Assembly: GCA_039591075.1 (NCBI GenBank) | Contig: JBDHEI010000011.1 | Location: 9,933 to 73,932 of the forward strand | Source of the DNA: Gemmatimonadota bacterium | GTDB taxonomy: Bacteria > Gemmatimonadota > Gemmatimonadetes > Gemmatimonadales > GWC2-71-9 | Reading direction: 5' to 3' | DNA: 64,000 bases | Part shown: piece by piece, positions 1 through 64,000 of the stretch | How positions within the stretch are numbered: position 1 is the first letter of the stretch | Layout of the letters: every line of letters begins with the position of its first letter | Made by a program: the position numbers and the translations under genes | Notes under the pieces: model-generated | Databases searched by the model: none | What the model was told of the DNA's origin: nothing | Seen by the model: the letters and a program-made list of their open reading frames with translations, nothing else

Positions 1-251
1 CCCGGCCGCGTGACCAGCACGCCGAGCAGCTCGAGCTCCCTGTAGGCCCGCTGCACGGCGTTGGGATGGACGCTCAGATCGATGGCGAGCTGCCGGACCG
101 TCGGAAGCCGCTCACCGGTCTCAAGCGTGCCCGTCACCACCTCGAGCCAGATCCGGTCGACGACCTGGCGAAACAAGGGTTCGTCACTGCCCGGGTCCAG
201 ATAGACCGCCAGCCGTTGGGCGATCCCTGCGCGCTCGTCCGGCAACCGCAC
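1..251 (-). CDS. GntR-family transcriptional regulator, N-terminal winged-HTH portion (gene runs off the left edge of the window)
   Basis: My translation of the minus strand gives ...LFRQVVDRIWLEVVTGTLETGERLPTVRQLAIDLSVHPNAVQRAYRELELLGVLVTRPG, a typical GntR HTH signature. It is absent from the ORF track because it is truncated by the window. The start at in-frame GTG 251 is tentative. Confidence 0.6.
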   Translation of the reverse strand, partial: MRLPDERAGIAQRLAVYLDPGSDEPLFRQVVDRIWLEVVTGTLETGERLPTVRQLAIDLSVHPNAVQRAYRELELLGVLVTRP

Positions 252-376
252 CTCCCCGTGAGTCTAGGCAAGGATATGAACTCGTCCGGGCGAAGGCCAG
301 TCGGATGCCCGCCGGACTGGTCTCTCGGGGATGCTCCGAGCATCATTGAGCAGCAGACGCTCACAGGTGGACGTGC

Positions 377-919
377 ATGGAGCAGCAATCCAGACTCACC
401 GTGTCCGGAACGTTGAATGCCGCCGTCGCGCGGCTGGACTGGATCTCCGGTGTGGGTGCCCGGGCCGTCCGCGCTGCGGCAGTGGTCGCGGTTGGCGGAG
501 CCCTGGGCTGCTGGGCCCTCGTCTATCCGGGTCTGGGTGGGGTTCGCCCGCTCGTGTTTGCGCTCAGCCTCGCTCCTGCGGCTCTGCTGTGGTATTACGC
601 GCGAGCGCTGGATGCCGCCGTGACGGCCGTTCGGGTCCAGGATGCCTTCCGCGATCTCGTCGACAAGACCGCGAGTCAGGCGGGACAAGTGAAGGCGTCG
701 CTCCAGACCGGACGGTTCCGGCTAGTGCGCGGGGTGTTCCGTGCCCTGCGCGCCGCCCGCGCGCTGCGAAGCGATCTGGACACGCTCGGGGTGGACCTGG
801 CCAATTGGATGATCGTGAGTAACCCGATCTGGCTCGTGATCACGGCCGTGGCTGCCGGGAGCAGCGTACTCCTCGTGGTCGTTGCGCTCGCAGCGGGCAT
901 CCTGCGTCTCGTCTTCTGA
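377..919 (+). CDS. hypothetical membrane protein
   Basis: 180-aa ORF with hydrophobic segments (AAVVAVGGALGCWALVY, VFALSLAPAALLWYY, IWLVITAVAAGSSVLLVVVALAAGIL). Divergent from the GntR gene. No recognisable family. Confidence 0.45.
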   Translation: MEQQSRLTVSGTLNAAVARLDWISGVGARAVRAAAVVAVGGALGCWALVYPGLGGVRPLVFALSLAPAALLWYYARALDAAVTAVRVQDAFRDLVDKTASQAGQVKASLQTGRFRLVRGVFRALRAARALRSDLDTLGVDLANWMIVSNPIWLVITAVAAGSSVLLVVVALAAGILRLVF

Positions 920-948
920 ACAAACGGCGCCAACCCGAGGAAGCTGTC

Positions 949-1182
949 ATGGGCTACCGACGATTCACCGACCGTACCGGGCAAGTGTGGGAAGTGCGTG
1001 ACCGTACGAGAAACACGTGGCAGCTCGAGCCCGTGTCGGGCAACCCTGGCCGGAGCCTGACGGTGCCGGCTCCGGGATACGAGCAGGACCCGTTCGAGCT
1101 GAGCGAGGAGGAGTTGCAGCGGATGCTCGATGCGGCGCCGGGAGCTTCGTCTCGTCCGAAGAAATCGCCGTTCTCGGACTAG
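949..1182 (+). CDS. small hypothetical protein
   Basis: 77-aa ORF with non-biased composition (MGYRRFTDRTGQVWEVRDRTRNTWQLEP...ELSEEELQRMLD). Sits in a gap between neighbouring ORFs. Confidence 0.4.
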   Translation: MGYRRFTDRTGQVWEVRDRTRNTWQLEPVSGNPGRSLTVPAPGYEQDPFELSEEELQRMLDAAPGASSRPKKSPFSD

Positions 1183-1315
1183 ACGGTCCCCGGACGGCTC
1201 GGGGGGTTGCTTCCCGTCGCACGCCGTCGTATATGGGGAACAGATGGTGTCTTTCGGCCTGCGCAGGCGCCGCGGGATGCCCGTAGGATCGCAACCCACC
1301 AGGAGGTGGTGACTC

Positions 1316-1840
1316 GTGAGCCGTACCAAGTCCGTGCTGGTCATCGTGGGTGTCGCCATCGCCGGTTATGTCGGCGTGAACGCCTTCATGATCGGCGGGC
1401 ACCTGGTGCGTCACCGAGAGGATCGCACTGCCCTCAAGGCGCTCGCCGCGGGGCTGGAGACCGAACAGTCGCGGATCACCGCGCTCGAGCAGGAGTTGAG
1501 CAACCTCGAGCGCACCCTCGGGGACACCGAGAGAAACTCACAGCGGCTCCGCGAATGGATCGAGGACGTGGAGGCCCAGCACCCGCGTGGGATCCCGGCC
1601 GGCATGTACGACGAGTACACATCGGTGGTGGATCGCTACAATGGGCTCATCCGGGAGTACAACCAGAAAGCCGCGCAGCTCCAAGCGCTCCAGCCGCAGT
1701 ACGCCGCCACGGTGGACAGCTTCAACCTGCAAGTGGAGCGGGCGAACGCCCTGGTCCGCAAGATCGGGGACATCCCGCATCTACTTCCCATCGATCTTCC
1801 CCGACGCGTGAGCGGCGAGGTCACCCTCCCCACCAGGTAG
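1316..1840 (+). CDS. membrane-anchored coiled-coil protein (hypothetical)
   Basis: N-terminal TM helix (VLVIVGVAIAGYVGVNAFMIGG) followed by heptad-like helical sequence (ALEQELSNLERTLGDTERNSQRLREWIEDVE). Confidence 0.5.
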   Translation: MSRTKSVLVIVGVAIAGYVGVNAFMIGGHLVRHREDRTALKALAAGLETEQSRITALEQELSNLERTLGDTERNSQRLREWIEDVEAQHPRGIPAGMYDEYTSVVDRYNGLIREYNQKAAQLQALQPQYAATVDSFNLQVERANALVRKIGDIPHLLPIDLPRRVSGEVTLPTR

Positions 1841-1863
1841 CTCCGTCATTTAGGCCGGACGCT

Positions 1864-1885
1864 GCCGGCAAGCCCGCCGGCTTTC
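1864..1885 (+). terminator. possible weak intrinsic terminator
   Basis: GCCGGC-aagccc-GCCGGC hairpin followed by TTTCCC, 24 nt after the stop at 1840. Confidence 0.3.
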
Positions 1886-1958
1886 CCGATCATCCGGGCC
1901 CCCGGAGCGCTTGGGTTTCACAGTGAGACCTTGCGCGAGAGCGGGCGCGAGACCCAGC

Positions 1959-1994
1959 TTAGATGAAACAAATTCGGTTAGATGGAACAGATTC
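1959..1994 (+). promoter_or_regulatory. tandem 17-nt direct repeat in an AT-rich island upstream of the SusC-like gene
   Basis: TTAGATGAAACAAATTC (1959-1975), gg, TTAGATGGAACAGATTC (1978-1994): 15/17 identical with a 19-nt period. Locally AT-rich in a roughly 67% GC context. Followed by gaTAGGTTTGaag, which matches the FCB-type TAnnTTTG -7 motif. Confidence 0.35.
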
Positions 1995-2142
1995 CGTCGG
2001 ATAGGTTTGAAGGGACGCACGGCCTCCCTTGGGGTGTACGGTCCGGAGGTCGTGTCGAGGCGGCATCAAACGGCTGTTGCATAGGTGGCCGGCTGCGCGC
2101 GGTGCCGTTGCATTTCGCACCACTTCACAAAGGAGGTCTGGC

Positions 2143-5100
2143 ATGCATCTCTCTCACCGACTGAGAGCGTGGTTGGCGATTGCCGCCAGCGCGCTTCTCC
2201 TCACGGCGGCGGGTACTGAAGCCGCGTGGGCGCAATTGGGCGGGACCATCCGTGGCACGGTCACGGATGTCGCGACGCTGCGGCCGCTCAGCAGCGCGCG
2301 GGTGATCCTGGTGGGTCAAAACATGGAGGCCAGGACCAACGACGCCGGGAGCTTCGAGTTCCGCAACCTGCCGCAGGGGCAGTACACGGTCCGCGTCATG
2401 TTCATCGGGTACTCCCGAATGGACCAAGCGGTGACCGTGACGACCGGGCAAGTGGCGGTTGTGGACGTGTCCATGACGCGCGCCCCCGTTCAACTGGACG
2501 AGATGGTGGTGACGGGCACGGCCGGCAGGACGGAGATTCGTGAAATCGGGAACTCGGTAACCAGACTGGACGTCGGTAACCTCTCCGAGGTCGCACCGAT
2601 CGCCAACCTGAACGAGTTGCTCAACGCGCGGTCGCCGGGTCTCACGATGTACAAGAACTCGGGGCTCGCGGGAACGGCGTCCAACGTCAAGATCCGTGGC
2701 GCCGGGTCGCTCAACGCGGGATACGTCCCGGTCTACTACATCGACGGGATCCGCTTCGAGTCGGGGAACATCGCGACCTTAGGATCAACGAACTCCACGA
2801 TCCAGAACCGCAGCCCCTTGGAGTTCCTCAATCCGGCAGACATCGAGCGGATCGAGGTGATCAAGGGACCGGCCGCCGCGACACTGTACGGCGCCGACGC
2901 TGCGGGCGGTGTGATCCAGATTATCACCAAGAAGGGCACGCGGGGCGCGGCTCAGGTCCAGTGGTCGGCGGGCTTCGAGTACGGCCAGTCGTCGTGGGTT
3001 GGAGAAACGCCCACCACCTATTACCGGTGCACGGCCACCCGGCGGGCGAACACGTCCGGCAATTACCCCGGCTGCGAGGATCCGAGCTCGGTGGTGTGGG
3101 AAGGTCCGAACGGCCCGGTCACGGGTATCCCCGAAGCAGACATCCTGCGCGATGCCGCGTGGGGTGAAGACTTCGTGATCACCGACAACCCGCTCGCCCG
3201 CCATCCGCGGGGCATCCGCGCCGGTGACGTCTATGATTTCAGGATGTCGGCGCGAGGCGGTGAGCAGCTGTTCAATTACTATCTCTCGTTCAATCGCATG
3301 GACGAAGAGGGAGTGTTCAACAACAATTTCCAGGAACGCACCGGCGGACGGGCCAACTTCGAGTTCACGCCGACTGCCAAGCTCAACCTAGGGTTGAACT
3401 TCGGTTACACGCGCAACAAGCTGGGCATGCCGTTGAGCGACAACGCCTCGAATGGCCTGCTGCGCAACGCGTACCGAGGGCGCGCTCGCGCGTTCAACGA
3501 TAGGTGGGAACCGGGATTCCATGGGTTCGGCCCGGATCAGAGCAACGAGTTCGACACGACCATCCGGGAGGAGCGCACCACGATTGGCCTGACCGCCAAC
3601 TTCGATCCGTGGTCGTGGTTCGAGAACCGCCTCGTGGTCGGGATGGACAAGTACGACGTGCGGGAGACCAATTTCTACCAGATCGACTCCACCCAGAAGT
3701 GGGGTGCCACCAACGGAACCGGGTCGATCACGCAGCGACTGCCAGTGACCCATACCTGGACTGTGGATTACTCGGGTTCGATCCGTGCCCGGCTGTCGTC
3801 GGAGTTCACGTCCCGGTTCTCGGGTGGCATGCAGCTCAACGCGCGCCAATATCGGCGGTACACGGTCAATGGTGACGGTCTTGTGGCCAACGCGGTGAAC
3901 CTGATTGGCACGGCGGCCAACACCGACGCCAGTGAGGGGTTCGTGGAGCAGACGTCGCTGGGATTCTTCGTGCAGGAACAGATCGGCTGGCGGGACCGCC
4001 TGTTTGTGACGGGTGCCGTGCGGATCGACGACAACTCGGCATTCGGATCGGCATTCTCGCTGGTCGCCTATCCCAAGTTCTCGATCGCCTACGTTATTTC
4101 AGACGAGGACTTCTTCAACCTGCCATCGGTTGACGAGATGAAGCTCCGTTTTGCCTGGGGGCAGGCGGGGAACGCGCCGGCGCCGTTTTCGGCGGACCGC
4201 ACGGTGTCGACCGACATCGTCGTCGTGGACGACGCCAGCGCGAATGCGCTCAGGCCTTCGGAGTTCGGCAACCCCGATCTCAAGGCTGAGACTGGAAGCG
4301 AGTGGGAGCTCGGATTCGACGCGTCAGTGTTCCGTGGCGTGCTGGGGCTCGAGGTGACCTACTACAACCAGGTCACGAATGACGCGCTGATGGAAATCCC
4401 GGACGCACCGTCGAGCGGATTCAACGGCACCCACCTCACGAACATCGGGAAGATCTCGAACAAGGGCTTTGAGGTCCTGGCGACCGCGAGCCCGGTGCGG
4501 AGTCCCAGCTTTACGTGGGACCTGACGGCGGCCTTCTCGACTAACAGCAACGAGTTGGTGTCGTTCGGTGGCACCCGCGACGAGGTCATCTTTGGAGCGT
4601 TCGCGGACGTGCAGCGGCACCGCGAGGGCTACCCGCTCGGCGCGATGTGGTCGAGGGATGTCCTGCGCGATGCGAGCGGTGTGCCGATCCTGGATGGCAA
4701 CGGCAACGCCACATTGGACACCGAGTGCGCGTGGCCAGATACGGACGACCCCGACGGTCGGGGTGGCAGTTGCCACGAGCAATACGAAGGCCCGTCCTCG
4801 CCCACTCGGGAGTTCGGACTGTCGAACACGTTTACGATTTTCGGTAACCTGCGGCTCTTCGCGCAGCTCGACTATAAAGGCGGACACTACCAGTACTGCG
4901 CGATTTGCGAGATCAGAAACCGGTCCAACCAGAACACCTGGGAGGTGGCCAATCCCGGGGCAGATCCGGTCGACCTCGCGTTCTACGAGACGCGGCAGAC
5001 GATCACGACGATCATGCAGGCGGACTTCCTGAAGCTGCGCGAGATCTCGCTGAGCTACACGATTCCGTCGAGCGTCGGTGGGCCGTTCGCCGCCGGCCGG

Positions 5101-5289
5101 TGGAGTGTCACCCTTTCCGCCAGGAACCTGTGGACGACGACCAAGTACAACGGCCCCGGCGATCCGGAGGTGCTGTGGTCACGGTCCACGACGGACGGTG
5201 GCGGCACGAACAATCGGTTCGAGGTGCTGGACTATGCCTCGGTCCCGCCGCCGAAGCGCCTGACCGCGGCAATCAACGTGAACTTCTAA
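2143..5289 (+). CDS. SusC/RagA-like TonB-dependent outer-membrane receptor
   Basis: ATG 2143 is preceded by AAAGGAGG. Signal peptide MHLSHRLRAWLAIAASALLLTAAGTEAAWAQ. CarboxypepD_reg-like N-terminus (IRGTVTDV...GQYTVRVMFIGY). Plug region (LDEMVVTGTAGRTEIREIGNSV...IERIEVIKGPAAATLYGADAAGGVIQIITKKG). Long barrel ending in NVNF. A SusD-like gene follows 15 nt downstream. The track start at 2029 is judged an upstream extension. Confidence 0.9.
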   Translation: MHLSHRLRAWLAIAASALLLTAAGTEAAWAQLGGTIRGTVTDVATLRPLSSARVILVGQNMEARTNDAGSFEFRNLPQGQYTVRVMFIGYSRMDQAVTVTTGQVAVVDVSMTRAPVQLDEMVVTGTAGRTEIREIGNSVTRLDVGNLSEVAPIANLNELLNARSPGLTMYKNSGLAGTASNVKIRGAGSLNAGYVPVYYIDGIRFESGNIATLGSTNSTIQNRSPLEFLNPADIERIEVIKGPAAATLYGADAAGGVIQIITKKGTRGAAQVQWSAGFEYGQSSWVGETPTTYYRCTATRRANTSGNYPGCEDPSSVVWEGPNGPVTGIPEADILRDAAWGEDFVITDNPLARHPRGIRAGDVYDFRMSARGGEQLFNYYLSFNRMDEEGVFNNNFQERTGGRANFEFTPTAKLNLGLNFGYTRNKLGMPLSDNASNGLLRNAYRGRARAFNDRWEPGFHGFGPDQSNEFDTTIREERTTIGLTANFDPWSWFENRLVVGMDKYDVRETNFYQIDSTQKWGATNGTGSITQRLPVTHTWTVDYSGSIRARLSSEFTSRFSGGMQLNARQYRRYTVNGDGLVANAVNLIGTAANTDASEGFVEQTSLGFFVQEQIGWRDRLFVTGAVRIDDNSAFGSAFSLVAYPKFSIAYVISDEDFFNLPSVDEMKLRFAWGQAGNAPAPFSADRTVSTDIVVVDDASANALRPSEFGNPDLKAETGSEWELGFDASVFRGVLGLEVTYYNQVTNDALMEIPDAPSSGFNGTHLTNIGKISNKGFEVLATASPVRSPSFTWDLTAAFSTNSNELVSFGGTRDEVIFGAFADVQRHREGYPLGAMWSRDVLRDASGVPILDGNGNATLDTECAWPDTDDPDGRGGSCHEQYEGPSSPTREFGLSNTFTIFGNLRLFAQLDYKGGHYQYCAICEIRNRSNQNTWEVANPGADPVDLAFYETRQTITTIMQADFLKLREISLSYTIPSSVGGPFAAGRWSVTLSARNLWTTTKYNGPGDPEVLWSRSTTDGGGTNNRFEVLDYASVPPPKRLTAAINVNF

Positions 5290-5303
5290 CGGAGGACGGC
5301 ATC

Positions 5304-6755
5304 ATGCGAAATAGCACGATCGCACGATTGGCGGGGATGCTCGCCGTGGCATTCCTTTTGATGCCACTCTCCGCCTGTGATGAGATCCTGAACGTCAATA
5401 ACCCGGCCGAGATCGGTGTGGACGACTTGACCACGACCGAGTTGTTGGACGCTCAGGTGAATGGCGTGCTCGCCGCCGTTGCTGAACAGATGTCCGGCGA
5501 CGAGGAAGCGAATACGCAGGCGCTTGCCTTTATGACGGACGAACAGTTGACGGGACTCAACTGGGAAGACTGGCAACGCAACAACCAACGAATCGTCAAC
5601 TACAACGAAGGTCCCGTGGGCCAAATCTGGTCCAATATGAGCGAAGTCATCCGCAACGGGGTCAGCGCGTTGGAGAAACTCGACTCGCTGGTGACCGATC
5701 CGGGCAGCGACGCACGGGTCGCACTCGTCTCGGCGATGGTCGGATACGGCTACGTCTGGATAGGTGAGGCGTTCTGCCAGGCCGTGTTCGCCACTACCCC
5801 GGATAGTCTCGGCACAACGCTATATGGGCCGGCGGAGATCATGGCGTTTGCGATCCCTCACTTCCAGCGTGCGCTGACTGTCGGGGCGGCAGCCGGCAGA
5901 GCCGACCTCGTAGACCTTGCGAACGTCGGGTTGGCGCGTGCCTACCTCAGCATCGGTGACCTGGCCAACACCATCACCTACGCGGGGGCAGTCAGCCCCG
6001 GATTCGAGCGCTGGGTCGAGTACTCCGATGCGGACGCCGCGCTGGACAACAACCTGTTCAACGAGGTCCACGGGTCGAACCACACGGTCGGCATGTCGCC
6101 CTGGTTCCTGCAGGGAACGTACGGGGACAACGATATCATCGACACGCAGACCGATCCCCGGATTCAGCACGCGTCGAATTTCTCCACCGGCCATGACGCC
6201 TCAACCCTGCTGTACAAGCCGTACCAGGGACTTCGGTTCAGCGGGTACACCGGTGAGACCCTGGCCCCGCCCTCGGCGGCGTGTCCCAACTGCACGGGTG
6301 CCAACGAAGGGGATGGGGACGACGGCGACGTTTTGCTGTTTCAAAGAGGCTCGGACGTCCTGTTGGCTGACTACGTGGAAGCCCAGCATCACATGTACGA
6401 GGCGATGGCGCGTCAGGGCGGGAACGACGCGGCAATCAACGCGTTCGTGAACGCCCGGCGGGCCGTGGGGAACGAAGCTCCCGTGACCCTCACCGGGAGC
6501 GCCCTCTTCGACGAGTTGCGGCGTCAGCGCGGACGGGACCTGTTCATGGGTGGGTTCCGGCTCGGCGACCTCCGTCGCTGGAGCCGCGAAGGCATCGGGG
6601 ACTTCTTTCCTTCGGGTGCGCATCCGAATCCCGATCGCCCACCGGCGGTCTACGGTCCCTGGACCTGCTTCCCGTTGCCGCTGAGTGAGTATGAGGGCAA
6701 CGAACAACTGCAGAAGCCCGCTGACCCGTTCACGCCGCCGGCAGGCATCATCTGA
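5304..6755 (+). CDS. SusD/RagB-like outer-membrane lipoprotein
   Basis: ATG 5304 follows GGAGGA. Lipoprotein signal with lipobox (LLMPLSAC). C-terminal RagB/SusD-type segment (FDELRRQRGRDLFMGGFRLGDLRRW). Placed directly after the SusC-like gene. The track ORF start at 4905 lies inside the SusC-like gene. Confidence 0.8.
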   Translation: MRNSTIARLAGMLAVAFLLMPLSACDEILNVNNPAEIGVDDLTTTELLDAQVNGVLAAVAEQMSGDEEANTQALAFMTDEQLTGLNWEDWQRNNQRIVNYNEGPVGQIWSNMSEVIRNGVSALEKLDSLVTDPGSDARVALVSAMVGYGYVWIGEAFCQAVFATTPDSLGTTLYGPAEIMAFAIPHFQRALTVGAAAGRADLVDLANVGLARAYLSIGDLANTITYAGAVSPGFERWVEYSDADAALDNNLFNEVHGSNHTVGMSPWFLQGTYGDNDIIDTQTDPRIQHASNFSTGHDASTLLYKPYQGLRFSGYTGETLAPPSAACPNCTGANEGDGDDGDVLLFQRGSDVLLADYVEAQHHMYEAMARQGGNDAAINAFVNARRAVGNEAPVTLTGSALFDELRRQRGRDLFMGGFRLGDLRRWSREGIGDFFPSGAHPNPDRPPAVYGPWTCFPLPLSEYEGNEQLQKPADPFTPPAGII

Positions 6756-6953
6756 CGGCGTAGCGGACTGCGGCACATTGATGGGTGGGAGGCGCGTCCA
6801 GCGTCTCCCACTTCTCTTTTGCGCGGCGACGTGACAGCCGCTTGCGCTGGCACCCAGCCGACCGGTACGCTTGAAAGAGAGATGTCGCGTCGGGGGCTCC
6901 GTGAAAGCCGATACGCCCGAGTTCACGCTATGTGTCACCTTGGAGGCTCGCGA

Positions 6954-7814
6954 GTGAGCATCTCGCGGGTCATGATGGTCGTGCTCGTCGTTGTAGGGAT
7001 GAGTCGCGCCGCGGAAGGGCAGGTGGTGAGTGGTCGCTTGCTGGACGTCGAGACTAACGAGCCCATTGCCGGCGGGGTGTTGACGCTGGTGCCGGAGGAT
7101 GGACGTCGGGTGGTCTCGGTGGTCACCGGCGAGGATGGCTCCTATCGCCTCGAGGCACCTGGGCCCGGTCGGTATTTCGTGGAGGCACGCCGGTTGGGGT
7201 ATCGAGCCTGGATCGACGGGCCAATCGAGCTTGGCCCTGGCGACGATTGGGAATCGGAGTACCACTTGGTGGCGCTCCCCGTGCAGCTCGACCCGGTAGA
7301 GGTGACAGTACCGGCCACCGTCTACGAGGCGCTGCTCGAGCGCGTGGGCTTCTACGAGCGACAGAAGACAGACTTCGGACACTTCATCACGCGCGATGAG
7401 ATCGAGCGCCGCGCACCGCGGCGGGTGACCGATCTACTGTCAGCCGTGCCCGGCGTGAGACTCATTCCTTCCTCCGGCGGGCTCAGCCGCTCCAGCGTCG
7501 GCCTCCGTGGGTCGATCCTGTCGCAGGGCGGGCCGTGCCACCCACGGGTGTTCGTGGACGGGCTCTTAGTGATCTTGGGGGACGCTCGGGTGCGTGGGAC
7601 GGACGTGTACGGGTTTCCGGAACAGGAGACCGAGGCAAACGCCGCTGCCGACCCCGCCGAACGCTCGGAAATTGCTCTGGATGATTTCGTCGAACCCAAC
7701 GACGTCGAAGCCGTTGAGGTATACCGCCGCGCGTCCGAAGTCCCGGTCCAGTTCGGCGGCATGAGCACAGCCACGCAGTGCGGCGTCATCGTCATCTGGA
7801 CCCGACGCGGATAA
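6954..7814 (+). CDS. CarboxypepD_reg-like + TonB-receptor plug domain protein (no barrel)
   Basis: GTG 6954 follows GGAGG. Signal-like start (VSISRVMMVVLVVVGMSRAAEGQ). CarboxypepD_reg-like segment (VVSGRLLDVETNEPIAGGVLTLVPEDG...GRYFVEARRLGY). Plug-like segment (LDPVEVTV...ITRDEIERRAPRRVTDLLSAVPGVRL...VEAVEVYRRASEVPVQFGG...CGVIVIWTRRG). About 286 aa, too short to include a 22-strand barrel. Confidence 0.7.
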   Translation: MSISRVMMVVLVVVGMSRAAEGQVVSGRLLDVETNEPIAGGVLTLVPEDGRRVVSVVTGEDGSYRLEAPGPGRYFVEARRLGYRAWIDGPIELGPGDDWESEYHLVALPVQLDPVEVTVPATVYEALLERVGFYERQKTDFGHFITRDEIERRAPRRVTDLLSAVPGVRLIPSSGGLSRSSVGLRGSILSQGGPCHPRVFVDGLLVILGDARVRGTDVYGFPEQETEANAAADPAERSEIALDDFVEPNDVEAVEVYRRASEVPVQFGGMSTATQCGVIVIWTRRG

Positions 7815-7824
7815 CGGGGATGCT

Positions 7825-7852
7825 GTGAGCGGTAAGCGGTGAGCGGTGAGCG
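7825..7852 (+). repeat. heptanucleotide tandem repeat (GTGAGCG x4, one unit GTAAGCG) spanning the start of the next gene
   Basis: gtgagcg gtaagcg gtgagcg gtgagcg read directly at 7825-7852. The third unit supplies the GTG start at 7839. Confidence 0.8.
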
Positions 7853-8786
7853 AGGGTATGGCACGGTTGTGGTGTTGGCGCTCGTCGTGGCCGGTGCCGC
7901 ACCTTGGGTCTCTCCCCTACATGCACAAACGGCCTACAAGGCGGCGAATGCCCCGACGTCCGTCGTACCGCGCAGTTCGGGCTTCATCCACGCCGACTTC
8001 GCCGAGGCGCGGCTCACCGTCCACTACGTGCATGAATTCCTTGGTGCTGGGATTGGGCTCGCACCATACGCAGGAGCGGCCGCCCGCAAAGGACAGGTCG
8101 ACCTGTTCTCGGCGTTTGATTTCAACCCCGGGTTCGAGGCGGGGGTCCTGGGATTCGCGAGCCTAGGGGGTGGCACGGGATCGCTCAACGTGGTGTCGTT
8201 CGCCGTCGGGTATCAACGTACCGAGCGCAAGGTCATCGAGTTCAGTGACGATTCTTCCACCGTGAGCTTCTCGGAGCCGGCGCAGTCGGATCTGATGATC
8301 TCGACTGGGCTGAATGTGGTGATGAGATCCAACGCCGTGATCGGACTGGGCGGCTCGCTACGGCGCGAATGGTCGAGCCCCGGTGTGACGGACGCTGTGG
8401 AGGTCTGTGTGGCGGTGAGTGGTCCGGGCGCGCTCAACGTTCCCCTGTGCTCCGACCGGTACGCCGTACCGCTCGCCGACTATTGGGCGGGACAGGTGCG
8501 GGCCGATCTCCTGTGGAACGCGCGGCGGCTCAGCACGGCGCGCAGCCAGCCGCACCTGGCGGCGCTGGGCAGTGTGGCCCTGGATCTCGGCCAGGACGCC
8601 GATCCCAGACTCAATGTGGGGATCGGAATCGGCGTCACGCCCGCCCAGTATCCGGGGCATCTCATTGTGGCCCTGTTCTTCGAGTTGTACGATGTGTTGG
8701 ACGCCGGTGGCATCCAGCCGAGTTTCGCCGACCAATTCGTGACTCGCGTTGTGCTTGGCGTTCCGTTCGACCTGTTGGTGAACTAG
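7839..8786 (+). CDS. secreted / outer-membrane hypothetical protein
   Basis: Signal peptide (VVVLALVVAGAAPWVSPLHAQ). Gly/Ser/Ala-rich alternating pattern suggests beta-strands. No family recognised. GTG 7839 is the first in-frame start after a TAA. Confidence 0.5.
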   Translation: MSGERGYGTVVVLALVVAGAAPWVSPLHAQTAYKAANAPTSVVPRSSGFIHADFAEARLTVHYVHEFLGAGIGLAPYAGAAARKGQVDLFSAFDFNPGFEAGVLGFASLGGGTGSLNVVSFAVGYQRTERKVIEFSDDSSTVSFSEPAQSDLMISTGLNVVMRSNAVIGLGGSLRREWSSPGVTDAVEVCVAVSGPGALNVPLCSDRYAVPLADYWAGQVRADLLWNARRLSTARSQPHLAALGSVALDLGQDADPRLNVGIGIGVTPAQYPGHLIVALFFELYDVLDAGGIQPSFADQFVTRVVLGVPFDLLVN

Positions 8787-8859
8787 CAGGCAGGCTAGGT
8801 AGGTCCGTGCTGTCGCCGCGGTCGTCGCTTCGGCGCAACCGACACTCGAGGAGAGAGCG

Positions 8860-9261
8860 ATGGGCAGACAGGTGGTGATGCTGACGACACTCGCGACGGC
8901 CGTCCTGGTCGCCGCGGCGTGCGGGGGAGCGCGGGAAGTACAGGTCCGACGGGCGGTGGCCCCAACCGTAGCGGACAGCATCTACGTGCAATTGGCCAAC
9001 GACCACTTCAACGACGCGAGAGTGTACGCCCTGTACGAAGGTGGTGCCCGGTATCCCCTTGGGCTCGTGATCGGAAAGGGGAGCGTGCAGGAAGCCGCCC
9101 TCTTGTGGCAGCCCCGCCCGCTCGTCTTCGAGATCAGCTTCATCGCCGAGGACGGAGTGTATCTGACGGAAGAGCTCATGCTGGAGCCGGGCGATCTGAT
9201 CCAGCTCAACATCCCGCCCAACATCAGCTCGTCGGCGTTCTTCCGCCGGGTGTCCGACTAG
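8860..9261 (+). CDS. lipoprotein (hypothetical)
   Basis: Lipobox LVAAAC in MGRQVVMLTTLATAVLVAAACGG. 133 aa. Confidence 0.5.
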   Translation: MGRQVVMLTTLATAVLVAAACGGAREVQVRRAVAPTVADSIYVQLANDHFNDARVYALYEGGARYPLGLVIGKGSVQEAALLWQPRPLVFEISFIAEDGVYLTEELMLEPGDLIQLNIPPNISSSAFFRRVSD

Positions 9262-9351
9262 CGCCCCTCTGCCGCATTTCCACAGGTGTTGCCCGTCGGC
9301 CCCTCAGCGCGCCCTCGCGTCCGCAGGGCCGCGGAGATTCGGTGACGAGGT

Positions 9352-11133
9352 TCAGCCGGTACCGGGTTCGTCGGTCACTTTGCCGTCTGGTGTGGGGTTC
9401 CACAGACTCCGGAAGTAGTACCCGATCGCCAAGAAAACGCCACCAAAGCCCAGGAACAATAGAATCCGCCAGATGGCTTCGACCTGGCGGAGATCCACCA
9501 GGATCAACTTGGCGACGGGCAGAAACAGCGTGACGAGACCCACGGTCCTCGCCGGAGGTACGAGCAGGATCAGCACCAGCGCGTAGATCCCCCATGCGGC
9601 CGTCACGATTCCAGTACCCGCAGGAAGCACGGAGAGCTCGCGCCAGAGCCATGCCAGGAGCGCCGCGTGTGCTGCCAGGCGGTACCATCGACCGGCCTGA
9701 GGACCGGCCCACCACGCCCCCACCAGGGCTGCAGCGACGGCGGCTAGGTCGGTGAGTGCGCGCGCGTTGAACACGGCGTCCCTGGGGGGTCCGTCCCCGG
9801 CTAGACGCTCGAACATCCAGAGTGCGACGAGGCCGAAGAGCAGATGGCCGGTCATGCGGAGTGCATCGTCGTCCAAGCGGTGCGCAACGTGTAACAGCGT
9901 CGCCGCCAGCGCGGCCCAGATCAGGAACTGTGCATGCCCCTCGAACAGCAGCGGTACTGCCCCGGCCACGAGCACGGCTCCCGTCACATGGTGCGCCGAC
10001 ACGAGAACCGGGACCGAGCCAACACGGTCCAGGCGCCACGCCACGGCAGCATAGAGGACTCCACCACCAAGGGCAATCAGGCCCCAGAGGGTGTCTCCGG
10101 CCGACCACACCGCCCGCGACGTGAACAGGGCAACGACGGCGGTGACAAATGTGAGAACGGCGACCTGCCGGTGCGATAGCTCTGCCTCGTCGTGGCCCTT
10201 GACGCCTGCTATCGTGCCGAGGGGCGGTCGTTGCCAGCGCGAGGGGTTGCTCTCGGCCAGTGCCTCGCGCAGCACTGGGATCCCCCAGAACAGCAGCCAC
10301 GTGACGACTACGCCGATCTGCAGCGCAACTCGATTGCCCCACGCTCCGGTCTGAAATCCGAGCGCCAGAACGGTCCAGCCACCCACGGCCGTCGTCCACA
10401 GCAGCGATCGCCACCCCTTGAGCAGGTAGATGGCGCTGGTGCCGACGAGGAGAATCCCGGTGTACGTCACGAGGCCCGGAACGGACCCGACGTCGGTGTA
10501 CAGGAAGAATGGTGTGCCCAGACCACCCGCCGCTCCGAGTACGGCAAGCGCGGGGCCGTTCTGCCTGATGCCGGTGGAGAAGGTGAAGAGGGTCACCAGC
10601 ACCATGAACGCGAAGGCCACCGAGTGGCTGACGAGCTCGAAGAGTTGGAATGCCGCGAATCCGGTGATATACCAGGTCGCAGCGGCTCCCCCGAGCATGA
10701 GCTGACTGAACCACTGTTTGGCCGGTGGGACGCGAAAGCCAATGGTAGCCAGTGCGCCCCCGAGCCCGAGGCCGAATGCGATCCGGATCCTCGGAGTGAG
10801 CCATCCCTGGTCAACGGCGTAGTTGAACAGGAACGCCACGCCGACGAGCAGCAGCCCGATGCCGACTCGGCCGATCCAGTACTGCGGGCCGCGGTGGAGT
10901 AGGGCGGCGATCGGGCCCGGGGGCTTGTGGGGAGTCATCCGCTGGGCCCGGGGCATCGGGCGCGGTCGTTGGCTACCCTCGCCGAGAGGCCGCGGGCTCG
11001 TGGCGGACTGCCCTGTCCGCGCACGCCCGGCCAACCCGTCGACGAATCCCTTCAGAGTGTGCTGCAGGTGCTGCACCGTGGCTTCGAGGTCCTGAAGCCG
11101 TTGCTCGATGGTGCGCTCGGGAGGTTCTGGCAT
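9352..11133 (-). CDS. DUF2339-like polytopic membrane protein
   Basis: ATG 11133 (MPEPPERTIEQRLQDLEATVQHLQ...). A coiled-coil N-terminus and Pro-rich linker are followed by more than 10 hydrophobic helices, which is the usual DUF2339 architecture. The first 18 codons of the track ORF are judged an extension. Confidence 0.7.
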   Translation of the reverse strand: MPEPPERTIEQRLQDLEATVQHLQHTLKGFVDGLAGRARTGQSATSPRPLGEGSQRPRPMPRAQRMTPHKPPGPIAALLHRGPQYWIGRVGIGLLLVGVAFLFNYAVDQGWLTPRIRIAFGLGLGGALATIGFRVPPAKQWFSQLMLGGAAATWYITGFAAFQLFELVSHSVAFAFMVLVTLFTFSTGIRQNGPALAVLGAAGGLGTPFFLYTDVGSVPGLVTYTGILLVGTSAIYLLKGWRSLLWTTAVGGWTVLALGFQTGAWGNRVALQIGVVVTWLLFWGIPVLREALAESNPSRWQRPPLGTIAGVKGHDEAELSHRQVAVLTFVTAVVALFTSRAVWSAGDTLWGLIALGGGVLYAAVAWRLDRVGSVPVLVSAHHVTGAVLVAGAVPLLFEGHAQFLIWAALAATLLHVAHRLDDDALRMTGHLLFGLVALWMFERLAGDGPPRDAVFNARALTDLAAVAAALVGAWWAGPQAGRWYRLAAHAALLAWLWRELSVLPAGTGIVTAAWGIYALVLILLVPPARTVGLVTLFLPVAKLILVDLRQVEAIWRILLFLGFGGVFLAIGYYFRSLWNPTPDGKVTDEPGTG

Positions 11134-11247
11134 GACAGAAAGGTAGGAACCGGCGGGGCAACGGCAAGATCGCTGAGTGGCACACACCCCGGAGACGATC
11201 TACACTTAGCGCGATCGGCGCGTGCTCACCCGAACCAGGAGCGTCTC

Positions 11248-13191
11248 ATGCGGAAAGCCGTGCGGGTACTCAGTATGCTCGTCTTCGGGTCGTCTGTCAT
11301 TGCGCCGCCCGGCGGCGCGCAGCAGCGCACCGGCTGGACGGACCGCTCGCCGTTCGAGCCGCTGGACCTGCCGGCGGCCACCACGATCCGGACCGGAGCC
11401 GGTCGGCCAGGACCGGACTACTGGCAGCAGCGGGCCGACTACACGCTCGCGGCCAGTGTGGATACCAGTAACCAGCTGCTCACCGGCAGCGGCACCCTGC
11501 GATACCACAACAACTCGCCCGACACGCTGCCCTTCCTGTGGCTCAAGCTGGACGCAAACCTGTGCGATCCAAAGAGCGAGGCCGGCGTGCTGAGCGTCCC
11601 GCCCCTGCTGTTCGGCGACGCCGTGTTCGACTTCTCTTGCCAGGGTGGCAGTGGAATGGCCCTCGAGCGGCTCACGGCGGGCGGTCGAGCCGTTGGCCAT
11701 CGAGTGTATGGGACCGTCGCGCGAGTCGATCTCGATACGCCACTCCTTCCGGGAGGAACCGTCGAGTTGGAGATGGTGTGGCGCTGGACGCTCCCGGAGT
11801 ACGGATACGGCCGCATGGGCCGCGACGGCACGCTCTACCAAGTGGCGCAGTGGTATCCGCGCGTTGCCGTGTACGACGACGTCGGTGGCTGGAACCTGGC
11901 GCCGTTCCTGGGCGCGGGGGAGTTCTACCAGGAGTACGGCGACTTCGCTGTGGCGCTGACGGTGCCCGCCGGCTACGTGCTGGCCGCGACGGGGACCGTT
12001 CAGAATCCGAACGCAGTGCTGACGGCCGCGCAGCGCGAGCGGCTCGCGCGAGCCCGCCGATCGGAGTCGGCCGTGGCAATCGTGACGGCTGACGAAGCGC
12101 GCGAGGCACGGCAACGAGCGGTGCCCGGCACCAGGACCTGGCGATTTACTGCGCAAAACGTGCGTGACTTCGCCTTCGCCATGGCGCCGGATTTCCGGTG
12201 GGACGCGAGCGCGTGGGACGGGACGCTGATTCAGACGTTTTACCGACCTGAGGCCACGCTGTGGGAGGGGGCGAACCGCATGTCGTGGGTGAGCATCAAG
12301 CATTTCTCCGAACGCCTGGCGCGATATCCCTACCCCCACGCCACCACAGTCGAGGGCCCCAACGACGGCATGGAGTATCCGATGCTCACCTTTGTGCCCA
12401 GGGGTGGGTCGCGGGAGGAACTGTACTGGGTGTTGACCCACGAGTTCGGTCACGAGTGGTACCCGATGCTGGTGAACTCCAACGAGCGGCTGCATCCGTG
12501 GATGGACGAAGGCTTCAACACGTTCATCGACATCGGATCGGTTGAGGAGTACTTCGCGGGCGAGGCGTATGGCGACACGATCGACCTCCAGCCGCTGCAC
12601 CTGTACCCGCTGCATGCCCTTGCCGGCAGAGAGCAGGCCATGGCGCTCCCGCCTGACGAGCAGCATGATCTGTTCTGGGCGGCCTACTTCAAACCGGCGC
12701 TCATGCTGCATCTGCTGCGCACGGAGGTGCTGGGTCCCGAGCGATTCGACCGTGCGTTCTCGGAATACACGGAGGCATGGTCGTTCAAGCACCCCACGCC
12801 GGCGGACTTCTTTCGCTTCATGGAGGATGCCGCGGGCTCGCAGCTCGACTGGTTCTGGCGCGGATGGATCTACTCCACGGCTCGGCTCGACCAGGCCGTT
12901 GCTAGGGTCGTGCTCGGGAGCGACAGCACCGAAACGGAGATCCATCTGCGCAACCGTGGTGCCATGGTGATGCCCGCAGAGTTGGCGCTCACCTTCGCGG
13001 ATGGGTCGAGGCAGATCGTGCGACTCCCGGTCGAGATGTGGAAGCTAGGACCCGAGTTCGTGTACCGATTGCCGGCCGGTCGGTCGCTCGTCGCCGTGGA
13101 GTTGGACCCGCGCGGCGTGTATCCGGACGATGACCACGACAACGACACGTGGCGCGCCCCGGTGTCGGGCATGGTGCCGCCCGGGCGGTAG
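11248..13191 (+). CDS. M1-family zinc metallopeptidase (aminopeptidase N-like), secreted
   Basis: ATG 11248 follows AGGAG. Signal peptide MRKAVRVLSMLVFGSSVIAPPGGAQ. HEFGHEW followed by WMDEGF forms the HExxH-x18-E zinc motif. Confidence 0.85.
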   Translation: MRKAVRVLSMLVFGSSVIAPPGGAQQRTGWTDRSPFEPLDLPAATTIRTGAGRPGPDYWQQRADYTLAASVDTSNQLLTGSGTLRYHNNSPDTLPFLWLKLDANLCDPKSEAGVLSVPPLLFGDAVFDFSCQGGSGMALERLTAGGRAVGHRVYGTVARVDLDTPLLPGGTVELEMVWRWTLPEYGYGRMGRDGTLYQVAQWYPRVAVYDDVGGWNLAPFLGAGEFYQEYGDFAVALTVPAGYVLAATGTVQNPNAVLTAAQRERLARARRSESAVAIVTADEAREARQRAVPGTRTWRFTAQNVRDFAFAMAPDFRWDASAWDGTLIQTFYRPEATLWEGANRMSWVSIKHFSERLARYPYPHATTVEGPNDGMEYPMLTFVPRGGSREELYWVLTHEFGHEWYPMLVNSNERLHPWMDEGFNTFIDIGSVEEYFAGEAYGDTIDLQPLHLYPLHALAGREQAMALPPDEQHDLFWAAYFKPALMLHLLRTEVLGPERFDRAFSEYTEAWSFKHPTPADFFRFMEDAAGSQLDWFWRGWIYSTARLDQAVARVVLGSDSTETEIHLRNRGAMVMPAELALTFADGSRQIVRLPVEMWKLGPEFVYRLPAGRSLVAVELDPRGVYPDDDHDNDTWRAPVSGMVPPGR

Positions 13192-13220
13192 CGGAACGTC
13201 ACGGCGCGCGCGGGTGTCGC

Positions 13221-13544
13221 ATGGGAATCCTGCTGTGGGTGGTCGGTGCGTTGGCGCTTGCCTCTGGCGGCCTGAAGCTACGCGGCCAAGTACGAGCGAC
13301 CGTGGGCACCTCGCGCATCGCCGTGTGGGAGACTGCGGTCGGCGCGCTTACGGCGGTCGGGTCCGGCGTTGGTCTGGCCCGAGAGCGGCCGCTCGCGTGG
13401 GCGGCGGTAGCCGTCGCACTCGGGCTCGTGGGGGTGTCGTCGGTGGTGCACGTCCGGCGGACGGCTCGCCTGCGACAACTGCGCGAGGAGTCGGCGGAAT
13501 CGCGACTGCGAAGCTACTTGGAGAACGGGAGATCCTCGATGTAG
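13221..13544 (+). CDS. small membrane protein (hypothetical)
   Basis: MGILLWVVGALALASGGL... has 3 hydrophobic segments and a basic C-terminal tail. Confidence 0.4.
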   Translation: MGILLWVVGALALASGGLKLRGQVRATVGTSRIAVWETAVGALTAVGSGVGLARERPLAWAAVAVALGLVGVSSVVHVRRTARLRQLREESAESRLRSYLENGRSSM

Positions 13545-13590
13545 TGGGGTTTCGGTCTTCGCCGTGCCGGGCGCTTTGCGCGTGCCTCCG

Positions 13591-15003
13591 TTACCACATC
13601 CCCAGCACCTTCCACCACAGTCCTCCCACCCCCAGCCACACCGCGATGTTCACCACGCTCACCACCAAGCCGAGCCGCCACCAGGCGGTGACCTCGACGT
13701 AGCCGGCTCCGAACAGCACCGGTGCCGGGCCGGTGCCGTAGTGGGTCATGCTGCTGAACAGGTTGCTGAAGAACGCCAGGAGCAGGGCCGCGAGGACGGG
13801 AGGCGTGCCCACTGCGAGCGCCACGCCGAGAAACGGCGCGTACATGGAACTCACGTGGGCGGTGTTGCTGGCAAAGAAGTAGTGGCTGTAGAAATACACG
13901 AGGCTGAGCCCGACGAACGCCGGGAGCCATCCCATCCCTTCGAAGAGCCCACCCATGGCGCCGCTGAACCAGGGAATGAGACCGAGCCTGGACAAGAACG
14001 ACGCCATCATCACGAGCGCCGCGAACCACACGAGCGTGTCCCACGCTCCCTTTTCCCGCAGGATGTCGTCCCACGTGAGCACGCCGGTCACGAGCAGCAC
14101 GACGAGGCCAACCATGGCGGTCACGGTGGTGTGCACCGCAAGCACGTCTCCCAGGATCCACAGGGTGAGCAACAGGACGAAACAGGCCAACATCACCCAC
14201 TCGCTCCGGGAGATCGGCCCACTCTGCCGCAGCTTCTCCCGTGCCATCGCTGCCGCCTGTGGTGTCTCCCTGATCTCGGGTGGGTACAGCCGGTACAGCA
14301 GGGCTGGCACGAGGGCGAGGCTCAGGAGCCCCGGCACCAGCGCCGCGAGCGCCCACCCGGTCCACGTGACCTCCACACCCTGGTCGCGCGCCAACTGGGC
14401 GGCTAACGGGTTTGCCGCCATCGCCGTCAGGAACATGGCGCTCGTGATCACGGTGCCCTGAAAGGATGCTGTGGTCAGGAACGCGCCCACGCGCTTGGCC
14501 GTGCCGTCGTCGGGTCGGCTCTCGTACGCCTCCGCCACCGATCGCAGGATCGGGAAGATCACGCCCCCCGCGCGCGCGGTGTTGCTCGGGATCGCCGGAG
14601 CGAGGACGAGATCGGTGGCGATGAGCCCATAGCCCAGTCCCAACGTGCGTCGGCCCAGCCACGCCATGAACAGGTACGCGATCCGCGCGCCGAGGCCGGT
14701 CTTGATGAACCCCCGCGAGATGAAGAACGCGAGCACGATCAACCAGATGACCGTGTTACCGAACCCGCTCATCGCCTCACCGATCGTGAGCGTGTGAGTG
14801 ACGGTCGTGGCACAGATACCGATCATGGCCACCGCGCCCATCGGCAGCGGCTTGAGCACGATGCCGACGATGGTCGCGGCGAAGATGGCGAGGAGGTGAA
14901 TCCCACGGGGATCGACATCGGCAGGCGGTGGGACGAACCACAGGACGGTACCGACAGTGACCGGCACGCCGAGCTTGAGCGCGAAGGCGCGTGACGGGGT
15001 CAT
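13591..15003 (-). CDS. DASS-family (SLC13-like) anion / dicarboxylate transporter
   Basis: MTPSRAFALKLGVPVTV... with PSNTARAGGVIFPI and ASNTAHVSSMYAPF, the paired SNT hairpin motifs of DASS / 2-oxoglutarate-malate translocator-type permeases. ATG 15003 overlaps the ppc stop (ATGA). Confidence 0.85.
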   Translation of the reverse strand: MTPSRAFALKLGVPVTVGTVLWFVPPPADVDPRGIHLLAIFAATIVGIVLKPLPMGAVAMIGICATTVTHTLTIGEAMSGFGNTVIWLIVLAFFISRGFIKTGLGARIAYLFMAWLGRRTLGLGYGLIATDLVLAPAIPSNTARAGGVIFPILRSVAEAYESRPDDGTAKRVGAFLTTASFQGTVITSAMFLTAMAANPLAAQLARDQGVEVTWTGWALAALVPGLLSLALVPALLYRLYPPEIRETPQAAAMAREKLRQSGPISRSEWVMLACFVLLLTLWILGDVLAVHTTVTAMVGLVVLLVTGVLTWDDILREKGAWDTLVWFAALVMMASFLSRLGLIPWFSGAMGGLFEGMGWLPAFVGLSLVYFYSHYFFASNTAHVSSMYAPFLGVALAVGTPPVLAALLLAFFSNLFSSMTHYGTGPAPVLFGAGYVEVTAWWRLGLVVSVVNIAVWLGVGGLWWKVLGMW

Positions 15004-17666
15004 CCGGTGTTCCGCATGCCGGCTGCGATCCCGTTCACCGTGAGGAGCATGGCGTCGAGCAGCCGCTTGTCGTCTGGGCTCTTCCGCAGACGACACAGGA
15101 TCTCCGTCTGCACCAGGTTGATGGGATCGATGTAGGGATTGCGCACGTCGATGGAGCGCTGCAGCACGGGGTTCCCGTCGAGCAGGCGGTCGTGGCCGGT
15201 CACCTGAAGCACGACGTCCGTCGCACGTTTTAGTCGCTCCCGCAGATCGGTCCCGATGGAGCGGACATCTTCGGGAACCAAACGCTCGTCGTACTGCGCG
15301 GCGATGGCCGGCGACGCCTTGGCCAGGACCATCTCGACCAGATCGACCGTCGACCGGAAGAACGGCCACCGCTCACCCATCTCGCGCAACGTCTCGAGTT
15401 GTCCGGTGCGGAGCGGCTCTTCGAAGGCCTCGCTGAATCCGAGCCAGGCGGGGAGCAAGAGGCGCGTCTGCATCCAGGCAAAGACCCACGGGATCGCGCG
15501 GAGCGATCGCACCCCGGATCCCGGGCGCCGCCGTGCAGGCCGACTGCCGATCTTGAGCGCGCCCAACTCAATCTCGGGAGTGGCCGCGCGAAAGTAGTCC
15601 ACGAACTCCGGCGTCTCGTACACGATCCGGCGATAGGCTCTGCGGGACGTGTCGGCGAGCCGGCGCATGTGCTCGCGCCACGCGGGGTCGGGCGCGTCGG
15701 CCGGGAGCAGCGTTGCCTCGAGCGTGGCTGTGATGTAGACCTCGAGCGTCCGTGATGCGATGCCTGGTAGGTCGAACTTGGCGGAGATCATCTCCCCCTG
15801 CTCGGTCACGCGGAGCGTGCCGTCTACCGAACCGGGTGGCTGCGACTGGATCGCGAGATGGGTGGGGCCGCCGCCCCGTCCCACCGTGCCACCACGACCG
15901 TGAAACAGGGTGAGTGGCACGTCCTGCTCGCGGCACGCAGCGACGATGGCCTCCTGGGCCTCGTACAGCTCCCAAGCGGCGGCGAGCCGCCCGCCGTCCT
16001 TGGCCGAGTCTGAGTAGCCGAGCATCACCTCTTGCCGCCCCGCGATCCGGTCGCGGTAGCCGGGGATGGCGAGCAGTTCGCGCAGGGTGGCGCCGGCGCG
16101 CCGCAGGTCGTCGACCGTCTCGAACAGGGGAACCACGCGGAGCGGCGGATCGAGCCGAGCGGCGATCTGCAACGCCTGGACGGCGAGCACGTCGGACGGC
16201 TGGGTGGCCATCGAGATCACATAGGCCCCCAGTGATCCCGGAGGGATCGATGCCGCCGTGCGGAACGTCTCGAGCACGTCGCGCACGTCGGGCTCGAATC
16301 GATCCGTCGACTTCAACGCCCGCGCCATGGCGCTGCCGTTCGCCGCGATCTGGTCGCGCAGGAACTGTTGACGCTCGGCCTCGTCCCAGGTGGCGTACGA
16401 GCCCAGTCCCAGCTGCTGCGTGACCGCGTCGAGTGCTTCGGTGTGGCGCGCCGATTCCTGGCGCAGGTCGAGCCGCACGAGTGTCAAGCCGAAGCACGCG
16501 AGCCGGCGCTGAATGTCCAGCAGCCGTCCGCCGGCCAACACGCCCGCACCCGTGGCCTCGAGCGACCGGCGGCACAGCTCGAGCGGCTCGGCGAGATCCT
16601 CGACCCGCCAGCACATGCGCTCTGCCGTGGCGCGATCGGGGACCTTCCACTCGAGCATCAGCTCGATTCCCGTGCGGGTCGCCCGCAACCGGTCGCGCAG
16701 ATCCCGGAGCAGCGCCCGGTAGGGCTCGGGTGTCTTCCCGACCTGCGCCCTCAGCTCGGGGCTAGCATCGCTCAGCGACAGTTCCGCCCTGAGCGCCGAC
16801 AGCTCCCGCAGGTACAGGTCCGCCGCCATCCAGCGCGCGAGCAACGTCGCCTGTACGGTGATCTCGGGGGTCACGTGCGGGTTCCCGTCGCGGTCGCCCC
16901 CCATCCACGAGCCGAAGCGGATCGGCGCGGCGTCCCGGGGGAGTTCCCTGCCGATGGCCGACCGCAGGACCCGGTCCAGCGCGCGGAGATTGGCGGGCAC
17001 CGCGTCCCACAGCGTCTGCTCGAACACGACGAGTCCCCAGCGGACTTCGTCCAGCGGTGTCGGCTGGGTGTGGCGCACTTCGTCGGTCTCCCACGCAATG
17101 GTGATCTCGCGCAGCAGGGATTGGCGGATTTCCTCTCGTTCGGCAGGTGTCAGGTCGCTGCGGTCCTGCCGCCCCAGGAGATCCGCAATGCGCCGATGGG
17201 ATCGTCGCAGCGTGCGGCGTACGATCTCGGTCGGATGCGCGGTGAGCACCAGGTCGACGTGCAGGGTGCACACCTGCTCGAACACAGCGTCGGGTGTGAT
17301 CCCTGCCTCGAGGAGGTGGGCGAGCGCGTCCGCGAACGACCCCGGTTGGGGCGGCGCATCGGGATCACGCTGGTATTCGCGCCGCCGGCGCACGCGGTGA
17401 TGCTGTTCAGCGATGTTGGCCAGGGTCAGGAAGTGCGCGAACGCCCGGGCGACGGGCAAGGCGTCGTCCACCGGAAGCTGTTGGAGCAGCTCCCGTAGTT
17501 CTCCGAAGCATCCCGTTTCACCCTGTCGCGCACGCTTGGAGAGAGCGCGCACGCGCTCCACCGTCTCGAACAGCGGTACGCCTTCCTGCTGACGCAGGGT
17601 CTCGCCCAAGAGGGTGCCGAGGAGCCGGACGTCGTTGCGGAGCGGAAGGTGGGGATCGGTGGTCAC
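15000..17666 (-). CDS. ppc: phosphoenolpyruvate carboxylase
   Basis: 888-aa ORF with canonical PEPC motifs (VLTAHPTE, GYSDSAKDGG, FHGRGGTVGRGGGP) and the C-terminal ...GIAAGMRNTG. Confidence 0.95.
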   Translation of the reverse strand: MTTDPHLPLRNDVRLLGTLLGETLRQQEGVPLFETVERVRALSKRARQGETGCFGELRELLQQLPVDDALPVARAFAHFLTLANIAEQHHRVRRRREYQRDPDAPPQPGSFADALAHLLEAGITPDAVFEQVCTLHVDLVLTAHPTEIVRRTLRRSHRRIADLLGRQDRSDLTPAEREEIRQSLLREITIAWETDEVRHTQPTPLDEVRWGLVVFEQTLWDAVPANLRALDRVLRSAIGRELPRDAAPIRFGSWMGGDRDGNPHVTPEITVQATLLARWMAADLYLRELSALRAELSLSDASPELRAQVGKTPEPYRALLRDLRDRLRATRTGIELMLEWKVPDRATAERMCWRVEDLAEPLELCRRSLEATGAGVLAGGRLLDIQRRLACFGLTLVRLDLRQESARHTEALDAVTQQLGLGSYATWDEAERQQFLRDQIAANGSAMARALKSTDRFEPDVRDVLETFRTAASIPPGSLGAYVISMATQPSDVLAVQALQIAARLDPPLRVVPLFETVDDLRRAGATLRELLAIPGYRDRIAGRQEVMLGYSDSAKDGGRLAAAWELYEAQEAIVAACREQDVPLTLFHGRGGTVGRGGGPTHLAIQSQPPGSVDGTLRVTEQGEMISAKFDLPGIASRTLEVYITATLEATLLPADAPDPAWREHMRRLADTSRRAYRRIVYETPEFVDYFRAATPEIELGALKIGSRPARRRPGSGVRSLRAIPWVFAWMQTRLLLPAWLGFSEAFEEPLRTGQLETLREMGERWPFFRSTVDLVEMVLAKASPAIAAQYDERLVPEDVRSIGTDLRERLKRATDVVLQVTGHDRLLDGNPVLQRSIDVRNPYIDPINLVQTEILCRLRKSPDDKRLLDAMLLTVNGIAAGMRNTG

Positions 17667-17747
17667 CGGGCTATAGCTAACGCCGTTTGAGCGGCGGTGT
17701 CAAAGCTGGGATATTTCTTGGTGGGCCTACTGAAGCAGTGACCGCGC

Positions 17748-18791
17748 ATGGCGGACTCAGCAATCCGCATCCTGTTCCTGGCCGACACCCATCTGGGTAT
17801 CGACATGCCGCTGCGTCCGCGAATCGCGCGGCGGCGGCGTGGGCCGGACTTCTTCGCCAATTACGAGCGGGCGCTCCAGGCAGCGCACGACCACCGTGTA
17901 CACGCCGTGATCCACGGGGGCGACGTGTTCTATCGTAGCCGAGTGCCGGCCAAGCTCGTCCAGGCCGGATTCGCGCCCCTCAAACGGGTCGCCGATGCCG
18001 GGATCCCAGTCTATGTCGTTCCTGGGAATCACGAGCGATCGGCGATCCCGTTTCCGCTGCTTGCCGAGCATCCCCGCATCCACCTGTTCGACCGGCCCAG
18101 GACGTACACGGCGGAGTGGGACGGTGTGCAGGTGGCCATTGCGGGATTCCCGTTCTGCAGGCGCGGCGTGCGCGGAGCCTTTCGCAACTTGCTCGGCGAG
18201 ACGGGATGGACGCGTGTCGGTGCCGACGTGAATCTGCTCTGCATGCACCAGTGTTTCGAGGGGGCGACGGTCGGACCCAAGGACTTCACCTTTCGGTACA
18301 CCGAAGACGTCGTCAGGGCCGGCGACGTGCCGCCACAGTTCGCGGCGGTGCTCACCGGTCACATCCATCGGCATCAGGTGCTCACTGCCGATTTGCGCGG
18401 CCGGTCTCTCCCCACACCGGTGCTGTATCCCGGATCGATCGAGCGGACCTCGTTTGCCGAGCGGGATGAGGAGAAGGGCTATCTGGTGCTCCAGGTGGAG
18501 CCAGGAGCCGATCGCGGTGGGATCCTGAAACAGTGGACCTTCCATCGCCTTCCGGCGCGGCCGATGGTGCTCGTGGATGTGGAGGCCAATGGCTTCGCTT
18601 TCGGCGCGCTCCAGACCCTTCTCACCCGAGCGATCACCGGTGCGCCAGCGGACGCCGTGCTCAGGATACGGGTGCACGGACATCCGGCTCCATCGGCGTT
18701 TGCGGCGCTTCGCGCCGCGCACGTGCGTGGGCTCGCCCCGGCAACGATGAATGTGGACGTGGTGTTGGTGGACGTGCCTCGTATCGGTTGA
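17748..18791 (+). CDS. metallophosphoesterase (SbcD/Mre11-like fold)
   Basis: Calcineurin-like motifs in order: LADTHLG, HGGDVF, GNHE, GHIH. No SbcC-like partner nearby. Confidence 0.75.
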   Translation: MADSAIRILFLADTHLGIDMPLRPRIARRRRGPDFFANYERALQAAHDHRVHAVIHGGDVFYRSRVPAKLVQAGFAPLKRVADAGIPVYVVPGNHERSAIPFPLLAEHPRIHLFDRPRTYTAEWDGVQVAIAGFPFCRRGVRGAFRNLLGETGWTRVGADVNLLCMHQCFEGATVGPKDFTFRYTEDVVRAGDVPPQFAAVLTGHIHRHQVLTADLRGRSLPTPVLYPGSIERTSFAERDEEKGYLVLQVEPGADRGGILKQWTFHRLPARPMVLVDVEANGFAFGALQTLLTRAITGAPADAVLRIRVHGHPAPSAFAALRAAHVRGLAPATMNVDVVLVDVPRIG

Positions 18792-18968
18792 TGCCTATCC
18801 CAGCGTCGCCAACAGCTCTTCCCGGCGTGGTCTCGAGCGAGGACTCGGTGCTCGAGGCGTGTGACGGCGTCGCGGGGCTTTCTGTTGACGGCTTGGGAGG
18901 AACGTGAACCGGCCTCCCGCGGTACGTTTGAGCATGGAGATCCATGCCGTGTGGTGGGGTGGCGGCTC

Positions 18969-21230
18969 GTGAGGCGGATCCGGCTTCCCTCGCTGCTCGT
19001 TGGCTTCCTGGTGACGGCGGTCGGCGGCCCGGCCCGTGCGCAGGAAGCCCGCGGCGTAGCTGGCACCGTTCTCGCGCTTCCGGATAGCTCGGCCCTCCCC
19101 CGTGTGGTGGTCCAGGTCCCGGCGCTGGGACTGATGGTCATCACCGACAGCGCCGGGGCCTTCCTGTTGCCGAGCGTCGTGCGGGCTCGCGTGCAGATCG
19201 TGTTCAGTCGCATCGGCGTGGCGTCGGATTCAGTGTGGCTCGAGCCCGACCAGGATGTCCTGCGGGTGTTTTTGGAGCTCGCACCGATCGCGCTCCCGGC
19301 GATCACGGCCGAAGGACAACTCCAGGCGCGCACGCGCTTCGAGCGCCAGGTGCAACCCAGCGTCGTCAGCATCGATCGCGAGACGATCAGCCGCCTCCCG
19401 GCGCCGCTCGAGGCGGACGTCGTGCGCGTGGTCCAGATGCTGCCGGGGATCGTCGCGCTCAACGACTACACGGTGGGTTTCAACGTGCGCGGCGGCGAGC
19501 CGGACCAGAACCTGACCCTGCTCGACGGTGTCGCGGTGTTCAATCCGTCGCACCTGGGCGGTCTCTTCAGCACCTTCGATACCGACGCCGTCGAGAACGT
19601 CGACTTCTTTGCTGGGGCATTTCCCGCCGGATACGGAGGAAGGCTGAGCAGCGTGCTGGACGTATCCGTCCGTCCGGGCCGGCGCGATCGGTTCGGTGTG
19701 CGCGGGAACATTTCGCTGCTGTCGAGCAAGGTGCTGGCCGAAGGTCCTTTCGGCGGGACCGGTGCGACCTGGTTGGTGAGTGGCCGCCGTACCTACGCCG
19801 ACGTCCTGGTCGGACTGCTCAGCGAGACGTCGTTGCCGTACTACTTCGCCGATGCCCTGGGCAAGGTGCAGGTGCCGCTTGGCGAGCGCGCCAACCTCTC
19901 CTTCACCGGGTATTGGGGTCGGGATGTTCTCGACTGGACGTGGACGAAAGCGCGTCCGGGGCAGGACGCGGTGCGGCTCGTGTCGGATTGGGGTAATCAT
20001 CTCCTCGGGATCCGGTACGATCAACGCCTGGGGCCACACCGGCTCACGGTCGAAGGAGGCGTCACCGGATTCACTGCCGGCGCGGGACTGGAGCCGGGGC
20101 TGTTTGCGGCCGAGAACACGGCGCGTCTCGTGTCGGGCCGGGCCCGACTCCACTTGGCCCCACACCCGGCGCACGAGCTTCGGGTCGGCGTCGGCATCGA
20201 GGACTACCACATGACCTACGGCGCCAAGTCGGAGGGTCTCAGGACGACGTTCCTGGAAAGCGCGTTCCAGCCGCGAGTCTGGTCCGCGTTCGCCGACCAC
20301 CAGTGGCGTGTCGTCCCTGGGCTACTCGTCCGGCCCGGCGTTCGGGTGGAGGCCATCGAGGGACCGGATGTCGTCAACGTCGCACCGCGGGTCAGCGCCA
20401 AGGTGTTCGTCACTCGGGCGCTGGCCGTGACGGCCGCTGTGGGGCGATACCACCAGGCGCTCCACTCCCTGCGGGACCAGAATCTCCCGTGGAACGTGTT
20501 CGACCTCTGGATCGGGGCGGATTCGGCGATCGCGGTCGCGCGGTCGGACCAGGCGGTGGTGGGGGTGGAATGGTGGTTCGGCGACGCCGAATCGATCTCC
20601 TTCGAGGCGTACAGCAAGACCTTTACCGACATCGTCGATGCGAACCTCAGCGAGGACCCCGCTGTCGCGGGCGACGAGACCATACCGGTGAGCGGCGACG
20701 CCTGGGGATTCGATGTGTTGCTGCGGCGCCATTGGGGACGGGTCACGGGCTGGATCGCGTACAGCCTCACCAAAGCGGTTCGCCGGGCGGACGGTACCCA
20801 GTACCCGGCGGTACACGACCGGCGCCATACGGTGAATGTCGTGGTGCAAGCACCGGGTCCGTTGGGCAGCGACCTCGGCGTGCGGTGGGGCTACGGGTCC
20901 CCGCTGCCGTTCACGCCGTTCGTCGGGGAATGGGACCACCGCTACTATAGGGCCGCGACGCACACCTTCGACGATTTCGAGCGGGAGCCCATTGCGAGCC
21001 CGGTGCTGAACAGCAACCGATATCCGTACTACGGTCGCCTCGACGTGACCCTACGCTGGGAAAGGCGCGCGTGGGGTGGGGTGCTGAGACCGTACCTGCA
21101 GATCGCCAACGTGCTGAACCGTCGGAACGTGTTCCTGTACTTCTACGACTATGACGACGCGCCACCGACCCGGAGCGCCATCTCGCAACTGCCGCTGCTG
21201 CCTAGCGTTGGCATGGAGTTCGAGTTTTGA
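18969..21230 (+). CDS. TonB-dependent receptor with CarboxypepD_reg-like N-terminus
   Basis: Signal (VRRIRLPSLLVGFLVTAVGGPARAQ). Plug motifs (IDRETISRLPAPLEADVVRVVQMLPGI, GGEPDQNLTLLDGVAVFNP). Barrel ending in MEFEF. The start is tentative (GTG 18969; track start 18861). Confidence 0.8.
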   Translation: MRRIRLPSLLVGFLVTAVGGPARAQEARGVAGTVLALPDSSALPRVVVQVPALGLMVITDSAGAFLLPSVVRARVQIVFSRIGVASDSVWLEPDQDVLRVFLELAPIALPAITAEGQLQARTRFERQVQPSVVSIDRETISRLPAPLEADVVRVVQMLPGIVALNDYTVGFNVRGGEPDQNLTLLDGVAVFNPSHLGGLFSTFDTDAVENVDFFAGAFPAGYGGRLSSVLDVSVRPGRRDRFGVRGNISLLSSKVLAEGPFGGTGATWLVSGRRTYADVLVGLLSETSLPYYFADALGKVQVPLGERANLSFTGYWGRDVLDWTWTKARPGQDAVRLVSDWGNHLLGIRYDQRLGPHRLTVEGGVTGFTAGAGLEPGLFAAENTARLVSGRARLHLAPHPAHELRVGVGIEDYHMTYGAKSEGLRTTFLESAFQPRVWSAFADHQWRVVPGLLVRPGVRVEAIEGPDVVNVAPRVSAKVFVTRALAVTAAVGRYHQALHSLRDQNLPWNVFDLWIGADSAIAVARSDQAVVGVEWWFGDAESISFEAYSKTFTDIVDANLSEDPAVAGDETIPVSGDAWGFDVLLRRHWGRVTGWIAYSLTKAVRRADGTQYPAVHDRRHTVNVVVQAPGPLGSDLGVRWGYGSPLPFTPFVGEWDHRYYRAATHTFDDFEREPIASPVLNSNRYPYYGRLDVTLRWERRAWGGVLRPYLQIANVLNRRNVFLYFYDYDDAPPTRSAISQLPLLPSVGMEFEF

Positions 21231-21235
21231 ACGTC

Positions 21236-22483
21236 ATGTGTCGGTTCGCCATGTTGGCGGCGGCGCTGTCTGCCGCGTGCGAGTTCGGTGAGATCACCGT
21301 GCCGACCAGTGATCCCATGGTGATCGTGCAGGCGATCATGCGCCCCGACGTCGCGCGGCAGTGGCTGATTGTGGAACAGACGTTGACGGGATCGGCCGTG
21401 ATCGATCGGGAGTCGATCGTGGTCCCGGGCGCCCCGCTGCCGCTGCCGGTGTCCGGTGCGACGGTGACGGTCACCAACCGCACCGATTCCAATGACCCCT
21501 GTGGCACCACGGTCTTCACGGAAGACCCCGGCGTGCCGGACATCCCGGTGGTGGCCGGTGTGTACTGGAGTCCGGCCGGGTGTCCTACGATGCGGGCCCG
21601 GGACACCCTCCAGCTCCGCGTCGTCACACCAGGCGGTGCCGTGGTAACGGGAACTAGCGAGGTGCCCGGCGCCACCGCCTTTGTCATGCGGGTCGCCTCC
21701 ACTGTGGTTGAGGTGCCGGGTCCCCTGCTCACGCTCAACCGGGACGTCGATACCTTGACGGCCGACGCTGCGGTTATTGCGGGCCGGGCGCTGCAGCTGG
21801 AAGTGCGCCGGCCGACCGTCTCGGGATCGTCAGTTCCGGGGTTCTGGTTTCTCGTCGACTCGACCGCGATGGCGGTGCCAGGGAACCTGCCGGACATCAT
21901 CTCAGGGTTTCTGCAGGACACGTCCGGTATCCCCGACGAGTTTCCGCCGGTGTTTGCGGCCGGTCGCTATTACTTCGTGACCGTCGCGCTCGGCGACGCG
22001 CGGTACTTCGATTTCGTGCGATCGGGCAACATCCCGCCCTCCGGCCGCGGATTCGTCAACAACCTGCAAGGTGGGATGGGGGTGTTCGGGAGCCTCGTCG
22101 CGGCGACCAACGAGCTGAGGGTCGTGGGGAGGATGGACGACCGTCGCGAAGGATTCTACCGCGTAACCGGAACTCTCTTGGGTGTCCCCGTCGGCGCGAC
22201 GCTCGAGCTCTACGTCGTGACCGCGGATGCCGACTCGACAGAGCTCTCCGCGTTTGTGAGCGGCGCGTGGCTGCACGGCTCCATCGATGAGAGCGCTGAC
22301 GGGGCGTTCCGCGCTGACACGCTCGAGCTCGTGGTCGAGCAACGTGTGTCAGCCGCGGGCGATTCGGTGTCGGCGTATCTGCTGGTTGGTCCCACGTCGC
22401 CGACTACCGTGACCACGCTGACCGCATACGATGCTGAGCTTCGGGTCGTGGATAGCCTGACGGTCGAAAGAGTCCCGGGCTGA
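21236..22483 (+). CDS. DUF4249-like lipoprotein (partner of the preceding TonB receptor)
   Basis: MCRFAMLAAALSAAC lipobox. Starts 6 nt after the receptor stop. The size and position are typical of DUF4249. The family assignment comes from context and composition only. Confidence 0.6.
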   Translation: MCRFAMLAAALSAACEFGEITVPTSDPMVIVQAIMRPDVARQWLIVEQTLTGSAVIDRESIVVPGAPLPLPVSGATVTVTNRTDSNDPCGTTVFTEDPGVPDIPVVAGVYWSPAGCPTMRARDTLQLRVVTPGGAVVTGTSEVPGATAFVMRVASTVVEVPGPLLTLNRDVDTLTADAAVIAGRALQLEVRRPTVSGSSVPGFWFLVDSTAMAVPGNLPDIISGFLQDTSGIPDEFPPVFAAGRYYFVTVALGDARYFDFVRSGNIPPSGRGFVNNLQGGMGVFGSLVAATNELRVVGRMDDRREGFYRVTGTLLGVPVGATLELYVVTADADSTELSAFVSGAWLHGSIDESADGAFRADTLELVVEQRVSAAGDSVSAYLLVGPTSPTTVTTLTAYDAELRVVDSLTVERVPG

Positions 22484-22579
22484 AACCTGCGACTGCACGA
22501 GAGCAACCGCGAACAGCTGCGACACCGGACGGCGCCCCCTGAGTCTATAGCGTGCGGCGCATGGCGATCGGCACGCCTC

Positions 22580-23551
22580 TCAATCAGTCGCGGCCGTGGG
22601 CTCCAACAACGAATCGACCTCGGCGCGAGCGGCGGCGTAGGCCGTAGCGTCGGCATCCAGCGCTTCCAGCAGCTCCGCCAACTCCTCGCGGGCCGGATCG
22701 GCATCGACAGTTTCGGCCCGGAGCCGATACAGCACGCTCACCCCCTGCCGGAACCGCGAGGCCAAGCCATCGTGGAGCGACGTCACGCGGTTGATGGCGG
22801 TCTCGTCGAGCACGGCGGCGAGACCGTGGTCGAGGTCCGAGAGGTCGATCGCCACGCGACACGCATGGGTGAGGAGCTGCTCCACATCCCTCTTGCACGC
22901 ACCCCCGGCCGGACCGCGAGGTAGAGCGCGATAGACGGGCTCGGCCGCTCGAACCAGCGTCGCGAGGAGATCGTGAGCGGTGCCGAGTGGCAGCCTGGCG
23001 AATGTCGTAACGATCAAGTGCTCCGTAGGCGCCGGAAACACGGCACGACGGCGAGGGCTGGCGATCGCTGGATCGCGCAAGCGCACCTGTGCAGCGAGCA
23101 AGAGGAGGAGCGCCATCAGCGGACTGGTCCAGAGGAGCATGGGCTCCGCGATCCGACCGGCCCAGGTTCCGACCAAGACCATGACGCCGAGCAGAACGTA
23201 GAGCGAAGCCGGGGCCGACGCCCACGTCTTCCGGGCCGTCCGAGCCACTGCCGGCACGTCGCGGAGCGCCAGACGCCGCACGACGCCTTCTGCCGCAGCG
23301 GCGGGCACGCGAATCAGCGCCCGGTGGCCCGCCGCCAGCAGATCCCGTCCCTCGCGGTGAGCGTGACCCGCGAGGAGCGGCTCGAGCGCGTCCAGCACGC
23401 GACGCGTGTCGTGCCGGGCCTCGGTGGGCTTCACGAAGATCAGCGTGTCGCCGACCGCCTGGGCAGTGCCGCCGCAGGCGGGGCAGACGCTCAGGCCGAA
23501 CGGCTCCGGGGCACCGCAGATCACGCACACCGTCATGAGGGCGTCGGTCAT
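22580..23551 (-). CDS. zinc-ribbon membrane protein (hypothetical)
   Basis: MTDALMTVCVICGAPEPFGLSVCPACGG (CxxC...CxxC). Two TM helices mid-protein, then a helical C-terminal domain. ATG 23551 overlaps the upstream stop (ATGA). Confidence 0.55.
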   Translation of the reverse strand: MTDALMTVCVICGAPEPFGLSVCPACGGTAQAVGDTLIFVKPTEARHDTRRVLDALEPLLAGHAHREGRDLLAAGHRALIRVPAAAAEGVVRRLALRDVPAVARTARKTWASAPASLYVLLGVMVLVGTWAGRIAEPMLLWTSPLMALLLLLAAQVRLRDPAIASPRRRAVFPAPTEHLIVTTFARLPLGTAHDLLATLVRAAEPVYRALPRGPAGGACKRDVEQLLTHACRVAIDLSDLDHGLAAVLDETAINRVTSLHDGLASRFRQGVSVLYRLRAETVDADPAREELAELLEALDADATAYAAARAEVDSLLEPTAATD

Positions 23552-24129
23552 CGGGCGTCGATCTCCTCGAGCATCCGCTTGGCGCTTCGCGTCCAACCGT
23601 CATTCTGGTCGTAGTACCGCAGGAACTCACGCAGGTGGGTTTCGGCGAGCTGGTAGTCGCCGAGGGCGAAGCGTGCGGCCCCGGCGTGGTACAGCGCTTG
23701 GTAGTGGTTGGGCCAGAACTCGATCACCAACTCCATGATCGGTCCGGCAGAGCGGTCATCACCCATGTCCGCAATCGGATGACCGATGGCAAACACGACC
23801 CCCGCTGCCTTCCACCGTTCGTCCCCTTCGAGTGCGAGGATCACGCTGCGCGCCTCCTCGATCCGTCCGGCGAGTGCCCAGCACGCGGCACTGTACCCGG
23901 CACCGCCGCGTGACGTGGGTGGAGGTGTCTGTCGGTGGACGGTCTCCACCTCGAGCGTATTGCAGTACGGCCTCACCTGACTGAACCAAACCGCACCGTC
24001 CTCTGTCGGATCGCCCGCCACGAAGAAAGACGTCACGCTGACGGGATCGGCGGCAGGCACGGGCCCGCGGATCAGCGCGTATACGCTCACGGCGATGTAG
24101 GTGATGCCCACCAGGTATAGCAGCCGCAT
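23548..24129 (-). CDS. membrane-anchored helical-repeat (TPR-like) protein (hypothetical)
   Basis: Start taken at MRLLYLVGITYIAVSVYALI (TM anchor). The C-terminus (HYQALYHAGAARFALGDYQLAETHLREFLRYY) resembles TPR repeats. Confidence 0.5.
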   Translation of the reverse strand: MRLLYLVGITYIAVSVYALIRGPVPAADPVSVTSFFVAGDPTEDGAVWFSQVRPYCNTLEVETVHRQTPPPTSRGGAGYSAACWALAGRIEEARSVILALEGDERWKAAGVVFAIGHPIADMGDDRSAGPIMELVIEFWPNHYQALYHAGAARFALGDYQLAETHLREFLRYYDQNDGWTRSAKRMLEEIDAR

Positions 24130-24438
24130 GGGCGTCTCTTTCGAGATGTAGGTCCAATCCGGGTGACGATCCGGGAGGGCAGCCTTGCACACCCCCGCTC
24201 CCAATCCCCCAATGAGCAAACGACGTGCCGCGTGGTGCTGTCGTGTAACTGATTGTTTCACAACTGGTTAGATAGGGAGATGGGAGACGAGCTGCGCGGG
24301 ACGGAGGGACCCTGCCCCAGGGTGGTGCGAATTGCGACAACGGTGGCGTGCGGCCTACGGCAATCGCCTCGTGTTCACGCGGGAGTCCGGCGACGCAGGG
24401 TCATCGTCCAGTCCCCTGCGCGATCGCGCCCCGCGGGA

Positions 24439-25326
24439 CTACGGATGGCAGGTCCCGCTTCCGGCATCGACGAACTGCCCGCCGCCGGCCGGAATGAAGT
24501 CCCAGTCGTAACCCGTTGACCGCAGCGTCAGCTTCAAGACGCCATAGGTCTCACTGTTGCGGATGTCGCTGTGTGCGGCCAGAGCTGCGAAGTTCCTGAG
24601 CGTTCTGCCCCCCGTTCCCACGACGAACGCACGGATCCCTGCGACGGCATCGGGAGTCCCTGTCGGTGTTTGCGGCGCGAAGCGCTCGTAATCGTGGTCG
24701 TGCCCGTTCAGGACCACCTCGACGCCGGCCTCGTACAGCGCCTCCCAGACAGGTTGCATAGCGTCGTCGTTCCCGTGTTGGCCGGAACTGAACCTCGGAT
24801 GGTGCCAGTATGCCACCGTGCAGAGCGCCGGGTGTGCGGTGAGATCGCCACGGAGCCACTGCAACTGGGGCGAGTCGGTGTCGACATCGATGTTGCTGTT
24901 CAGCGCAATGACGTGCCAGCTCCCGAGGTCGTAGGAGTAGTAGCCCTCGCCGGGGTTGCCGGCGTTCGCACCGAAGTAGGCGAAGTAGGCGGTCCCACCC
25001 GGCGTGTTGTAGTCGTGATTGCCCGGTGATGGCCGCGTGCGTGCCACGTGCCGGCCCCATGTCGGATCGTAGCAGTCGGCGAACTGCTGGGCGGTGCCAT
25101 CGGGGTATGCGTTGTCGCCGGCCGTGAAGACGGTGCCCGGGATGGTGTCGAGCACCCGCGCCGTCTCTTCGTGAGCGCTCTCGCCGCATACGGCAATGTC
25201 GCCTGCTCCAACCAGGGTCGCGGACGGCTCTGGATTGCCGTCGGGCCCGGGCAGGTCGTCGGCACATGCCAGACCCGCAAGCAGCAAAGCGGCCGCCGCG
25301 AGCCGATATGAGAAGCGATTCGTCAC
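24439..25326 (-). CDS. calcineurin-like metallophosphoesterase lipoprotein
   Basis: Lipobox LLAGLAC. Motifs GDIAVCG, AGDNAY, PGNHDY, NGHDHDYER. GTG 25326 has GAGG 10 nt upstream; the track start is TTG 25335. Confidence 0.8.
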   Translation of the reverse strand: MTNRFSYRLAAAALLLAGLACADDLPGPDGNPEPSATLVGAGDIAVCGESAHEETARVLDTIPGTVFTAGDNAYPDGTAQQFADCYDPTWGRHVARTRPSPGNHDYNTPGGTAYFAYFGANAGNPGEGYYSYDLGSWHVIALNSNIDVDTDSPQLQWLRGDLTAHPALCTVAYWHHPRFSSGQHGNDDAMQPVWEALYEAGVEVVLNGHDHDYERFAPQTPTGTPDAVAGIRAFVVGTGGRTLRNFAALAAHSDIRNSETYGVLKLTLRSTGYDWDFIPAGGGQFVDAGSGTCHP

Positions 25327-25450
25327 GGTGGGCAACCTCGACTAGGCACGAGCTGTCCTAACGGTATCTCGCTTCGGCACTGCAGCGTGTGGCAGTGATC
25401 ACACGTTACCAGGCTGCATCCTGTCCGTCTAGCCGGATGCCCTAACTGAA

Positions 25451-25488
25451 ACACGCCCCACGACCGCATTGGCGACCGTGAGGCGTGT
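25451..25488 (-). terminator. putative terminator hairpin downstream of mscL
   Basis: ACACGCCCCACG ... CGTGAGGCGTGT, a 12-bp stem with one mismatch. On the minus strand it is followed by GTTTCAGTT. Confidence 0.4.
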
Positions 25489-25511
25489 CCTGCCACGAAA
25501 CAGATCTTGCC

Positions 25512-25967
25512 TTACGCGGCCTTGAGCTCCGACGTGCAGCTCGAGCAGCGGGTGGCTTTGATGGCCACCTTCGTGAGGCAATACGGGCATTCCTTCTTGT
25601 CCGGTGGGGGTGGGGCAGCCTCTTCCTTCTGCTGCATGCGCATGAGGCCTCTTACCAAGAGGAATACGGCAAACGCCACGATCAGGAAGCTCACGATGTT
25701 GTCGATGAACATTCCGTAATTGACCGTGACCGCGCCCGCCTCGGCGGCCGCGTCGGGCGTCAGGTACGGCCCGGGTACGTCACCTGCCTTGACCACGGCG
25801 AACAGGTTGGAAAAGCTCACGTTGCCGAGCAAGATGCCGATCGGCGGCATGATGATGTCGGACACGAGCGATTTCACGATCGTGCCGAACGCACCACCGA
25901 TGATGATACCCACGGCCATGTCGACGACGTTTCCGCGCATGGCGAACGCTTTGAAGTCTTTCAGCAC
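25512..25967 (-). CDS. mscL: large-conductance mechanosensitive channel MscL with C-terminal CxxC...CxxC tail
   Basis: [44 protein letters not shown] is the MscL signature. GTG 25967 follows TAGGAG. The tail is [19 protein letters not shown]. Confidence 0.9.
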
Positions 25968-26053
25968 TCTGCAACTCCTATACTGGGATGATGGATGAAC
26001 TACGACGGGCGCCGCGCGCATGAGGTCGCTGCACGGCGCCCGCCGACTCGTTG

Positions 26054-27481
26054 TTACTGATCCAACCGCTGCAGCTCCACGCGGCGGTTCTGAGCGCGAC
26101 CCTCACGCGTGCCGTTGTCGGCCACGGGATTGTCTGGGCCGTACCCCCTCGCCTCGAGCTGGTTGGCCGCAACGCCCTGCTGTACGAGGTAGGCGACGAC
26201 CGACTCCGCACGCCGCTGAGAGAGCCCCATGTTGTACGCGCGTGACCCGGTGTTGTCGGTATGCCCCCCCACCTCGACGCGCACCTCGGGGTTACCCTGC
26301 AGGGTCTCCCCGACGCGGGTGAGGATCATCCGTGCCTGCGCCGTGAGCTGCGCGCTGTTCGTCTCGAAGTTGACCCCCTCCAGTACGATCCGCGTCTCGG
26401 CTTCCCGGAAGAGTATCGGGCAACCGGTCTGGTCGACCTGGGTGTTGGCGGTGGTGTCCGGACAGCGATCGATACCGTTCGGCACACCGTCGTTGTCGCT
26501 GTCGCTCGGGCAGCCCTGCGCATCGACCGTCGCGCCGGCCGGGGTGTTGGGGCAGCGGTCCAGGACGTCGGGCACACCGTCCCGATCCGCATCCAGGGCG
26601 CAGCCGTTGCCGTCGACCTGGGCGCCGCGCGGCGTGTTGGGACACCGGTCCGCCGTGTCGGGCACGCCGTCGCTGTCCGCGTCGGGGACGCAACCACTCG
26701 CATTGACCGCGGTCCCGCGCGGCGTGTTGGGACACTGGTCCGCCGAGTCACGCACACCGTCGCCGTCCGAGTCGAGTGGACAGCCTTCGGCGTCGACCCG
26801 CTCGCCGGTCGGAGTGTCGGGACACCGATCTTGGAAGTTAGGCACGCCGTCCCCGTCGGCATCCAGGGGACATCCCCTGGCGTCCACCGGCTCGCCGGCC
26901 GGCGTTCCCCCGCACGCGTCCCGCTTGTCGCTCACGCCGTCGCCATCGGTATCGGCGGCGCGACTGCCGAGGAGGATGCCCACGCCTCCCTGCGCGCCAA
27001 AGTTCCAGTTCTTGTCGGCCCCGAAATAATCCGCGAGCCCCTCGATACGGGCAAACACCACGTCGGACAGCCAGAACCGGAAGCCGAACAAACCGTTCAC
27101 GCCGAAGTCGGTCGCGTCGGTGTTGTCGTAGATGTTGTAGACTCCGCCGGCGCCGATCAGCATCGAGACGCGATCGTGCAGCGGGGCGTTGTACACGAGA
27201 CGGGCATGGACCGGGATGTACTTGAGGTTGCCTCCGGCGTCCAGCTCCGCTGGCGTGTAGGATCCCGTTGCCTCGAGTTCTAGATTCGGCACGAAGAAGA
27301 CGCCCAAGCGGCCGCCGAACCCGATGCGGTCTTTGAGCGTCAGGGTGCTGTCGAACCACGTGTACCGGGCGAACGCGCCCAGCTCCACGGCGCCCGGACG
27401 CTGGGCAAAGGCGGGCGTCGCCAGCGCTGCCAGACCAACGGCAGTCACCACGGCGCTCCGTTTCAACCATTTCCTCTGCAT
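26054..27481 (-). CDS. OmpA-family outer-membrane protein with thrombospondin type-3-like calcium-binding repeats
   Basis: ATG 27481 follows AGGAGG. Signal peptide ...[10 protein letters not shown]-terminal beta-barrel-like region. Six DxDxDGVxDxxDxCPxTP repeats. C-terminal OmpA domain ([25 protein letters not shown]). Confidence 0.9.
26417..26953 (-). repeat. coding tandem repeats (6 x about 32 aa, TSP3-like)
   Basis: DTDGDGV / DADGDGV / DSDGDGV / DADSDGV / DADRDGV / DSDNDGV units, each followed by D.CP.TP.G..VD..GC. Coordinates computed from residue positions 177-355. Confidence 0.8.
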
Positions 27482-27691
27482 CGAGTTGCCTCCTTGGAAG
27501 ATCGATCGCGAATTCGCCCTGGCGAAGAGCAAGGCGTATACCAGGATATAAGTCTCTGCGGCAAAAAGGTTTACAGAGTTGGCACCCGAGCCGGTACCCA
27601 GCGGGCGTTGTTTCATTCCGGAATCGATCACCCCAGAATGGGACGTGAGCACGGGCGGCGGGACGAGAACGGGCGTCGAAAACTCTCCGCG

Positions 27692-29152
27692 TCAGGAGCG
27701 AAGCTCGTACTTTTTGATCTTGCGGTAGAGGGTGGTGCGTCCAATCCCGAGCTCACGCACCACCTGCGCCACATTGCCGTCATGGCGCTCGAGCGCTTCG
27801 GCAATCGCGTCGCGCTCGATCTCCTCGAGCGTCCGAAGGCGCCGGGGCGCCACCGAGGAATTGGTCCCCACGAAGGCAGCCGGCGGCGCCTCGGGCAACG
27901 ACGCGGTGTTGGCCCTGCGCCCGGTGTCTGGAGCCAGGGTGCTCCCCGCTCCGGCCTCCCGAACTCGTTTGGGAAGATCTCGGACACTAATGGCACGGCC
28001 GTCTGCCTCGACCGCGGCGCGCTCGATCGCGTTCTGCAGCTCGCGAACGTTCCCGGGCCAGCCATACGACGCCAGGCGCCCCATCGTCTCGGGTGCAATG
28101 GACAGCGTCTTGGAGCGATTCCCCGCTGCCTGCTTCAGGAAATGCCCGGCGAGGAGCGGGATGTCGTCGCGGCGAGCCCTGAGCGGCGGAACCTCGATAT
28201 CCATGACCGCAATGCGGAAGTAGAGATCTTCCCGGAAAGTGCCGGCCTGAACCTCCGTTGCGAGATCACGATGGGTCGCGACGATCAGGCGGAAATCGGA
28301 GCGCACCTCGGCCGATCCGCCGACCCGTAAGAACGTCCGCTCCTGCAGTACGCGAAGCAACTTGGCCTGGAGACTCGCCGAGAGTTCGCCGATCTCGTCG
28401 AGAAACAACGTGCCGCCGTCGGCCCGCTCGAAGCACCCGGCCCGGCGGGCGGTGGCTCCGGTGAACGCACCCTTCTCATGACCGAACAGCTCCGACTCCT
28501 GGAGCGACTCCGGGATCGCGGCGCAACTCAGGGCGATGAAGGGCCCCTCACGGCGCGAGCCCTGCCCGTGGATGGCCCTGGCCACCAGCTCCTTGCCGGT
28601 GCCGCTCTCCCCAAGGATCAGCACCGTGATGTCGCTGGCCGACACGCGATCGAGTCGCCGAAACAGCTCTCGGATGGATCGTGACTGGCCCACGATACCC
28701 GGGTACCCGCGGCCCTCCGCTTCGCGCTCCAGCTGAGCGAGCCGCACCGACATGCGCGACCGCTCCACCGCGTGCGTGACCTCAGCCACGAACTTGGCCC
28801 GGTCTACGGGTTTGACCAGGTAGTCGTATGCCCCGGCCTTCATCGCCCTCACGGCGAACTCGGTGCCGGTCTGCGCGGTCATCACGATCACGGGGAGGAG
28901 CGGATGGCGCGCCTTGATGCGGTCGAGGGTCTCGAAGCCGTCGATACCGGGCATGACGAGATCGAGGCACACCGCGTCGGGGAGGGAGGTGGCCAGCGCC
29001 GCCAGGCATCCTTCGCCGTCGTGCGCGATCCGGACCTCGAAGCCTTCGGACTCGAGCCACCGCTGCTGCAACTCGCCGAGCAGGACGTCGTCGTCCACGA
29101 GGAGGACGAGTCCCTTGGTGTCCCGCGACGGCGATCCGGATGACTGCGCCAT
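27692..29152 (-). CDS. sigma-54-dependent response regulator (REC + AAA+ + Fis-type HTH; NtrC family)
   Basis: REC domain (LLVDDD...[10 protein letters not shown]...DYLVKP). Walker [15 protein letters not shown] loop (EKGAFTGA). [11 protein letters not shown]-terminal HTH ([26 protein letters not shown]). Start at ATG 29152; the track ORF has an 89-codon upstream extension. Confidence 0.9.
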
Positions 29153-29268
29153 GTTGTGGCCTGCTCGGTTCGCACAAATGTAGTCGCCGGGGCGGGATTT
29201 GACAGTCCGACGAGTCTCGGCAGGCGGTCGGAAGGCCGGGACCGAATCGGAACGGTGCCGGACGGTTT

Positions 29269-29291
29269 TCGGAACGACCATCCCGTTCTGA
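29269..29291 (+). promoter_or_regulatory. imperfect inverted repeat, candidate activator (UAS) site
   Basis: TCGGAACG-accatcc-CGTTCTGA (8-7-8, one mismatch). A further direct copy of TCGGAACG lies at 29247-29254. Sits about 40-80 nt upstream of the predicted -24 element. Confidence 0.3.
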
Positions 29292-29328
29292 TACGCTCCG
29301 GAGTAGCTCATTCCAGCAAATCCGTCCC

Positions 29329-29344
29329 TGGCCCTGGAGTTGCA
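29329..29344 (+). promoter_or_regulatory. predicted sigma-54 (-24/-12) promoter
   Basis: TGGCCCtggagTTGCA against the consensus TGGCAC-N5-TTGCW: GG-N10-GC spacing is exact, with one mismatch. It is 62 nt upstream of ATG 29406 and divergent from the sigma-54 activator gene. Confidence 0.5.
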
Positions 29345-29405
29345 CGGGGAGCGCGTGGCGCGCCCAGTACGACGATCGAGGCGCGCCGCGAACCGCAACG
29401 CCGTG

Positions 29406-29732
29406 ATGGTTATGCCCAACGACCCAGTGCCGGAGCACTCACCCGTTCAGATCGAGCGACGCATGGCCGATCTCGTCGCGCGGTATCTCGAGCGGTGTCG
29501 AGCGGATGTCGCCGCCATGCGGTCGGCTCTGGACGGTGGTACCCTCGCGACCGTCCGCGGACTGGGTGACCGGCTGGCTGGCTCGGGTGCGGCTTACGGC
29601 TTCGGCGAGATATCTGCCCGAGGCTTTGCCATCGAGCGCGCCGCCCGCGATGCGGATCTGTTCGCCATCAGGGAGGCGGTCGAGGCCGTCGACCGCTACC
29701 TGGCCACGGTGGTCGTCACCTATCGGGACTGA
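29406..29732 (+). CDS. Hpt-like four-helix-bundle protein lacking the canonical phospho-accepting His
   Basis: ...DGGTLATVRGLGDRLAGSGAAYGFGEISARGFAIERAARDADLFAIREAVEAVDRYL aligns by eye to the Hpt pattern ...aHxLKGSaanlGaxxLxxlcxxLExxa..., with Asp where the His is expected. Start is at ATG 29406, GTG 29403 or ATG 29412. The track start at 29340 lies inside the predicted promoter. Confidence 0.55.
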   Translation: MVMPNDPVPEHSPVQIERRMADLVARYLERCRADVAAMRSALDGGTLATVRGLGDRLAGSGAAYGFGEISARGFAIERAARDADLFAIREAVEAVDRYLATVVVTYRD

Positions 29733-29858
29733 CTAGCAGCGTCGGCGGCGCGTCTTCTCCACTCCGATATCCCTGACCTTCACCCTTCGCGCCCGAGGTG
29801 TATCTTCTCTGGGGTTTTCGTCCCGCTTGCGCTATCTGAGGGAGACCGATCGAGCCAG

Positions 29859-30434
29859 ATGACGAAGAAGTCGCCACGCCAGACCACGCACGCACCGCAG
29901 GATGGGTCGCGGGCCGGGGCCGATGCTCAGACCTCCAAGCACCTCGAGCAGGTCCGAGCCATCCTGTTCGGCGAGCAGTTCACGCTGTTCGAGGGTCGCC
30001 TGGAACGGTTGGAGCAGCGGCTCATCGAGGAGCAGGCAGCATTCCGCGACGCGACCCATGGGCGGTTGGACGCGCTCGCAGCTGAGATGGAGAAACACGT
30101 GAATGCGCTGCGGCGAACACTGGGCGATGGGGAGGCGAAGCACGCGGAGGCGCTGGCGCAGCTGGCGGGCGAGCTCGATCGATCGGTCACTGGGATGGAG
30201 CAACAACTCGCGCAGGTTCGGGCGGATGCCGATCGGTTGGCGGTGGAGCACCGTGCACAGACTGCCGAACGCATCGACGCGCTCGCGGCGCAGCTCGGAG
30301 ATCAGTCGAACGCCCTGTCGGCACTCGTCGAGCAGAAGCTCGAGGAGCTCCGTACCCTCACCGCCGATCGCGAGTCCCTCGCCGCGCTGTTCGAAGAGAT
30401 GGCCTCCCGACTGAAGCGCAGCCCCTCCGGGTAG
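29859..30434 (+). CDS. coiled-coil protein (hypothetical)
   Basis: 191 aa, almost entirely heptad-like helical sequence (LERLEQRLIEEQAAFRDATHGRLDALAAEMEKHVNALRR...). No TM segment and no catalytic motif. Confidence 0.55.
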   Translation: MTKKSPRQTTHAPQDGSRAGADAQTSKHLEQVRAILFGEQFTLFEGRLERLEQRLIEEQAAFRDATHGRLDALAAEMEKHVNALRRTLGDGEAKHAEALAQLAGELDRSVTGMEQQLAQVRADADRLAVEHRAQTAERIDALAAQLGDQSNALSALVEQKLEELRTLTADRESLAALFEEMASRLKRSPSG

Positions 30435-30475
30435 CGCACGTTCGAGGCCTTCGGAGCGTCGCGCGCGGTCCAGCC

Positions 30476-30976
30476 ATGATCCGCAAGAAGATCTGCATGC
30501 TCGGTGCCTTCGCGGCCGGTAAGACGAGCCTCGTGCAACGATTCGTCGCGGGGCTGTTCTCTGAGAAATACCACACGACGATTGGCGTGAAGATCGATCG
30601 GAGGGAGGTCGCGGTAGACGGCGGGACGGTCACCCTCCTCCTGTGGGATCTCGCCGGCGAGGACGAGTTCCAGCGCGTTCGCATGTCCTACCTCCGTGGA
30701 TCGGCTGGTTTGCTGTTCGTAGTGGACGGGACCCGCCGCGGCACACTCGACCAGGCGAAGCTCTTGCGACGCGAGGCCCACGACATCGTCGGCGACGTGC
30801 CGGTGGTCGTTGCCCTCAACAAGTCCGACCTGGCCACCGAGTGGGAGCTCGATGCGGGTGTCGGTGACCATCTCCGCGCCGAGGGCTGGACGGTGTTCGT
30901 GACCAGCGCCAAGAGCGGCGTGGGTGTGGAAGAGGCGTTCCGGTGGCTGGCGCACGCGGTGAACGGGGGGACATGA
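30476..30976 (+). CDS. Ras/Rab-like small GTPase
   Basis: G1 GAFAAGKT, switch I YHTTIGV, G3 WDLAGED, G4 NKSD, G5 TSAK. 166 aa. The stop overlaps the next start (ATGA at 30973-30976). Confidence 0.85.
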   Translation: MIRKKICMLGAFAAGKTSLVQRFVAGLFSEKYHTTIGVKIDRREVAVDGGTVTLLLWDLAGEDEFQRVRMSYLRGSAGLLFVVDGTRRGTLDQAKLLRREAHDIVGDVPVVVALNKSDLATEWELDAGVGDHLRAEGWTVFVTSAKSGVGVEEAFRWLAHAVNGGT

Positions 30977-32499
30977 GCACGTTCCCGGTGCCGGTCCTCG
31001 CGTTCTTGCAGGAGCAGGTTATCGACCTGCAGGCGCCCGCCTTCCTGCTGCTCGCCGACGATGGCACCGTGGTGGACTGGGGTGGTGCCCTCGGCGCCTA
31101 CGGCATCCATGATCTCGAGCGCGGGGTCGATGTCGCGGAGCGCGTGCCGCTGCTCCAGGGCCTTCTCCCACTTGGGGTCGCACGCGAAGGGGTCCCGCTC
31201 GTGGAGACCGATGCCGGTGCGGTGGCAAACGTCGATCTGTTCCGTGGCGCCGAGGGAACGTGGGTCGTGCTGCGCAACGTGACCCCCGCGGTCGAGCAGG
31301 AGCGGGCGCTGCAGCAAAGCCGGAATGCGATGCAGCTCCTGGAACGGCGCATGGCCAAGCAGGAGGCCGCAAAGGGTGTCCCTGGCGGTTTTCTCCCCGA
31401 TGCGCTCGCCGCTCTCGGCATCGCCGTCTTCGAGCCGCTCGGCACGGACCGCTTCCGCCTGCTCGCGGCTCCGCCCCATTGGCTCGGTGCGCTCTGGCCC
31501 GACATCACGACCGCTACCGACGAGTGTGCGCTGCACGAGCGCTCGCCGTTTCTGCGCGACTTTCTCGAGGAAGCCGATGGGTACTGGCAAACCGGGAGCG
31601 GGGCGTGTCGTGCCGGGCCGTGGACCGAGGTAGACGCCTTGGGCCGCGACTGGCACCTAGAAGCTGTTGCGCTCTCGGTGCAGGGTCGATCGCTACTCGC
31701 GATCGTCGATGTTGGCCAGAGCCATCTCGAGAAGACGGCGTTGCTCCAGCGCGCGCGCGAGCACGTTCTCGGCCACCAGCGGTTGCTCAAAGATCTCGAG
31801 AAGAAAGACGTGCTGCTGCACTGCATCGTGCATGACCTCCGGACGCCGATGGTGTCGGCGCACGCCGCGCTCCAGTTGCTCGCGATGGAGACGCTCCCCG
31901 ACGATGCCCGACGCGCGATCGTCGTTGGCCGTACGGAACTGGAGCGACAGGACCTCTTGATCCGCTCGATCCTCGACGTGTTCGCAGCTGACCTCAACGA
32001 GTTGGAGAGCCGCGCTGACGCTGCACCGGTGGATGTTGTCGACTGCGCGGCGGAGGTGGTCGACGCATTCCGGCCCGCGTTTCAGCTGCGTGGCATCCTG
32101 TTAGCCCTCGAGCGGACCGATGTAGAGCCACCAGGGGGGTGGGGCGTCGTCGCCGAACACACACGACTGGTGCGCGTATTGGCGAATCTGCTGGACAATG
32201 CGCTGCGCCACTCGCGCCGAGACACGACGGTGACTGTCGGGCTCGCAGTGGACGGCGAGGGAATCTTCGTCACGGTCGATGACGAGGGCCCTGGGGTGCC
32301 GGCCGACCTCCAGCCGCGACTGTTCGACCGCTTCTCGCACGGTGGGTCGGCCGGCAACATCGGGCTCGGGTTGCACTTCTGCCGGGTTACGATCGAAGGG
32401 TGGGGTGGCCGCATCGGACAAGAGAACCGCGTCGGGGGTGGGTCCCGGTTCTGGTTCCGACTTCCGCAGTCCTCCGGGCGCGCTCGCGCCAACGCATAG
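30973..32499 (+). CDS. soluble sensor histidine kinase (two PAS-like N-terminal modules + HisKA + HATPase_c)
   Basis: H-box LLHCIVHDLRTPM, N-box LANLLDNALRHS, G1 DDEGPGV, G2 GLGLHF. No TM segment. About 270 aa of N-terminal sensory region. The start is coupled to the GTPase stop. Confidence 0.85.
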   Translation: MSTFPVPVLAFLQEQVIDLQAPAFLLLADDGTVVDWGGALGAYGIHDLERGVDVAERVPLLQGLLPLGVAREGVPLVETDAGAVANVDLFRGAEGTWVVLRNVTPAVEQERALQQSRNAMQLLERRMAKQEAAKGVPGGFLPDALAALGIAVFEPLGTDRFRLLAAPPHWLGALWPDITTATDECALHERSPFLRDFLEEADGYWQTGSGACRAGPWTEVDALGRDWHLEAVALSVQGRSLLAIVDVGQSHLEKTALLQRAREHVLGHQRLLKDLEKKDVLLHCIVHDLRTPMVSAHAALQLLAMETLPDDARRAIVVGRTELERQDLLIRSILDVFAADLNELESRADAAPVDVVDCAAEVVDAFRPAFQLRGILLALERTDVEPPGGWGVVAEHTRLVRVLANLLDNALRHSRRDTTVTVGLAVDGEGIFVTVDDEGPGVPADLQPRLFDRFSHGGSAGNIGLGLHFCRVTIEGWGGRIGQENRVGGGSRFWFRLPQSSGRARANA

Positions 32500-32524
32500 T
32501 CGGTGCGCTGCACGTTCCCGAGCT

Positions 32525-32559
32525 GGAACGGCCGTCCACGATCGGGACGGCTCCGTTCC
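32525..32559 (+). terminator. possible terminator hairpin after the kinase gene
   Basis: GGAACGGCCGTCC-acgatcg-GGACGGCtcCGTTCC (bulged stem), 26 nt after the stop. No clear U-tract. Confidence 0.3.
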
Positions 32560-32710
32560 AAATCGGGCCGTCACACCTGGGAGCCGTGGTGTCGGTCGAG
32601 CGAGGGAAATCGTTGGTGCCCAGCAACTTGGACGAATCTGTCGCGCTGGCATGAACCTTCCCTTGGAGCGTGGCGGTATCGACAGACCGAACTTGCGAAA
32701 GGATGGACCG

Positions 32711-33118
32711 ATGAGTTACAAGATTCAGGACATCGAGGGCATCGGACCCTCGTACGCCCAGAAGCTGGCGGTTGCCAAGGTCAGAACGACCAACGACTTG
32801 CTCAAGTACTGCTGTGACACCAGGGGCCGCATGAGCGTAGGTGCCAAGACCGGCGTGAGTGAGGCGCAGCTGCTCAAGTGGGCGAACATGGCCGATCTGA
32901 TGCGCATCTCGGGCGTCGGCTCGGAGTTCTCCGAGTTGTTGGAGGCTGCCGGGGTCGACACGGTCAAAGAATTGCGGAATCGCAACGCCGAAAACCTCGC
33001 GATCAAGATGAAAGAGGTCAATCGCGCTCGGCGGCTCACGCGCACCACCCCGAGCGCGAAGAGCGTACAGAAGTGGATCATCCAGGCGGGGAAGCTCGCT
33101 CCCGTCATCACCCACTAA
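32711..33118 (+). CDS. DUF4332-like protein
   Basis: MSYKIQDIEGIGPSYAQKLA...LLKWANMADLMRISGVGSEFSELLEAAGVDTVKELRNRN: tandem helix-hairpin-helix-like units, as I recall for DUF4332. Confidence 0.65.
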   Translation: MSYKIQDIEGIGPSYAQKLAVAKVRTTNDLLKYCCDTRGRMSVGAKTGVSEAQLLKWANMADLMRISGVGSEFSELLEAAGVDTVKELRNRNAENLAIKMKEVNRARRLTRTTPSAKSVQKWIIQAGKLAPVITH

Positions 33119-33138
33119 CCACTGGGGGCTAGACGACC

Positions 33139-33342
33139 ATGAGCATCGCCAAGGTAACCGAGATCAGTGCCACGTCGTCCAAGAGCTTCGATGACGCGGT
33201 CGCCGAGGGGATCAAGCGCGCGGCCAAGACCCTGAAGAACATCGAGGGTGCGTGGGTCCAGACCATGAAAGTGGATGTCGCAAACAACAAGGTGACCCAA
33301 TATCGCGTCAACATGAAGGTCACGTTCGTGCTCGAAGCCTGA
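33139..33342 (+). CDS. dodecin-family flavin-binding protein
   Basis: 67 aa. MSIAKVTEISATSSKSFDDAVAEGIKRAAKTLKNIEGAWVQTMKVDV...YRVNMKVTFVLE matches the dodecin pattern in length and in the ...V.I.V.F.LE ending. Confidence 0.8.
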   Translation: MSIAKVTEISATSSKSFDDAVAEGIKRAAKTLKNIEGAWVQTMKVDVANNKVTQYRVNMKVTFVLEA

Positions 33343-33373
33343 GCGCGCGCGACCCAGCGAGCGGGACGATAGA

Positions 33374-33403
33374 CGGCTGGCGGCTCCGCCGGCCGTTTGT
33401 CGT
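33374..33403 (+). terminator. rho-independent terminator after the dodecin gene
   Basis: CGGCTGGCGG-ct-CCGCCGGCCG (GC-rich stem with one G-U pair) followed by TTTGTCGTTGTCG. Confidence 0.55.
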
Positions 33404-33665
33404 TGTCGTGCTCGTCGGTGTGCCTCGGATCATGTTGCCCGCGCCGCTGCCGGTGTAAGATTGCGGTTGCCGATGAGTTGACCACGGTCGCGGATTCGCC
33501 GTCCCAGGCAGAGGACATGGCCATGCCAAGTGACGTTGCCCCCGGAGCGGCAAGTGCGCAGTTTGGCAGGGGTTGGCGCTCCCTGGGCTCGTCGGCCCCG
33601 CTCTTGCTCATTCATCCCAGTGCGCGTCGTGCCGGCAACGAGACCGGTGATCAGGAGGTGGCGTG

Positions 33666-34346
33666 ATGACGAGGTCGAATCGCAAACCCCACCGCACCAT
33701 GCGGGCTGGCGTCGTGTCGTCCGTCAGGGCACGAGCGCTGCTCACCCTGTGGGTCGCGGCTGGCGCCTGGCTGCTCACTGCGTGCGGCGGATCGAGAGTG
33801 TTGGTGCCACCCCGCGTGGATCTCGCACCGTACTATCGGGTCGGGTTGGTGACTTTCACGATCGAAAACGCCAAGGGATCGCTCAACGTGCTCGCCACCG
33901 AGCGGTTTCTAGGCGAGGTCCTGGCGGGGCAGCATGGGATCGAGGTCCTCGAGCTGGGAGAGGCGGAGCGCCTACTCAACGATGTGGGCGAGACCCGCCT
34001 CGACGCGAGAGCTGCCCGCGCGATCGGTCAGGAGCACGGCGTTCCCGCGGTGTTCTTCGGCCATCTCAAGGTGTCCGACGTCAAACCGCGCGCGGTACTC
34101 GCTGGATTTCCGCATGTGGAGGCCAGGGTCAGTGTCGATCTCAGCGTGCGGCTCATCTCGTCCGAGTCGGGTGGTACCCTGTGGACCAGCTCGGGCAAGG
34201 CGAGCGACGTGGTGGGAGAGCTCGGGATCACCGGCGGTGACGTCTTCTTTTCCGCCGAGCATCCGGAAGAGGCCTACGGACGCCTGGTTGATGCCCTGGT
34301 GTTCGAGGTAACCCGGGATCTGAGGCCACGATGGGTGAAACGGTGA
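33666..34346 (+). CDS. lipoprotein (hypothetical)
   Basis: AGGAGG lies 7 nt upstream of ATG 33666. Lipobox WLLTAC. 226 aa. No family recognised. Confidence 0.55.
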   Translation: MTRSNRKPHRTMRAGVVSSVRARALLTLWVAAGAWLLTACGGSRVLVPPRVDLAPYYRVGLVTFTIENAKGSLNVLATERFLGEVLAGQHGIEVLELGEAERLLNDVGETRLDARAARAIGQEHGVPAVFFGHLKVSDVKPRAVLAGFPHVEARVSVDLSVRLISSESGGTLWTSSGKASDVVGELGITGGDVFFSAEHPEEAYGRLVDALVFEVTRDLRPRWVKR

Positions 34347-34372
34347 TCTAGATCACTCGATCGCGCAAATTC

Positions 34373-34402
34373 GTGCCGGAATCGGTCTTCCGCTTCCGGC
34401 AC
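34373..34402 (+). terminator. hairpin downstream of the lipoprotein gene (possible terminator)
   Basis: GTGCCGGAA-12 nt-TTCCGGCAC, a perfect 9-bp stem 27 nt after the stop. No U-tract. Confidence 0.4.
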
Positions 34403-34494
34403 GCGCGTGTCAGAATATTCAGTGACGTGTGCCATATCGGGGGTGCACCATCGCACCGAGTATTCCAGGAAGACAAACCCTCCAACCCACGCAC

Positions 34495-34926
34495 ATGAAG
34501 ACGAAGACGACACGGTTGCAGGCCCGATCCGGTGCTCCGCCGTTTGCCTCGCAGGAAATCAAGGCGAAGGCGTGGGCGCGGGTGTATCCCGCCATCCGTC
34601 CGCCCCATTCGCGGAACCTGCGGCATGGGGCCTGGTACCCGGTCGTGCAGGACGAGTCCGACCGCGTGACGCTTCGCCTCGGCCCGTCGACGGCCACCGT
34701 ACCCAAGCGCGTACTCGAGATCCGCTCAGACCGTCCGAACCGCTTCACCGTCATCCATCGCGTGGGGTCCGAGCTGGTGAATCGTCGCGATTCACACGGC
34801 CTCGGGCGGTTTTACGCGGTCTGCCCGATCTGTGCCTGGCGCTTCCAGCTCATCGGCCGCCCCGAGCGCCGTCTCTGTCCCAAGTGCGCCCACGAGGGTG
34901 AGGTTGCCTGGTGGGAGACGGTGTGA
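34495..34926 (+). CDS. hypothetical protein with C-terminal zinc ribbon
   Basis: MKTKTTRLQ... with CPICAWRF...CPKCAHEG near the C-terminus. The start is chosen at the first ATG after the upstream hairpin. Confidence 0.45.
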   Translation: MKTKTTRLQARSGAPPFASQEIKAKAWARVYPAIRPPHSRNLRHGAWYPVVQDESDRVTLRLGPSTATVPKRVLEIRSDRPNRFTVIHRVGSELVNRRDSHGLGRFYAVCPICAWRFQLIGRPERRLCPKCAHEGEVAWWETV

Positions 34927-35009
34927 GACGGGTGTAATTGACGATACAACACGGGGGCGCCATCGCGTCCCCGTCTTCTTGTTGGGTCGCTCGTGTCAGC
35001 GACCTGGGA

Positions 35010-36575
35010 TCAGCGGCGGCCGGTCGGTCTGAGCAGCAGATCGTGGAAATCGAAGCTGAAGTCGGTGGCGGGCGAGACGGCGCGCAGCTTCACCTGGTCG
35101 ATGCCCCCGTTCGGCTCGAGCTGAAACGTGACGAACGCGTCGGCCCTGAGTTCGCGGTCGTACCACCGGGCGATGAACGTATCGTACTGCCAGTGCTCGA
35201 GTGCACCCGTCAGCTTGGGCGTGCGCGAGAATCGAATGGTCAGGCGATCGCCTTCGAGTGCGATCTCCACGTCCCCATACCATGCGTCCGTGTACGTCCC
35301 CGCGTACCCGGACAGCGGCAGGGCCGGACGAGAAGAGCTGTCGCGTTGCGCCGCGGTGCGCTGCTCGGCGGATGCCATCAGCCACTCAGCGCGCGTCGTG
35401 ACGGCACGGTACGCAGCCAACCAGTCGTGCGTGGCTCCCAGGTAGTGATCCAGGACCCGATAGGAGATCGCGCCAAACGCGGCGCCGGATTCCTGATTGG
35501 TGAGCACGGCCACCCCAAGTCGCAGATCGGGGATCATCGCCACCTTGGACACGTATCCCGGCAGCCCGCCCGTGTGTGAGACGAGCTTCCGTCCGCGGTA
35601 GTCGTTGACCTGAAACCCCAGGGCATATCCGAGGAAGTTGGGCCGCAGGGGAGCCAGCTCCGGGGCCGGGGTTCCGATCGGAATGGGGGTAACCATCGAC
35701 CACAGCTGTGCCGTGGTGGTCGGGGTGAACAACCGCTTGCCGTCTGCGAGGCGTCCCGAGTCGATCTGGACGATCATCCACTTCGCCATGTCGGTGGCGT
35801 TCGAGTTGATGCCACCCGCGGGGTTGGTGTTGTCGCTCAGGAATGGCGCGATAGGACGGACGGTACCGTTGACGCGGGCGTGTGTCGCTGCCGCGTTCCC
35901 CTCGATCCCGGCCAACGAGTGTGTCACGTTGCTTCCAGTCATGCCCACGGGGGTCAGGATGCGCTCGGAAACGAAGTCCTCCCATGATTGCCCGCTCAGC
36001 GCCTCGATCACCTCGCCCGCGATGAGGTAGAGCACGTTGTCGTAGGCGTAGGCGCTGCGGAAGCTCGTGGCGAGCGAGAGGTGCCTGATCCGCCTGGCGA
36101 TCTCCGCGCGGCCGTAATCCGATTCCGGCCACCACAGGAGGTCGCCGGCGCCGAGCCCCAACCCGCTCCGATGTACGAGGAGATCGCGCACCGTGAGCTC
36201 GCGGGTGACATACGGATCCGAGAGCTGGAACCAGGGCAGGTACTGCACGACCGGCGCATCCCATTCGAGCACGCCCTCCTCCACGAGCAGTCCCAGGGCC
36301 GTGGCCGTGAAGGCCTTCGTGTTGGACGCGATGCCGAACAGCGTCTCGGCGTCGACCGGTGTACGCTCGCCGAGCTTCCTGAGGCCGAACCCCTTCGCGA
36401 GCACGACTTCGCCGTCCTTGACGATGGCGACGGCGACCCCGGGCACCTCGAACGTCTCCATGACGCGTGCCACATACCGATCGAAGTCCGGGGGTGTCGC
36501 GGTCCGCTGCTGCGCAGTCACGGTGGGCGCTAGCAGGTTCAGGGAGAGTGCGGTTACGATCATTGCGTGCTTCAT
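35010..36575 (-). CDS. serine hydrolase (class-C beta-lactamase / PBP-like family), secreted
   Basis: Signal peptide MKHAMIVTALSLNLLAPTVTAQ. SxxK motif (IASNTKAF). YAYDN (Y-x-N). Long C-terminal extension. Confidence 0.85.
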   Translation of the reverse strand: MKHAMIVTALSLNLLAPTVTAQQRTATPPDFDRYVARVMETFEVPGVAVAIVKDGEVVLAKGFGLRKLGERTPVDAETLFGIASNTKAFTATALGLLVEEGVLEWDAPVVQYLPWFQLSDPYVTRELTVRDLLVHRSGLGLGAGDLLWWPESDYGRAEIARRIRHLSLATSFRSAYAYDNVLYLIAGEVIEALSGQSWEDFVSERILTPVGMTGSNVTHSLAGIEGNAAATHARVNGTVRPIAPFLSDNTNPAGGINSNATDMAKWMIVQIDSGRLADGKRLFTPTTTAQLWSMVTPIPIGTPAPELAPLRPNFLGYALGFQVNDYRGRKLVSHTGGLPGYVSKVAMIPDLRLGVAVLTNQESGAAFGAISYRVLDHYLGATHDWLAAYRAVTTRAEWLMASAEQRTAAQRDSSSRPALPLSGYAGTYTDAWYGDVEIALEGDRLTIRFSRTPKLTGALEHWQYDTFIARWYDRELRADAFVTFQLEPNGGIDQVKLRAVSPATDFSFDFHDLLLRPTGRR

Positions 36576-36856
36576 GAGTCTCTCTCTCGAGGTGGTCAGC
36601 CGGGCCAGAACAGGAGCGGCAGAACGCCGACGCTGAACGATACGCCGCGGCGAGGCCGGAGGTTAGGGACTCGGTGCCCCTCACAGCGCGGGGACCCTCC
36701 CGTCCCGGAAGTCCCGCACCCATCTTTAAGGTGCCCGGCGACGGCTGCTGGCCGACCGGGTCGCGCTGGACCGTGAGGCATGACGACAGGGGGCTCGGCG
36801 GTGGGTGAGGGGGTCGGGCCGCGGAGCCGAGACTTCTTGCACTCTTCGAGGGAATC

Positions 36857-39016
36857 ATGAAACGACCGTGGGTGGTGCTCTTCGCGTTGGCGGGGTCGAC
36901 ACTGGTGTACCCGAACGCCGGTCTGGCGCAGGCCGGTGGTGTCGATCTCGATACGATCCGCGCGGGTCGGTTCGACAATGGCAAGATGTGGACCTTCGAG
37001 TACGCACCCAAGGCGTACTTCTCGGAGACCTACGGATTTGTGGCCGACGATGCGTGGTTCGAGCGCGCACGGCTGTCGGCACTCCGCATCCCCGGATGCT
37101 CATCGTCATTCGTGTCGCCGTACGGATTGATGGTGACCAACCACCACTGTGTGCGTGGCGCTGTGAGCCGTGTGATGCGAGAGGGCGAGACGCTCCTCGA
37201 CAGCGGGTTCGTGGCCACGACGCTCGGGGAGGAGCGCCCGATCCCGGGGTACTACGCGGACCAGCTGATCGCGGTGGCGGACGTGAGTGACGAGGTCTTT
37301 GCGGCAGTCGATCGGGTGCCCGAGGCCGAGCGGGCCGAGGCGCGGGTCGATGCCCTGCGAACCATCGAGTCGCGGCTCCGCGCACAGCACTCGGCGCTCA
37401 GCGGTCAGATCCGGGTGCAGATCATCGGACTCTACAACGGCGGCCGGTATTCGGCATACGTGTTCCGCCGGTTCAGCGACATCCGGCTCGTCGCCGCGGC
37501 CGAGTTACAGATGGGGTTCTTCGGCGGCGACCCGGACAACTTCACCTATCCGCGGTACGCGCTCGACTTTGCCTTCCTGCGCGTGTACGAGGATGGCGAG
37601 CCGTACCGTACGAGTCACTACTTCGGGTGGGGCACCGACGGTGTCGAGGAAGGCGACGTCGTCTTTGTGATCGGCAATCCCGGCCCGACCAATCGGCTCG
37701 CCACCGTCGCGCAGCTCGAGTTCCAGCGCGACGTGCTCGTGCCCGCCGCGGTTGGGTTCCTTGGCAGCCGGCTCACCGCGTTACGCGACTTTGAGCGTGC
37801 CTTCCCTGCGGCGGCCGAGGCACTCGACCTGCGGAACCGCTCGTTCAGTCTGTCCAACTCGCTCAAGGCCAACACCGGTCGACTCGCGGCCCTGCGTGAT
37901 CCCACGATCATGGCCCGCCGCTTGGACGCCGAGCGCACATTGCGCGAGACGATTGCCGCGCGGCCCGATCTCCAGAGCCGGTTCGGAGCGGTGTTCAACC
38001 GGCTGGCCACGATCCAACAACAGAAGCGGGAGTTGGCGCGCGATCTGGGCGGGTTCTACGGCTACGGGAGCACGTCGGCTTCTGCCGCGCTCGAGCGGCG
38101 GGCCGCGGCGGCGTATGGGTATCTGGAGGCTCGGCGGGCAGGAGCGACCTTGGACACGCTGGTCGCGCTACGGGCTGAGCTGGAGCGAATCCCCGATTTC
38201 CCACGGGAACTGGAGCACGCGCTGCTCACTGCGCGGCTCGCCGACTACGGGCGTTACCTCGGTGCCGACGATCCGATCACGCGTACGGCGCTCGGGGGGC
38301 AGGCGCCATCGAACGCGGCTGCCGCGCTGCTCGAGCGCTCGGTGCTGGTGAGTCAGGCGGACGTCGCGAGCGCCATCGCAGAGGATCGGCTCACGATGCA
38401 GGACCCGGCGGTGCGGGTGGCAGCACAGGCGGTGCCCCGGTACGCGCGGTATCAGGAAGCGATCGGCGGGCTGCTCAGCGCTGAACGCGAGCTTGCCGAG
38501 GATCTGGGTCGTGCCCGGTTCGCGGTGTACGGCGGGACCGCGCCACCCGACGCGTCGTCGTCGCCGCGGATCACCGACGGAGTGGTGCTGCCGTACGAGT
38601 ACAACGGCACCCTCGCTCCGGTATACACTACGTTCTTCGGGGTGTACAATCTGTTCCACGCCTTCGGTCCGGGTACCGACTGGGACCTGCCATACCGCTG
38701 GCGCACGCCGCCCGCGGGGCTCGACCTGGGCACGCCGCTCAACTTCATCTCGACTGCCGACACCTACGGCGGCAACTCCGGCTCGCCGGCGGTGACCAAG
38801 GACCTCGCGATCGTCGGCCTCAACTTCGACCGTAACATCCAGGGACTCTCGCGCGATTTCATCTACCTGCCCGAGCGGGGTCGCAACATCATGGTGGACG
38901 TGCGCGCCATTCAGGCCGCGCTCGATCACGTCTATGATGCCGATCGGATCCTGATGGAGGCGACGACAGGCACCCTGTATCGTACGGAGGCGGAGGCGGA
39001 CGCGGCGCGACGGTAG
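36857..39016 (+). CDS. S46-family peptidase (DPP7/DPP11-like dipeptidyl peptidase)
   Basis: Signal peptide, GCSSSFVSPYGLMVTNHHC (catalytic His region), C-terminal TYGGNSGSP (catalytic Ser). 719 aa, the typical size for S46. Confidence 0.9.
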   Translation: MKRPWVVLFALAGSTLVYPNAGLAQAGGVDLDTIRAGRFDNGKMWTFEYAPKAYFSETYGFVADDAWFERARLSALRIPGCSSSFVSPYGLMVTNHHCVRGAVSRVMREGETLLDSGFVATTLGEERPIPGYYADQLIAVADVSDEVFAAVDRVPEAERAEARVDALRTIESRLRAQHSALSGQIRVQIIGLYNGGRYSAYVFRRFSDIRLVAAAELQMGFFGGDPDNFTYPRYALDFAFLRVYEDGEPYRTSHYFGWGTDGVEEGDVVFVIGNPGPTNRLATVAQLEFQRDVLVPAAVGFLGSRLTALRDFERAFPAAAEALDLRNRSFSLSNSLKANTGRLAALRDPTIMARRLDAERTLRETIAARPDLQSRFGAVFNRLATIQQQKRELARDLGGFYGYGSTSASAALERRAAAAYGYLEARRAGATLDTLVALRAELERIPDFPRELEHALLTARLADYGRYLGADDPITRTALGGQAPSNAAAALLERSVLVSQADVASAIAEDRLTMQDPAVRVAAQAVPRYARYQEAIGGLLSAERELAEDLGRARFAVYGGTAPPDASSSPRITDGVVLPYEYNGTLAPVYTTFFGVYNLFHAFGPGTDWDLPYRWRTPPAGLDLGTPLNFISTADTYGGNSGSPAVTKDLAIVGLNFDRNIQGLSRDFIYLPERGRNIMVDVRAIQAALDHVYDADRILMEATTGTLYRTEAEADAARR

Positions 39017-39041
39017 CGGGTAAGGCCATTGGAAACGTGAA

Positions 39042-39067
39042 GGGGGCGGCCTCGGAGGGCCGCCCCC
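39042..39067. terminator. bidirectional terminator-like hairpin between convergent genes
   Basis: GGGGGCGGCC-tcggag-GGCCGCCCCC, a perfect 10-bp GC stem. Lies between the stops at 39016 (+) and 39116 (-). Confidence 0.5.
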
Positions 39068-39115
39068 TCGATGACGCGGGGCGTCGCGATCGGGCGCGCG
39101 GCGGCGCCCCCCAGG

Positions 39116-39817
39116 TCACTTCTGGCCTCGCTGGGCCTCCAGCGTGTTGAACGCCATCAACTGGGCCGCGGCGTAGCGGTACGAGCGCTCCCGGAACGCC
39201 AGGTAGCAGACGGCGGCTGCCAGGACGCTCAACAGGAACAGCTGGGTGCGGATGATAGGAAACGGGCCGATCGTGCCGGCGGCGTCGAGGGCGACGGCCG
39301 GTCCCCAGAGCGGCAGCACGATGGCAAACGCGGCCGACGGCAGAATAAAGCCGCGTGCCAGCCGGTACTGGTCCTTGTAGACCTGGATGGCGCGGTAGAG
39401 GTCGTGCGACCGACTCAGGATGGAGAACTCGATCGCGTGCATGATCGCCGTGGCAGTGTAGATGCGGGGCGGGGGCTCTGCGGCGAAGACGTCGCCGTAC
39501 TTGGGGCCGCCGGGGTACAGCTCCTGGACCCCGGACGCTCCCATCCGACGCCGTACCGAATCACTCGAGAGGACTTCCAAGATCCAGTGGAGCTTGACCC
39601 GATGGAACACGGCCTTGGAGACCGTGTGCATCAGCACGCCGAGTGCGACCGAGGCCGTGAACAGCACCACGATCCCCACGGTGATCTGCATCCCGCTCCA
39701 GTCGGGGCGTCCTTCGATGTTGAAGGTCGGTGATGCCACGTCGAAGAGCACGATCACCCACAGCATCGTGTAGATGCCCTGGACGAGGGTGGTGACGCCG
39801 AGAGAGAATGGGCGCAT
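39116..39817 (-). CDS. hypothetical membrane protein
   Basis: 233 aa with 4-5 hydrophobic helices (IYTMLWVIVLFDV, ITVGIVVLFTASVALGVLM, FILPSAAFAIVLPLWG, LFLLSVLAAAVCYLAF). Confidence 0.5.
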   Translation of the reverse strand: MRPFSLGVTTLVQGIYTMLWVIVLFDVASPTFNIEGRPDWSGMQITVGIVVLFTASVALGVLMHTVSKAVFHRVKLHWILEVLSSDSVRRRMGASGVQELYPGGPKYGDVFAAEPPPRIYTATAIMHAIEFSILSRSHDLYRAIQVYKDQYRLARGFILPSAAFAIVLPLWGPAVALDAAGTIGPFPIIRTQLFLLSVLAAAVCYLAFRERSYRYAAAQLMAFNTLEAQRGQK

Positions 39818-39976
39818 CGATGAACCTCCGAACTCGAGTGGTGCCCGCGCCCGCGGGGCCGGCGGCAGCGCCCCGATCAGTCGGTCTGACCTGATCGCTG
39901 CCGCCCTAAGCTAGGCACGGACGGCAAATCGGGCCAGCCATGCGTCAAGCGCTCGGTGGCCCGACCCCACAGAACA

Positions 39977-39985
39977 TGCTAGAAT
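39977..39985 (+). promoter_or_regulatory. possible extended -10 promoter element
   Basis: TGcTAGAAT lies 72 nt upstream of ATG 40057. No good -35 element seen. Confidence 0.25.
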
Positions 39986-40056
39986 CCTGGGCCCGGCGGA
40001 CTCGAAACGCCGGTCGATCTCCAACGTGAACAGGAATCCAGACGACAGGTGCGGTG

Positions 40057-41637
40057 ATGGGTAAGAAAGCAGCGAACAAGCGTCCCGGCGTCCTCGCGAC
40101 GCTCGGCATCGAGGACGTGAACCCGGGCGGGTTCGGCGGGACGTGGATGGGGTCGGGCCCGGAGCAGAACGTCATTACGCCGATCGATGGCTCCACGATC
40201 GCGACGGTGAAACAGGTCACCGAGGCGGAATACGACACGATCATCGATGCGGCCCATCGGGCGTTCCTCGACTGGCGCAAGGTCCCCGCTCCCCGGCGCG
40301 GCGAGGTAGTGCGACAGCTCGGCAACCGGTTGCGGGAGGTGAAGCACGAGCTGGGCCAGCTGGTAACGCTGGAGATGGGTAAGATCCTGCCCGAGGGCGA
40401 GGGCGAGGTGCAGGAGATGATCGACATCTGCGACTTCGCCGTGGGTCTCTCGCGCCAGCTCTACGGTCTCGCGATGCATTCGGAGCGGCCCCACCACCGC
40501 ATGATGGAACAGTGGCACCCGCTTGGCGTGGTGGGCGTGATCAGCGCGTTCAACTTTCCGGTTGCCGTGTGGAGCTGGAACACGGCCATCGCGGCTGTGT
40601 GCGGTGACAGCGTGGTGTGGAAACCGTCCAGCCAGACGCCGCTCACAGCCGTCGCGTGCACCAAGATCGCGGAACAGGTTGCGCATGACAACCATGTCGA
40701 TCCGGCGATTTTCTCGCTGGTGATTGGCCGAGGATCTACCATCGGCGACCGGTTGCTCCAGGACACGCGCATCCCCCTCGTGTCAGCAACCGGGAGCTGC
40801 AGAGTGGGACGTCGGGTGGCCGAGGTGGTGGGCACGCGGTTCGGGCGAACCATCCTCGAGTTGGGCGGCAACAACGCCATCATCGTGACGCCGCACGCGA
40901 ACCTCGATCTGGCCGAACGCGCGATCCTGTTCGGCGCGGTCGGTACGGCCGGTCAACGGTGCACAAGCACGCGCCGCATCATCGTGCACGCGTCGCTCAA
41001 GGATCAGCTGGTGAAGCGGCTGGTGAAGGCGTATGAGGGCATCGCCATCGGCGATCCGCGCAAACCCGAGACGCTGATGGGACCCCTCGTGACCAAGGGC
41101 GCCGTACAGGACCTGCAGAACGCCATAGCGCAGGTGAAGAAGGAGGGTGGGAAGATCTCGTACGGCGGCGACCCGCTGGACGACCCGCAGTACCCGGGTG
41201 GACACTACGTGAAGCCGTGCATCGCCGAGGCGAAGAACGCATTCGCCATCGTGCAGGAAGAGACCTTTGCGCCGATCCTCTACATCATCTCCTACGGGAA
41301 GAAATCATCCACCCCACAGCAGGCCGTGGACGAGCTGGAGGAGGCGATCGCGTACCACAATGGCGTCCCGCAGGGACTGTCGTCGGCAATCTTCACCGAG
41401 CACGTGCGGGAGGCGGAACTATTCCTGTCCGCCCGCGGGTCCGACTGCGGGATTGCAAACGTGAACATCGGGACCAGCGGGGCGGAGATCGGTGGTGCGT
41501 TCGGCGGCGAAAAGGAGACGGGCGGCGGCCGCGAGTCCGGCTCGGACGCCTGGAAAGCCTACATGCGTCGCCAGACCAACACGATCAACTGGAGCACCGA
41601 GCTGCCCCTGGCGCAGGGGATCACGTTCGGCGACTGA
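40057..41637 (+). CDS. ALDH7-type aldehyde dehydrogenase (L-piperideine-6-carboxylate / alpha-aminoadipic semialdehyde dehydrogenase-like)
   Basis: ALDH motifs ELGGNNA and catalytic GQRCTSTRR. ALDH7-like C-terminus GGEKETGGGRESGSDAWKAYMRR. Confidence 0.85.
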   Translation: MGKKAANKRPGVLATLGIEDVNPGGFGGTWMGSGPEQNVITPIDGSTIATVKQVTEAEYDTIIDAAHRAFLDWRKVPAPRRGEVVRQLGNRLREVKHELGQLVTLEMGKILPEGEGEVQEMIDICDFAVGLSRQLYGLAMHSERPHHRMMEQWHPLGVVGVISAFNFPVAVWSWNTAIAAVCGDSVVWKPSSQTPLTAVACTKIAEQVAHDNHVDPAIFSLVIGRGSTIGDRLLQDTRIPLVSATGSCRVGRRVAEVVGTRFGRTILELGGNNAIIVTPHANLDLAERAILFGAVGTAGQRCTSTRRIIVHASLKDQLVKRLVKAYEGIAIGDPRKPETLMGPLVTKGAVQDLQNAIAQVKKEGGKISYGGDPLDDPQYPGGHYVKPCIAEAKNAFAIVQEETFAPILYIISYGKKSSTPQQAVDELEEAIAYHNGVPQGLSSAIFTEHVREAELFLSARGSDCGIANVNIGTSGAEIGGAFGGEKETGGGRESGSDAWKAYMRRQTNTINWSTELPLAQGITFGD

Positions 41638-41681
41638 CTGACTGATCGAGGGGTCGAGAGAGCAGCCGGGCCCGGCGCGCC

Positions 41682-42632
41682 TCAGGCTGTGTCGGGCCCG
41701 TCGGTTGTGTGGTGCGTCGTAGGTAGCGCACCGGCCGTCCCGGTGCGCGCCTCCCACTCGTCCAACGAGCGTGGCCAATCATCCTTGAGCAGGCGGGACA
41801 ACGCCCGGTCGGCAAAGACCTTCCCGCCCGTCTGGCACTCCGCGCAGTAGTTCACCTCGTTCTCCGCGTACCGGATCCGCTGCACCGGCGAACCGCACGT
41901 GGGGCACGGCTGCCGATAGCGGCCGTGGACGGCCATCCCTTCGCGAAAGGCCGTCACCTTGGTTGGGAACCCATCACGGGTCTGGCGGCGGAGGCGGTCG
42001 ATCCACTCTTGCAGCGTGGAGCGCACCGCGCGGTGGAGACGCTCCACCTCCTCGGGCGAGAGCCGCGAGGTGAGGGCCAAGGGTGAGAGACGTGCGGCGT
42101 GAAGGATCTCGTCTGAATACGCGTTGCCAATCCCGCTGAACAGGCGCGGATCGGTGAGGGCCCGCTTGAGTGTGTGGTTCTCGCTCGTGAGGCGCGCGCG
42201 GAAGGCGGCAAGATCCTCCTCGAGCACGTCGATCCCACCCGCATCGTGCGTCATCAGCTGCCCACGACCCTGGACCAGGTGAAGCGAAGCACGGCGCTTC
42301 TTGCCGGCTTCCGTCAGCACCAGCGATCCCGTGGGGAAGTCGAATGCCGCAAGTCCGTTTCCCTTGGGGATCGCGGCACCGGCCGGGCGCCACCGCAGCC
42401 TTCCCGCGATCATGAGGTGCAGGATCACGAACAGATCGCCTTCGAGCACCATGACGATGCGCTTGCCGAGCCGCTCCACTCCACGCACCAGGCGGCCTTC
42501 GGTCGCCGACACGGGCGGATCGACGGAGCGGAGCACGAAGGGCTTGGCGATCCGGATACCGTCCAGCCGCTGGTGCCCGACCCTCGATTCCAGGGCCTCG
42601 AGGTAGATGGTAATGTCGGGGAGCTCAGGCAC
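41682..42632 (-). CDS. Fpg/Nei-family DNA glycosylase
   Basis: N-terminal (M/V)PELPD. H2TH region (LTDPRLFSGIGNAYSDEILHAARLSP). Zinc finger CPTCGSPV...YCAECQ. About 45 extra C-terminal residues. Confidence 0.85.
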   Translation of the reverse strand: MPELPDITIYLEALESRVGHQRLDGIRIAKPFVLRSVDPPVSATEGRLVRGVERLGKRIVMVLEGDLFVILHLMIAGRLRWRPAGAAIPKGNGLAAFDFPTGSLVLTEAGKKRRASLHLVQGRGQLMTHDAGGIDVLEEDLAAFRARLTSENHTLKRALTDPRLFSGIGNAYSDEILHAARLSPLALTSRLSPEEVERLHRAVRSTLQEWIDRLRRQTRDGFPTKVTAFREGMAVHGRYRQPCPTCGSPVQRIRYAENEVNYCAECQTGGKVFADRALSRLLKDDWPRSLDEWEARTGTAGALPTTHHTTDGPDTA

Positions 42633-42664
42633 CGTCCACTGCTCGCGTCGTCAGCACCGCGCCG

Positions 42665-43882
42665 TCACCCGGGCGTCAGCACCTTTTCGCCCTCGAGCTT
42701 CGCCACGATCACCGCGCCACAGGAATCGCTCAACACGTTGACCGTGGTGCGGAACATGTCGAGCACCCGGTCGACGGCGAGGATGATCGCGACCCCCTCG
42801 AGCGGGAGCCCCACCGCGGCCAGGATGATGGACATCATCACCATTCCGGACATGGGCACCGATGCCGCGCCGATCGACGCGAGCAGCGCCGTCAGGACGA
42901 TGATGAGCTGCTGGTCGAACGAGAGGGCGAACCCGTACACCTGGGCAATGAAGATCACGGCCACGCACTCGTACAGGGCGGTGCCGTCCATGTTGACCGT
43001 TGCGCCGATTGGCAGCACGAAGGACGAAATCTTCTCCGAGACCTTGGAGTTTCTGGTCACGGCCTCCATGGTGAGCGGCAGGGTCACGATCGTCGAGCAT
43101 GTGGAGAACGCTGTCACCAGGGCGGGAGGCATGCCTCTGTAATGTCGGAACGGGTTCTTTCGGGTCACCAGGTACACCAGCGTCGGTAGCGTCACGGTCG
43201 CGTGGATGAAGAGACCGATCAGCACGATGACGAAGTAGAACCCCAGTGACCGGAACGCGTCGAAACCGATGGTCGCCACGATTCGCGCATTGATCCCGAA
43301 CACGCCGAGCGGCGCCGTCCAGATGACGAGGTGGGTCAGCTTCATCATGGCGTGGAAGGCGCCGTGGAAGAAATTGCCCAGTTGGCTCCGATGCGGTTCG
43401 TCGAGCCGAGTGACGAAGTACCCGAACAGGATACAGAAGAAGATTACCGGCATCACCTGTCCCTCGGCGATCGCCTGGAACGGGTTTTCCGGGATGATGT
43501 TCATGATGATGTCGCCCACGCTCTGCTGCGCGGCCGGGATGGTCTCGACGTCCTGCTGGAGTTGGATGGTCGATCCGACACCTGGCCGGAAGACGTTCAC
43601 CAGGATTTGCCCGGTCAGGATCGCCAGCAGGCTGCTGGTGATGTAGTAGGCGAAGGTCTTGGCACCCAGGACCTCGAGATTCTTCTTCTCCCCGACGCTG
43701 ATGACCGCCGACGTGAGCGAGGTGATGATGAGCGGCATGATGGCCATCCGCAGCAGCCGCAGGAACACCTCGGCGAGCGGGTCCGCGACGGCGACGATCG
43801 ACTCGCCGGCTGCCGCTCCAGCGATCATGCCGCCGAACAGGCCGACGAAGATCCAGAAGGTGAGGGATCGGAGGAGACGCAT
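42665..43882 (-). CDS. dicarboxylate/amino acid:cation symporter (DAACS, GltP/DctA family)
   Basis: MRLLRSLTFWIFVGLFGG..., SSFVLPIGATVNMDGTALYE, ASIGAASVPMSGMVMM: typical DAACS reentrant-loop motifs. The 18-codon upstream extension in the track is rejected. Confidence 0.9.
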   Translation of the reverse strand: MRLLRSLTFWIFVGLFGGMIAGAAAGESIVAVADPLAEVFLRLLRMAIMPLIITSLTSAVISVGEKKNLEVLGAKTFAYYITSSLLAILTGQILVNVFRPGVGSTIQLQQDVETIPAAQQSVGDIIMNIIPENPFQAIAEGQVMPVIFFCILFGYFVTRLDEPHRSQLGNFFHGAFHAMMKLTHLVIWTAPLGVFGINARIVATIGFDAFRSLGFYFVIVLIGLFIHATVTLPTLVYLVTRKNPFRHYRGMPPALVTAFSTCSTIVTLPLTMEAVTRNSKVSEKISSFVLPIGATVNMDGTALYECVAVIFIAQVYGFALSFDQQLIIVLTALLASIGAASVPMSGMVMMSIILAAVGLPLEGVAIILAVDRVLDMFRTTVNVLSDSCGAVIVAKLEGEKVLTPG

Positions 43883-44054
43883 TGCAGTGAATAGTGCACG
43901 CGGGAATCGGGGAGGGGAACCACGGGCCGATGGCATGCTGAGGTGGGCGGGAGGGCACCGTGTCGGCGGCCAAGGGTATCACGTTCCAGGCGCCACCGCT
44001 CCCCGGACCGAGACCGCGGGCCCGGCGCTCGACCTACGACAGGAGTGACGACGT

Positions 44055-44732
44055 ATGGACGGGATGGTACGGATGACCCTGGGCGTCGCGACGGCACTCG
44101 CCCTTACCGCGTCGACTGCCGGCGCGCAGCTCTCCAACATGCCGGTCTATGCCAACCCGGCCGTGTCGGCCGTGCGGATCCAAGGGGACTACGCTTTCGG
44201 GGTGAACCAGGGCTCCGGCGAGCACTCGGCGTTCGCGGCCCGCGGCAATCTGGTGGTGTCCAAGCTCATCCTCGGGGCCGGTGTCGGCGTGGTCAAGCTG
44301 ACCGACACCGAACCCATGTACATGGGGTCACTGGGGTATCGCCTTCTCGGCGGGGGCGCGATGCCGCTGGCTGTGGCGCTGCAGGCGGGCGTGGGTGTCG
44401 TGGAGACCGCCAACCTCCAGACGACCGTCGATGTGCCGGTGAGCCTCGGTGTGGCCCTCCACCTGCCGCTCGTGCTCGTCACAATCGACCCGTGGATCGC
44501 GCCCCGCTACACGCTGCAGTTCAACTCGATCGCCGGGACGACGGGGTCGCGCAACCATCTTGGGCTGTCGGCGGGGATCGACGCCCGTCTCGCCATGGGG
44601 TTGGGGTTCCAGCTGGGGCTCGACTGGCAGCGACTGCCCGACTTCAGCCTCGATGCCGGCATCGCGGGAATCGTGAGCGACGCGAAGCGGGAACCGTTCC
44701 TGATGAGCCTCGGCATCCACTTCGCGCTCTGA
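44055..44732 (+). CDS. small outer-membrane beta-barrel protein (hypothetical)
   Basis: Signal peptide ...ALTASTAGAQ. Alternating Gly/hydrophobic strands. C-terminal ...LGIHFAL. Confidence 0.55.
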   Translation: MDGMVRMTLGVATALALTASTAGAQLSNMPVYANPAVSAVRIQGDYAFGVNQGSGEHSAFAARGNLVVSKLILGAGVGVVKLTDTEPMYMGSLGYRLLGGGAMPLAVALQAGVGVVETANLQTTVDVPVSLGVALHLPLVLVTIDPWIAPRYTLQFNSIAGTTGSRNHLGLSAGIDARLAMGLGFQLGLDWQRLPDFSLDAGIAGIVSDAKREPFLMSLGIHFAL

Positions 44733-44762
44733 AGCGTCGGCGGACCGACGCCCGTCGAGGAG

Positions 44763-45719
44763 CTATCGGCGGGTGCCGGTCCGCTCTGGAAGCGCCGGGA
44801 CCGCCAACCGTTCAAAGAATACCCTGGTTGAAGCGAGGCGCTGGGGGCCGTTCACCTCGAAGTACCAGAACCGCTCCACCTCGCCCCGGTTCACCAGGAG
44901 CTGCATCGTCCCCTGGGACTTGTGCTCCGCGATGAGCCAGTTCACCACGATACGGTAGTCGAGGCGTCCCTGCGGATCGAGGGGCTCGGTCATGTCGAAC
45001 ACGAACGGTGCGAGGCCCGGCTGCACGCGGGTGATCGGGTAGCCCGGCAGCTCGTCGAAGGCCAGCATCGTGGTGTCGGCCTTCGTGCCAATGAAGCAGC
45101 CCATGACCGTGGGGCGATGCTCGGCCGCCACCGCCTGCGCCGCCCTGAGTGCCAAGATGCTCGCCGCCTTGTGATGGGCGTGGAAGTTGGGGATCGGCAG
45201 GTGCACGAAGACGTAGTCGTACCGACCCCGCTCCAGGATCTCCTGGAGCCTGGTCTGCACGCGATCGCTCCGCCATACGTGCGTCAGAACCGTGTCGACA
45301 TTCTCGGTATAGGCGGGATCAGCCTCTTCGAGAAAGAAATAATTCCGGATTCCCACGATCGCGCCGCCTGCCATCAGTTCGCGCTTCCTGATGGCAGGCA
45401 GGTGCTGCCGAGCCACACGTTCATCGGTGAGCTGCAAGCCGTAGATCGGCTCGGCGAGCTGGGAATAGCGGTACCCGCCGCTACCGTCGGTGACGAGTGC
45501 GACATCGACCTGGCCGCCGAGAAACCTGGTGATCTTGTAGACCGCTCCGGCGAACATTGCATCGTCGTCCGGATGGGCGACGACCAGGAGAACGTGCACG
45601 CCGGAATCGGCCTGCGCCCCCAGTGGTTGTGGCACGGCGGTTATGAGGAGAAGCGCAAGGGTCGCCGCTCCGAAGGCTCCACGGCGTGAAGCGCGAGATG
45701 TGCGATCCGTCATAGTCAC
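44763..45719 (-). CDS. PIG-L/LmbE-family deacetylase, secreted
   Basis: Signal peptide, then VLLVVAHPDDDAMFAG (the AHPDD motif) and HKAAS downstream. Confidence 0.8.
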   Translation of the reverse strand: MTMTDRTSRASRRGAFGAATLALLLITAVPQPLGAQADSGVHVLLVVAHPDDDAMFAGAVYKITRFLGGQVDVALVTDGSGGYRYSQLAEPIYGLQLTDERVARQHLPAIRKRELMAGGAIVGIRNYFFLEEADPAYTENVDTVLTHVWRSDRVQTRLQEILERGRYDYVFVHLPIPNFHAHHKAASILALRAAQAVAAEHRPTVMGCFIGTKADTTMLAFDELPGYPITRVQPGLAPFVFDMTEPLDPQGRLDYRIVVNWLIAEHKSQGTMQLLVNRGEVERFWYFEVNGPQRLASTRVFFERLAVPALPERTGTRR

Positions 45720-45758
45720 CTCATCTCGCTCCAGGTACCGTGGTGTGGCCGGCCAGGA

Positions 45759-46220
45759 TCAGGATCCTTCCGGTGGGCCGAGCAGGCGTGCGGTGGCGTA
45801 GATGAGCTTGGTGGCCCGCTCGGGGAACGCCATCCAGTCGAGCACGACGTACGTCCCGTCTTTCTTGCGGTACCGGTTCTTGAATGCGAGCGTGGGGGTG
45901 CCGTCGGCCAGTCGTTCGACCTCCGCGTGAGTGGCGTCCCGGTCGTCGGGGTGGATGAGCTCGACGAAGGGCCGTTTCAGCAGTTCACTCGCGGTGTAGC
46001 CGAGAGCCCGCTCGAACGCCGGGTTAACGACTTTGAAGTATCCGTCCGTTCCGGCGATGCACAGGAGATCGAGCGTGTAGGTGAACAGGCGCTCGTAATC
46101 GAACACCGGGTACTCGCCGGTCGCGGCGGCGCTGACACTGACGCCGCAGCTGTGGCAGTAGTTGGCCCCGTCGGCCAGTGGGGTCTTGCACCTGAGACAG
46201 ATCGAGCCGCTCGTGGTCAC
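45759..46220 (-). CDS. zinc-ribbon + PAS domain protein
   Basis: GTG 46220 follows AGGAGCAGGGGA. CLRCKTPLADGANYCHSC ribbon, then a PAS-like core (LLCIAGTDGYFKVVNPAFERALGYTASELLKRPFVELIHPDD...KDGTYVVLDW). The upstream 270 codons of the track ORF overlap the opposite-strand gene and are rejected. Confidence 0.65.
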   Translation of the reverse strand: MTTSGSICLRCKTPLADGANYCHSCGVSVSAAATGEYPVFDYERLFTYTLDLLCIAGTDGYFKVVNPAFERALGYTASELLKRPFVELIHPDDRDATHAEVERLADGTPTLAFKNRYRKKDGTYVVLDWMAFPERATKLIYATARLLGPPEGS

Positions 46221-46376
46221 TCCCCTGCTCCTGACAAACGTCCCAACAAGAATCCACGGAAACCGACCGTCCCGCAACCCACGTGGTCGGTCCGGCGTTG
46301 CCCGAGTGGCGACACGTGGGGGCACGGCGGATAGATTGATGGGATCCCGGACCGGGCACCCGAGTGGAGGGTAGTC

Positions 46377-47831
46377 GTGGACGTTGCCGGTCTCAAACGA
46401 CGTGCGAGAGAGCTGGAGCGGCAGGGAAGGTATCGCGAGGCCCTTGCCTACTACCGGCACATCCTCACGGGACTGGAGGGCACGCCCGACCTGATCCCGG
46501 AGCTGCCTCTTTACGTCAAGGCCGGCGATCTGTTCCTCAAGCTCGACAACCTCAAGGCGGCCGTCTCGCTGTACGAGCGGGCCGGCAAGCTCTACGCGGC
46601 GCAGGGCTCGGCGAGGAGCGTGAGCGCGATCTGCGCCAAGGTGTTGCGAGTGATGCCCGAACGGCGGCGGGTATACCACAAGCTCGCCGGGATCATGCTC
46701 GAGAACGGACATGTCGGACCGGCGCGGACGGTGATCGAGGGGTACGTCGCCGAGCTTCACCTGCCGGCCGCCGACCGCGCCCTCGAGGCCCTTGGCGATG
46801 TCAGCGACGACGTGGCCCGGCCAGTGCTCGAAATGGTGCTGGACCTCGCCAAGCGTCACGAACGGGCCTCCGGCCAGATGGTCGCCGTCGAGCTTCCTGC
46901 TCCACCGCCTGAAGCGGAGCTGATCGAGCAGCCCGAGTCTCCGCAGCCACCCGAGCCTGAACTCGAGTCGAAGCCCGCGCCGGAGACCGTGGATCTCGTG
47001 CCGATCGGGCAGGAGGTCGTCCCCGAACACCCACCCGCCCCCGAACCGGTGACCGCCGTCCCCGAGGCGGACGAGGTGACTCGGCTGCCGGTCGCCGAGC
47101 CGGAACCGGAGTTGCAGGCCGTTGGATCCGACCTGAAGGCGGAACCGGAGACTCGCCCACCGGCCCGTGTGACCCCGCCGGGCCGGGCGCCGTACAGCGG
47201 TTCACTGGTGTTTGCGCCCGAAGGCCGACGGAAGCCAAGGCGGGGTCGTCTCTGGGCAGCGGTCGCGGCGGTCGGCGTTTTGGGGGTGGGCGGGGGATAC
47301 GCGCTGTTGTCCGGAGGTGAAACGGATCCGGTCGTGAGCTCGATCGTGATGCAGGCGGTGCCGGAATCGCTCGGGCCGCTGCCAACGCAACCCGAGACCA
47401 CCGGTGTTGTGGCATCCGATACCGCAGCAGCCGCGGCCCGCGGCACCACGGCCGCGCTCTTGCCACCAGCCCTCGTCGATACAGGCATTCCCGTGACGGC
47501 CGCGGTTCCGGACACTGGGCTCATCGGGAGAGCGATTATCGCCGTGGCCGGCCTGCCGATCGAGCGGATCTCCGATCTCACGGCGGATGAGCGTGCCGGG
47601 TACGAGGTGCTGCAGACGCTTCAAAATGGTCAGCGGCTGACGGTCGGGGTGCTGCCGTGGCGGGCCGCCGACACGGCGCGGCTTGGCCCCGTTCGGACGC
47701 GCGCGGACGGGGCAAGCGTCGGCTCCGTTCGCTTCGGGCGATACCTCGTGGACGTGACCGCCCGCGTCGACCCGGGCACCCTGCGTGATTTCATGGGCCG
47801 GCTAGTCGGACGCCGCGAGCCCGAACGGTGA
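46377..47831 (+). CDS. TPR-like N-terminal domain / Pro-Glu-rich linker / TM / C-terminal domain protein (hypothetical)
   Basis: Helical repeats (GRYREALAYYRHIL, LKAAVSLYERAGKLYAAQG). PE-rich low-complexity segment (PPPEAELIEQPESPQPPEPELESKPAPE). TM helix (LWAAVAAVGVLGVGGGYALL). Confidence 0.55.
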   Translation: MDVAGLKRRARELERQGRYREALAYYRHILTGLEGTPDLIPELPLYVKAGDLFLKLDNLKAAVSLYERAGKLYAAQGSARSVSAICAKVLRVMPERRRVYHKLAGIMLENGHVGPARTVIEGYVAELHLPAADRALEALGDVSDDVARPVLEMVLDLAKRHERASGQMVAVELPAPPPEAELIEQPESPQPPEPELESKPAPETVDLVPIGQEVVPEHPPAPEPVTAVPEADEVTRLPVAEPEPELQAVGSDLKAEPETRPPARVTPPGRAPYSGSLVFAPEGRRKPRRGRLWAAVAAVGVLGVGGGYALLSGGETDPVVSSIVMQAVPESLGPLPTQPETTGVVASDTAAAAARGTTAALLPPALVDTGIPVTAAVPDTGLIGRAIIAVAGLPIERISDLTADERAGYEVLQTLQNGQRLTVGVLPWRAADTARLGPVRTRADGASVGSVRFGRYLVDVTARVDPGTLRDFMGRLVGRREPER

Positions 47832-47880
47832 CCATGTAGGCGTCGTCTCGGGGTCGAAACCACTTCACAGGGAGGAATCC

Positions 47881-48321
47881 ATGGCTCAGGCCAGGCCGCT
47901 GACCTACGCCACCCATCGCAAGTACGTCCCCTTCTATCACTTCGTCGCCGCGTTCCTGCTACTCGTCAACCTGGTGTACGCGAGTTGGAAACTCGTGGGG
48001 GACTTCTCGCTCGATCGCGGCGCGTACTTTGTAACTGGGATCGCCATCGTCATCGTCTATCTCTACACCCGCACGTTTCCCCTGGGCGTGCAGGACCGGC
48101 TGATCCGGCTCGAGGAACAGCTGCGGTTCCAACGCGTGCTCCCGGTCTCGATGCACCCGCGGATTCCCGAGTTCACCGTCGCTCAGCTCATTGCGCTGCG
48201 CTTTGCAGCGGACGCCGAGCTGCCGGCGCTCGCCCAGCAGGTGCTCGACGAGAACCTGCGGGATCGCGAGGAGATCAAGAAGCGGATCACGACCTGGCGG
48301 CCTGATGGCCTCCGCATCTGA
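47881..48321 (+). CDS. two-TM membrane protein (DUF6526-like, from memory)
   Basis: GGGAGGAATCC precedes ATG 47881. Two TM helices (FYHFVAAFLLLVNLVYASW, AYFVTGIAIVIVYLY) and a soluble tail. Confidence 0.55.
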   Translation: MAQARPLTYATHRKYVPFYHFVAAFLLLVNLVYASWKLVGDFSLDRGAYFVTGIAIVIVYLYTRTFPLGVQDRLIRLEEQLRFQRVLPVSMHPRIPEFTVAQLIALRFAADAELPALAQQVLDENLRDREEIKKRITTWRPDGLRI

Positions 48322-48469
48322 GGGCGGGATCGCCGGGATGGACGTCGTGAGGAGATGCGCCACGCGAACTCGAGGATGGACGCTGCGGATTCCCGTTCAC
48401 GCCTTCTTCATAGCCACTTCACACTGGGGGGGGCACGTTGCCGTACAACTCCGGTGAAGCGAGGCGATC

Positions 48470-48661
48470 GTGGCGGACAAGTGTATCACCCTGCGACTCA
48501 CCGAGACCCAGCGGCGCGCAGTTCGGGACATCCTCGGCCATGACGTCGAGGCGTTGACCATTCCCGTGGACGAGTTGGGGGAGCGAGCGATCGTGCCGGA
48601 AGAGGTCTCGCAGACCGACGAGGATGCTGTGGTGTGGGAGTGCCTCAACCCGTATCCTTGA
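48470..48661 (+). CDS. small acidic hypothetical protein
   Basis: 63-aa ORF (GTG start) ending 20 nt before a strong intrinsic terminator, which supports a real transcription unit. Confidence 0.45.
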   Translation: MADKCITLRLTETQRRAVRDILGHDVEALTIPVDELGERAIVPEEVSQTDEDAVVWECLNPYP

Positions 48662-48681
48662 GTGAGACCTAGGACCGCTTT

Positions 48682-48709
48682 GAACGCCCGGCACACGCCG
48701 GGCGTTTTT
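48682..48709 (+). terminator. rho-independent terminator
   Basis: AACGCCCGGC-acac-GCCGGGCGTT, a perfect 10-bp stem, followed by TTTCGTGTGTT. Confidence 0.8.
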
Positions 48710-48792
48710 CGTGTGTTACACCGCTCGTGGTCGACGGTTGCGCCGGGTGGATTCGGCGCCATTATGAAGAAGGACGCACCCGAGGTCGGATC

Positions 48793-49593
48793 ATGAGACG
48801 ACTCGGATCGTTTCACCCAAGCCCCTGTGGGGGGGTGCTGGCGTTCGCGATCGTGGTGGGTGCTCTTCCAGCCGTCGCGCAGGAACCCCGCGAGCCATTC
48901 CCACCTGGGGTTACGGATTCCGTCATCCAACGGGGCAGCGTGGTGTTCCGCGGATCCGCTCGGTGCGATGTGTGCCACGGCGCCGACGCGCACGGCACCG
49001 AAGACGGCCCGGATCTCACCGACGACAAATGGCTCCGGGGCGAGGGCACGTTCAGCGAGATCCTCGATCGTGTCTTGCACGGCATGCCACGCCGGGATGC
49101 CAAGACCGGAAAGCCCATGCCCATGCGCGGCTGGGAGCTGGTGAGCGACGATGACGCGCGTGCCGTGGCGGCGTATGTGTGGAGCCTTAGTCGAGGGCGC
49201 GGTCCCGGGGGCGCCGCGCTCACACTCTTAGGATTTCCATTTTCATGGGAGGGTGCCGCTCTCCGCCGGGTCGTCATGCCGATCGGTCATCGAGGCCTGC
49301 AACAGCTGCCGAAACAGACGCAGCTGCACAGGCGTGTCCCACTCGCGTGCACCAATCTCTCGCTTCGCGATGACGCCGCGGCTGTCGATGATGAAGCTCT
49401 CCGGGACCCCCGTAGTTTGGTAGACGCGCTCGATACGGCCGGCCGGGTCGTGCAAGACGGTGAAGGTGAGGCCGCGCTGTTGTACCCAGTCAAGCACCTT
49501 CTTGGAGCTGCTCCGGTCGATGCTCACGGCCACGATCCTGAGGCCTTGAGAGGACAGCGCCTCGTGCAGTCGCTGCATGGACGGCATCTCTAG
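48793..49593 (+). CDS. c-type cytochrome (3' end doubtful)
   Basis: Signal (MRRLGSFHPSPCGGVLAFAIVVGALPAVAQ). Heme motif CDVCH. Cytochrome-c-like ending ...ARAVAAYVWSL by about 49190. The frame then stays open to 49593, running antisense through the TlpA-like gene. Confidence 0.55.
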   Translation: MRRLGSFHPSPCGGVLAFAIVVGALPAVAQEPREPFPPGVTDSVIQRGSVVFRGSARCDVCHGADAHGTEDGPDLTDDKWLRGEGTFSEILDRVLHGMPRRDAKTGKPMPMRGWELVSDDDARAVAAYVWSLSRGRGPGGAALTLLGFPFSWEGAALRRVVMPIGHRGLQQLPKQTQLHRRVPLACTNLSLRDDAAAVDDEALRDPRSLVDALDTAGRVVQDGEGEAALLYPVKHLLGAAPVDAHGHDPEALRGQRLVQSLHGRHL

Positions 49594-49899
49594 CTCGCAC
49601 GGTTTGCACCAGGTAGCCCAGACATTCAGGAGCACCACGTAGCCCCGGAAGTCCGCCAAGCGCACGGTGTCGCCGGTCCTGACGTCACTGGCCTGGATTG
49701 CCGGCGCCTTCCGTCCGGGGACGACACCCCCTGAGTCGGTGGTGACGGAGAGCGCCGCTCCGAGCGCGAGTCCCAGAGTGAACACGATGACGGTGACCGT
49801 GATCCATCTGGCGCGGGCGGGTCTCGGGGGACCGCCTCCCTCCCTCCGCAGAGGTGAAGACTCGGAACGGTCGTGCTCGAACGTCATCGGATCTCCCAA
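49243..49899 (-). CDS. TlpA/ResA-family thiol:disulfide oxidoreductase (membrane-anchored thioredoxin fold)
   Basis: TM anchor (WITVTVIVFTLGLALGAAL). VVLLNVWATWCKPCELEMP (WCxxC active site). GVPESFIIDSRG (cis-Pro region). Confidence 0.8.
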   Translation of the reverse strand: MGDPMTFEHDRSESSPLRREGGGPPRPARARWITVTVIVFTLGLALGAALSVTTDSGGVVPGRKAPAIQASDVRTGDTVRLADFRGYVVLLNVWATWCKPCELEMPSMQRLHEALSSQGLRIVAVSIDRSSSKKVLDWVQQRGLTFTVLHDPAGRIERVYQTTGVPESFIIDSRGVIAKREIGAREWDTPVQLRLFRQLLQASMTDRHDDPAESGTLP

Positions 49900-50022
49900 C
49901 GAGGGGCGTACCGTGGGACCGTCACCACCCGTACCTGTTTCATCTCTCGCACCGCCTTGCGCTGGCGTCGGTGCTCCACCGCAGCGTGCAGAACCGCTAA
50001 CCGATGTCTCCCCAGGATTCTC

Positions 50023-50550
50023 CTACGCCGTAGCGAACGTGAAGACCATGCCGTAGGTCCCGTTCGCATGCTGCCAGCCGGGGCCGGTCATGTCGTTCAT
50101 CATCATGCCACCCTGCATGGACCGCTGGTCCATCATCTGCTGGGTGACCCAGCTGCCGCCCATGCCCGGCCCATGCTGCTCGAGATCGATCACATGTCCG
50201 TCGGCGTCCATCATGGCGCCACCGATGTGAAGGGTGTAGCTCATCCCGGACTCGAGCGGCATCGCGGGGGTGAACGTGAGACTGGTCCGGTCGGCGGACC
50301 AGCTCCAGGTACCGTCGACGAGCGGCCCGGCAACGTCGGCGCCCCGGTGCAGCGCCACATACATCGTCATCTGCATCGGACCGCCGAACTGCATGGTAAT
50401 CCCGGTCTGTGGATCGACGCCCGTCTCCCCCCCTGTTGGGGAAACCGAGAGGAGCGTGGTTGGCGCCGTCGTGGGTGCTGTCGCGTCGCTGCATCCCAGC
50501 CCGAACCCCGCTGCCCCCAGGGTGGTGAGGAGAATGGTACGTGTCTTCAT
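50023..50550 (-). CDS. Ig-like-domain lipoprotein with Met-rich C-terminal segment (putative periplasmic Cu(I)-binding protein)
   Basis: ATG 50550. Lipobox FGLGC. Big/SbsA-Ig-like segment (LLSVSPTGGETGVDPQTGITMQF...TWSWSADRTSLTFTPAMPLESGMSYTLHI). Met-rich tail (PGMGGSWVTQQMMDQRSMQGGMMMNDM). The copper-binding function is inference. Confidence 0.6.
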   Translation of the reverse strand: MKTRTILLTTLGAAGFGLGCSDATAPTTAPTTLLSVSPTGGETGVDPQTGITMQFGGPMQMTMYVALHRGADVAGPLVDGTWSWSADRTSLTFTPAMPLESGMSYTLHIGGAMMDADGHVIDLEQHGPGMGGSWVTQQMMDQRSMQGGMMMNDMTGPGWQHANGTYGMVFTFATA

Positions 50551-50570
50551 GTGGAATCGTCGCTCCTTCT

Positions 50571-50921
50571 CTACCGCAGGGCCTCGAGCCCTGTGGTGCC
50601 GTTGATGATTTTGGTGACGCCGAGCACGGGGCGGACAGATACGATCCCGTCTCCCTGGCGTCCGGTACGCGCGGCGCGGGCGATCAGTTCGGTGAACATC
50701 TCGCACCGCTCCCCGCCGCAGATGAATTGGATCTCGGCTTTGTCCGAGTACGCCGAACCCTCCTCGAGCGAGAGCCGCTCTGTCGCTGGATCGACCCCGG
50801 CACCGATGGCGTGCACGCGGGTGACTGTGAGCCGAGGAAGTCCAGATTCCTTCAGGGTCCGGACCACGCGGTCGAGCATCTCCGGACGCACAATTGCGCG
50901 GATCTCCACCATGTCGCTCAT
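50571..50921 (-). CDS. P-II (GlnB)-like protein embedded in the metal-efflux operon
   Basis: MVEIRAIVRPEMLDRVVRTLKESGLPRLTVTRVHAIG ... ARTGRQGDGIVSVRPV aligns by eye with the P-II fold (compare IEAIIKPFKLDDVKEAL...GKIGDGKIFV). The T-loop is divergent. TAGGAGG precedes the ATG. Confidence 0.7.
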   Translation of the reverse strand: MSDMVEIRAIVRPEMLDRVVRTLKESGLPRLTVTRVHAIGAGVDPATERLSLEEGSAYSDKAEIQFICGGERCEMFTELIARAARTGRQGDGIVSVRPVLGVTKIINGTTGLEALR

Positions 50922-50933
50922 GACTGAGGCCTC

Positions 50934-53900
50934 CTAATCCGGGGGAGCCAACGCGAGGTCGTCGCGCAGGGCCTCCCGTGCGCCGATCTCCGGCCGGCGG
51001 TGTACTTGCCAGCGCCGCCACAGGAGATAGATCGCCGGAATCACGACAAGGGTGAGAACCGTTGCCGTGATCATTCCGCCCACCATCGGCGAAGCGATGC
51101 GCTTCATGACATCGGCACCGGTGCCGGCGCTCCACATAATGGGTGCCAGCCCGGCGATGATCGCTGTCACGGTCATGATCACCGGGCGCAGACGCTCGAG
51201 CGCGCCCTCGCGCACCGCGTCGGCGACATCCGCCGCAGTGCGCATCCGGCCGTCGAGGCTTCGGCGGTGGAATGCCTCGTCGAGGTAGATGAGCATCACC
51301 ACTCCGGTCTCAGCGGCGACCCCGGCGAGGGCGATGAAACCGACCCAGACCGCGACGCTCGTGTTGTAGCCTAACAGCCACAGAAACCAAATGCCGCCCA
51401 CCAGCGAGAAGGGCAGCGCGAGCATGACGATGAGGGATTCCGCAACGCCACGGAAGTTGAGGTACAACAAGAGGAAGATGATTCCTAGCGTCACGGGAAC
51501 CACGAGCTTCAGTTTCTGCGTCACCCGCTGCATGAACTCGTACTGGCCACTCCAAACGACCGTGTATCCCGTGGGAAGAGCGAGTTGTTGGGAGACGACA
51601 CGCTGCGCGTCGCGCACGTAGCTGCCGACGTCGACACCCTCGATGTCGACGAACACCGTCGTCACCGGGAACGCGTTCTCGGTCTTTACGGCCATGGGGC
51701 CCTGAAGGAACTCGATCTTCGCGATTTGCCCCAGAGGGATCTGCGTGCCTCGCATCGTCGGCACGAGCACATCTCGCAACTGCTCCACATCGCCACGCAG
51801 CTCCCGAGGGTATCGCACGTTGACCGCATAACGCTCGCGCCCCTCTACCGTCACCGCGGCATCCATGCCGCCGACTGTGGCCATGATGGCGGAATGGACG
51901 TCGCCCACGTTGAGTCCATAGCGGGCGGCGAGCTCCCGATCGATGTCGATATCCACGTAGTACCCGGACACTCCTCGTTCGGCGAACGCGCTCCGCGTGC
52001 CGGGGACGTCCTGCATGATGCGTTCGACCCGCTCCCCCAGCGCCTGGAGCGTGTCGAGATCCGGGCCGAAGATCTTGATGCCAACCGCGGTGCGGACCCC
52101 CGTCGCGAGCATGTCGATACGCCCCTTGATCGGCATGGTCCAGGCGTTTGTCACTCCTGGCATCTGTACGGCGCGGTCCATCTCAGCAATGAGCCGATTG
52201 TAACTCATCCCCTTGCGCCACTGCTCTTCGGGTCTGAGCGTGATCGTCGTCTCGAACATGTCCAGCGGTGCCGGGTCTGTGGCCGTCGTGGCGCGACCCG
52301 CCTTGCCGAGTACGGTCTCCACTTCGGGAAAGGACGCGAGGACGCTGTCCTGCCATCGCATCATCTCCCGCGCCTGCGCGATCGACACGCCCGGCACCGT
52401 GGTGGGCATGAACAGAACCGATCCTTCGTGCAGCTCTGGCATGAACTCGCTGCCCAGACGCTGCCACGGAAGCGCTGTGGCAGCGAGAACCACGACCGCC
52501 CCCGCCACCACGACCCACGGCCGGCGAACCGCGAACGCGATGATGGGGCGGTAGACCCAGCGGAGCGCTCGGTTCAGCGGATTTCGACCTTCGGGTCGGA
52601 TCTTCCCCTTGATCAGGTACCCCATGAGAACCGGGACGAGCGTGATCGAAAGAAAGGCGGAACCGGCCATGGCGAACGTCTTCGTGAACGCCAGCGGCTT
52701 GAACAGCCGTCCCTCCTGCTGCTCCAGTGAGAAGACCGGTAGGAAGCTGAACGTGATGATAAGGAGGGAGAAGAAGAGCGGTGGGCCAACCTGCTTCGCG
52801 CTCTCCAGTACGATCTCCCACTGCGACCGTCCCTCGCCGGCCGCTCGTTCGAGGTGCTTGTGCATGTTCTCGATCATCACGATCGCGGCATCCACCATCG
52901 CCCCGAGGGCAATCGCGATTCCGCCCAGGCTCATGATGTTGGCGTTCACCCCGATCATGCGCATCACGATGAACGAGATCAGGATACCCAAGGGCAGGGT
53001 AATGATCGCCACGAGCGCCGATCGCGCGTGCAGCAGGAACAGCACGGCGACCGCCGCAATGATGAGCGATTCCTCGATCAGCTTGTCCCGAAGGTTGTCG
53101 ATGGCCCGGTGGATGAGGTCGCTGCGGTCGTAGGCCGTTCGAATGTGCACCCCAGCCGGCAAGCCCTGCTGGATGGTGACGATGCGCTCCTTGACCGCCT
53201 CGATGGTCTTGAGTGCGTCGGAGCCGAATCGCATCACGACGATGCCCGCGACCGCCTCGCCGCGCCCGTTCCAGTCGGCGGCGCCGCGCCGCGGCGCGGG
53301 TCCGATCTGCACGTTCGCGACGTCCGCGACCCGGATGGGTGTCCCATCCATGGTGGCGCCGACGGTGACGTTCTCGATGTCCGGAATGCCCTTGAGATAG
53401 CCCAGGCCGCGGATCATGTACTCGCGACCGCTCATCTCGAGCACACGCGCGCCGATGTCGACGTTGTGGGCTGCGATCGCGCTGACGACTCGCATGACCG
53501 GGATGTCGAACGCCCGTAACCGCTCGGGGTTTACCTCGACCTGGTATTGCCTGACGAACCCGCCGACGCTCGCCACCTCTGAGACACCCGGCACGGAGGT
53601 GAGCTGATACCGGATGTACCAGTCCTGGAGCGTGCGAAGCTCTGCCAGGTCCAGGCTGTCCGACTCCAACACGTACTCGAAGACCCAGCCTACTCCGGTG
53701 GCATCGGGCCCCAGCGTGGGCTCGACCCCCGGGGGCAGCTGCTGGCGGATGCCGTTCAGGTACTCGAGCACCCGGGAACGCGCCCAGTAGATGTCGGTGC
53801 CGTCCTCGAAGATCACGTACACAAGGCTCAGGCCGAAGAACGAGAATGCCCGCACCACCCGCGCCCCAGGCACCTTGAGCATCTCCGACGCAATCGGGTA

Positions 53901-54090
53901 CGTGATCTGGTCTTCGACGATCTCCGGAGCTTGCTCGCTGAAGTCTGTCTGCACGATCACCTGGACGTCCGAGAGATCGGGGATGGCGTCCAGCGGAGTG
54001 GTCCGCATGGCCCACACACCAGCACCGATCAGGCCCGCGGTGGCCAGGAGCACGAGGCCGCGGTTGCGGAGCGACCACGCGATGACCGCG

Positions 54091-54098
<8 letters not shown>
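50934..54098 (-). CDS. cusA: CusA-type heavy-metal efflux RND permease (HME-RND, Cu/Ag class)
   Basis: MINAVIAWSLRNRGLVLL... About 1054 aa with the 12-TM RND layout. The TM4 signature GGIAIALGAMVDAAIVMIENMHK matches the monovalent-metal (CusA) motif rather than the CzcA DFG..VD motif. ATG 54098 overlaps the cusB stop (ATGATTAA). The track ORF extension upstream through the poly-G tract is rejected. Confidence 0.95.
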
Positions 54099-55280
<1,182 letters not shown>

Positions 55281-55284
<4 letters not shown>

Positions 55285-56561
55285 TGCGTACCTCCCAGGT
55301 CCCCGGCCACCAGCGCCTCGAGGGCGGCAACAGCGCTGTGATACTCGGCTGCCAGCCTGACGGACTCGATCTCGTATCGGTTGACGGTCATCTCGTTCTC
55401 CACCAGTGTCATGTAATCGACGCGCCCAACTCGGTATGCAGAAAGCGCCGACTCGACTGCGGCCCGCGCCTGTGGCAGCACACTGTTGGCGTACAGGTCT
55501 GCCAGGTTCCGAGCCCGCTCGGCGTCTGCCCGTAGCTCCGTGACCTCCGCGAACGTCTCGTTGTAGAGGTCCTGCTCCATCGCCTCCTCCATGGTTCGCA
55601 TCGCCGCCATCTCGCGGCGCATCGGGAGCTGCCGCGCGCCAGCCCACAGCGGAATGCTCACTCCAACCATGAGTGTGGCCATGTCGTCGAACTGCGGACG
55701 CTGCCCGTAGCCGACGGTCACCATGAACTCGGGGTAGAGTTCGCGGCGCGCCTGCCGATAGCCGGCCTCAGCGGCTTCGACTCGGGCGCGGGCAGCGTGG
55801 AGGGCGGGCCGCGACTGTACTGCCAGCGTCATGAGGGAGTCGACGGACGGGAGCGCATCGCCGGGAGCCGGCAACTCCAACGCCGGGATCGCGGTCGTCG
55901 CCTCCCGCCCAAGAAGCGCATTGAGCCGCGCTCCCATGGCCACCCGGTCCTGCTCCATCACCGTGATGTCCTCGGTCATTCGCGCCACCGTGATTTGGGC
56001 CTGGAGGACGTCCTGCTGGAGACCGCTGCCCACGGTGTACATCGTCGTGGAGACGTCGAGGAAGTTCCGCAGCAGCTCCCGGGTGTCCCGCATTACGTCC
56101 AGCGCCCGGTCCATGAAGGCGAGGCGGTTGTAGATGCCCGTCACGCGCGCCACCAAGCTCCGCTCAATCTCTTCGGCGTCGAGCGCTTCGGCAGTGGCCA
56201 GATGGCGTGCCCGCTCTTGCTTGAATCCGAGTTGCCCCGGCCATGGGAAGCGCTGCGTGAGCTGTACCGAGTTCATCGTCATCGGCTCACTGGTCCCGAA
56301 TCCGCCGACCGGGCGATTCATGAGACTGAACGACAGCTGGGGATCAGGCAGGGCGCCCGCCTGCGGCACGCGTTCGGCGGCGGCATCGGCCCTGAGCCGC
56401 GCGGCGCGCAGCATCGGGTTGGCGTCACGAACCAGGGCCACGGCGTCGGCCAACTGCAGCGTGTCGGACGACACCTGCTGTGCCGCTCCGGGATTCGTAC
56501 CGCCAAGGAGTGCGACGATCAGCGCACCCGTCACCTGCCAGGTTAGGTGCCCGGGCGCCAT
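55281..56561 (-). CDS. cusC: TolC/CusC-family outer-membrane efflux protein
   Basis: Two-repeat OEP pattern (LADAVALVRDANPMLRAARLRADAA...; LMTLAVQSRPALHAARARVEAAEAGYRQARRE...). The start is taken at ATG 56561 (GGAGAGG 4 nt upstream; signal MAPGHLTWQVTGALIVALLGGTNPGAAQQ). Alternative starts are 56606 and 56633. Confidence 0.8.
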
Positions 56562-56961
56562 CGGTCCTCTCCGCTCGTCCAGGATGCCGATCTCTGTGTT
56601 CTTCATGTCAGGCCGAGTCTCTTGGTTATCCAACGTCGTCGGTAGGTCGTCGGTGGTCTCGGTAATCTAGGCGATGTGGGCAGAACCTCGGGTCGCGTCG
56701 CTGTTCCTCGGATTCGGCCATGCGACACGGCCCGCCAGCCCTGCCCACACCCATCTCTCCTCGCCTACCATCCGCGGCTCTGTTGGGCAGACTTCGGGCC
56801 GCTCGGTGGCACGGTGGCTAACGTGTTGAAAGACCTGGAGTTGCAGTGTTCCGCCGCGGCGCGCGACTGCGCGAATTCGCGTGGCCCCACGCACTTGGTG
56901 AGGGAAATGCCCCGCCCGCTATCCGTGTGGGGAAGCTTGGAACCCTCCCACTCACCTAACG

Positions 56962-57252
56962 CTAGGGATTGGCGGCATACCACGGGGCGGGCGGGCGCTC
57001 AACGGCATAGCCTCGGGCCTCGATCGCCTGCAGGATCTCGACGGCGGTGGTCGCCCACGGGTCGAACGTGAGGACGACTCGCTCCGTGACCGGATTGACG
57101 GTCACATCTACCACCCCCGGTAGCTCACGGACGCGCTTGGCCAAAGTCGCTGCGGCCGCCGCGCACGGGAGATCGGACACCCGGAACACGACGCGGACGA
57201 CCTGCACCGCTCCTGCACGTTTGTTGGGTGACTCCCCGTGCGGCAATCTCAT
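56962..57252 (-). CDS. HMA (CopZ-like) fold protein with degenerate metal-binding motif
   Basis: VVRVVFRVSDLPCAAAAATLAKRVRELPGVVDVTVNPVTERVVLTFDP...ILQAIEARGYAVE aligns by eye with the CopZ beta-alpha-beta-beta-alpha-beta pattern. GMxCxxC is replaced by DLPCAAA, leaving a single Cys. Confidence 0.5.
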   Translation of the reverse strand: MRLPHGESPNKRAGAVQVVRVVFRVSDLPCAAAAATLAKRVRELPGVVDVTVNPVTERVVLTFDPWATTAVEILQAIEARGYAVERPPAPWYAANP

Positions 57253-57321
57253 GGCAGCCTCCAGACAACGTGAATCGCCCCGCGGACGGGACCGGGCCTT
57301 GCACCCTGACCTCTAGGACAG

Positions 57322-57336
57322 GCAACTTGGGAGCCA
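57322..57336 (-). promoter_or_regulatory. predicted sigma-54 (-24/-12) promoter reading toward the HMA-like gene and cusCBA
   Basis: The minus strand reads TGGCTCccaagTTGC: GG-N10-GC spacing is exact, with one mismatch to TGGCAC-N5-TTGC. About 70 nt upstream of ATG 57252 and divergent from the kinase/sigma-54 activator pair. Confidence 0.45.
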
Positions 57337-57389
57337 CGGTCGATGAAAGCCGACTCGTCAGTGGCGCAAGGAGTTACGCCATCTCAGAC

Positions 57390-57403
57390 CGATTCTCGAA
57401 TCG
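57390..57403. promoter_or_regulatory. perfect palindrome, candidate activator-binding site
   Basis: CGATTC-tc-GAATCG lies about 55-70 nt upstream (minus-strand sense) of the predicted -24 element. Confidence 0.25.
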
Positions 57404-57419
57404 CACGCGGCCGGGGTCG

Positions 57420-59231
57420 ATGCCCCGAGGATCGGGGGATTTCACTCGGTTGGGGTCCGCTAGCCGCGTGGCAGCGGGGGCTCGATCCCGCCTCCCACTC
57501 GGCACGAGAGTCATGCTGCTGCTCGTCGCGTTCGGTGCCATTCCACTCGCCGCGGCGATCGCGATCGGCTACACCGTGAGCCGCAGTGTAATCATGCGTC
57601 AGGCACAGAGCGCGTTGCGGGAGCTGACGCGCCAGCAGGCCGTCCATATCGCAACGGAACTCACGCGAGAACAGCTCATTCTCCGTACGATCACCGGCCA
57701 CGTCGGACCCCTTCCGGACACCGATCTCTCCGCCGCCATGGTGGCCGATCGACTGCAACAGAGCCTGCCCGAGGGTGGCGTGTTCGACGGTCTGCGGCTG
57801 GTGCGGCGTGACGGGGCGATCCTCGCGAGCGTGGCCTTGCGCAACGTCGCTCCCCACTGGCCGTCCGAAGCGCCGGCCGCGGATTGGACGGATCGCCGGG
57901 TCGTGGTGCACTGGGAGGGCGAGCGGGCCTTGGCGTACCTCCTGGCCGCACCCCTGACCTCCACAAGTGAGGTGTGGCTCGAAGGCCATGTGCGCGCGGA
58001 GGACTTCGGCCGGTTGTTCGCCATCCCGGCCCACCTTCTGGGGGATGTGGAATCGGCCGTGCTCCATGGGGACGGCAGGTTGATCCTGGTCACGCACGAG
58101 CACGCCGGACCCGATTTGCGGAAGATCCTGAGCGGGGCGAGTGGCACTGGAAGCCTCGCTGACACCACCGTGCGGCGACGTCGGATCGGTGAGGAGGAGT
58201 CGCTCGTGGCCGCATCGGAGATCGTGGGGACGCCGTGGCACTTCACTGCCGCGCTCCCCCTGCACGCGGCCCTGGCACCGCTGGCGTCGTTCCGCAACGC
58301 TGCGCTGGTGGCGGCATCGGCCCTGGTGGTGCTAATCGGGATCACCGCGGTCCTCGCCACTCGCTCGGTGAGCACGCCGCTCCGGGAGCTGGCGAGTGCG
58401 GCGCGCCGGTTCGGGCGGGGTGATCCGCCGGGACCGCTGCCGCGATCGGGGGCCGTGGAGGTGCAGCAGCTGGTGGACGCCTTTCGGCAGATGGCGGCGG
58501 ACCTCGAGCGCTCCCGGACAGAGATCGAGCAGTTGCACCAACAAGACATGGAACGCGCGCAGCAGCTCGCGACGGTGGGCGAAATGGCCAGTGGCATCGC
58601 CCACGAGGTCCGCAATCCGCTCACGGGCGTGCTTGGGGCGCTCGAATTGGCAGTGCGACACCTCGCGGCCGGTAGCCCGGCCGTCTCTCTCCTGGAGGAA
58701 GCGCAGGATCAGCTCAAGCGGATCGAGACGACGACCACCCAGCTCCTCAGGTACGCGCGTCCGCCCCAGCTCAAACGGGTGGTCGTCGACCCCAACGGGC
58801 TGGTGGAGCGCGCGGCGCGGATCGTGGAGCCCCACGCGAAGCGTGCAGGAGTGCACGTCGCGCTCGAGCTGGTTCCGCCCGGTCTGTCTGTCCGGGTCGA
58901 TCCGGAGTTGATGGTGCAGGTGCTGGTGAACCTGATGCTCAACGGGATCGACGCCTCGCGCTCCGCGGACACGCTCGCGGTGTCGGTCGTCCATCGACCC
59001 CCCGAGGTGCAGATGGGCATTCGGGATGCGGGTGCCGGTGTTCCGGCCGAGATCCAGGCGGACATCTTTCGTCCGTTCTTCACCACCAAACATCAGGGTA
59101 CCGGTCTTGGGCTGCCGATCTCGCGACAGATCGTGGAACGTCACGGCGGGCGGCTGGACCTGCGTGCCGCGCCTGAGGGTGGCGCGATCTTCGTGGTCGT
59201 GCTGCCGCAGGCGGCGGAAGAGGAGCCATAA
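57420..59231 (+). CDS. membrane sensor histidine kinase (periplasmic domain + HAMP + HisKA + HATPase_c)
   Basis: TM1 (VMLLLVAFGAIPLAAAIAIGY), a periplasmic region of about 290 aa, TM2 (AALVAASALVVLIGITAVLA). HAMP (STPLRELASAARRFGRGD). H-box ASGIAHEVRNPL, N-box VNLMLNGIDA, GTGLGLPI. The start is uncertain (ATG 57420 or 57513; track 57228). Confidence 0.8.
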   Translation: MPRGSGDFTRLGSASRVAAGARSRLPLGTRVMLLLVAFGAIPLAAAIAIGYTVSRSVIMRQAQSALRELTRQQAVHIATELTREQLILRTITGHVGPLPDTDLSAAMVADRLQQSLPEGGVFDGLRLVRRDGAILASVALRNVAPHWPSEAPAADWTDRRVVVHWEGERALAYLLAAPLTSTSEVWLEGHVRAEDFGRLFAIPAHLLGDVESAVLHGDGRLILVTHEHAGPDLRKILSGASGTGSLADTTVRRRRIGEEESLVAASEIVGTPWHFTAALPLHAALAPLASFRNAALVAASALVVLIGITAVLATRSVSTPLRELASAARRFGRGDPPGPLPRSGAVEVQQLVDAFRQMAADLERSRTEIEQLHQQDMERAQQLATVGEMASGIAHEVRNPLTGVLGALELAVRHLAAGSPAVSLLEEAQDQLKRIETTTTQLLRYARPPQLKRVVVDPNGLVERAARIVEPHAKRAGVHVALELVPPGLSVRVDPELMVQVLVNLMLNGIDASRSADTLAVSVVHRPPEVQMGIRDAGAGVPAEIQADIFRPFFTTKHQGTGLGLPISRQIVERHGGRLDLRAAPEGGAIFVVVLPQAAEEEP

Positions 59232-60607
59232 TGACAAAGCCGGTCGTACTGGTCGTCGATGACGAGAAGCTCATCCGCGTATGGCTGGAAGCGCATCTCG
59301 GTGACGCTGGGTATCAGGTGATGCTGGCTGAGAGCGCCGCCGCCGCGCGCGACCTGTTTCAGCGGACCCCGCCGGATGCCGCGTTGCTCGATCTCCGACT
59401 GCCCGACGGAAACGGCATGGATCTACTGAAGGAGTTCCTCGAGACCGACGACCAGCTCGTGGCGATCATCCTCACGGCGCATGGCGACATCAGCACGGCC
59501 GTCGAGGCCGTCAAGCTGGGCGCGTTCCACTTTCTCGAGAAGCCGCCCAAGCTGGACGATCTGCGGATCATGCTGGAGAAGGCGCTCGAAGCGCGGTCGC
59601 TCAGGCGGACGGTCTCGGGGCTCCGGCGGCAAGCGGGGTGGCAGTTCGCTGGGGTTGAGATCGTGGGGCGGTCCGACGCGATGCAGCGGATCGTGGATCT
59701 CGTGGAGAAGGTCGCGGCCAGTGAAGGCACGACGGTACTCATTCGCGGAGAGAGCGGGGTCGGGAAGGAAGTCGTGGCTAGAGCGGTTCACGCACGCAGT
59801 GCGCGTGCCGAGTATCCGTTTCTCGAGATCAACTGCACCGCGTTGCCGGAGACCTTGCTGGAGTCCGAGCTGTTCGGGCACGAGAAGGGAGCGTTCACCG
59901 ACGCCCGCGAGCGCAAACAGGGGCTGCTCGAGCTAGCCGATCGAGGAACGGTGCTGCTGGACGAAATCGGAGACCTTCCACCCGGCGCGCAGGCCAAACT
60001 GCTGCGATTCATCGAGACGAGGATCTTCAAGCGCGTCGGCGGCGTTCGGAACATCAACGTCGACGTCCGCATCGTCGCCTCGACCAATCGCGATCTCGAC
60101 GCCGCGGTGCGGGCCGGCTCGTTCCGTCTTGATTTGTTCTACCGATTGAACGTCGTGCCCGTCACGATCCCCCCGTTGCGGGAGCGCTCGGAGGACATCG
60201 AGCCGCTCGCGAAGTTCTTCCTTGAACGCATGACGAGCCAGCTTCGACGCCCGGCCCGCAGCATTTCGCGGGAGGCCCTGCGCATGCTGGAGCGGTATGC
60301 CTGGCCCGGGAACGTGCGGGAACTCCGGAACGTGATCGAGCGAGCCGTGATTCTGGAGGAAGGGTCGGAGATCCTTCCCGAGCACCTGCCCGACGAGCTG
60401 CTGCTCGGGAGTCGCGCAGCGGATCTGGGCCCCGGGTTCATGCTGCCGGCGGGAGGCGTCGACCTCGAGGAGCTGGAGAAGGATCTCTTGAAGCAGGCGC
60501 TGGAGCAGGCGCAGGGGAATAAGACTCGCGCGGCGGGTCTGCTGGGCCTCACCCGCGATACGCTGCGGTACCGGCTGGAGAAATACGAGTTGAGGGGCGG
60601 GTCGTGA
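59231..60607 (+). CDS. sigma-54-dependent response regulator (NtrC/AtoC family) with GAFTDA loop variant
   Basis: REC (VLVVDDE...LDLRLPDGNG). Walker A GESGVGKE. EKGAFTDA where GAFTGA is expected. [13 protein letters not shown] (GNKTRAAGLLGLTRDTLRYRLEKYEL). The ATG overlaps the kinase TAA by 1 nt. Confidence 0.9.
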   Translation: MTKPVVLVVDDEKLIRVWLEAHLGDAGYQVMLAESAAAARDLFQRTPPDAALLDLRLPDGNGMDLLKEFLETDDQLVAIILTAHGDISTAVEAVKLGAFHFLEKPPKLDDLRIMLEKALEARSLRRTVSGLRRQAGWQFAGVEIVGRSDAMQRIVDLVEKVAASEGTTVLIRGESGVGKEVVARAVHARSARAEYPFLEINCTALPETLLESELFGHEKGAFTDARERKQGLLELADRGTVLLDEIGDLPPGAQAKLLRFIETRIFKRVGGVRNINVDVRIVASTNRDLDAAVRAGSFRLDLFYRLNVVPVTIPPLRERSEDIEPLAKFFLERMTSQLRRPARSISREALRMLERYAWPGNVRELRNVIERAVILEEGSEILPEHLPDELLLGSRAADLGPGFMLPAGGVDLEELEKDLLKQALEQAQGNKTRAAGLLGLTRDTLRYRLEKYELRGGS

Positions 60608-61640
60608 TGTGCCGCCCGTGTCGGGTCCCCGCCCCGCGGGGCAGAGCCGAGGGGAACTGAAACGTCCAGAGGTATTCCACCAGCATCCACGCCTGCTCGT
60701 CCGTGAGGATCGGTCCCCAGTTCGGCATGCCCGTTCCCATTCCGCCCCGCTGGATCTTGCCGTGCAGCAGCGCGGGACTCGCGCCCAGCATGGACTCGGG
60801 GTCCGTGAAGTCCGCGGGCGAACGTGGCCCATGCTTGGGCGCCACTATCGAATCACGCAGGAGCGCGCGCGCCATGACGCCGTCCCCCCGGCCGAAGACG
60901 CCGTGACAGGCGGCGCAGTTGGCGGCGTACAGCCGCCGGCCCTCCGCCAGCCGGGCCGGGTCGGTGGCGTCCCGCCACAGCCGTGCCACGAGGTTCCACA
61001 CCTCACCGTCTCGCAGTTGGCCTAGAGCGGCTGTCCCCCGGAGGGCGGCCCACGCCTCGCTGGGGCCGTGGCCGCGATAGAAGTCCAGGGTCCGAAATTG
61101 GGCCGGGACCGAGTCGACCCACGATTCCGCGCGGTCCGCCCACGGTGGGTGGTTGGGTGTGACCGTTGCACGGTGCGGTGCGTCCAGGTCAATGCCCAGT
61201 CGAGCAAAGAAGGGGGACGGCGGTGCCGCTTCCAACGGAATGTCGCCGCTGGAATCGCGTACCTCGATAGTGCCGCGCATCCGCCAGTGATCCGGCCCGC
61301 ACCACCGCGTGCAGTAGAACACGTAGCTCCCCGGTCGCGAGAAAGTGATCGTCGTGTCGGTCATGCGACCCGGCAGGATGTCGACGCCCGGCCCGCTCGT
61401 TCGACCGATCGCGAATCCGTGCACCACGTCGTTCGAGGTGAGCCTGAAGCGCACCGGCTGCCCCGCCTGCACCGTCAGCACCTGCGGCTGCCAGCCACCC
61501 GCGTCAGGCATGCTGGCGTGCACTTCTAGCGTGGTTGAACCGGGACCGCCTGCAGGCACCAGGCGCAGGGTCACGATGGCGGCAGAGGGAAGGACTGCCA
61601 ACGCGACGACCAGGATGCGGGCGACGGTCTCGGGTTTCAC
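60549..61640 (-). CDS. CuA-type cupredoxin domain fused to a c-type cytochrome domain (COX2-like, membrane-anchored)
   Basis: TM anchor (ILVVALAVLPSAAIVTL). VVHGF...YCTRWCGPDHWRM gives the H...C-x3-C-x3-H-x2-M CuA ligand pattern. C-terminal CAACH heme motif with GGMGTGMPNW. The last 59 nt overlap the convergent regulator gene. Confidence 0.75.
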   Translation of the reverse strand: MKPETVARILVVALAVLPSAAIVTLRLVPAGGPGSTTLEVHASMPDAGGWQPQVLTVQAGQPVRFRLTSNDVVHGFAIGRTSGPGVDILPGRMTDTTITFSRPGSYVFYCTRWCGPDHWRMRGTIEVRDSSGDIPLEAAPPSPFFARLGIDLDAPHRATVTPNHPPWADRAESWVDSVPAQFRTLDFYRGHGPSEAWAALRGTAALGQLRDGEVWNLVARLWRDATDPARLAEGRRLYAANCAACHGVFGRGDGVMARALLRDSIVAPKHGPRSPADFTDPESMLGASPALLHGKIQRGGMGTGMPNWGPILTDEQAWMLVEYLWTFQFPSALPRGAGTRHGRHITTRPSTRISPAGTAAYRG

Positions 61641-61643
61641 CGA

Positions 61644-63020
61644 TTACCCCGCGAGCAGGATGAGGAGTCCGACGGCCAGCGCGACCATGTAGCCGATGAT
61701 CGGCGTGGCCAGTCGTGCGGGTCGGGCCGCCGGCTCGGCCCGGGCGATCCGGACGGCGGTCGCGCTGGCCCACCACGACCCTCCGGCGAGCGTCACGGTC
61801 TGGAGGGCCGGTGTCACGGTGCCGAGGAGCGGTCGCCACGACGCATTCGCAGTACCGAACAGATCCCACCCTCTGCCGAGCGGGTCGGAGAGCGCGGGCC
61901 AGAGGTAGGAGATGTTTGCCAACGCGAAGCCCAAGGTGAAGGCGATCCAGGCCGCGAGGCCGAGCGGGATCAAGGCCGCGGAGAACCGCACGAACAGCGT
62001 CCTTGGGCGGGCGGGTGAGGTGCCCCACCGCCGGCTGATCATGACGGCGAGTCCGTAGCTGCCGGGCACGGCGACGAACAGAAAGAAGAGGAACGCGGCT
62101 GCGTAGAGGAGCCACGCGGGCGTGGCGACGGCATACGCGGCTGATTTCAGCGGTCCCCAGGGGCCGAGGAGCACGGCCGTGTAGGCCACAGCGCTCCCCA
62201 ACATGATCAACGCCTTGAATGCCTCGTCCAGACCGCGTCCGCGTGGGTTGTCGAGATCGGTGCCGAAGGGGCGGATGTTCACCGCCACGTTGTCGTACGG
62301 GCACGTCCGCAAGCACTCGAGACACAGGCCGCAGTAGGTGTTCCTCGTCAGTGCGCCCGGATACACCAGCCACGGGCAGCCCGCGCCGGCAGCGCAGCCG
62401 ACATAGCAGGTCTTCGGCGAGTGGCTAGCGCAGACCGTCTTGTCCCGCACGCGCAACTCGACGGGTGCCAGCTGGGAGTAGAGTCCGACGAATCCGCCGA
62501 CGGGGCAGAGATACCGGCAGAAGGTGCGGCGCTCGTAGACCAGGGCGAGGCCCACGGCAACCAGCAGGAGCGCGAGCAGGACGAGGGCGGTGACGCGTGG
62601 CTGTGTGAGCACGACCGTGCTGGACACCGCCAGGCCGGCGAACGCCAGATTTTGCGGCCACATGTTCCGCAGGCGGGCCGGCCAGCGCCGGCCGAGGCCG
62701 ACCCCGTGATCGGTGGGACGCAACACGCCGCCGCGCTGGAGCCAGTCGCCGGGAGCGGGAATCGGGCAGACGCTACACCAGGCGCGCCCGAAGAGCGGCA
62801 CGGCGAGCAGGATGAGCACGGTCCACCACCCGATCCACACGGCCACGATCCCGAAGTTTCGGCTGCCGACGGGGGAGCCGAGGAGTCCCGTCGCAATCGC
62901 GAGGAGATATCCACCGAGCAGAACGGAAACCGTGATGAGCTGTGGCCACCGGCTCGCCAGCAGACGGCGCACGGGGGAGAGCGCGGTCAAATCCGTGCCC
63001 CTCACCGGCGCACTGCCCAC
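61644..63020 (-). CDS. NapH/CcoG-like polytopic membrane protein with 4Fe-4S ferredoxin motifs
   Basis: CxxCP-type motifs in or near TM segments (AWCSVCPIP, FCRYLCPVGG). Ferredoxin cluster motifs (CASHSPKTCYVGCAAGAGCPW; CGLCLECLRTCPYDN). About 8 TM helices. An alternative GTG start at 63005 would give a GTGA overlap with the upstream stop. Confidence 0.75.
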   Translation of the reverse strand: MGSAPVRGTDLTALSPVRRLLASRWPQLITVSVLLGGYLLAIATGLLGSPVGSRNFGIVAVWIGWWTVLILLAVPLFGRAWCSVCPIPAPGDWLQRGGVLRPTDHGVGLGRRWPARLRNMWPQNLAFAGLAVSSTVVLTQPRVTALVLLALLLVAVGLALVYERRTFCRYLCPVGGFVGLYSQLAPVELRVRDKTVCASHSPKTCYVGCAAGAGCPWLVYPGALTRNTYCGLCLECLRTCPYDNVAVNIRPFGTDLDNPRGRGLDEAFKALIMLGSAVAYTAVLLGPWGPLKSAAYAVATPAWLLYAAAFLFFLFVAVPGSYGLAVMISRRWGTSPARPRTLFVRFSAALIPLGLAAWIAFTLGFALANISYLWPALSDPLGRGWDLFGTANASWRPLLGTVTPALQTVTLAGGSWWASATAVRIARAEPAARPARLATPIIGYMVALAVGLLILLAG

Positions 63021-63439
63021 ACGGCCCCGCTTGCCGCGAATAGCAGGAGTGCCAGCGCTCCTTGGACCAGCCGGCCTTCACCCACCGTGAGCGTGCCGAC
63101 GATGAAGGGGTGTAGAGGGCCACAGGTGACGGAACACCGGAGTCGAAACGTGCCCTCGCGATCGGCAACGAACGAAAGGCGGCCGGGGCGCCCGGGTTCC
63201 GCCGTCACCGCGACGCCGTATCCGTCCACGTGCAGGCCGTGGACCACGTCCGTGGCGACGAGATCGATCGTGACCCGGTCGCCTCTGGCGACCCGGATAC
63301 GGGCCGGACGGAACGCGTCCGCGCTGGCTTCGACCGTGAAGTGCCGTTCGCCCCCCGTGGGAGCAGGTCGCGGCATGGGAATGAGCCAGGCGGCCAGACC
63401 TGCCACTCCCAGGCCGAGACTCCACACGGAGATCCGCAT
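63002..63439 (-). CDS. membrane-anchored cupredoxin-like protein (CuA-like ligand set with Ile in place of Met)
   Basis: Signal/anchor at the N-terminus and a second TM at the C-terminus. VVHGLHV...CSVTCGPLHPFI gives H...C-x3-C-x3-H-x2-I. Confidence 0.65.
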   Translation of the reverse strand: MRISVWSLGLGVAGLAAWLIPMPRPAPTGGERHFTVEASADAFRPARIRVARGDRVTIDLVATDVVHGLHVDGYGVAVTAEPGRPGRLSFVADREGTFRLRCSVTCGPLHPFIVGTLTVGEGRLVQGALALLLFAASGAVWAVRR

Positions 63440-63445
63440 CGTCGC

Positions 63446-63925
63446 TCAGTGATTGGGCGGGGTCAGGACCCCACCGCGGAGTTGAATCTTGCTCGTTCCC
63501 GGTCCGTACCGGCTGTACTCCGCATGGATGCGCGTCAGGATCTCGTTGGGTTCCTTGCCATCCCGCATCATCCGCATCACGTCACGCGTGATGTCGACGC
63601 AGATCCCTCAGCCGAAGGCGTGGTCGTCGTAGACCACGCTCCCGTCCTCGCGGAACTCCTTGACGTAGCAGGCCAGGTTGCTGGTGTGTTCCATCGCGCC
63701 GCAGCCACAGTAGCAGGGAATGCGGTCGAGGACCTCCGGATTGGCGACGGCGAAGCGGTACGCCTCCTGCACGACGGTCGGCGCCCCACGCGCGAACGCT
63801 GGCAGAGCCGAAACGGGAGCGAGCGACACGGGCGAAGCCCCCTCCTCACCGCTGCAAGCAGCCGCGCCGATGAGCGTCGCCGCCAGGATCGGCATTCGCA
63901 GGAGATCCCACCGCGGAGTGATCAT
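63446..63925 (-). CDS. PCYCGC-motif lipoprotein interrupted by an in-frame TGA at 63608-63610 (candidate selenocysteine codon; alternatively a pseudogene)
   Basis: The track ORF 63608..63925 (lipobox GAAAC; IPCYCGCGAMEHTSNLAC...YDDHAFG) stops at TGA. My translation continues in the same frame as GICVDITRDVMRMMRDGKEPNEILTRIHAEYSRYGPGTSKIQLRGGVLTPPNH and stops at 63446. Total 159 codons. Confidence 0.55.
63575..63593 (-). other. SECIS-like stem-loop 14 nt downstream of the in-frame UGA
   Basis: The mRNA sense reads CAUCACG-CGUGA-CGUGAUG: a perfect 7-bp stem with a 5-nt loop containing GU. It can be extended by 3 more pairs with a bulged A. Confidence 0.45.
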
Positions 63926-64000
63926 GGTTTCGTCCTTCGCTTCGAATCGTCATTCGGCTTCTCCGCGCCCCAGCGCGCGGAGGGATCGGCCGACGCAGGG

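Follow-up and report, generated by a model that had tools for sequence, protein, structure and literature searches.

Genes and features of the locus

Five genes make up the locus that we analyzed within a 64,000-nucleotide window, the whole stretch of Gemmatimonadota DNA under study. Four lie on the plus strand and encode a pseudo-Hpt protein (hpt-like), a coiled-coil protein (cc), a small GTPase (rup), and a histidine kinase (hk), and the fifth (ntrC) is divergently encoded. The positions given in a preliminary description of this DNA proved correct for the five genes, for the -24/-12 promoter, and for the ATGA overlap; Table 1 lists these together with the other features.

Table 1. Positions of genes, protein modules, and candidate regulatory elements in the window
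Feature	Position	Strand	Basis
OmpA/OprF-type outer-membrane protein gene: signal peptide, beta-barrel, thrombospondin type-3 repeats, OmpA_C	26054-27481	-	Pfam
P2, sigma-54-like -24/-12 element TGGTATACGCCTTGCT, about 45 nt upstream of the OmpA-like gene	27528-27543	-	Conservation and position
TCCCATTCTG, candidate activator-binding half-site, motif common to the P1 upstream region	27634-27643	-	Counts, conservation
NtrC-type response regulator/sigma-54 enhancer-binding protein (REC, AAA+, HTH_8), divergent from the Rup operon	27692-29152	-	Pfam, NCBIfam
UAS-like repeats, 40-90 bp upstream of P1	29239-29299	+	Repeat search, conservation
P1, predicted sigma-54 -24/-12 promoter TGGCCCTGGAGTTGCA, heading the hpt-like, cc, rup, and hk genes	29329-29344	+	Motif and conservation
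Pseudo-Hpt gene, 108 aa, four-helix bundle; start at 29406 or 29412	29406-29732	+	Pfam Hpt, AF2, Foldseek
Coiled-coil partner protein of Group 1 Rup systems, 191 aa	29859-30434	+	tblastn homologues, 68/80 loci
Rup-family (Group 1) Ras/Rab-like small GTPase gene	30476-30976	+	Pfam Ras, homologues, motifs
Kinase gene (whole)	30973-32499	+	Pfam HisKA and HATPase_c at residues 284-499
N1 module, kinase residues 1-135	30973-31377	+	PAS-like alpha/beta domain and long helix, QQxxN motif (Q115)
N2 module, kinase residues 140-275	31390-31797	+	Second PAS-like domain, long helix (Q259, R262) into the DHp domain
Kinase core: DHp domain with His287 and HATPase_c catalytic domain	31798-32499	+	Pfam HisKA, HATPase_c

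The GTPase ORF matches Pfam Ras at 106.7 bits, and the five motifs attributed to it could all be read (G1 GAFAAGKT, G2 TTIG, G3 DLAGE, G4 NKSD, and G5 SAK). Two departures from Ras had been overlooked: in G3 of Rup the catalytic Gln (Ras Q61) is replaced by Glu, and the residue equivalent to Ras G12 is Phe. Because of these two changes, GTP hydrolysis by Rup probably needs a residue supplied in trans. DLAGE without the catalytic Gln is a hallmark of the Group 1 Rup family, whose members occur in many phyla at about 60% identity, and WDLxGE and GA[F/Y]AxGKT are found in about 110 of 120 Rup homologues. The kinase ATG overlaps the GTPase stop (...ACATGAGC...), as had been read before. Pfam matches of the coiled-coil ORF to helical-repeat and coiled-coil families are weak; tblastn recovered homologues with 27-34% identity and E values down to 1e-18, and the product matches what was described as a "coiled-coil cytoplasmic protein" in Group 1 Rup neighborhoods (PMC4316618).

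The regulator was correctly recognized as an NtrC-type sigma-54 activator, with Pfam Response_reg, Sigma54_activat (233.6 bits), AAA_lid_14, and HTH_8 domains and a GAFTGA motif; its NCBIfam ntrC score of 461.7 bits falls under the equivalog cut-off. Orthologues hold the same position in three close relatives (L001-L003) and in a fourth Gemmatimonadota locus, L013, where the protein is 69% identical and its gene lies near a perfect sigma-54 promoter driving a DUF481 outer-membrane protein gene. No rpoN gene was found in the 64-kb window.

Kinase N-terminal modules and gene neighborhoods

The kinase carries HisKA and HATPase_c domains and shows no transmembrane segment in its AF2 model, in agreement with its earlier assignment as a TM-less histidine kinase. 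Residues 1-280 have no Pfam match. The model of the whole protein (pLDDT 89.4) places two alpha/beta PAS-like modules there, with long helices connecting them to the DHp and CA domains. For the first module, N1, the PAS-like assignment comes from model topology only (pLDDT above 90 in this region), and a profile search of PDB sequences gave nothing; for N2, secondary structure was taken from the model, and the best Foldseek matches are PAS/LOV histidine kinases. Alignment of N1 (A1) reveals near-invariant positions P5, G37, G38, G63, P66, D86, and Q115, and W217, E219, Q259, and R262 are near-invariant in N2. Q115 is present in 59 of 61 homologous sequences and Q259 in 60 of 61, while His287 is kept in 57 of 61 kinase homologues. 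A near-invariant kinase Gln, here Q115, is a further hallmark of the Group 1 Rup family. In the N1 of the window, Asn replaces two residues that about 90% of the family keep as Asp (D86N and D102N), so this N1 may not behave like the canonical module.

At E <= 1e-3, N1/N2 was matched by 1168 clusters (50% identity). The pair is fused to histidine kinases, hybrid kinases, sigma-54 AAA+ domains, HD-GYP, GGDEF/EAL, cyclase, and SpoIIE outputs, a distribution that points to a portable input module. In many genomes (e.g., Nostocales and Nitrospirales) N1 is a stand-alone ORF right after rup.

Our survey of gene neighborhoods covered 80 related loci in genomes of more than eight phyla. N1/N2 lies directly downstream of rup in 78 of the 80 loci, and the N1 start codon falls between -8 and +12 nt from the rup stop in 47 of 68 cases, which supports the suggestion that the GTPase and a His-Asp pathway are functionally coupled. 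The coiled-coil gene is upstream of the GTPase gene in 68 loci, and about 69 encode a protein of ~600 aa, X, between these genes. Sigma-54 wiring was seen in 15 loci, eight of them direct fusions to an AAA+ domain. L013 has neither the coiled-coil nor the hpt-like gene and keeps only rup, hk, and ntrC, so the minimal conserved unit is the GTPase with its N1/N2 output protein.

Candidate promoters and the pseudo-Hpt protein

The near-consensus -24/-12 promoter P1 was found as described. Its motif is matched once in 64 kb against 0.58 expected, a count that by itself is not beyond chance. Conservation at P1 and P2 was followed in three close relatives only (L001-L003). In these diverged sequences the GG/GC elements of P1 and their spacing are invariant, as is TGGCC-N2-GGAGTTGCA, in contrast to a variable spacer and variable flanks. 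P2, at the opposite end of ntrC, matches the consensus only with two mismatches, a match common by chance, so the evidence for it is its conservation and position: TGGTA and CTTGCT are invariant in L001-L003, and four of the five positions between them vary. Upstream of P1, TCGGAACG occurs twice, 22 bp apart (29247 and 29269), with an inverted CGTTCTGA at 29285-29292. This repeat block is conserved in L001-L003, similar TTCGG(G/A)ACAGG repeats precede the sigma-54 promoter of L013, and the repeats are putative activator-binding sites. The 10-letter half-site motif occurs three times in the window against 0.22 expected, two of the three upstream of P1 and P2, and TCCCATTCTG is conserved in L001-L003.

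The gene behind P2 matches OmpA (87.9 bits), TSP_3, OMP_b-brl, and OprF in Pfam, has an AAGGAGG ribosome-binding site before its ATG at 27481, and adjoins ntrC in L001-L003. It is a probable second target of the sigma-54 activator. With two conserved elements flanking ntrC, the sigma-54 output and autoregulatory wiring proposed earlier are plausible.

The first gene behind P1, specific to this lineage, encodes an Hpt-like protein that, as had been noticed, has no phosphorylatable His: it scores 28.5 bits against Pfam Hpt (cut-off 24.6), the phospho-His of YPD1 aligns to Asp55 (LGHFLKGSSAALG versus LGDRLAGSGAAYG), and Ala58 occupies the position of a conserved Lys. Asp55 is invariant in the four homologues. 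Its AF2 model has four helices (pLDDT 89.1), and the best Foldseek matches are Hpt domains (HptB, TM 0.72, rmsd 1.6). Because Asp replaces His, the protein would carry no phosphate. Plant AHP6 is a precedent for a pseudo-Hpt (PMC3572949, PMC11497342), and by analogy the protein most likely acts as a receiver-domain-binding modulator.

It is doubtful that the gene is instead a remnant in decay, derived for instance from a hybrid kinase's C-terminal Hpt domain, that plays no part in a working system made up only of ntrC, hk, rup, and cc. Other Rup loci (L010 and L057) do encode hybrid kinases that end in a genuine Hpt domain, and only four pseudo-Hpt homologues were found among 5.8 billion clusters. 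The gene is also missing from L013 and frameshifted by a 1-nt deletion in one relative (L003 and P0124), and as a consequence the protein may be dispensable. Decay, however, fits poorly with protein identities of 79-98% across L001-L003, with 42 invariant columns that include the whole LGDRLAGSG helix, with the confident fold model, and with a place as first gene behind a conserved promoter. In the frameshifted copy the C-terminal half is well conserved in the other frame, suggesting that the lesion arose very recently or is an artifact of assembly.

Proposed signaling and relation to Group 1 Rup systems

In our reading, to which we give a probability of roughly 60%, the locus is a Group 1 Rup module in a reduced and wholly cytoplasmic form, coupled to a two-component output that works through sigma-54. 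This reading is based on observed domain identities, gene-order conservation, conserved motifs, and conserved promoters; from these we infer all protein-protein contacts, the direction of signaling, and promoter activity. Rup would be synthesized in step with the kinase, owing to the ATGA overlap, and would bind the N1 module. Its nucleotide state, GTP or GDP, would travel along the N1 helix, across the N2 PAS-like domain, and down the long signaling helix to reach the DHp domain, where it would determine how kinase activity is balanced against phosphatase activity. Gln115 of N1 is a candidate for the residue that acts in trans in GTP hydrolysis, as proposed in 2014 (PMC4316618), in which case the kinase would be both effector and GAP. 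The coiled-coil protein would regulate Rup, perhaps as a GEF or GDI, or act as its scaffold. The kinase would phosphorylate the NtrC-type regulator, which would activate sigma-54 at P1 to feed back on its own operon, the pseudo-Hpt adding a negative or buffering arm to this loop. The regulator would also activate P2, and the physiological output would then concern the cell envelope.

Signaling could also run in the reverse direction, with the tandem PAS-like domains of the kinase sensing a cytoplasmic signal and N1 acting mainly as a GAP or nucleotide-state regulator of Rup. The effector of Rup would then be the coiled-coil protein or one encoded elsewhere, and the branch from kinase to NtrC would be parallel to Rup rather than downstream of it. 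PAS-like folds are typical ligand sensors, the near-invariant Gln suits a GAP (PMC4316618), the frequent free-standing N1 beside rup resembles a dedicated one, and the widespread coiled-coil protein could be an effector. We nevertheless consider this arrangement unlikely, as the presence of N1/N2 on at least seven kinds of output enzyme fits an input module for the Rup signal and not a GAP, and L013 dispenses with the coiled-coil gene.

Our preferred reading, a Group 1 Rup variant, ties the locus to a neighborhood known from genomes (Wuichet & Søgaard-Andersen 2014, PMC4316618), where rup is accompanied by genes for a coiled-coil cytoplasmic protein, for an unknown-domain/OmpA protein, and for an output enzyme in which an N-terminal Gln is invariant. 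That paper had already suggested that such systems connect to two-component signaling and that the Gln acts in trans. Literature searches found no measurements of interaction, GTPase, kinase, or promoter activity for Group 1 Rup systems, and this locus offers a compact setting for testing what Rup GTPases do. It is neither a conservon nor an MglA/MglB pair, as was first stated: Pfam scans for Roadblock/MglB and DUF742 were negative in the five genes and in the OmpA-like, MscL, metallophosphoesterase, DUF4332, and two further downstream genes. The term "eukaryote-like" fits the GTPase only insofar as no other bacterial clade is closer than Rup to Rab/Ras/Rho/Ran (PMC4316618).

The preliminary claim of an undescribed five-gene architecture does not hold. 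That the locus is a new GTPase-phosphorelay system, with the Hpt-like protein built into the relay, is very improbable and largely refuted by our survey and the 2014 paper. The exact gene set was found nowhere but in the window and three close relatives, and neither "sigma" nor "Hpt" appears as a word in that paper (PMC4316618). Even so, three of the five components (rup, cc, and the N-terminal module of the kinase) define the published neighborhood, and an Hpt-like protein without phospho-His, missing or frameshifted in relatives, would relay no phosphate. Compared with the 2014 description, the locus retains the conserved GTPase, coiled-coil protein, and kinase N-terminal region, is missing the canonical ~600-aa membrane/OmpA protein, and adds a pseudo-Hpt gene and NtrC/sigma-54 wiring.

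The locus as a variant of the Group 1 Rup neighborhood

All five genes were found where the preliminary description had placed them, as judged by ORF map and Pfam/NCBIfam matches, and the Ras-superfamily fold that it had assigned to the GTPase is borne out by Pfam. Its functional intuition was reasonable, but the claim that the five-gene architecture is new was overstated, as the GTPase, the coiled-coil protein, and the N-terminal region of the kinase are recognizable as parts of the Group 1 Rup neighborhood (PMC4316618).

Features of the locus (window coordinates)
Feature	Position	Strand	Description
NtrC-type regulator (ntrC)	27692-29152	-	REC, Sigma54_activat, AAA_lid, HTH_8 (Pfam); GAFTGA present
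P2, candidate sigma-54 promoter	27528-27543	-	TGGTATACGCCTTGCT; ~45 nt upstream of OmpA/OprF-TSP3 outer-membrane protein gene
P1, sigma-54 promoter motif	29329-29344	+	TGGCCCTGGAGTTGCA; sole exact TGGC-N7-TTGCW in the window
Hpt-like ORF (pseudo-Hpt)	29406-29732	+	108 aa; Pfam Hpt 28.5 bits vs gathering score 24.6 (narrow pass)
Coiled-coil protein	29859-30434	+	191 aa; weak matches only, to coiled-coil/helical-repeat families
GTPase (rup)	30476-30976	+	166 aa; Ras fold; Pfam Ras 106.7 bits, Roc 81.6 bits
Kinase (hk)	30973-32499	+	508 aa; HisKA + HATPase_c at residues 284-499 (Pfam)

The Group 1 Rup neighborhood is known from computation only (Wuichet & Søgaard-Andersen 2014, Genome Biol Evol 7:57; PMC4316618), and our literature searches found no experimental work on such systems since 2014. 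Its parts are a rup GTPase, a coiled-coil cytoplasmic protein, an unknown-domain protein whose conserved domain usually precedes a TM helix and an OmpA domain, and, as output enzyme, either a diguanylate cyclase/phosphodiesterase or a histidine kinase, with an invariant glutamine in its N-terminal region (PMC4316618). Group 1 Rup proteins are without the G3 catalytic glutamine, and the output protein was speculated to provide this residue in trans (PMC4316618).

To survey gene order, the five window proteins were mapped onto 80 genome loci centered on GTPase homologues, and the order given in the preliminary description recurs there in part. A coiled-coil homologue lies about 2.4-2.7 kb upstream of the GTPase in 68 of the 80 loci, and a homologue of kinase residues 1-275 directly follows the GTPase in 78. 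Between the coiled-coil gene and rup, about 69 of the 80 loci encode a protein of ~580-650 aa, here called X, with an N-terminal domain that has no Pfam match and an OmpA domain at the C terminus. Many of the surveyed loci come from MAGs and some of their taxonomic labels look doubtful; contigs labelled 'Clostridia' or 'Heliobacteriaceae' have an organization nearly identical to that of Acidobacteriota contigs. Judged by gene order and domain content, the surveyed neighborhood is the Group 1 Rup neighborhood of PMC4316618. Five of its six features are found in the window locus, X being the exception, and we read the locus as a Group 1 Rup system minus X, to which a pseudo-Hpt (an Hpt-fold protein with Asp for His) and NtrC/sigma-54 wiring have been added.

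The absence of X is common to the window and three close Gemmatimonadota relatives (L001-L003), in which the coiled-coil gene lies 41 nt upstream of rup with no X between, and an X HMM matched nothing in the 64-kb window beyond OmpA_C in an unrelated outer-membrane porin. The pseudo-Hpt is not X in disguise (ruled out, hhalign probability 1%). Nor is there a significant N-terminal domain common to the coiled-coil protein and X (hhalign probability 1%); they share only a short motif, L..VR.ILFG.Q...RLE.RL in the coiled-coil protein (window 29916-29990, residues ~28-52) and L..LR.LL.G.E...L..RL in X (e.g., L005:6300-6400). Locus L072 (Candidatus Entotheonella TSY1, 7400-10900) is also X-less, with the coiled-coil gene directly 5' of rup, and X was therefore lost more than once. 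There, the gene after rup encodes an N2-sigma-54 AAA+ activator, and a segment resembling N1 is found ~2.5 kb downstream (N1 and N2 being kinase residues 1-135 and 140-275).

The GTPase and the N1/N2 region of the kinase

The GTPase is a single-domain Ras-fold protein with Ras-like G1-G5 motifs (Pfam), whose homologues number in the thousands in a protein database search, with 286 confirmed Rup GTPase matches in a species-level genome collection. It is ~55-63% identical to proteins of Nostocales, Blastocatellia, Nitrospirales, Desulfobacterota, Gammaproteobacteria, Victivallales, Rhodothermales, and others, and canonical Rup neighborhoods surround the homologues of the first three groups at these identities. 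The Pfam match, the identity, and the neighborhood of the homologues are the basis on which the window GTPase is assigned to the Rup clade, the bacterial clade closest to eukaryotic Rab/Ras/Rho/Ran (PMC4316618). In some Acidobacteriota loci, the N1/N2 protein is preceded by a tandem pair of rup paralogues, ~54-60% identical to the query (L007:2913-3980, L008:6583-7660, and L039:8001-9120).

The G3 motif of the window protein is WDLAGE, without the catalytic Gln, and the homologues have Glu at this position in ~110 of 120 cases and Gln in none. The position of Ras G12 is occupied by Phe or Tyr (GA[F/Y]AxGKT) in nearly all Rup homologues (n = 120; window G1 at 30500-30530). In Ras, a bulky residue at G12 stops GAP arginine-finger catalysis. 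By analogy with this established biochemistry, the aromatic G12 position and the missing G3 Gln together argue against catalysis of the Ras-like arginine-finger kind in Rup. The aromatic residue is not highlighted in the portion of PMC4316618 that was available.

For the first 280 residues of the kinase, no Pfam family match was found. An AlphaFold2 model of the full-length protein, built with 60 homologues (mean pLDDT 89.4), places an alpha/beta module at residues 1-103 of N1, followed by a long helix (104-133) that carries Q115, and a second alpha/beta module at residues 140-246 of N2, from which an unbroken helix (248-304) runs into DHp His287. Over its whole length the chain is best matched in fold by PAS/LOV histidine kinases, YF1 (4gcz) among them, so that a PAS-like architecture of the N-terminal region as a whole is well supported by the model, whereas N1 alone would be called PAS-like only from its order of secondary structure. 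An N1 profile gave no meaningful match against PDB sequences. The two modules do not appear to be duplicates of each other, as homology between them was not detectable (probability 4%). Gln115, within a QQxxN(E) motif, is kept in 59 of 61 homologues and Gln259 in 60 of 61; the invariant Gln of the 2014 paper would correspond to one or the other. At positions where ~90% of the N1 family has Asp, the window N1 (30973-31377) has Asn (D86N, D102N), and its closest relatives share N102 and retain D86.

An exhaustive HMMER search (E <= 1e-3, clusters at 50% identity) recovered 1168 clusters, so the N1/N2 family is large, though it has no Pfam model; a word-indexed protein search with kinase residues 1-275 returned nothing. 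N1 and N2 are fused in Gemmatimonadota, Blastocatellia, and Gammaproteobacteria. In many Nostocales and Nitrospirales loci, and also in L004, L009, and L017, N1 is a free-standing ORF of ~120-138 aa whose first base comes directly after the rup stop, and N2 with its output is then a separate gene in another frame (L005, for example, is split into 8499-8915 and 8935-10056). The overlap of the kinase ATG with the GTPase TGA was found as ACATGAGC, as the preliminary description had reported, and the translational coupling that it had proposed from this overlap holds across phyla, since 47 of 68 N1 start codons fall -8 to +12 nt from the rup stop.

Among the outputs joined to N1/N2 are histidine kinases, hybrid kinases (genuine Hpt domains are present in some), sigma-54 AAA+ activators whose receiver domain is replaced by N2, and HD-GYP, GGDEF/EAL, nucleotide cyclase, and SpoIIE phosphatase domains. 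Because it is attached to so many kinds of output, N1/N2 can be described as a portable input module. In the main alternative, N1 would serve mostly as a GAP or sensor that acts on Rup, and the Rup effector would lie elsewhere. The number of output-enzyme kinds that carry N1/N2 speaks against this and favors signaling from Rup to the output, as does the survival of a minimal rup-hk-ntrC unit in L013, a more distant Gemmatimonadota relative.

Predicted sigma-54 wiring and the pseudo-Hpt

The acceptor-Asp motif of the REC domain is readable in the divergent regulator. Because its score against the NtrC equivalog (461.7 bits) is under the cut-off of 558.6, the protein is an NtrC-family member and not NtrC proper. 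It keeps its divergent position in L001-L003 and L013, at 69-92% identity. The -24/-12 element of the preliminary description is present as P1, where it heads the pseudo-Hpt, coiled-coil, rup, and hk genes. The motif alone proves little, because one match compares with 0.58 expected by chance. In L001-L003, however, where the GTPase is 80-95% identical, TGGCC and GGAGTTGCA are invariant and the two bases between them and the flanks vary, as would be expected if a functional -24/-12 promoter were present, and on this basis we predict one here. At P2, TGGTA and CTTGCT are likewise invariant in these relatives and four of the five positions between them differ; a strong ribosome-binding site precedes the gene behind P2. 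Two copies of TCGGAACG, spaced 22 bp from each other, and an inverted CGTTCTGA lie upstream of P1, and these repeats are conserved. One 10-letter motif lies upstream of both P1 and P2, with 3 window matches against 0.22 expected. We regard these repeats as candidate sites at which the activator may bind.

Support for the predicted promoters comes from the three close relatives and L013. In the latter, a DUF481 outer-membrane protein gene near the orthologous regulator has a perfect CTGGCATGCTGGTTGCT sigma-54 motif in front of it (L013:4609-4624, minus strand), with TTCGG(G/A)ACAGG direct repeats upstream of this motif (L013:4690-4730), and no -24/-12 motif was seen upstream of rup. A sigma-54 promoter is not a general feature of Rup operons, since strict -24/-12 motifs were found upstream only in L001-L003. 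Sigma-54 output wiring does recur among the 80 loci, as a kinase with an NtrC-type regulator in seven and as an N2-AAA+ fusion in eight. No RpoN-box ORF was found within the 64-kb window; Gemmatimonas is among the organisms in a figure of Francke et al. on sigma-54. Intrinsic terminators and sigma-70 promoters in the locus did not exceed chance. An anti-phage defense system was also considered and rejected, as PADLOC gave only coiled-coil noise and a generic AAA+ similarity of the activator.

Two neighboring genes were observed. An MscL mechanosensitive-channel gene (25512-25940, minus strand) follows the OmpA-like gene after ~110 nt on the shared strand, where P2 could drive transcription of both, and a DUF4332/HhH protein gene (32699-33118, plus strand) lies 200 nt past the kinase.

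The phospho-accepting His of the HxxKG motif is absent from the pseudo-Hpt. When its helix LGDRLAGSGAAYGF is aligned to YPD1 LGHFLKGSSAALGL, YPD1 His64 corresponds to Asp55 and the conserved Lys to Ala58. The AF2 model (pLDDT 89.1) is a four-helix bundle whose Foldseek matches are mostly Hpt domains, among them RcsD, HptB, and fungal and plant HPts. The match to HptB has a TM score of 0.72 and an rmsd of 1.6 Å; the E-values given by Foldseek, at 0.016 or higher, are weak, which is common with short helical bundles. A search of 5.8 billion clusters gave only four homologues, each of them from a close relative and with Asp55 in place. In L003, a Gemmatimonadaceae MAG, a 1-nt deletion in the Hpt-like gene (L003:3350-3684; compare window 29550-29640) shifts the frame past ~residue 65. 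Read in the other frame, the C-terminal half remains well conserved, and the same frameshifted product occurs in the independently assembled protein P0124; the gene may have become a pseudogene recently, or the two assemblies may share an error. The L013 locus has only ntrC, rup, and hk. The pseudo-Hpt is probably an accessory component outside the core, because it has only four homologues, carries a 1-nt deletion in one relative, and is absent from L013.

Proposed circuit and comparison with known systems

From domain identity and the conservation of gene order, motifs, and promoters, we infer the following contacts and direction of signaling. N1 and N2 would read the nucleotide state of Rup and pass it along a helical spine to the kinase core, which would set the phosphorylation of the NtrC-type regulator. 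The regulator would then activate sigma-54 transcription from P1, so that the system feeds back on its own operon, and from P2, ahead of the outer-membrane protein gene. Upstream of Rup, the coiled-coil protein would serve as its conserved partner, and the Rup active site may be completed by Gln115 of N1. Like AHP6 and other pseudo-phosphotransfer proteins, the pseudo-Hpt may be a competitor for the receiver domain. The predicted outer-membrane targets, together with the OmpA-domain protein found in canonical systems, point to a possible role at the envelope, which would be consistent with the proposal that sigma-54 mainly governs the bacterial exterior (PMC3162934).

In its most specific form this would be a soluble circuit from G protein to transcription, in which Rup gates the kinase directly via N1 as a dedicated PAS-like adaptor, N1 gives the missing Gln in trans so that the kinase is both effector and GAP, the Asp of the pseudo-Hpt mimics a phosphorylated relay protein that tunes the NtrC receiver, and sigma-54 directs an outer-membrane output. 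We give this full reading roughly a one-in-four chance. If true, it would define, for the first time, how a Rup GTPase works and what its physiological output is, and would be a bacterial case of effector-as-GAP logic. The Gemmatimonadota variant is unusually tractable on paper, because all of its components are soluble, the membrane/OmpA part is gone, and the predicted sigma-54 promoter pair could serve as reporters; the role of Rup, and GTP hydrolysis without its own catalytic Gln, should therefore be open to simple reconstitution. A specialist would recognize the system, and it is this soluble, reporter-ready version that suits the study of Rup GTPases. To the 2014 picture, our analysis adds that the conserved N-terminal region probably consists of two PAS-like modules, the first often free-standing and translationally coupled to rup, and that sigma-54 AAA+ domains, HD-GYP, cyclases, and PP2C phosphatases are among the directly fused outputs.

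With Group 1 Rup systems the window locus has in common a GTPase without the G3 Gln, an upstream coiled-coil protein, no MglB partner, and an output enzyme (here a histidine kinase) with a conserved N-terminal region and an invariant Gln. It differs in that X, with its TM helix and periplasmic OmpA domain, is absent from both the locus and the 64-kb window, a His-less Hpt protein is added, and the conserved unit takes in a divergent NtrC-type regulator with two predicted sigma-54 promoters. A single polypeptide also carries N1, N2, and the kinase here, unlike in Nostocales and Nitrospirales Rup loci, which encode N1 as an ORF of its own.

As the preliminary description had argued, the locus is neither a conservon nor an MglA/MglB pair. 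The actinobacterial conservon/AGPS (CvnA-D; PMC13343842, PMC13621833) also encodes a small Ras-superfamily GTPase with a histidine kinase, thought to be its target, and both are multi-protein 'bacterial G-protein' modules. However, the conservon GTPase is of the MglA family and needs a Roadblock/MglB protein (CvnB), a DUF742 protein (CvnC), and a membrane kinase (CvnA), whereas the window locus has a Rup-type GTPase and a soluble kinase; no Pfam match to Roadblock/LC7 or DUF742 was found among the five genes and their neighbors within the window. Myxococcus MglA/MglB is likewise a single-domain Ras-like GTPase switch tied to response-regulator signaling, but the GTPase is of a different family, with a modified G3 (PMC4316618) where the window protein has DLAGE with the usual Asp and Gly; the window is also without a Roadblock GAP, and the predicted output is transcription rather than cell polarity.

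NtrB/NtrC systems share with the locus a HisKA/HATPase_c kinase with cytoplasmic PAS-type input and a regulator with REC, AAA+ (GAFTGA), and HTH_8 domains, as well as the -24/-12 promoters, upstream repeats, and own-operon autoregulation predicted here. Unlike in those systems, the kinase input is the GTPase-associated N1/N2 and not PII/GlnB, and the predicted target is an outer-membrane protein gene and not nitrogen-assimilation genes. Arabidopsis AHP6 and the rice PHPs, pseudo-phosphotransfer proteins thought to compete for phosphorelay partners (PMC3572949, PMC11497342), have kept the Hpt fold and replaced its His, as in the window protein. These are plant proteins with Asn at the His position, whereas the window pseudo-Hpt is bacterial, carries Asp, and sits in a simple His-Asp pathway that has no need for an Hpt step.

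Follow-up and report, generated by a model that had tools for sequence, protein, structure and literature searches.

Does the TGA that closes a 105-codon lipoprotein frame in this Gemmatimonadota DNA end translation, or does it encode selenocysteine (Sec)? The gene lies on the minus strand of the window, as we call the whole 64,000-nt stretch that was analysed. From an ATG at 63925, the first ORF runs through 105 sense codons, ending ...VVYDDHAFG, and meets a TGA at 63610-63608. The same frame then continues for 53 sense codons (GICVDITRDVMRMMRDGKEPNEILTRIHAEYSRYGPGTSKIQLRGGVLTPPNH) before a second TGA at 63448-63446, giving a read-through product of 159 residues with the TGA counted as one. 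The original prediction had described exactly this arrangement, and each element of it was confirmed on the minus strand; only the spacer to the ATG of the downstream neighbour (63439), which it had put at 7 nt, proved to be 6 nt long (GCGACG). We conclude, with a probability of roughly 0.87, that the in-frame UGA is a Sec codon equipped with its own recoding hairpin and that the gene encodes a selenoprotein, a small Cys-rich lipoprotein destined for export. The features on which the argument turns are the following.

63446..63925, minus strand: PCYCGC/CYCXC-family prelipoprotein gene of 159 codons (105 codons, the UGA as predicted Sec codon, 53 codons, then a stop), based on the ORF, its translation and Pfam.
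63854..63925, minus strand: predicted signal peptide and lipobox (…LIGAAA-C24), with C24 conserved in at least 90% of homologues.
63701..63715, minus strand: C71-Y-C73-G-C75, the name motif of the family, its columns invariant in 61-62 homologues.
63608..63610, minus strand: in-frame UGA, predicted selenocysteine codon 106, based on alignment with Cys and on recurrence in assemblies and species.
63599..63610, minus strand: U106-G-I-C109, a UxxC motif, with C106 and C109 invariant in homologues.
63575..63593, minus strand: candidate SECIS core hairpin CAUCACG-CGUGA-CGUGAUG, based on 7 perfect pairs, a 5-nt loop, the bSECIS rules and conservation.
63446..63448, minus strand: the actual stop codon of the gene (TGA), separated by 6 nt from the ATG that follows.

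The sequence beyond the TGA has the properties of a gene. Its GC content by codon position (0.60/0.45/0.81) mirrors that of the part before the TGA (0.68/0.52/0.85), and thus shows a coding pattern. The ORFs called in the window end more often in TGA than in any other stop (28 TGA, 14 TAG and 7 TAA), so that, as the original prediction had held, there is no genome-wide reassignment. The N-terminus, MITPRWDLLRMPILAATLIGAAA-C24, reads as a signal peptide ending in a lipobox with Cys24. PCYCGC proteins have been described as lipoproteins with a conserved lipobox Cys (PMC13068155); Cys24 is the residue predicted to be lipidated here, which would place the mature protein outside the cytoplasm. The protein sequence shows no twin-arginine motif, and no sigma-54 promoter was found upstream of the gene within 2 mismatches. 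When the window was scanned by GC3 for other TGA-interrupted genes, most of the output consisted of antisense-frame artefacts, and no further candidate selenoprotein came up.

Is the downstream frame part of the protein family? Against Pfam PF13798 (PCYCGC), the read-through product scored 97.7 bits (cut-off 25) and the truncated ORF 67 bits, so that the 53 downstream codons add about 30 bits. The match covers residues 36-140 (profile positions 38-144 of 153), spans the TGA and comprises the P70-C-Y-C-G-C75 motif; the downstream frame is a homologous part of the PCYCGC domain. The TGA itself had been predicted to replace a Cys of a C-x-x-C pair following D-x-H, and this was borne out: every homologue in two alignments (32/32 and 61/61) has Cys in this column, which lies within an invariant D100-x-H102-A-x-G-C106-x-x-C109-V-D-I motif. 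Past the TGA, the family-invariant residues C109, V110, D111, I112, D115 and G141 are all kept. U106-G-I-C109 corresponds to the sole CxxC pair of the domain, and the single Sec would be the first residue of the UxxC motif. An AlphaFold2 model of the Cys homologue P0002 (pLDDT 89.8) has a helix at 107-121 and places the C/UxxC motif at the N-terminus of this long helix.

The same TGA recurs well beyond this contig. We searched DNA for the pattern D-x-H-A-x-G-TGA-x-x-C-V-D-I, for which we estimate a chance expectation below about 1, and obtained matches in 29 species genomes (Chloroflexota, Gemmatimonadota and Bacillota) with the TGA at the same column; each of the 29 is a PCYCGC gene whose frame continues for 39-80 conserved codons past the TGA. 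For at least 11 more representatives of the family, the sequence stops precisely at …H-A/S-x-G. The arrangement is also kept by two other orthologues from Gemmatimonadota, L008 and L009, at 55-68% protein identity, implying long-term selection on the downstream part. Relatives with TGA or with Cys at this codon, to which the original prediction had pointed as a check, are both on record, TGA in 29 species and Cys in 116 forms, and the relatives show no assorted stops and frameshifts at varied positions. In a rough neighbour-joining tree, eight pure-Sec groups are interleaved with Cys forms, and the nearest neighbour is a Sec form in 25 of 28 cases; this tree of 90 residues is compatible with one origin of the Sec forms followed by reversions and also with several origins.

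Does the RNA downstream of the UGA carry a recoding signal? The predicted hairpin of 7 bp with a 5-nt loop was found at 63575-63593, starting 14 nt after the UGA. Bacterial SECIS (bSECIS) rules ask for a loop of 3-9 nt, a stem of 4-16 bp, a UGA-to-loop distance of 16-37 nt, an MFE of at most -7.5 kcal/mol, and, within the first two positions of the loop, a G that precedes G/U (PMC13188914). The hairpin agrees with all of them (5-nt loop opening C-G-U, 7 bp, 21 nt, -7.7 kcal/mol). In this window of 66% GC, about 7% of all TGA trinucleotides precede a hairpin passing the same rules, and the region folds with an unremarkable energy (z = -0.78); taken alone, the hairpin is therefore weak evidence. 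A permissive search of 63300-64000 against Rfam matched nothing but an lncRNA, a match without meaning. It is the Cys alignment, the TGA in 29 other species and the conservation of the hairpin specifically in Sec forms that together raise the finding far above chance.

This conservation emerged when 30 Sec forms (the 29 species and the window gene) were compared with 116 distinct Cys-form genes. In the Sec forms, the sixth to tenth codons past the UGA read ATC in 29/30, ACG in 29/30, CGK in 30/30, GAC in 30/30 and GTG in 28/30; flanking codons vary freely and the hairpin is near-invariant, synonymous sites included. The window copy matches the consensus of the 29 other species perfectly. Two compensatory double changes were found, C-G to A-U in L030 and A-U to G-C in L011. 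The same codons are free in the Cys forms, with ACG in 29, GAC in 45 and GTG in 33 of the 116, and the loop codon switches from predominantly Gln (CAG, 73/116) to a fixed Arg (CGK) in the Sec forms, which turns loop position 2 from A to G. The GU-containing loop of the original prediction holds for 24 Sec forms, the window gene included, which have CGUGA; the other 6 have CGGGA. The full 7-bp stem is present in 27/30 Sec forms and 14/116 Cys forms (Fisher p = 5e-16), with median hairpin MFEs of -7.7 and -0.9 kcal/mol, respectively. As read from these codon patterns, the hairpin is under RNA-level selection in the Sec forms only.

Could the UGA nevertheless be a functional stop? The gene would then be a former selenoprotein gene in a lineage that lost or lacks Sec decoding, its hairpin a relic and its product a 105-residue truncated lipoprotein with the CYCGC cluster and no UxxC helix, made perhaps with trace near-cognate read-through. 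Relic hairpins can persist, as in the Cys form L127, and gene callers and GenBank give the orthologues as proteins of about 100 aa. In the window and an extra 3.6 kb, about 68 kb of this genome in all and too little for an absence to be informative, we found no selA, selB, selD or tRNA-Sec: ARAGORN detected no tRNA-Sec in the 64-kb window or in 30 loci, and none of 30 further window ORFs had a Pfam match to SelA, SelB or SelD. Nor did we find a literature record of Sec use in Gemmatimonadota. We consider a functional stop improbable, since the 53 downstream codons carry neither stop nor frameshift and keep a coding GC pattern, every invariant residue listed above is retained, the SECIS agrees perfectly with that of 29 other species, and L008 and L009 preserve the arrangement despite their divergence. 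We infer instead that SelB and the remaining Sec machinery are present in the organism. A recent nonsense mutation in a decaying gene is a still more remote explanation. It takes a single base to turn a TGC or TGT Cys codon into TGA, and the ORF is indeed truncated as called, but the same TGA occupies the same column in 30 species of three phyla, the further representatives ending at …H-A/S-x-G add to these, the downstream frame is intact, the hairpin combines Sec-form-specific synonymous-site conservation with covariation, and the gene heads an intact conserved operon. The pseudogene reading is effectively refuted already.

An error of sequencing or assembly, with TGC or TGG misread as TGA, has nothing in its favour beyond the general possibility, and we find it barely conceivable: the 480-nt gene, TGA included, is identical in four further JGI metagenome assemblies, making five independent assemblies from different samples and including distinguishable strains (one of the four has 13 substitutions elsewhere, another an indel elsewhere), and the gene carries SECIS-type codon choices that the Cys forms lack. 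The hairpin might, finally, just follow from the conservation of the peptide D-I-T-R-D-V-M (ATCAC…GTGAT) and have no function as RNA. The motif is conserved in Cys forms too, 12% of which can form the full stem by chance codon choice. However, of four Cys forms that encode exactly DITRDVM, three use other codons and pair at 5/7 positions, and the fourth, L127, clusters with Sec forms; the loop codon is fixed as Arg in Sec forms where Cys forms mostly have Gln; and the two compensatory changes alter the peptide (IARDAI in L011) while the stem is kept. We therefore give this explanation next to no credence and retain Sec insertion at the UGA as the preferred reading.

Is this a new selenoprotein family? 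The original prediction knew of no selenoprotein form of PCYCGC proteins, which is incorrect: OS_HP4, or CYCXC selenoprotein, belongs to PF13798 and has a UxxC motif with one Sec (PMC13188914, PMC9312934), and NCBIfam holds an equivalog model, NF041379 (OS_HP4_CYCXC), for the 'CYCXC family (seleno)protein'. Both reviews credit OS_HP4 to Zhang & Gladyshev 2007 (PMC1976440); the name appears in the two reviews and is absent from the main text of the 2007 and 2008 papers. The read-through product scored 71 bits against NF041379, below its 90-bit cut-off, in an alignment of residues 51-137 to profile positions 13-89 of 90 that includes the Sec position, and nine clade relatives, Sec and Cys forms alike, reached 47-77 bits, all below the cut-off. 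By these profile scores, the gene is homologous to the NF041379 family and lies outside the equivalog as NCBI delimits it; the Sec column is inferred to be the same as in OS_HP4. The gene is thus a further member of a described selenoprotein family and not a new family.

The product shares with OS_HP4/CYCXC the Pfam family, the CYC-x-C cluster, the single Sec opening a UxxC motif and the existence of homologues with Cys in its place. Unlike the OS_HP4 model, the window clade has proteins about 145-160 aa long that carry a lipoprotein signal at the N-terminus, and it sits in a cupredoxin/Fer4_5/cytochrome c operon of Chloroflexota and Gemmatimonadota, whereas the original OS_HP4 was attributed to a marine deltaproteobacterial symbiont. 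With the Cys forms of PF13798, for example Parageobacillus AOT13_14730 (PMC13068155), it has in common the domain, the lipobox Cys and six further Cys positions, and differs in that one conserved Cys is UGA and a SECIS lies within the coding sequence. The Cys forms closest to the window gene share its four-gene operon; AOT13_14730 has a different neighbour, an Fe3+ binding protein (PMC13068155). The hairpin resembles the E. coli fdhF-type SECIS and the bSECIS model in being an in-ORF stem-loop immediately 3' of the UGA with a small apical loop of G then U/G, its spacing within 16-37 nt and its MFE no higher than -7.5. It differs from the fdhF SECIS in its unrelated sequence and in showing no evident bulged U.

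The genomic context offers a lead to function. As the original prediction had it, the gene heads a copper/redox operon, in which cupredoxin, Fer4_5 and CuA-cytochrome c genes follow:

63002..63439, minus strand: gene 2, a 145-aa CuA-like cupredoxin (COX2/Cupredoxin_1) with C-S-V-T-C-G-P-L-H, based on Pfam and NCBIfam.
61644..63020, minus strand: gene 3, a 458-aa polytopic Fer4_5 (NapH/MauN/NosR-like) iron-sulfur membrane protein, based on Pfam PF12801; its NapH/NosR matches are weak and below cut-off.
60549..61640, minus strand: gene 4, a 363-aa CuA cupredoxin (C-T-R-W-C-G-P-D-H-W-R-M) fused to a c-type cytochrome (CAACH), based on Pfam COX2 and Cytochrom_C.

Sec and Cys forms occupy this same conserved four-gene operon. 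The cupredoxin gene comes next after the PCYCGC gene in nearly all Sec-form loci and in 74/89 Cys-form loci, and the positions of genes 3 and 4 are conserved across both.

How might the selenoprotein be made and what might it do? With its 7-bp stem and its loop C-G-U-G-A, the 19-nt hairpin 14 nt past the UGA would function as a bacterial SECIS, binding SelB·GTP·Sec-tRNA(Sec) and placing it at the ribosomal A site. The UGA would be read as selenocysteine, and translation would run on for 53 codons to the stop at 63448-63446. The 159-residue prelipoprotein would then be processed at Cys24 and anchored to the outer face of the cytoplasmic membrane, with U106-x-x-C109 at the N-terminus of a helix, adjoining a cluster of C71-Y-C-G-C75, H80, C86, D100 and H102. 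We infer for it a selenol/thiol redox or Cu(I)-handling step that may serve both downstream CuA-type cupredoxins and the cytochrome c, a role that would be analogous to that of maturation factors of the Sco/TlpA/CcmH type. This assignment to copper/redox maturation derives from the gene context and from a weak similarity to CcmH.

CcmH (PF03918; PDB 2hl7, 2kw0) is the periplasmic thiol:disulfide oxidoreductase of cytochrome c maturation, and was the top but weak match in three independent comparisons: Pfam (E = 0.22), a PDB profile search (2kw0, E = 0.032) and Foldseek (ranks 1-2, E = 1.1-2.8; for 2kw0, 34 columns at an rmsd of 1.4 Å and 32% identity). The likeness concerns the C-terminal half, with U/CxxC at a helix start, two helices and …G-K-x-x-x-E-I…Y-G, together with an extracytoplasmic location and a link to redox-protein maturation; the N-terminal CYCGC/His half is without counterpart in CcmH. 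We rejected membership in PF03918, as no match was significant in sequence or structure, and searches of the PDB by sequence and by fold likewise returned no significant match. The CcmH likeness is thus a lead to the working mode and not evidence of membership. Ferredoxin matches in the PDB (E = 0.05-0.24) were set aside as Cys-spacing noise; they also agree poorly with a Sec-pathway (non-Tat) lipoprotein.

What does the finding mean? The gene has been called as a 95-105-aa 'hypothetical protein', both here and in the GenBank orthologues UCC87453.1, NIM50956.1, MBI5649312.1 and NOZ26707.1, and the cut-off of the NCBI (seleno)protein model leaves the clade undetected. In reality, the protein probably comprises about 159 aa, with Sec in its likely active site. 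Current understanding of selenoproteins is unchanged, yet the locus is an exceptionally clear natural example of a SECIS within coding sequence: one and the same peptide motif has frozen codons, and a Gln-to-Arg switch brings a G into the loop, only in genes that carry UGA upstream of it. Tentatively, and with more doubt than confidence, we suggest that in Chloroflexota and Gemmatimonadota the Sec-containing PCYCGC lipoproteins may act, much like CcmH or Sco, as a maturation factor that depends on selenium and works as a selenol-thiol reductase or Cu(I) donor. Its sole client would be an extracytoplasmic electron-transfer module, uncharacterised yet widely conserved, made up of a CuA cupredoxin, a NapH-like Fe-S membrane protein and a fusion of CuA with cytochrome c; Sec decoding in Gemmatimonadota would then also be documented by the window. 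For the function of PF13798, a family to which none has been assigned, the link to the CuA/Fe-S/cytochrome c operon, conserved though uncharacterised, supplies a lead that can be tested.

The layout put forward in the original prediction, a reading frame that ends in TGA and continues in phase beyond it, was confirmed on the minus strand of the window. The proposed operon junction to the next ATG also holds in its close spacing, but the gap is 6 nt, not 7:

63925 (ATG) to 63610-63608 (TGA), minus: PCYCGC reading frame, first part, 105 codons, ending …FREDGSVVYDDHAFG
after 63610-63608 to 63448-63446 (TGA), minus: same-frame extension, 53 sense codons (GICVDITRDVMRMMRDGKEPNEILTRIHAEYSRYGPGTSKIQLRGGVLTPPNH)
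63593-63575, minus: hairpin CAUCACG-CGUGA-CGUGAUG, beginning 14 nt past the UGA
63439 (ATG), minus: next gene, after the 6-nt spacer that follows the PCYCGC read-through stop

The codon-position GC pattern upstream of the TGA (0.68/0.52/0.85) carries on downstream of it (0.60/0.45/0.81), where it disappears in the other two phases. As had been noted, TGA is an ordinary stop elsewhere in the window, where it is the commonest among called ORFs (28 TGA, 14 TAG, 7 TAA). The ORF, hairpin, GC and stop-usage data therefore establish that the sequence was read correctly. A sequencing error at the TGA is excluded: contigs of four other JGI samples also encode the truncated product (P0001), and the 480-nt read-through gene is identical in 4/4, including contigs that can be told apart, one by 13 substitutions relative to the window, all outside the gene, and a second by an indel in the neighbouring gene.

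What residue does the TGA replace? With UGA read as Cys, the product matched PF13798 (PCYCGC) at 97.7 bits (residues 36-140, profile 38-144 of 153), compared to only 67 bits for the truncated ORF. A search of 5.8 billion proteins found 436 relatives, the best of which are ~145-160 aa long with 50-63% identity. The TGA had been placed at the first Cys of a C-x-x-C pair following D-x-H, and alignments drawn from these relatives agree: the column is Cys in every homologue (32/32, then 61/61), inside the invariant block D100-x-H102-A-x-G-C106-x-x-C109-V-D-I. This pattern is the standard criterion by which a putative Sec/Cys pair is recognised. The N-terminus carries a lipobox whose Cys24 is conserved in at least 90% of homologues, and family members have been described as lipoproteins (PMC13068155).

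The TGA recurs in other genomes. When 185,579 species genomes were searched with the DNA pattern D-x-H-A-x-G-TGA-x-x-C-V-D-I (chance expectation <1 by our own estimate), 29 loci matched, in Anaerolineae, Caldilineae, Ardenticatenales and other Chloroflexota, two Gemmatimonadota and two Bacillota. All are PCYCGC genes in which TGA occupies this column and 39-80 conserved codons follow in frame. Orthologues with TGA and with Cys at this codon were thus both found, and the downstream frame is intact in 29/29 TGA loci. The window gene is closest to the two genes from Gemmatimonadota, at 68% and 55% identity; both are flanked by a sigma-54 regulator 82-88% identical to that of the window, so that the window belongs to this phylum or close to it. 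One Caldilineales MAG (mag.17) holds two Sec-form copies (L017, L021) on separate contigs, each beside the downstream operon; either the gene was duplicated into paralogues or the bin mixes strains.

Is the hairpin a SECIS, the element 3' of UGA that directs Sec insertion? By itself it is weak evidence: when unusual folding energy was sought around it, the value was ordinary for a 66% GC sequence (z = -0.78), and a hairpin passing the same rules follows ~7% of the window's TGA trinucleotides. We compared 30 Sec forms, the 29 loci and the window gene, with 120 Cys-form genes from metagenomes (116 distinct). Across three phyla, 17 nt of the Sec forms, ATCACGCG[T/G]GACGTGAT, are nearly invariant. 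Codons 6-10 downstream of their UGA read ATC (29/30), ACG (29/30), CGT or CGG (30/30), GAC (30/30) and GTG (28/30), and the neighbouring Cys, Val and Asp codons use all synonyms. Stem pairing holds in 98.1% of cells, with two pairs changed on both sides; the exceptions in L030 (ATAACG…CGTTAT) and L011 (ATCGCG…CGCGAT, peptide altered to IARDAI) are compensatory. Codons at these positions are free in Cys forms (ACG 29/116, GAC 45/116, GTG 33/116). The full 7-bp stem occurs in 27/30 Sec forms versus 14/116 Cys forms (Fisher p = 5e-16), with median hairpin energies of -7.7 and -0.9 kcal/mol, respectively. The loop codon is Gln (CAG/CAA) in 89/116 Cys forms and Arg in Sec forms, and it is this Gln-to-Arg switch that places G at loop position 2; the resulting loops, CGUGA in 24 and CGGGA in 6 Sec forms, show the N-G-[G|U] pattern that a published model of bacterial SECIS elements requires. 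The other limits of this model are a loop of 3-9 nt, a stem of 4-16 bp, a UGA-to-loop distance of 16-37 nt and MFE <= -7.5 kcal/mol (PMC13188914), and the window hairpin, with a 5-nt loop, a 7-bp stem, a distance of 21 nt and -7.7 kcal/mol, falls within every range; its position had originally been judged compatible with such elements.

Four Cys forms encode the identical DITRDVM peptide, three of them with other codons that pair at 5/7 positions only. The fourth, metagenome contig L127 (C-S-T-C-V-D-I-T-R-D-V-M), still forms all 7 bp of the hairpin, around a CGAGA loop, and in the tree it groups with L009, L016 and L025, all of them Sec forms; it has probably reverted from Sec to Cys recently and retains a relic SECIS. 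On this comparative evidence, the hairpin is the predicted SECIS of the gene.

Taken together, we put the probability that the window gene is a real selenoprotein gene at roughly 0.87. The main residual alternative is that its lineage no longer decodes UGA. selA, selB, selD and tRNA-Sec were absent from the 64-kb window and an extra 3.6 kb, and our literature search returned no report of Sec use in Gemmatimonadota. Against a loss of decoding, the downstream frame is intact and the SECIS perfect across three Gemmatimonadota genes that share 55-68% protein identity.

A selenoprotein form of the PCYCGC family had been thought undescribed, a claim contradicted by OS_HP4/CYCXC. The window product matches NCBIfam NF041379 ('OS_HP4_CYCXC, CYCXC family (seleno)protein') over residues 51-137, and OS_HP4 is given with a UxxC motif (PMC9312934); from this name and listing, a PF13798 Sec form with the same motif was therefore already described. 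Both PMC13188914 and PMC9312934 credit OS_HP4 to the Olavius symbiont study, in the main text of which we did not find it. The window gene thus adds a member to a selenoprotein family already known and is not a new selenoprotein. Its lipoprotein clade is nevertheless missed by current annotation, since scores fall below the 90-bit cut-off of the model (71 bits for the window product, 47-77 bits for nine other clade members of Sec and Cys forms). GenBank Sec-form orthologues stand as truncated 103-106-aa 'hypothetical proteins' (NIM50956.1 for L008, UCC87453.1 for L025, NOZ26707.1 for L029, MBI5649312.1 for L031). An exhaustive profile search gave 1,867 representatives of the family at 50% identity; of its top 150, at least 11 stop precisely at …H-A/S-x-G. 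They are additional Sec-form candidates, so far unrecognised, and suggest that many Sec forms are unannotated.

The gene heads a copper/redox operon, as had been proposed:

gene 1: PCYCGC lipoprotein, at the head of the four genes
gene 2, 63002-63439, minus: 145-aa CuA-like cupredoxin, C-S-V-T-C-G-P-L-H, Ile at the Met ligand position
gene 3, within 60549-63439, minus: 458-aa NapH/NosR-like Fer4_5 membrane protein
gene 4, within 60549-63439, minus: 363-aa CuA cupredoxin (C-T-R-W-C-G-P-D-H-W-R-M) fused to cytochrome c

We take both cupredoxin motifs to be CuA ligand patterns of the COX2 type; none of the three downstream products reached an NCBIfam cut-off. Gene order is retained in nearly all Sec-form loci, and in Cys-form loci the cupredoxin lies next to the PCYCGC gene in 74/89, followed by Fer4_5 in 35/43. 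The Sec and Cys forms are therefore orthologues within a single system, and the three-gene module, conserved with both across Chloroflexota and Gemmatimonadota, is uncharacterised. In a strain variant (contig L003, 3874-4284, corresponding to window 63002-63439) the cupredoxin gene has an indel (136 aa versus 145 aa) and the PCYCGC gene is identical to the window copy. The CuA-cytochrome c ORF and the sigma-54 regulator ORF on the plus strand converge with a 59-nt overlap (60549-60607); the C-terminal tail of the former lies outside homologue alignments, and its true stop may differ.

A copper-homeostasis island (window 50934-60607; 3-1754 of L001, a contig from another metagenome assembly) flanks the operon:

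59231-60607, plus: sigma-54 response regulator of a two-component pair
57228-59231, plus: HAMP histidine kinase, its partner
57322-57336, minus: sigma-54-type -24/-12 box TGGCTCCCAAGTTGC, differing from TGGCAC-N5-TTGC at one position, ~70 nt ahead of the HMA/CopZ-like gene
56962-57252, minus: CopZ-like HMA protein
55281-56633, minus: outer-membrane efflux protein of a CusCBA-type system
50934-54347, minus: CusA-like RND pump of the same system
immediately beyond the window end, seen on L001: CopA-like P-type ATPase

The box would fit control of the HMA/CopZ-like gene by the adjacent regulator, which is only a lead; one-mismatch matches in L001 are no commoner than chance, and no such box was found upstream of the PCYCGC gene. 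The window also holds a sole tRNA, tRNA-Gly (CCC; 21353-21443, minus), and an uninterrupted ORF for a 218-aa AhpC/TSA-Redoxin family protein (49243-49899, minus), a family with Sec forms elsewhere.

What might the lipoprotein do? In an AlphaFold2 model of a Cys homologue (P0002, pLDDT 89.8), C106-x-x-C109 sits at the N-terminus of helix 107-121, a geometry typical for redox-active or metal-binding CxxC motifs. CcmH ranked first, weakly, in all of three independent comparisons, by Pfam (E = 0.22), PDB profile search (2kw0, E = 0.032) and Foldseek (2hl7 and 2kw0, E = 1.1-2.8). The lipoprotein is exported by a route other than Tat, has two His and six Cys/Sec residues, and precedes a c-type cytochrome and two CuA proteins in the operon. 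Its most plausible role would be to handle Cu(I) or to keep Cys pairs of the CuA proteins or the cytochrome reduced, a role analogous to that of Sco, TlpA or CcmH, with no family membership claimed. The value of the finding lies in an annotation correction, a very clean SECIS contrast between Sec and Cys forms, and a functional lead for PF13798.
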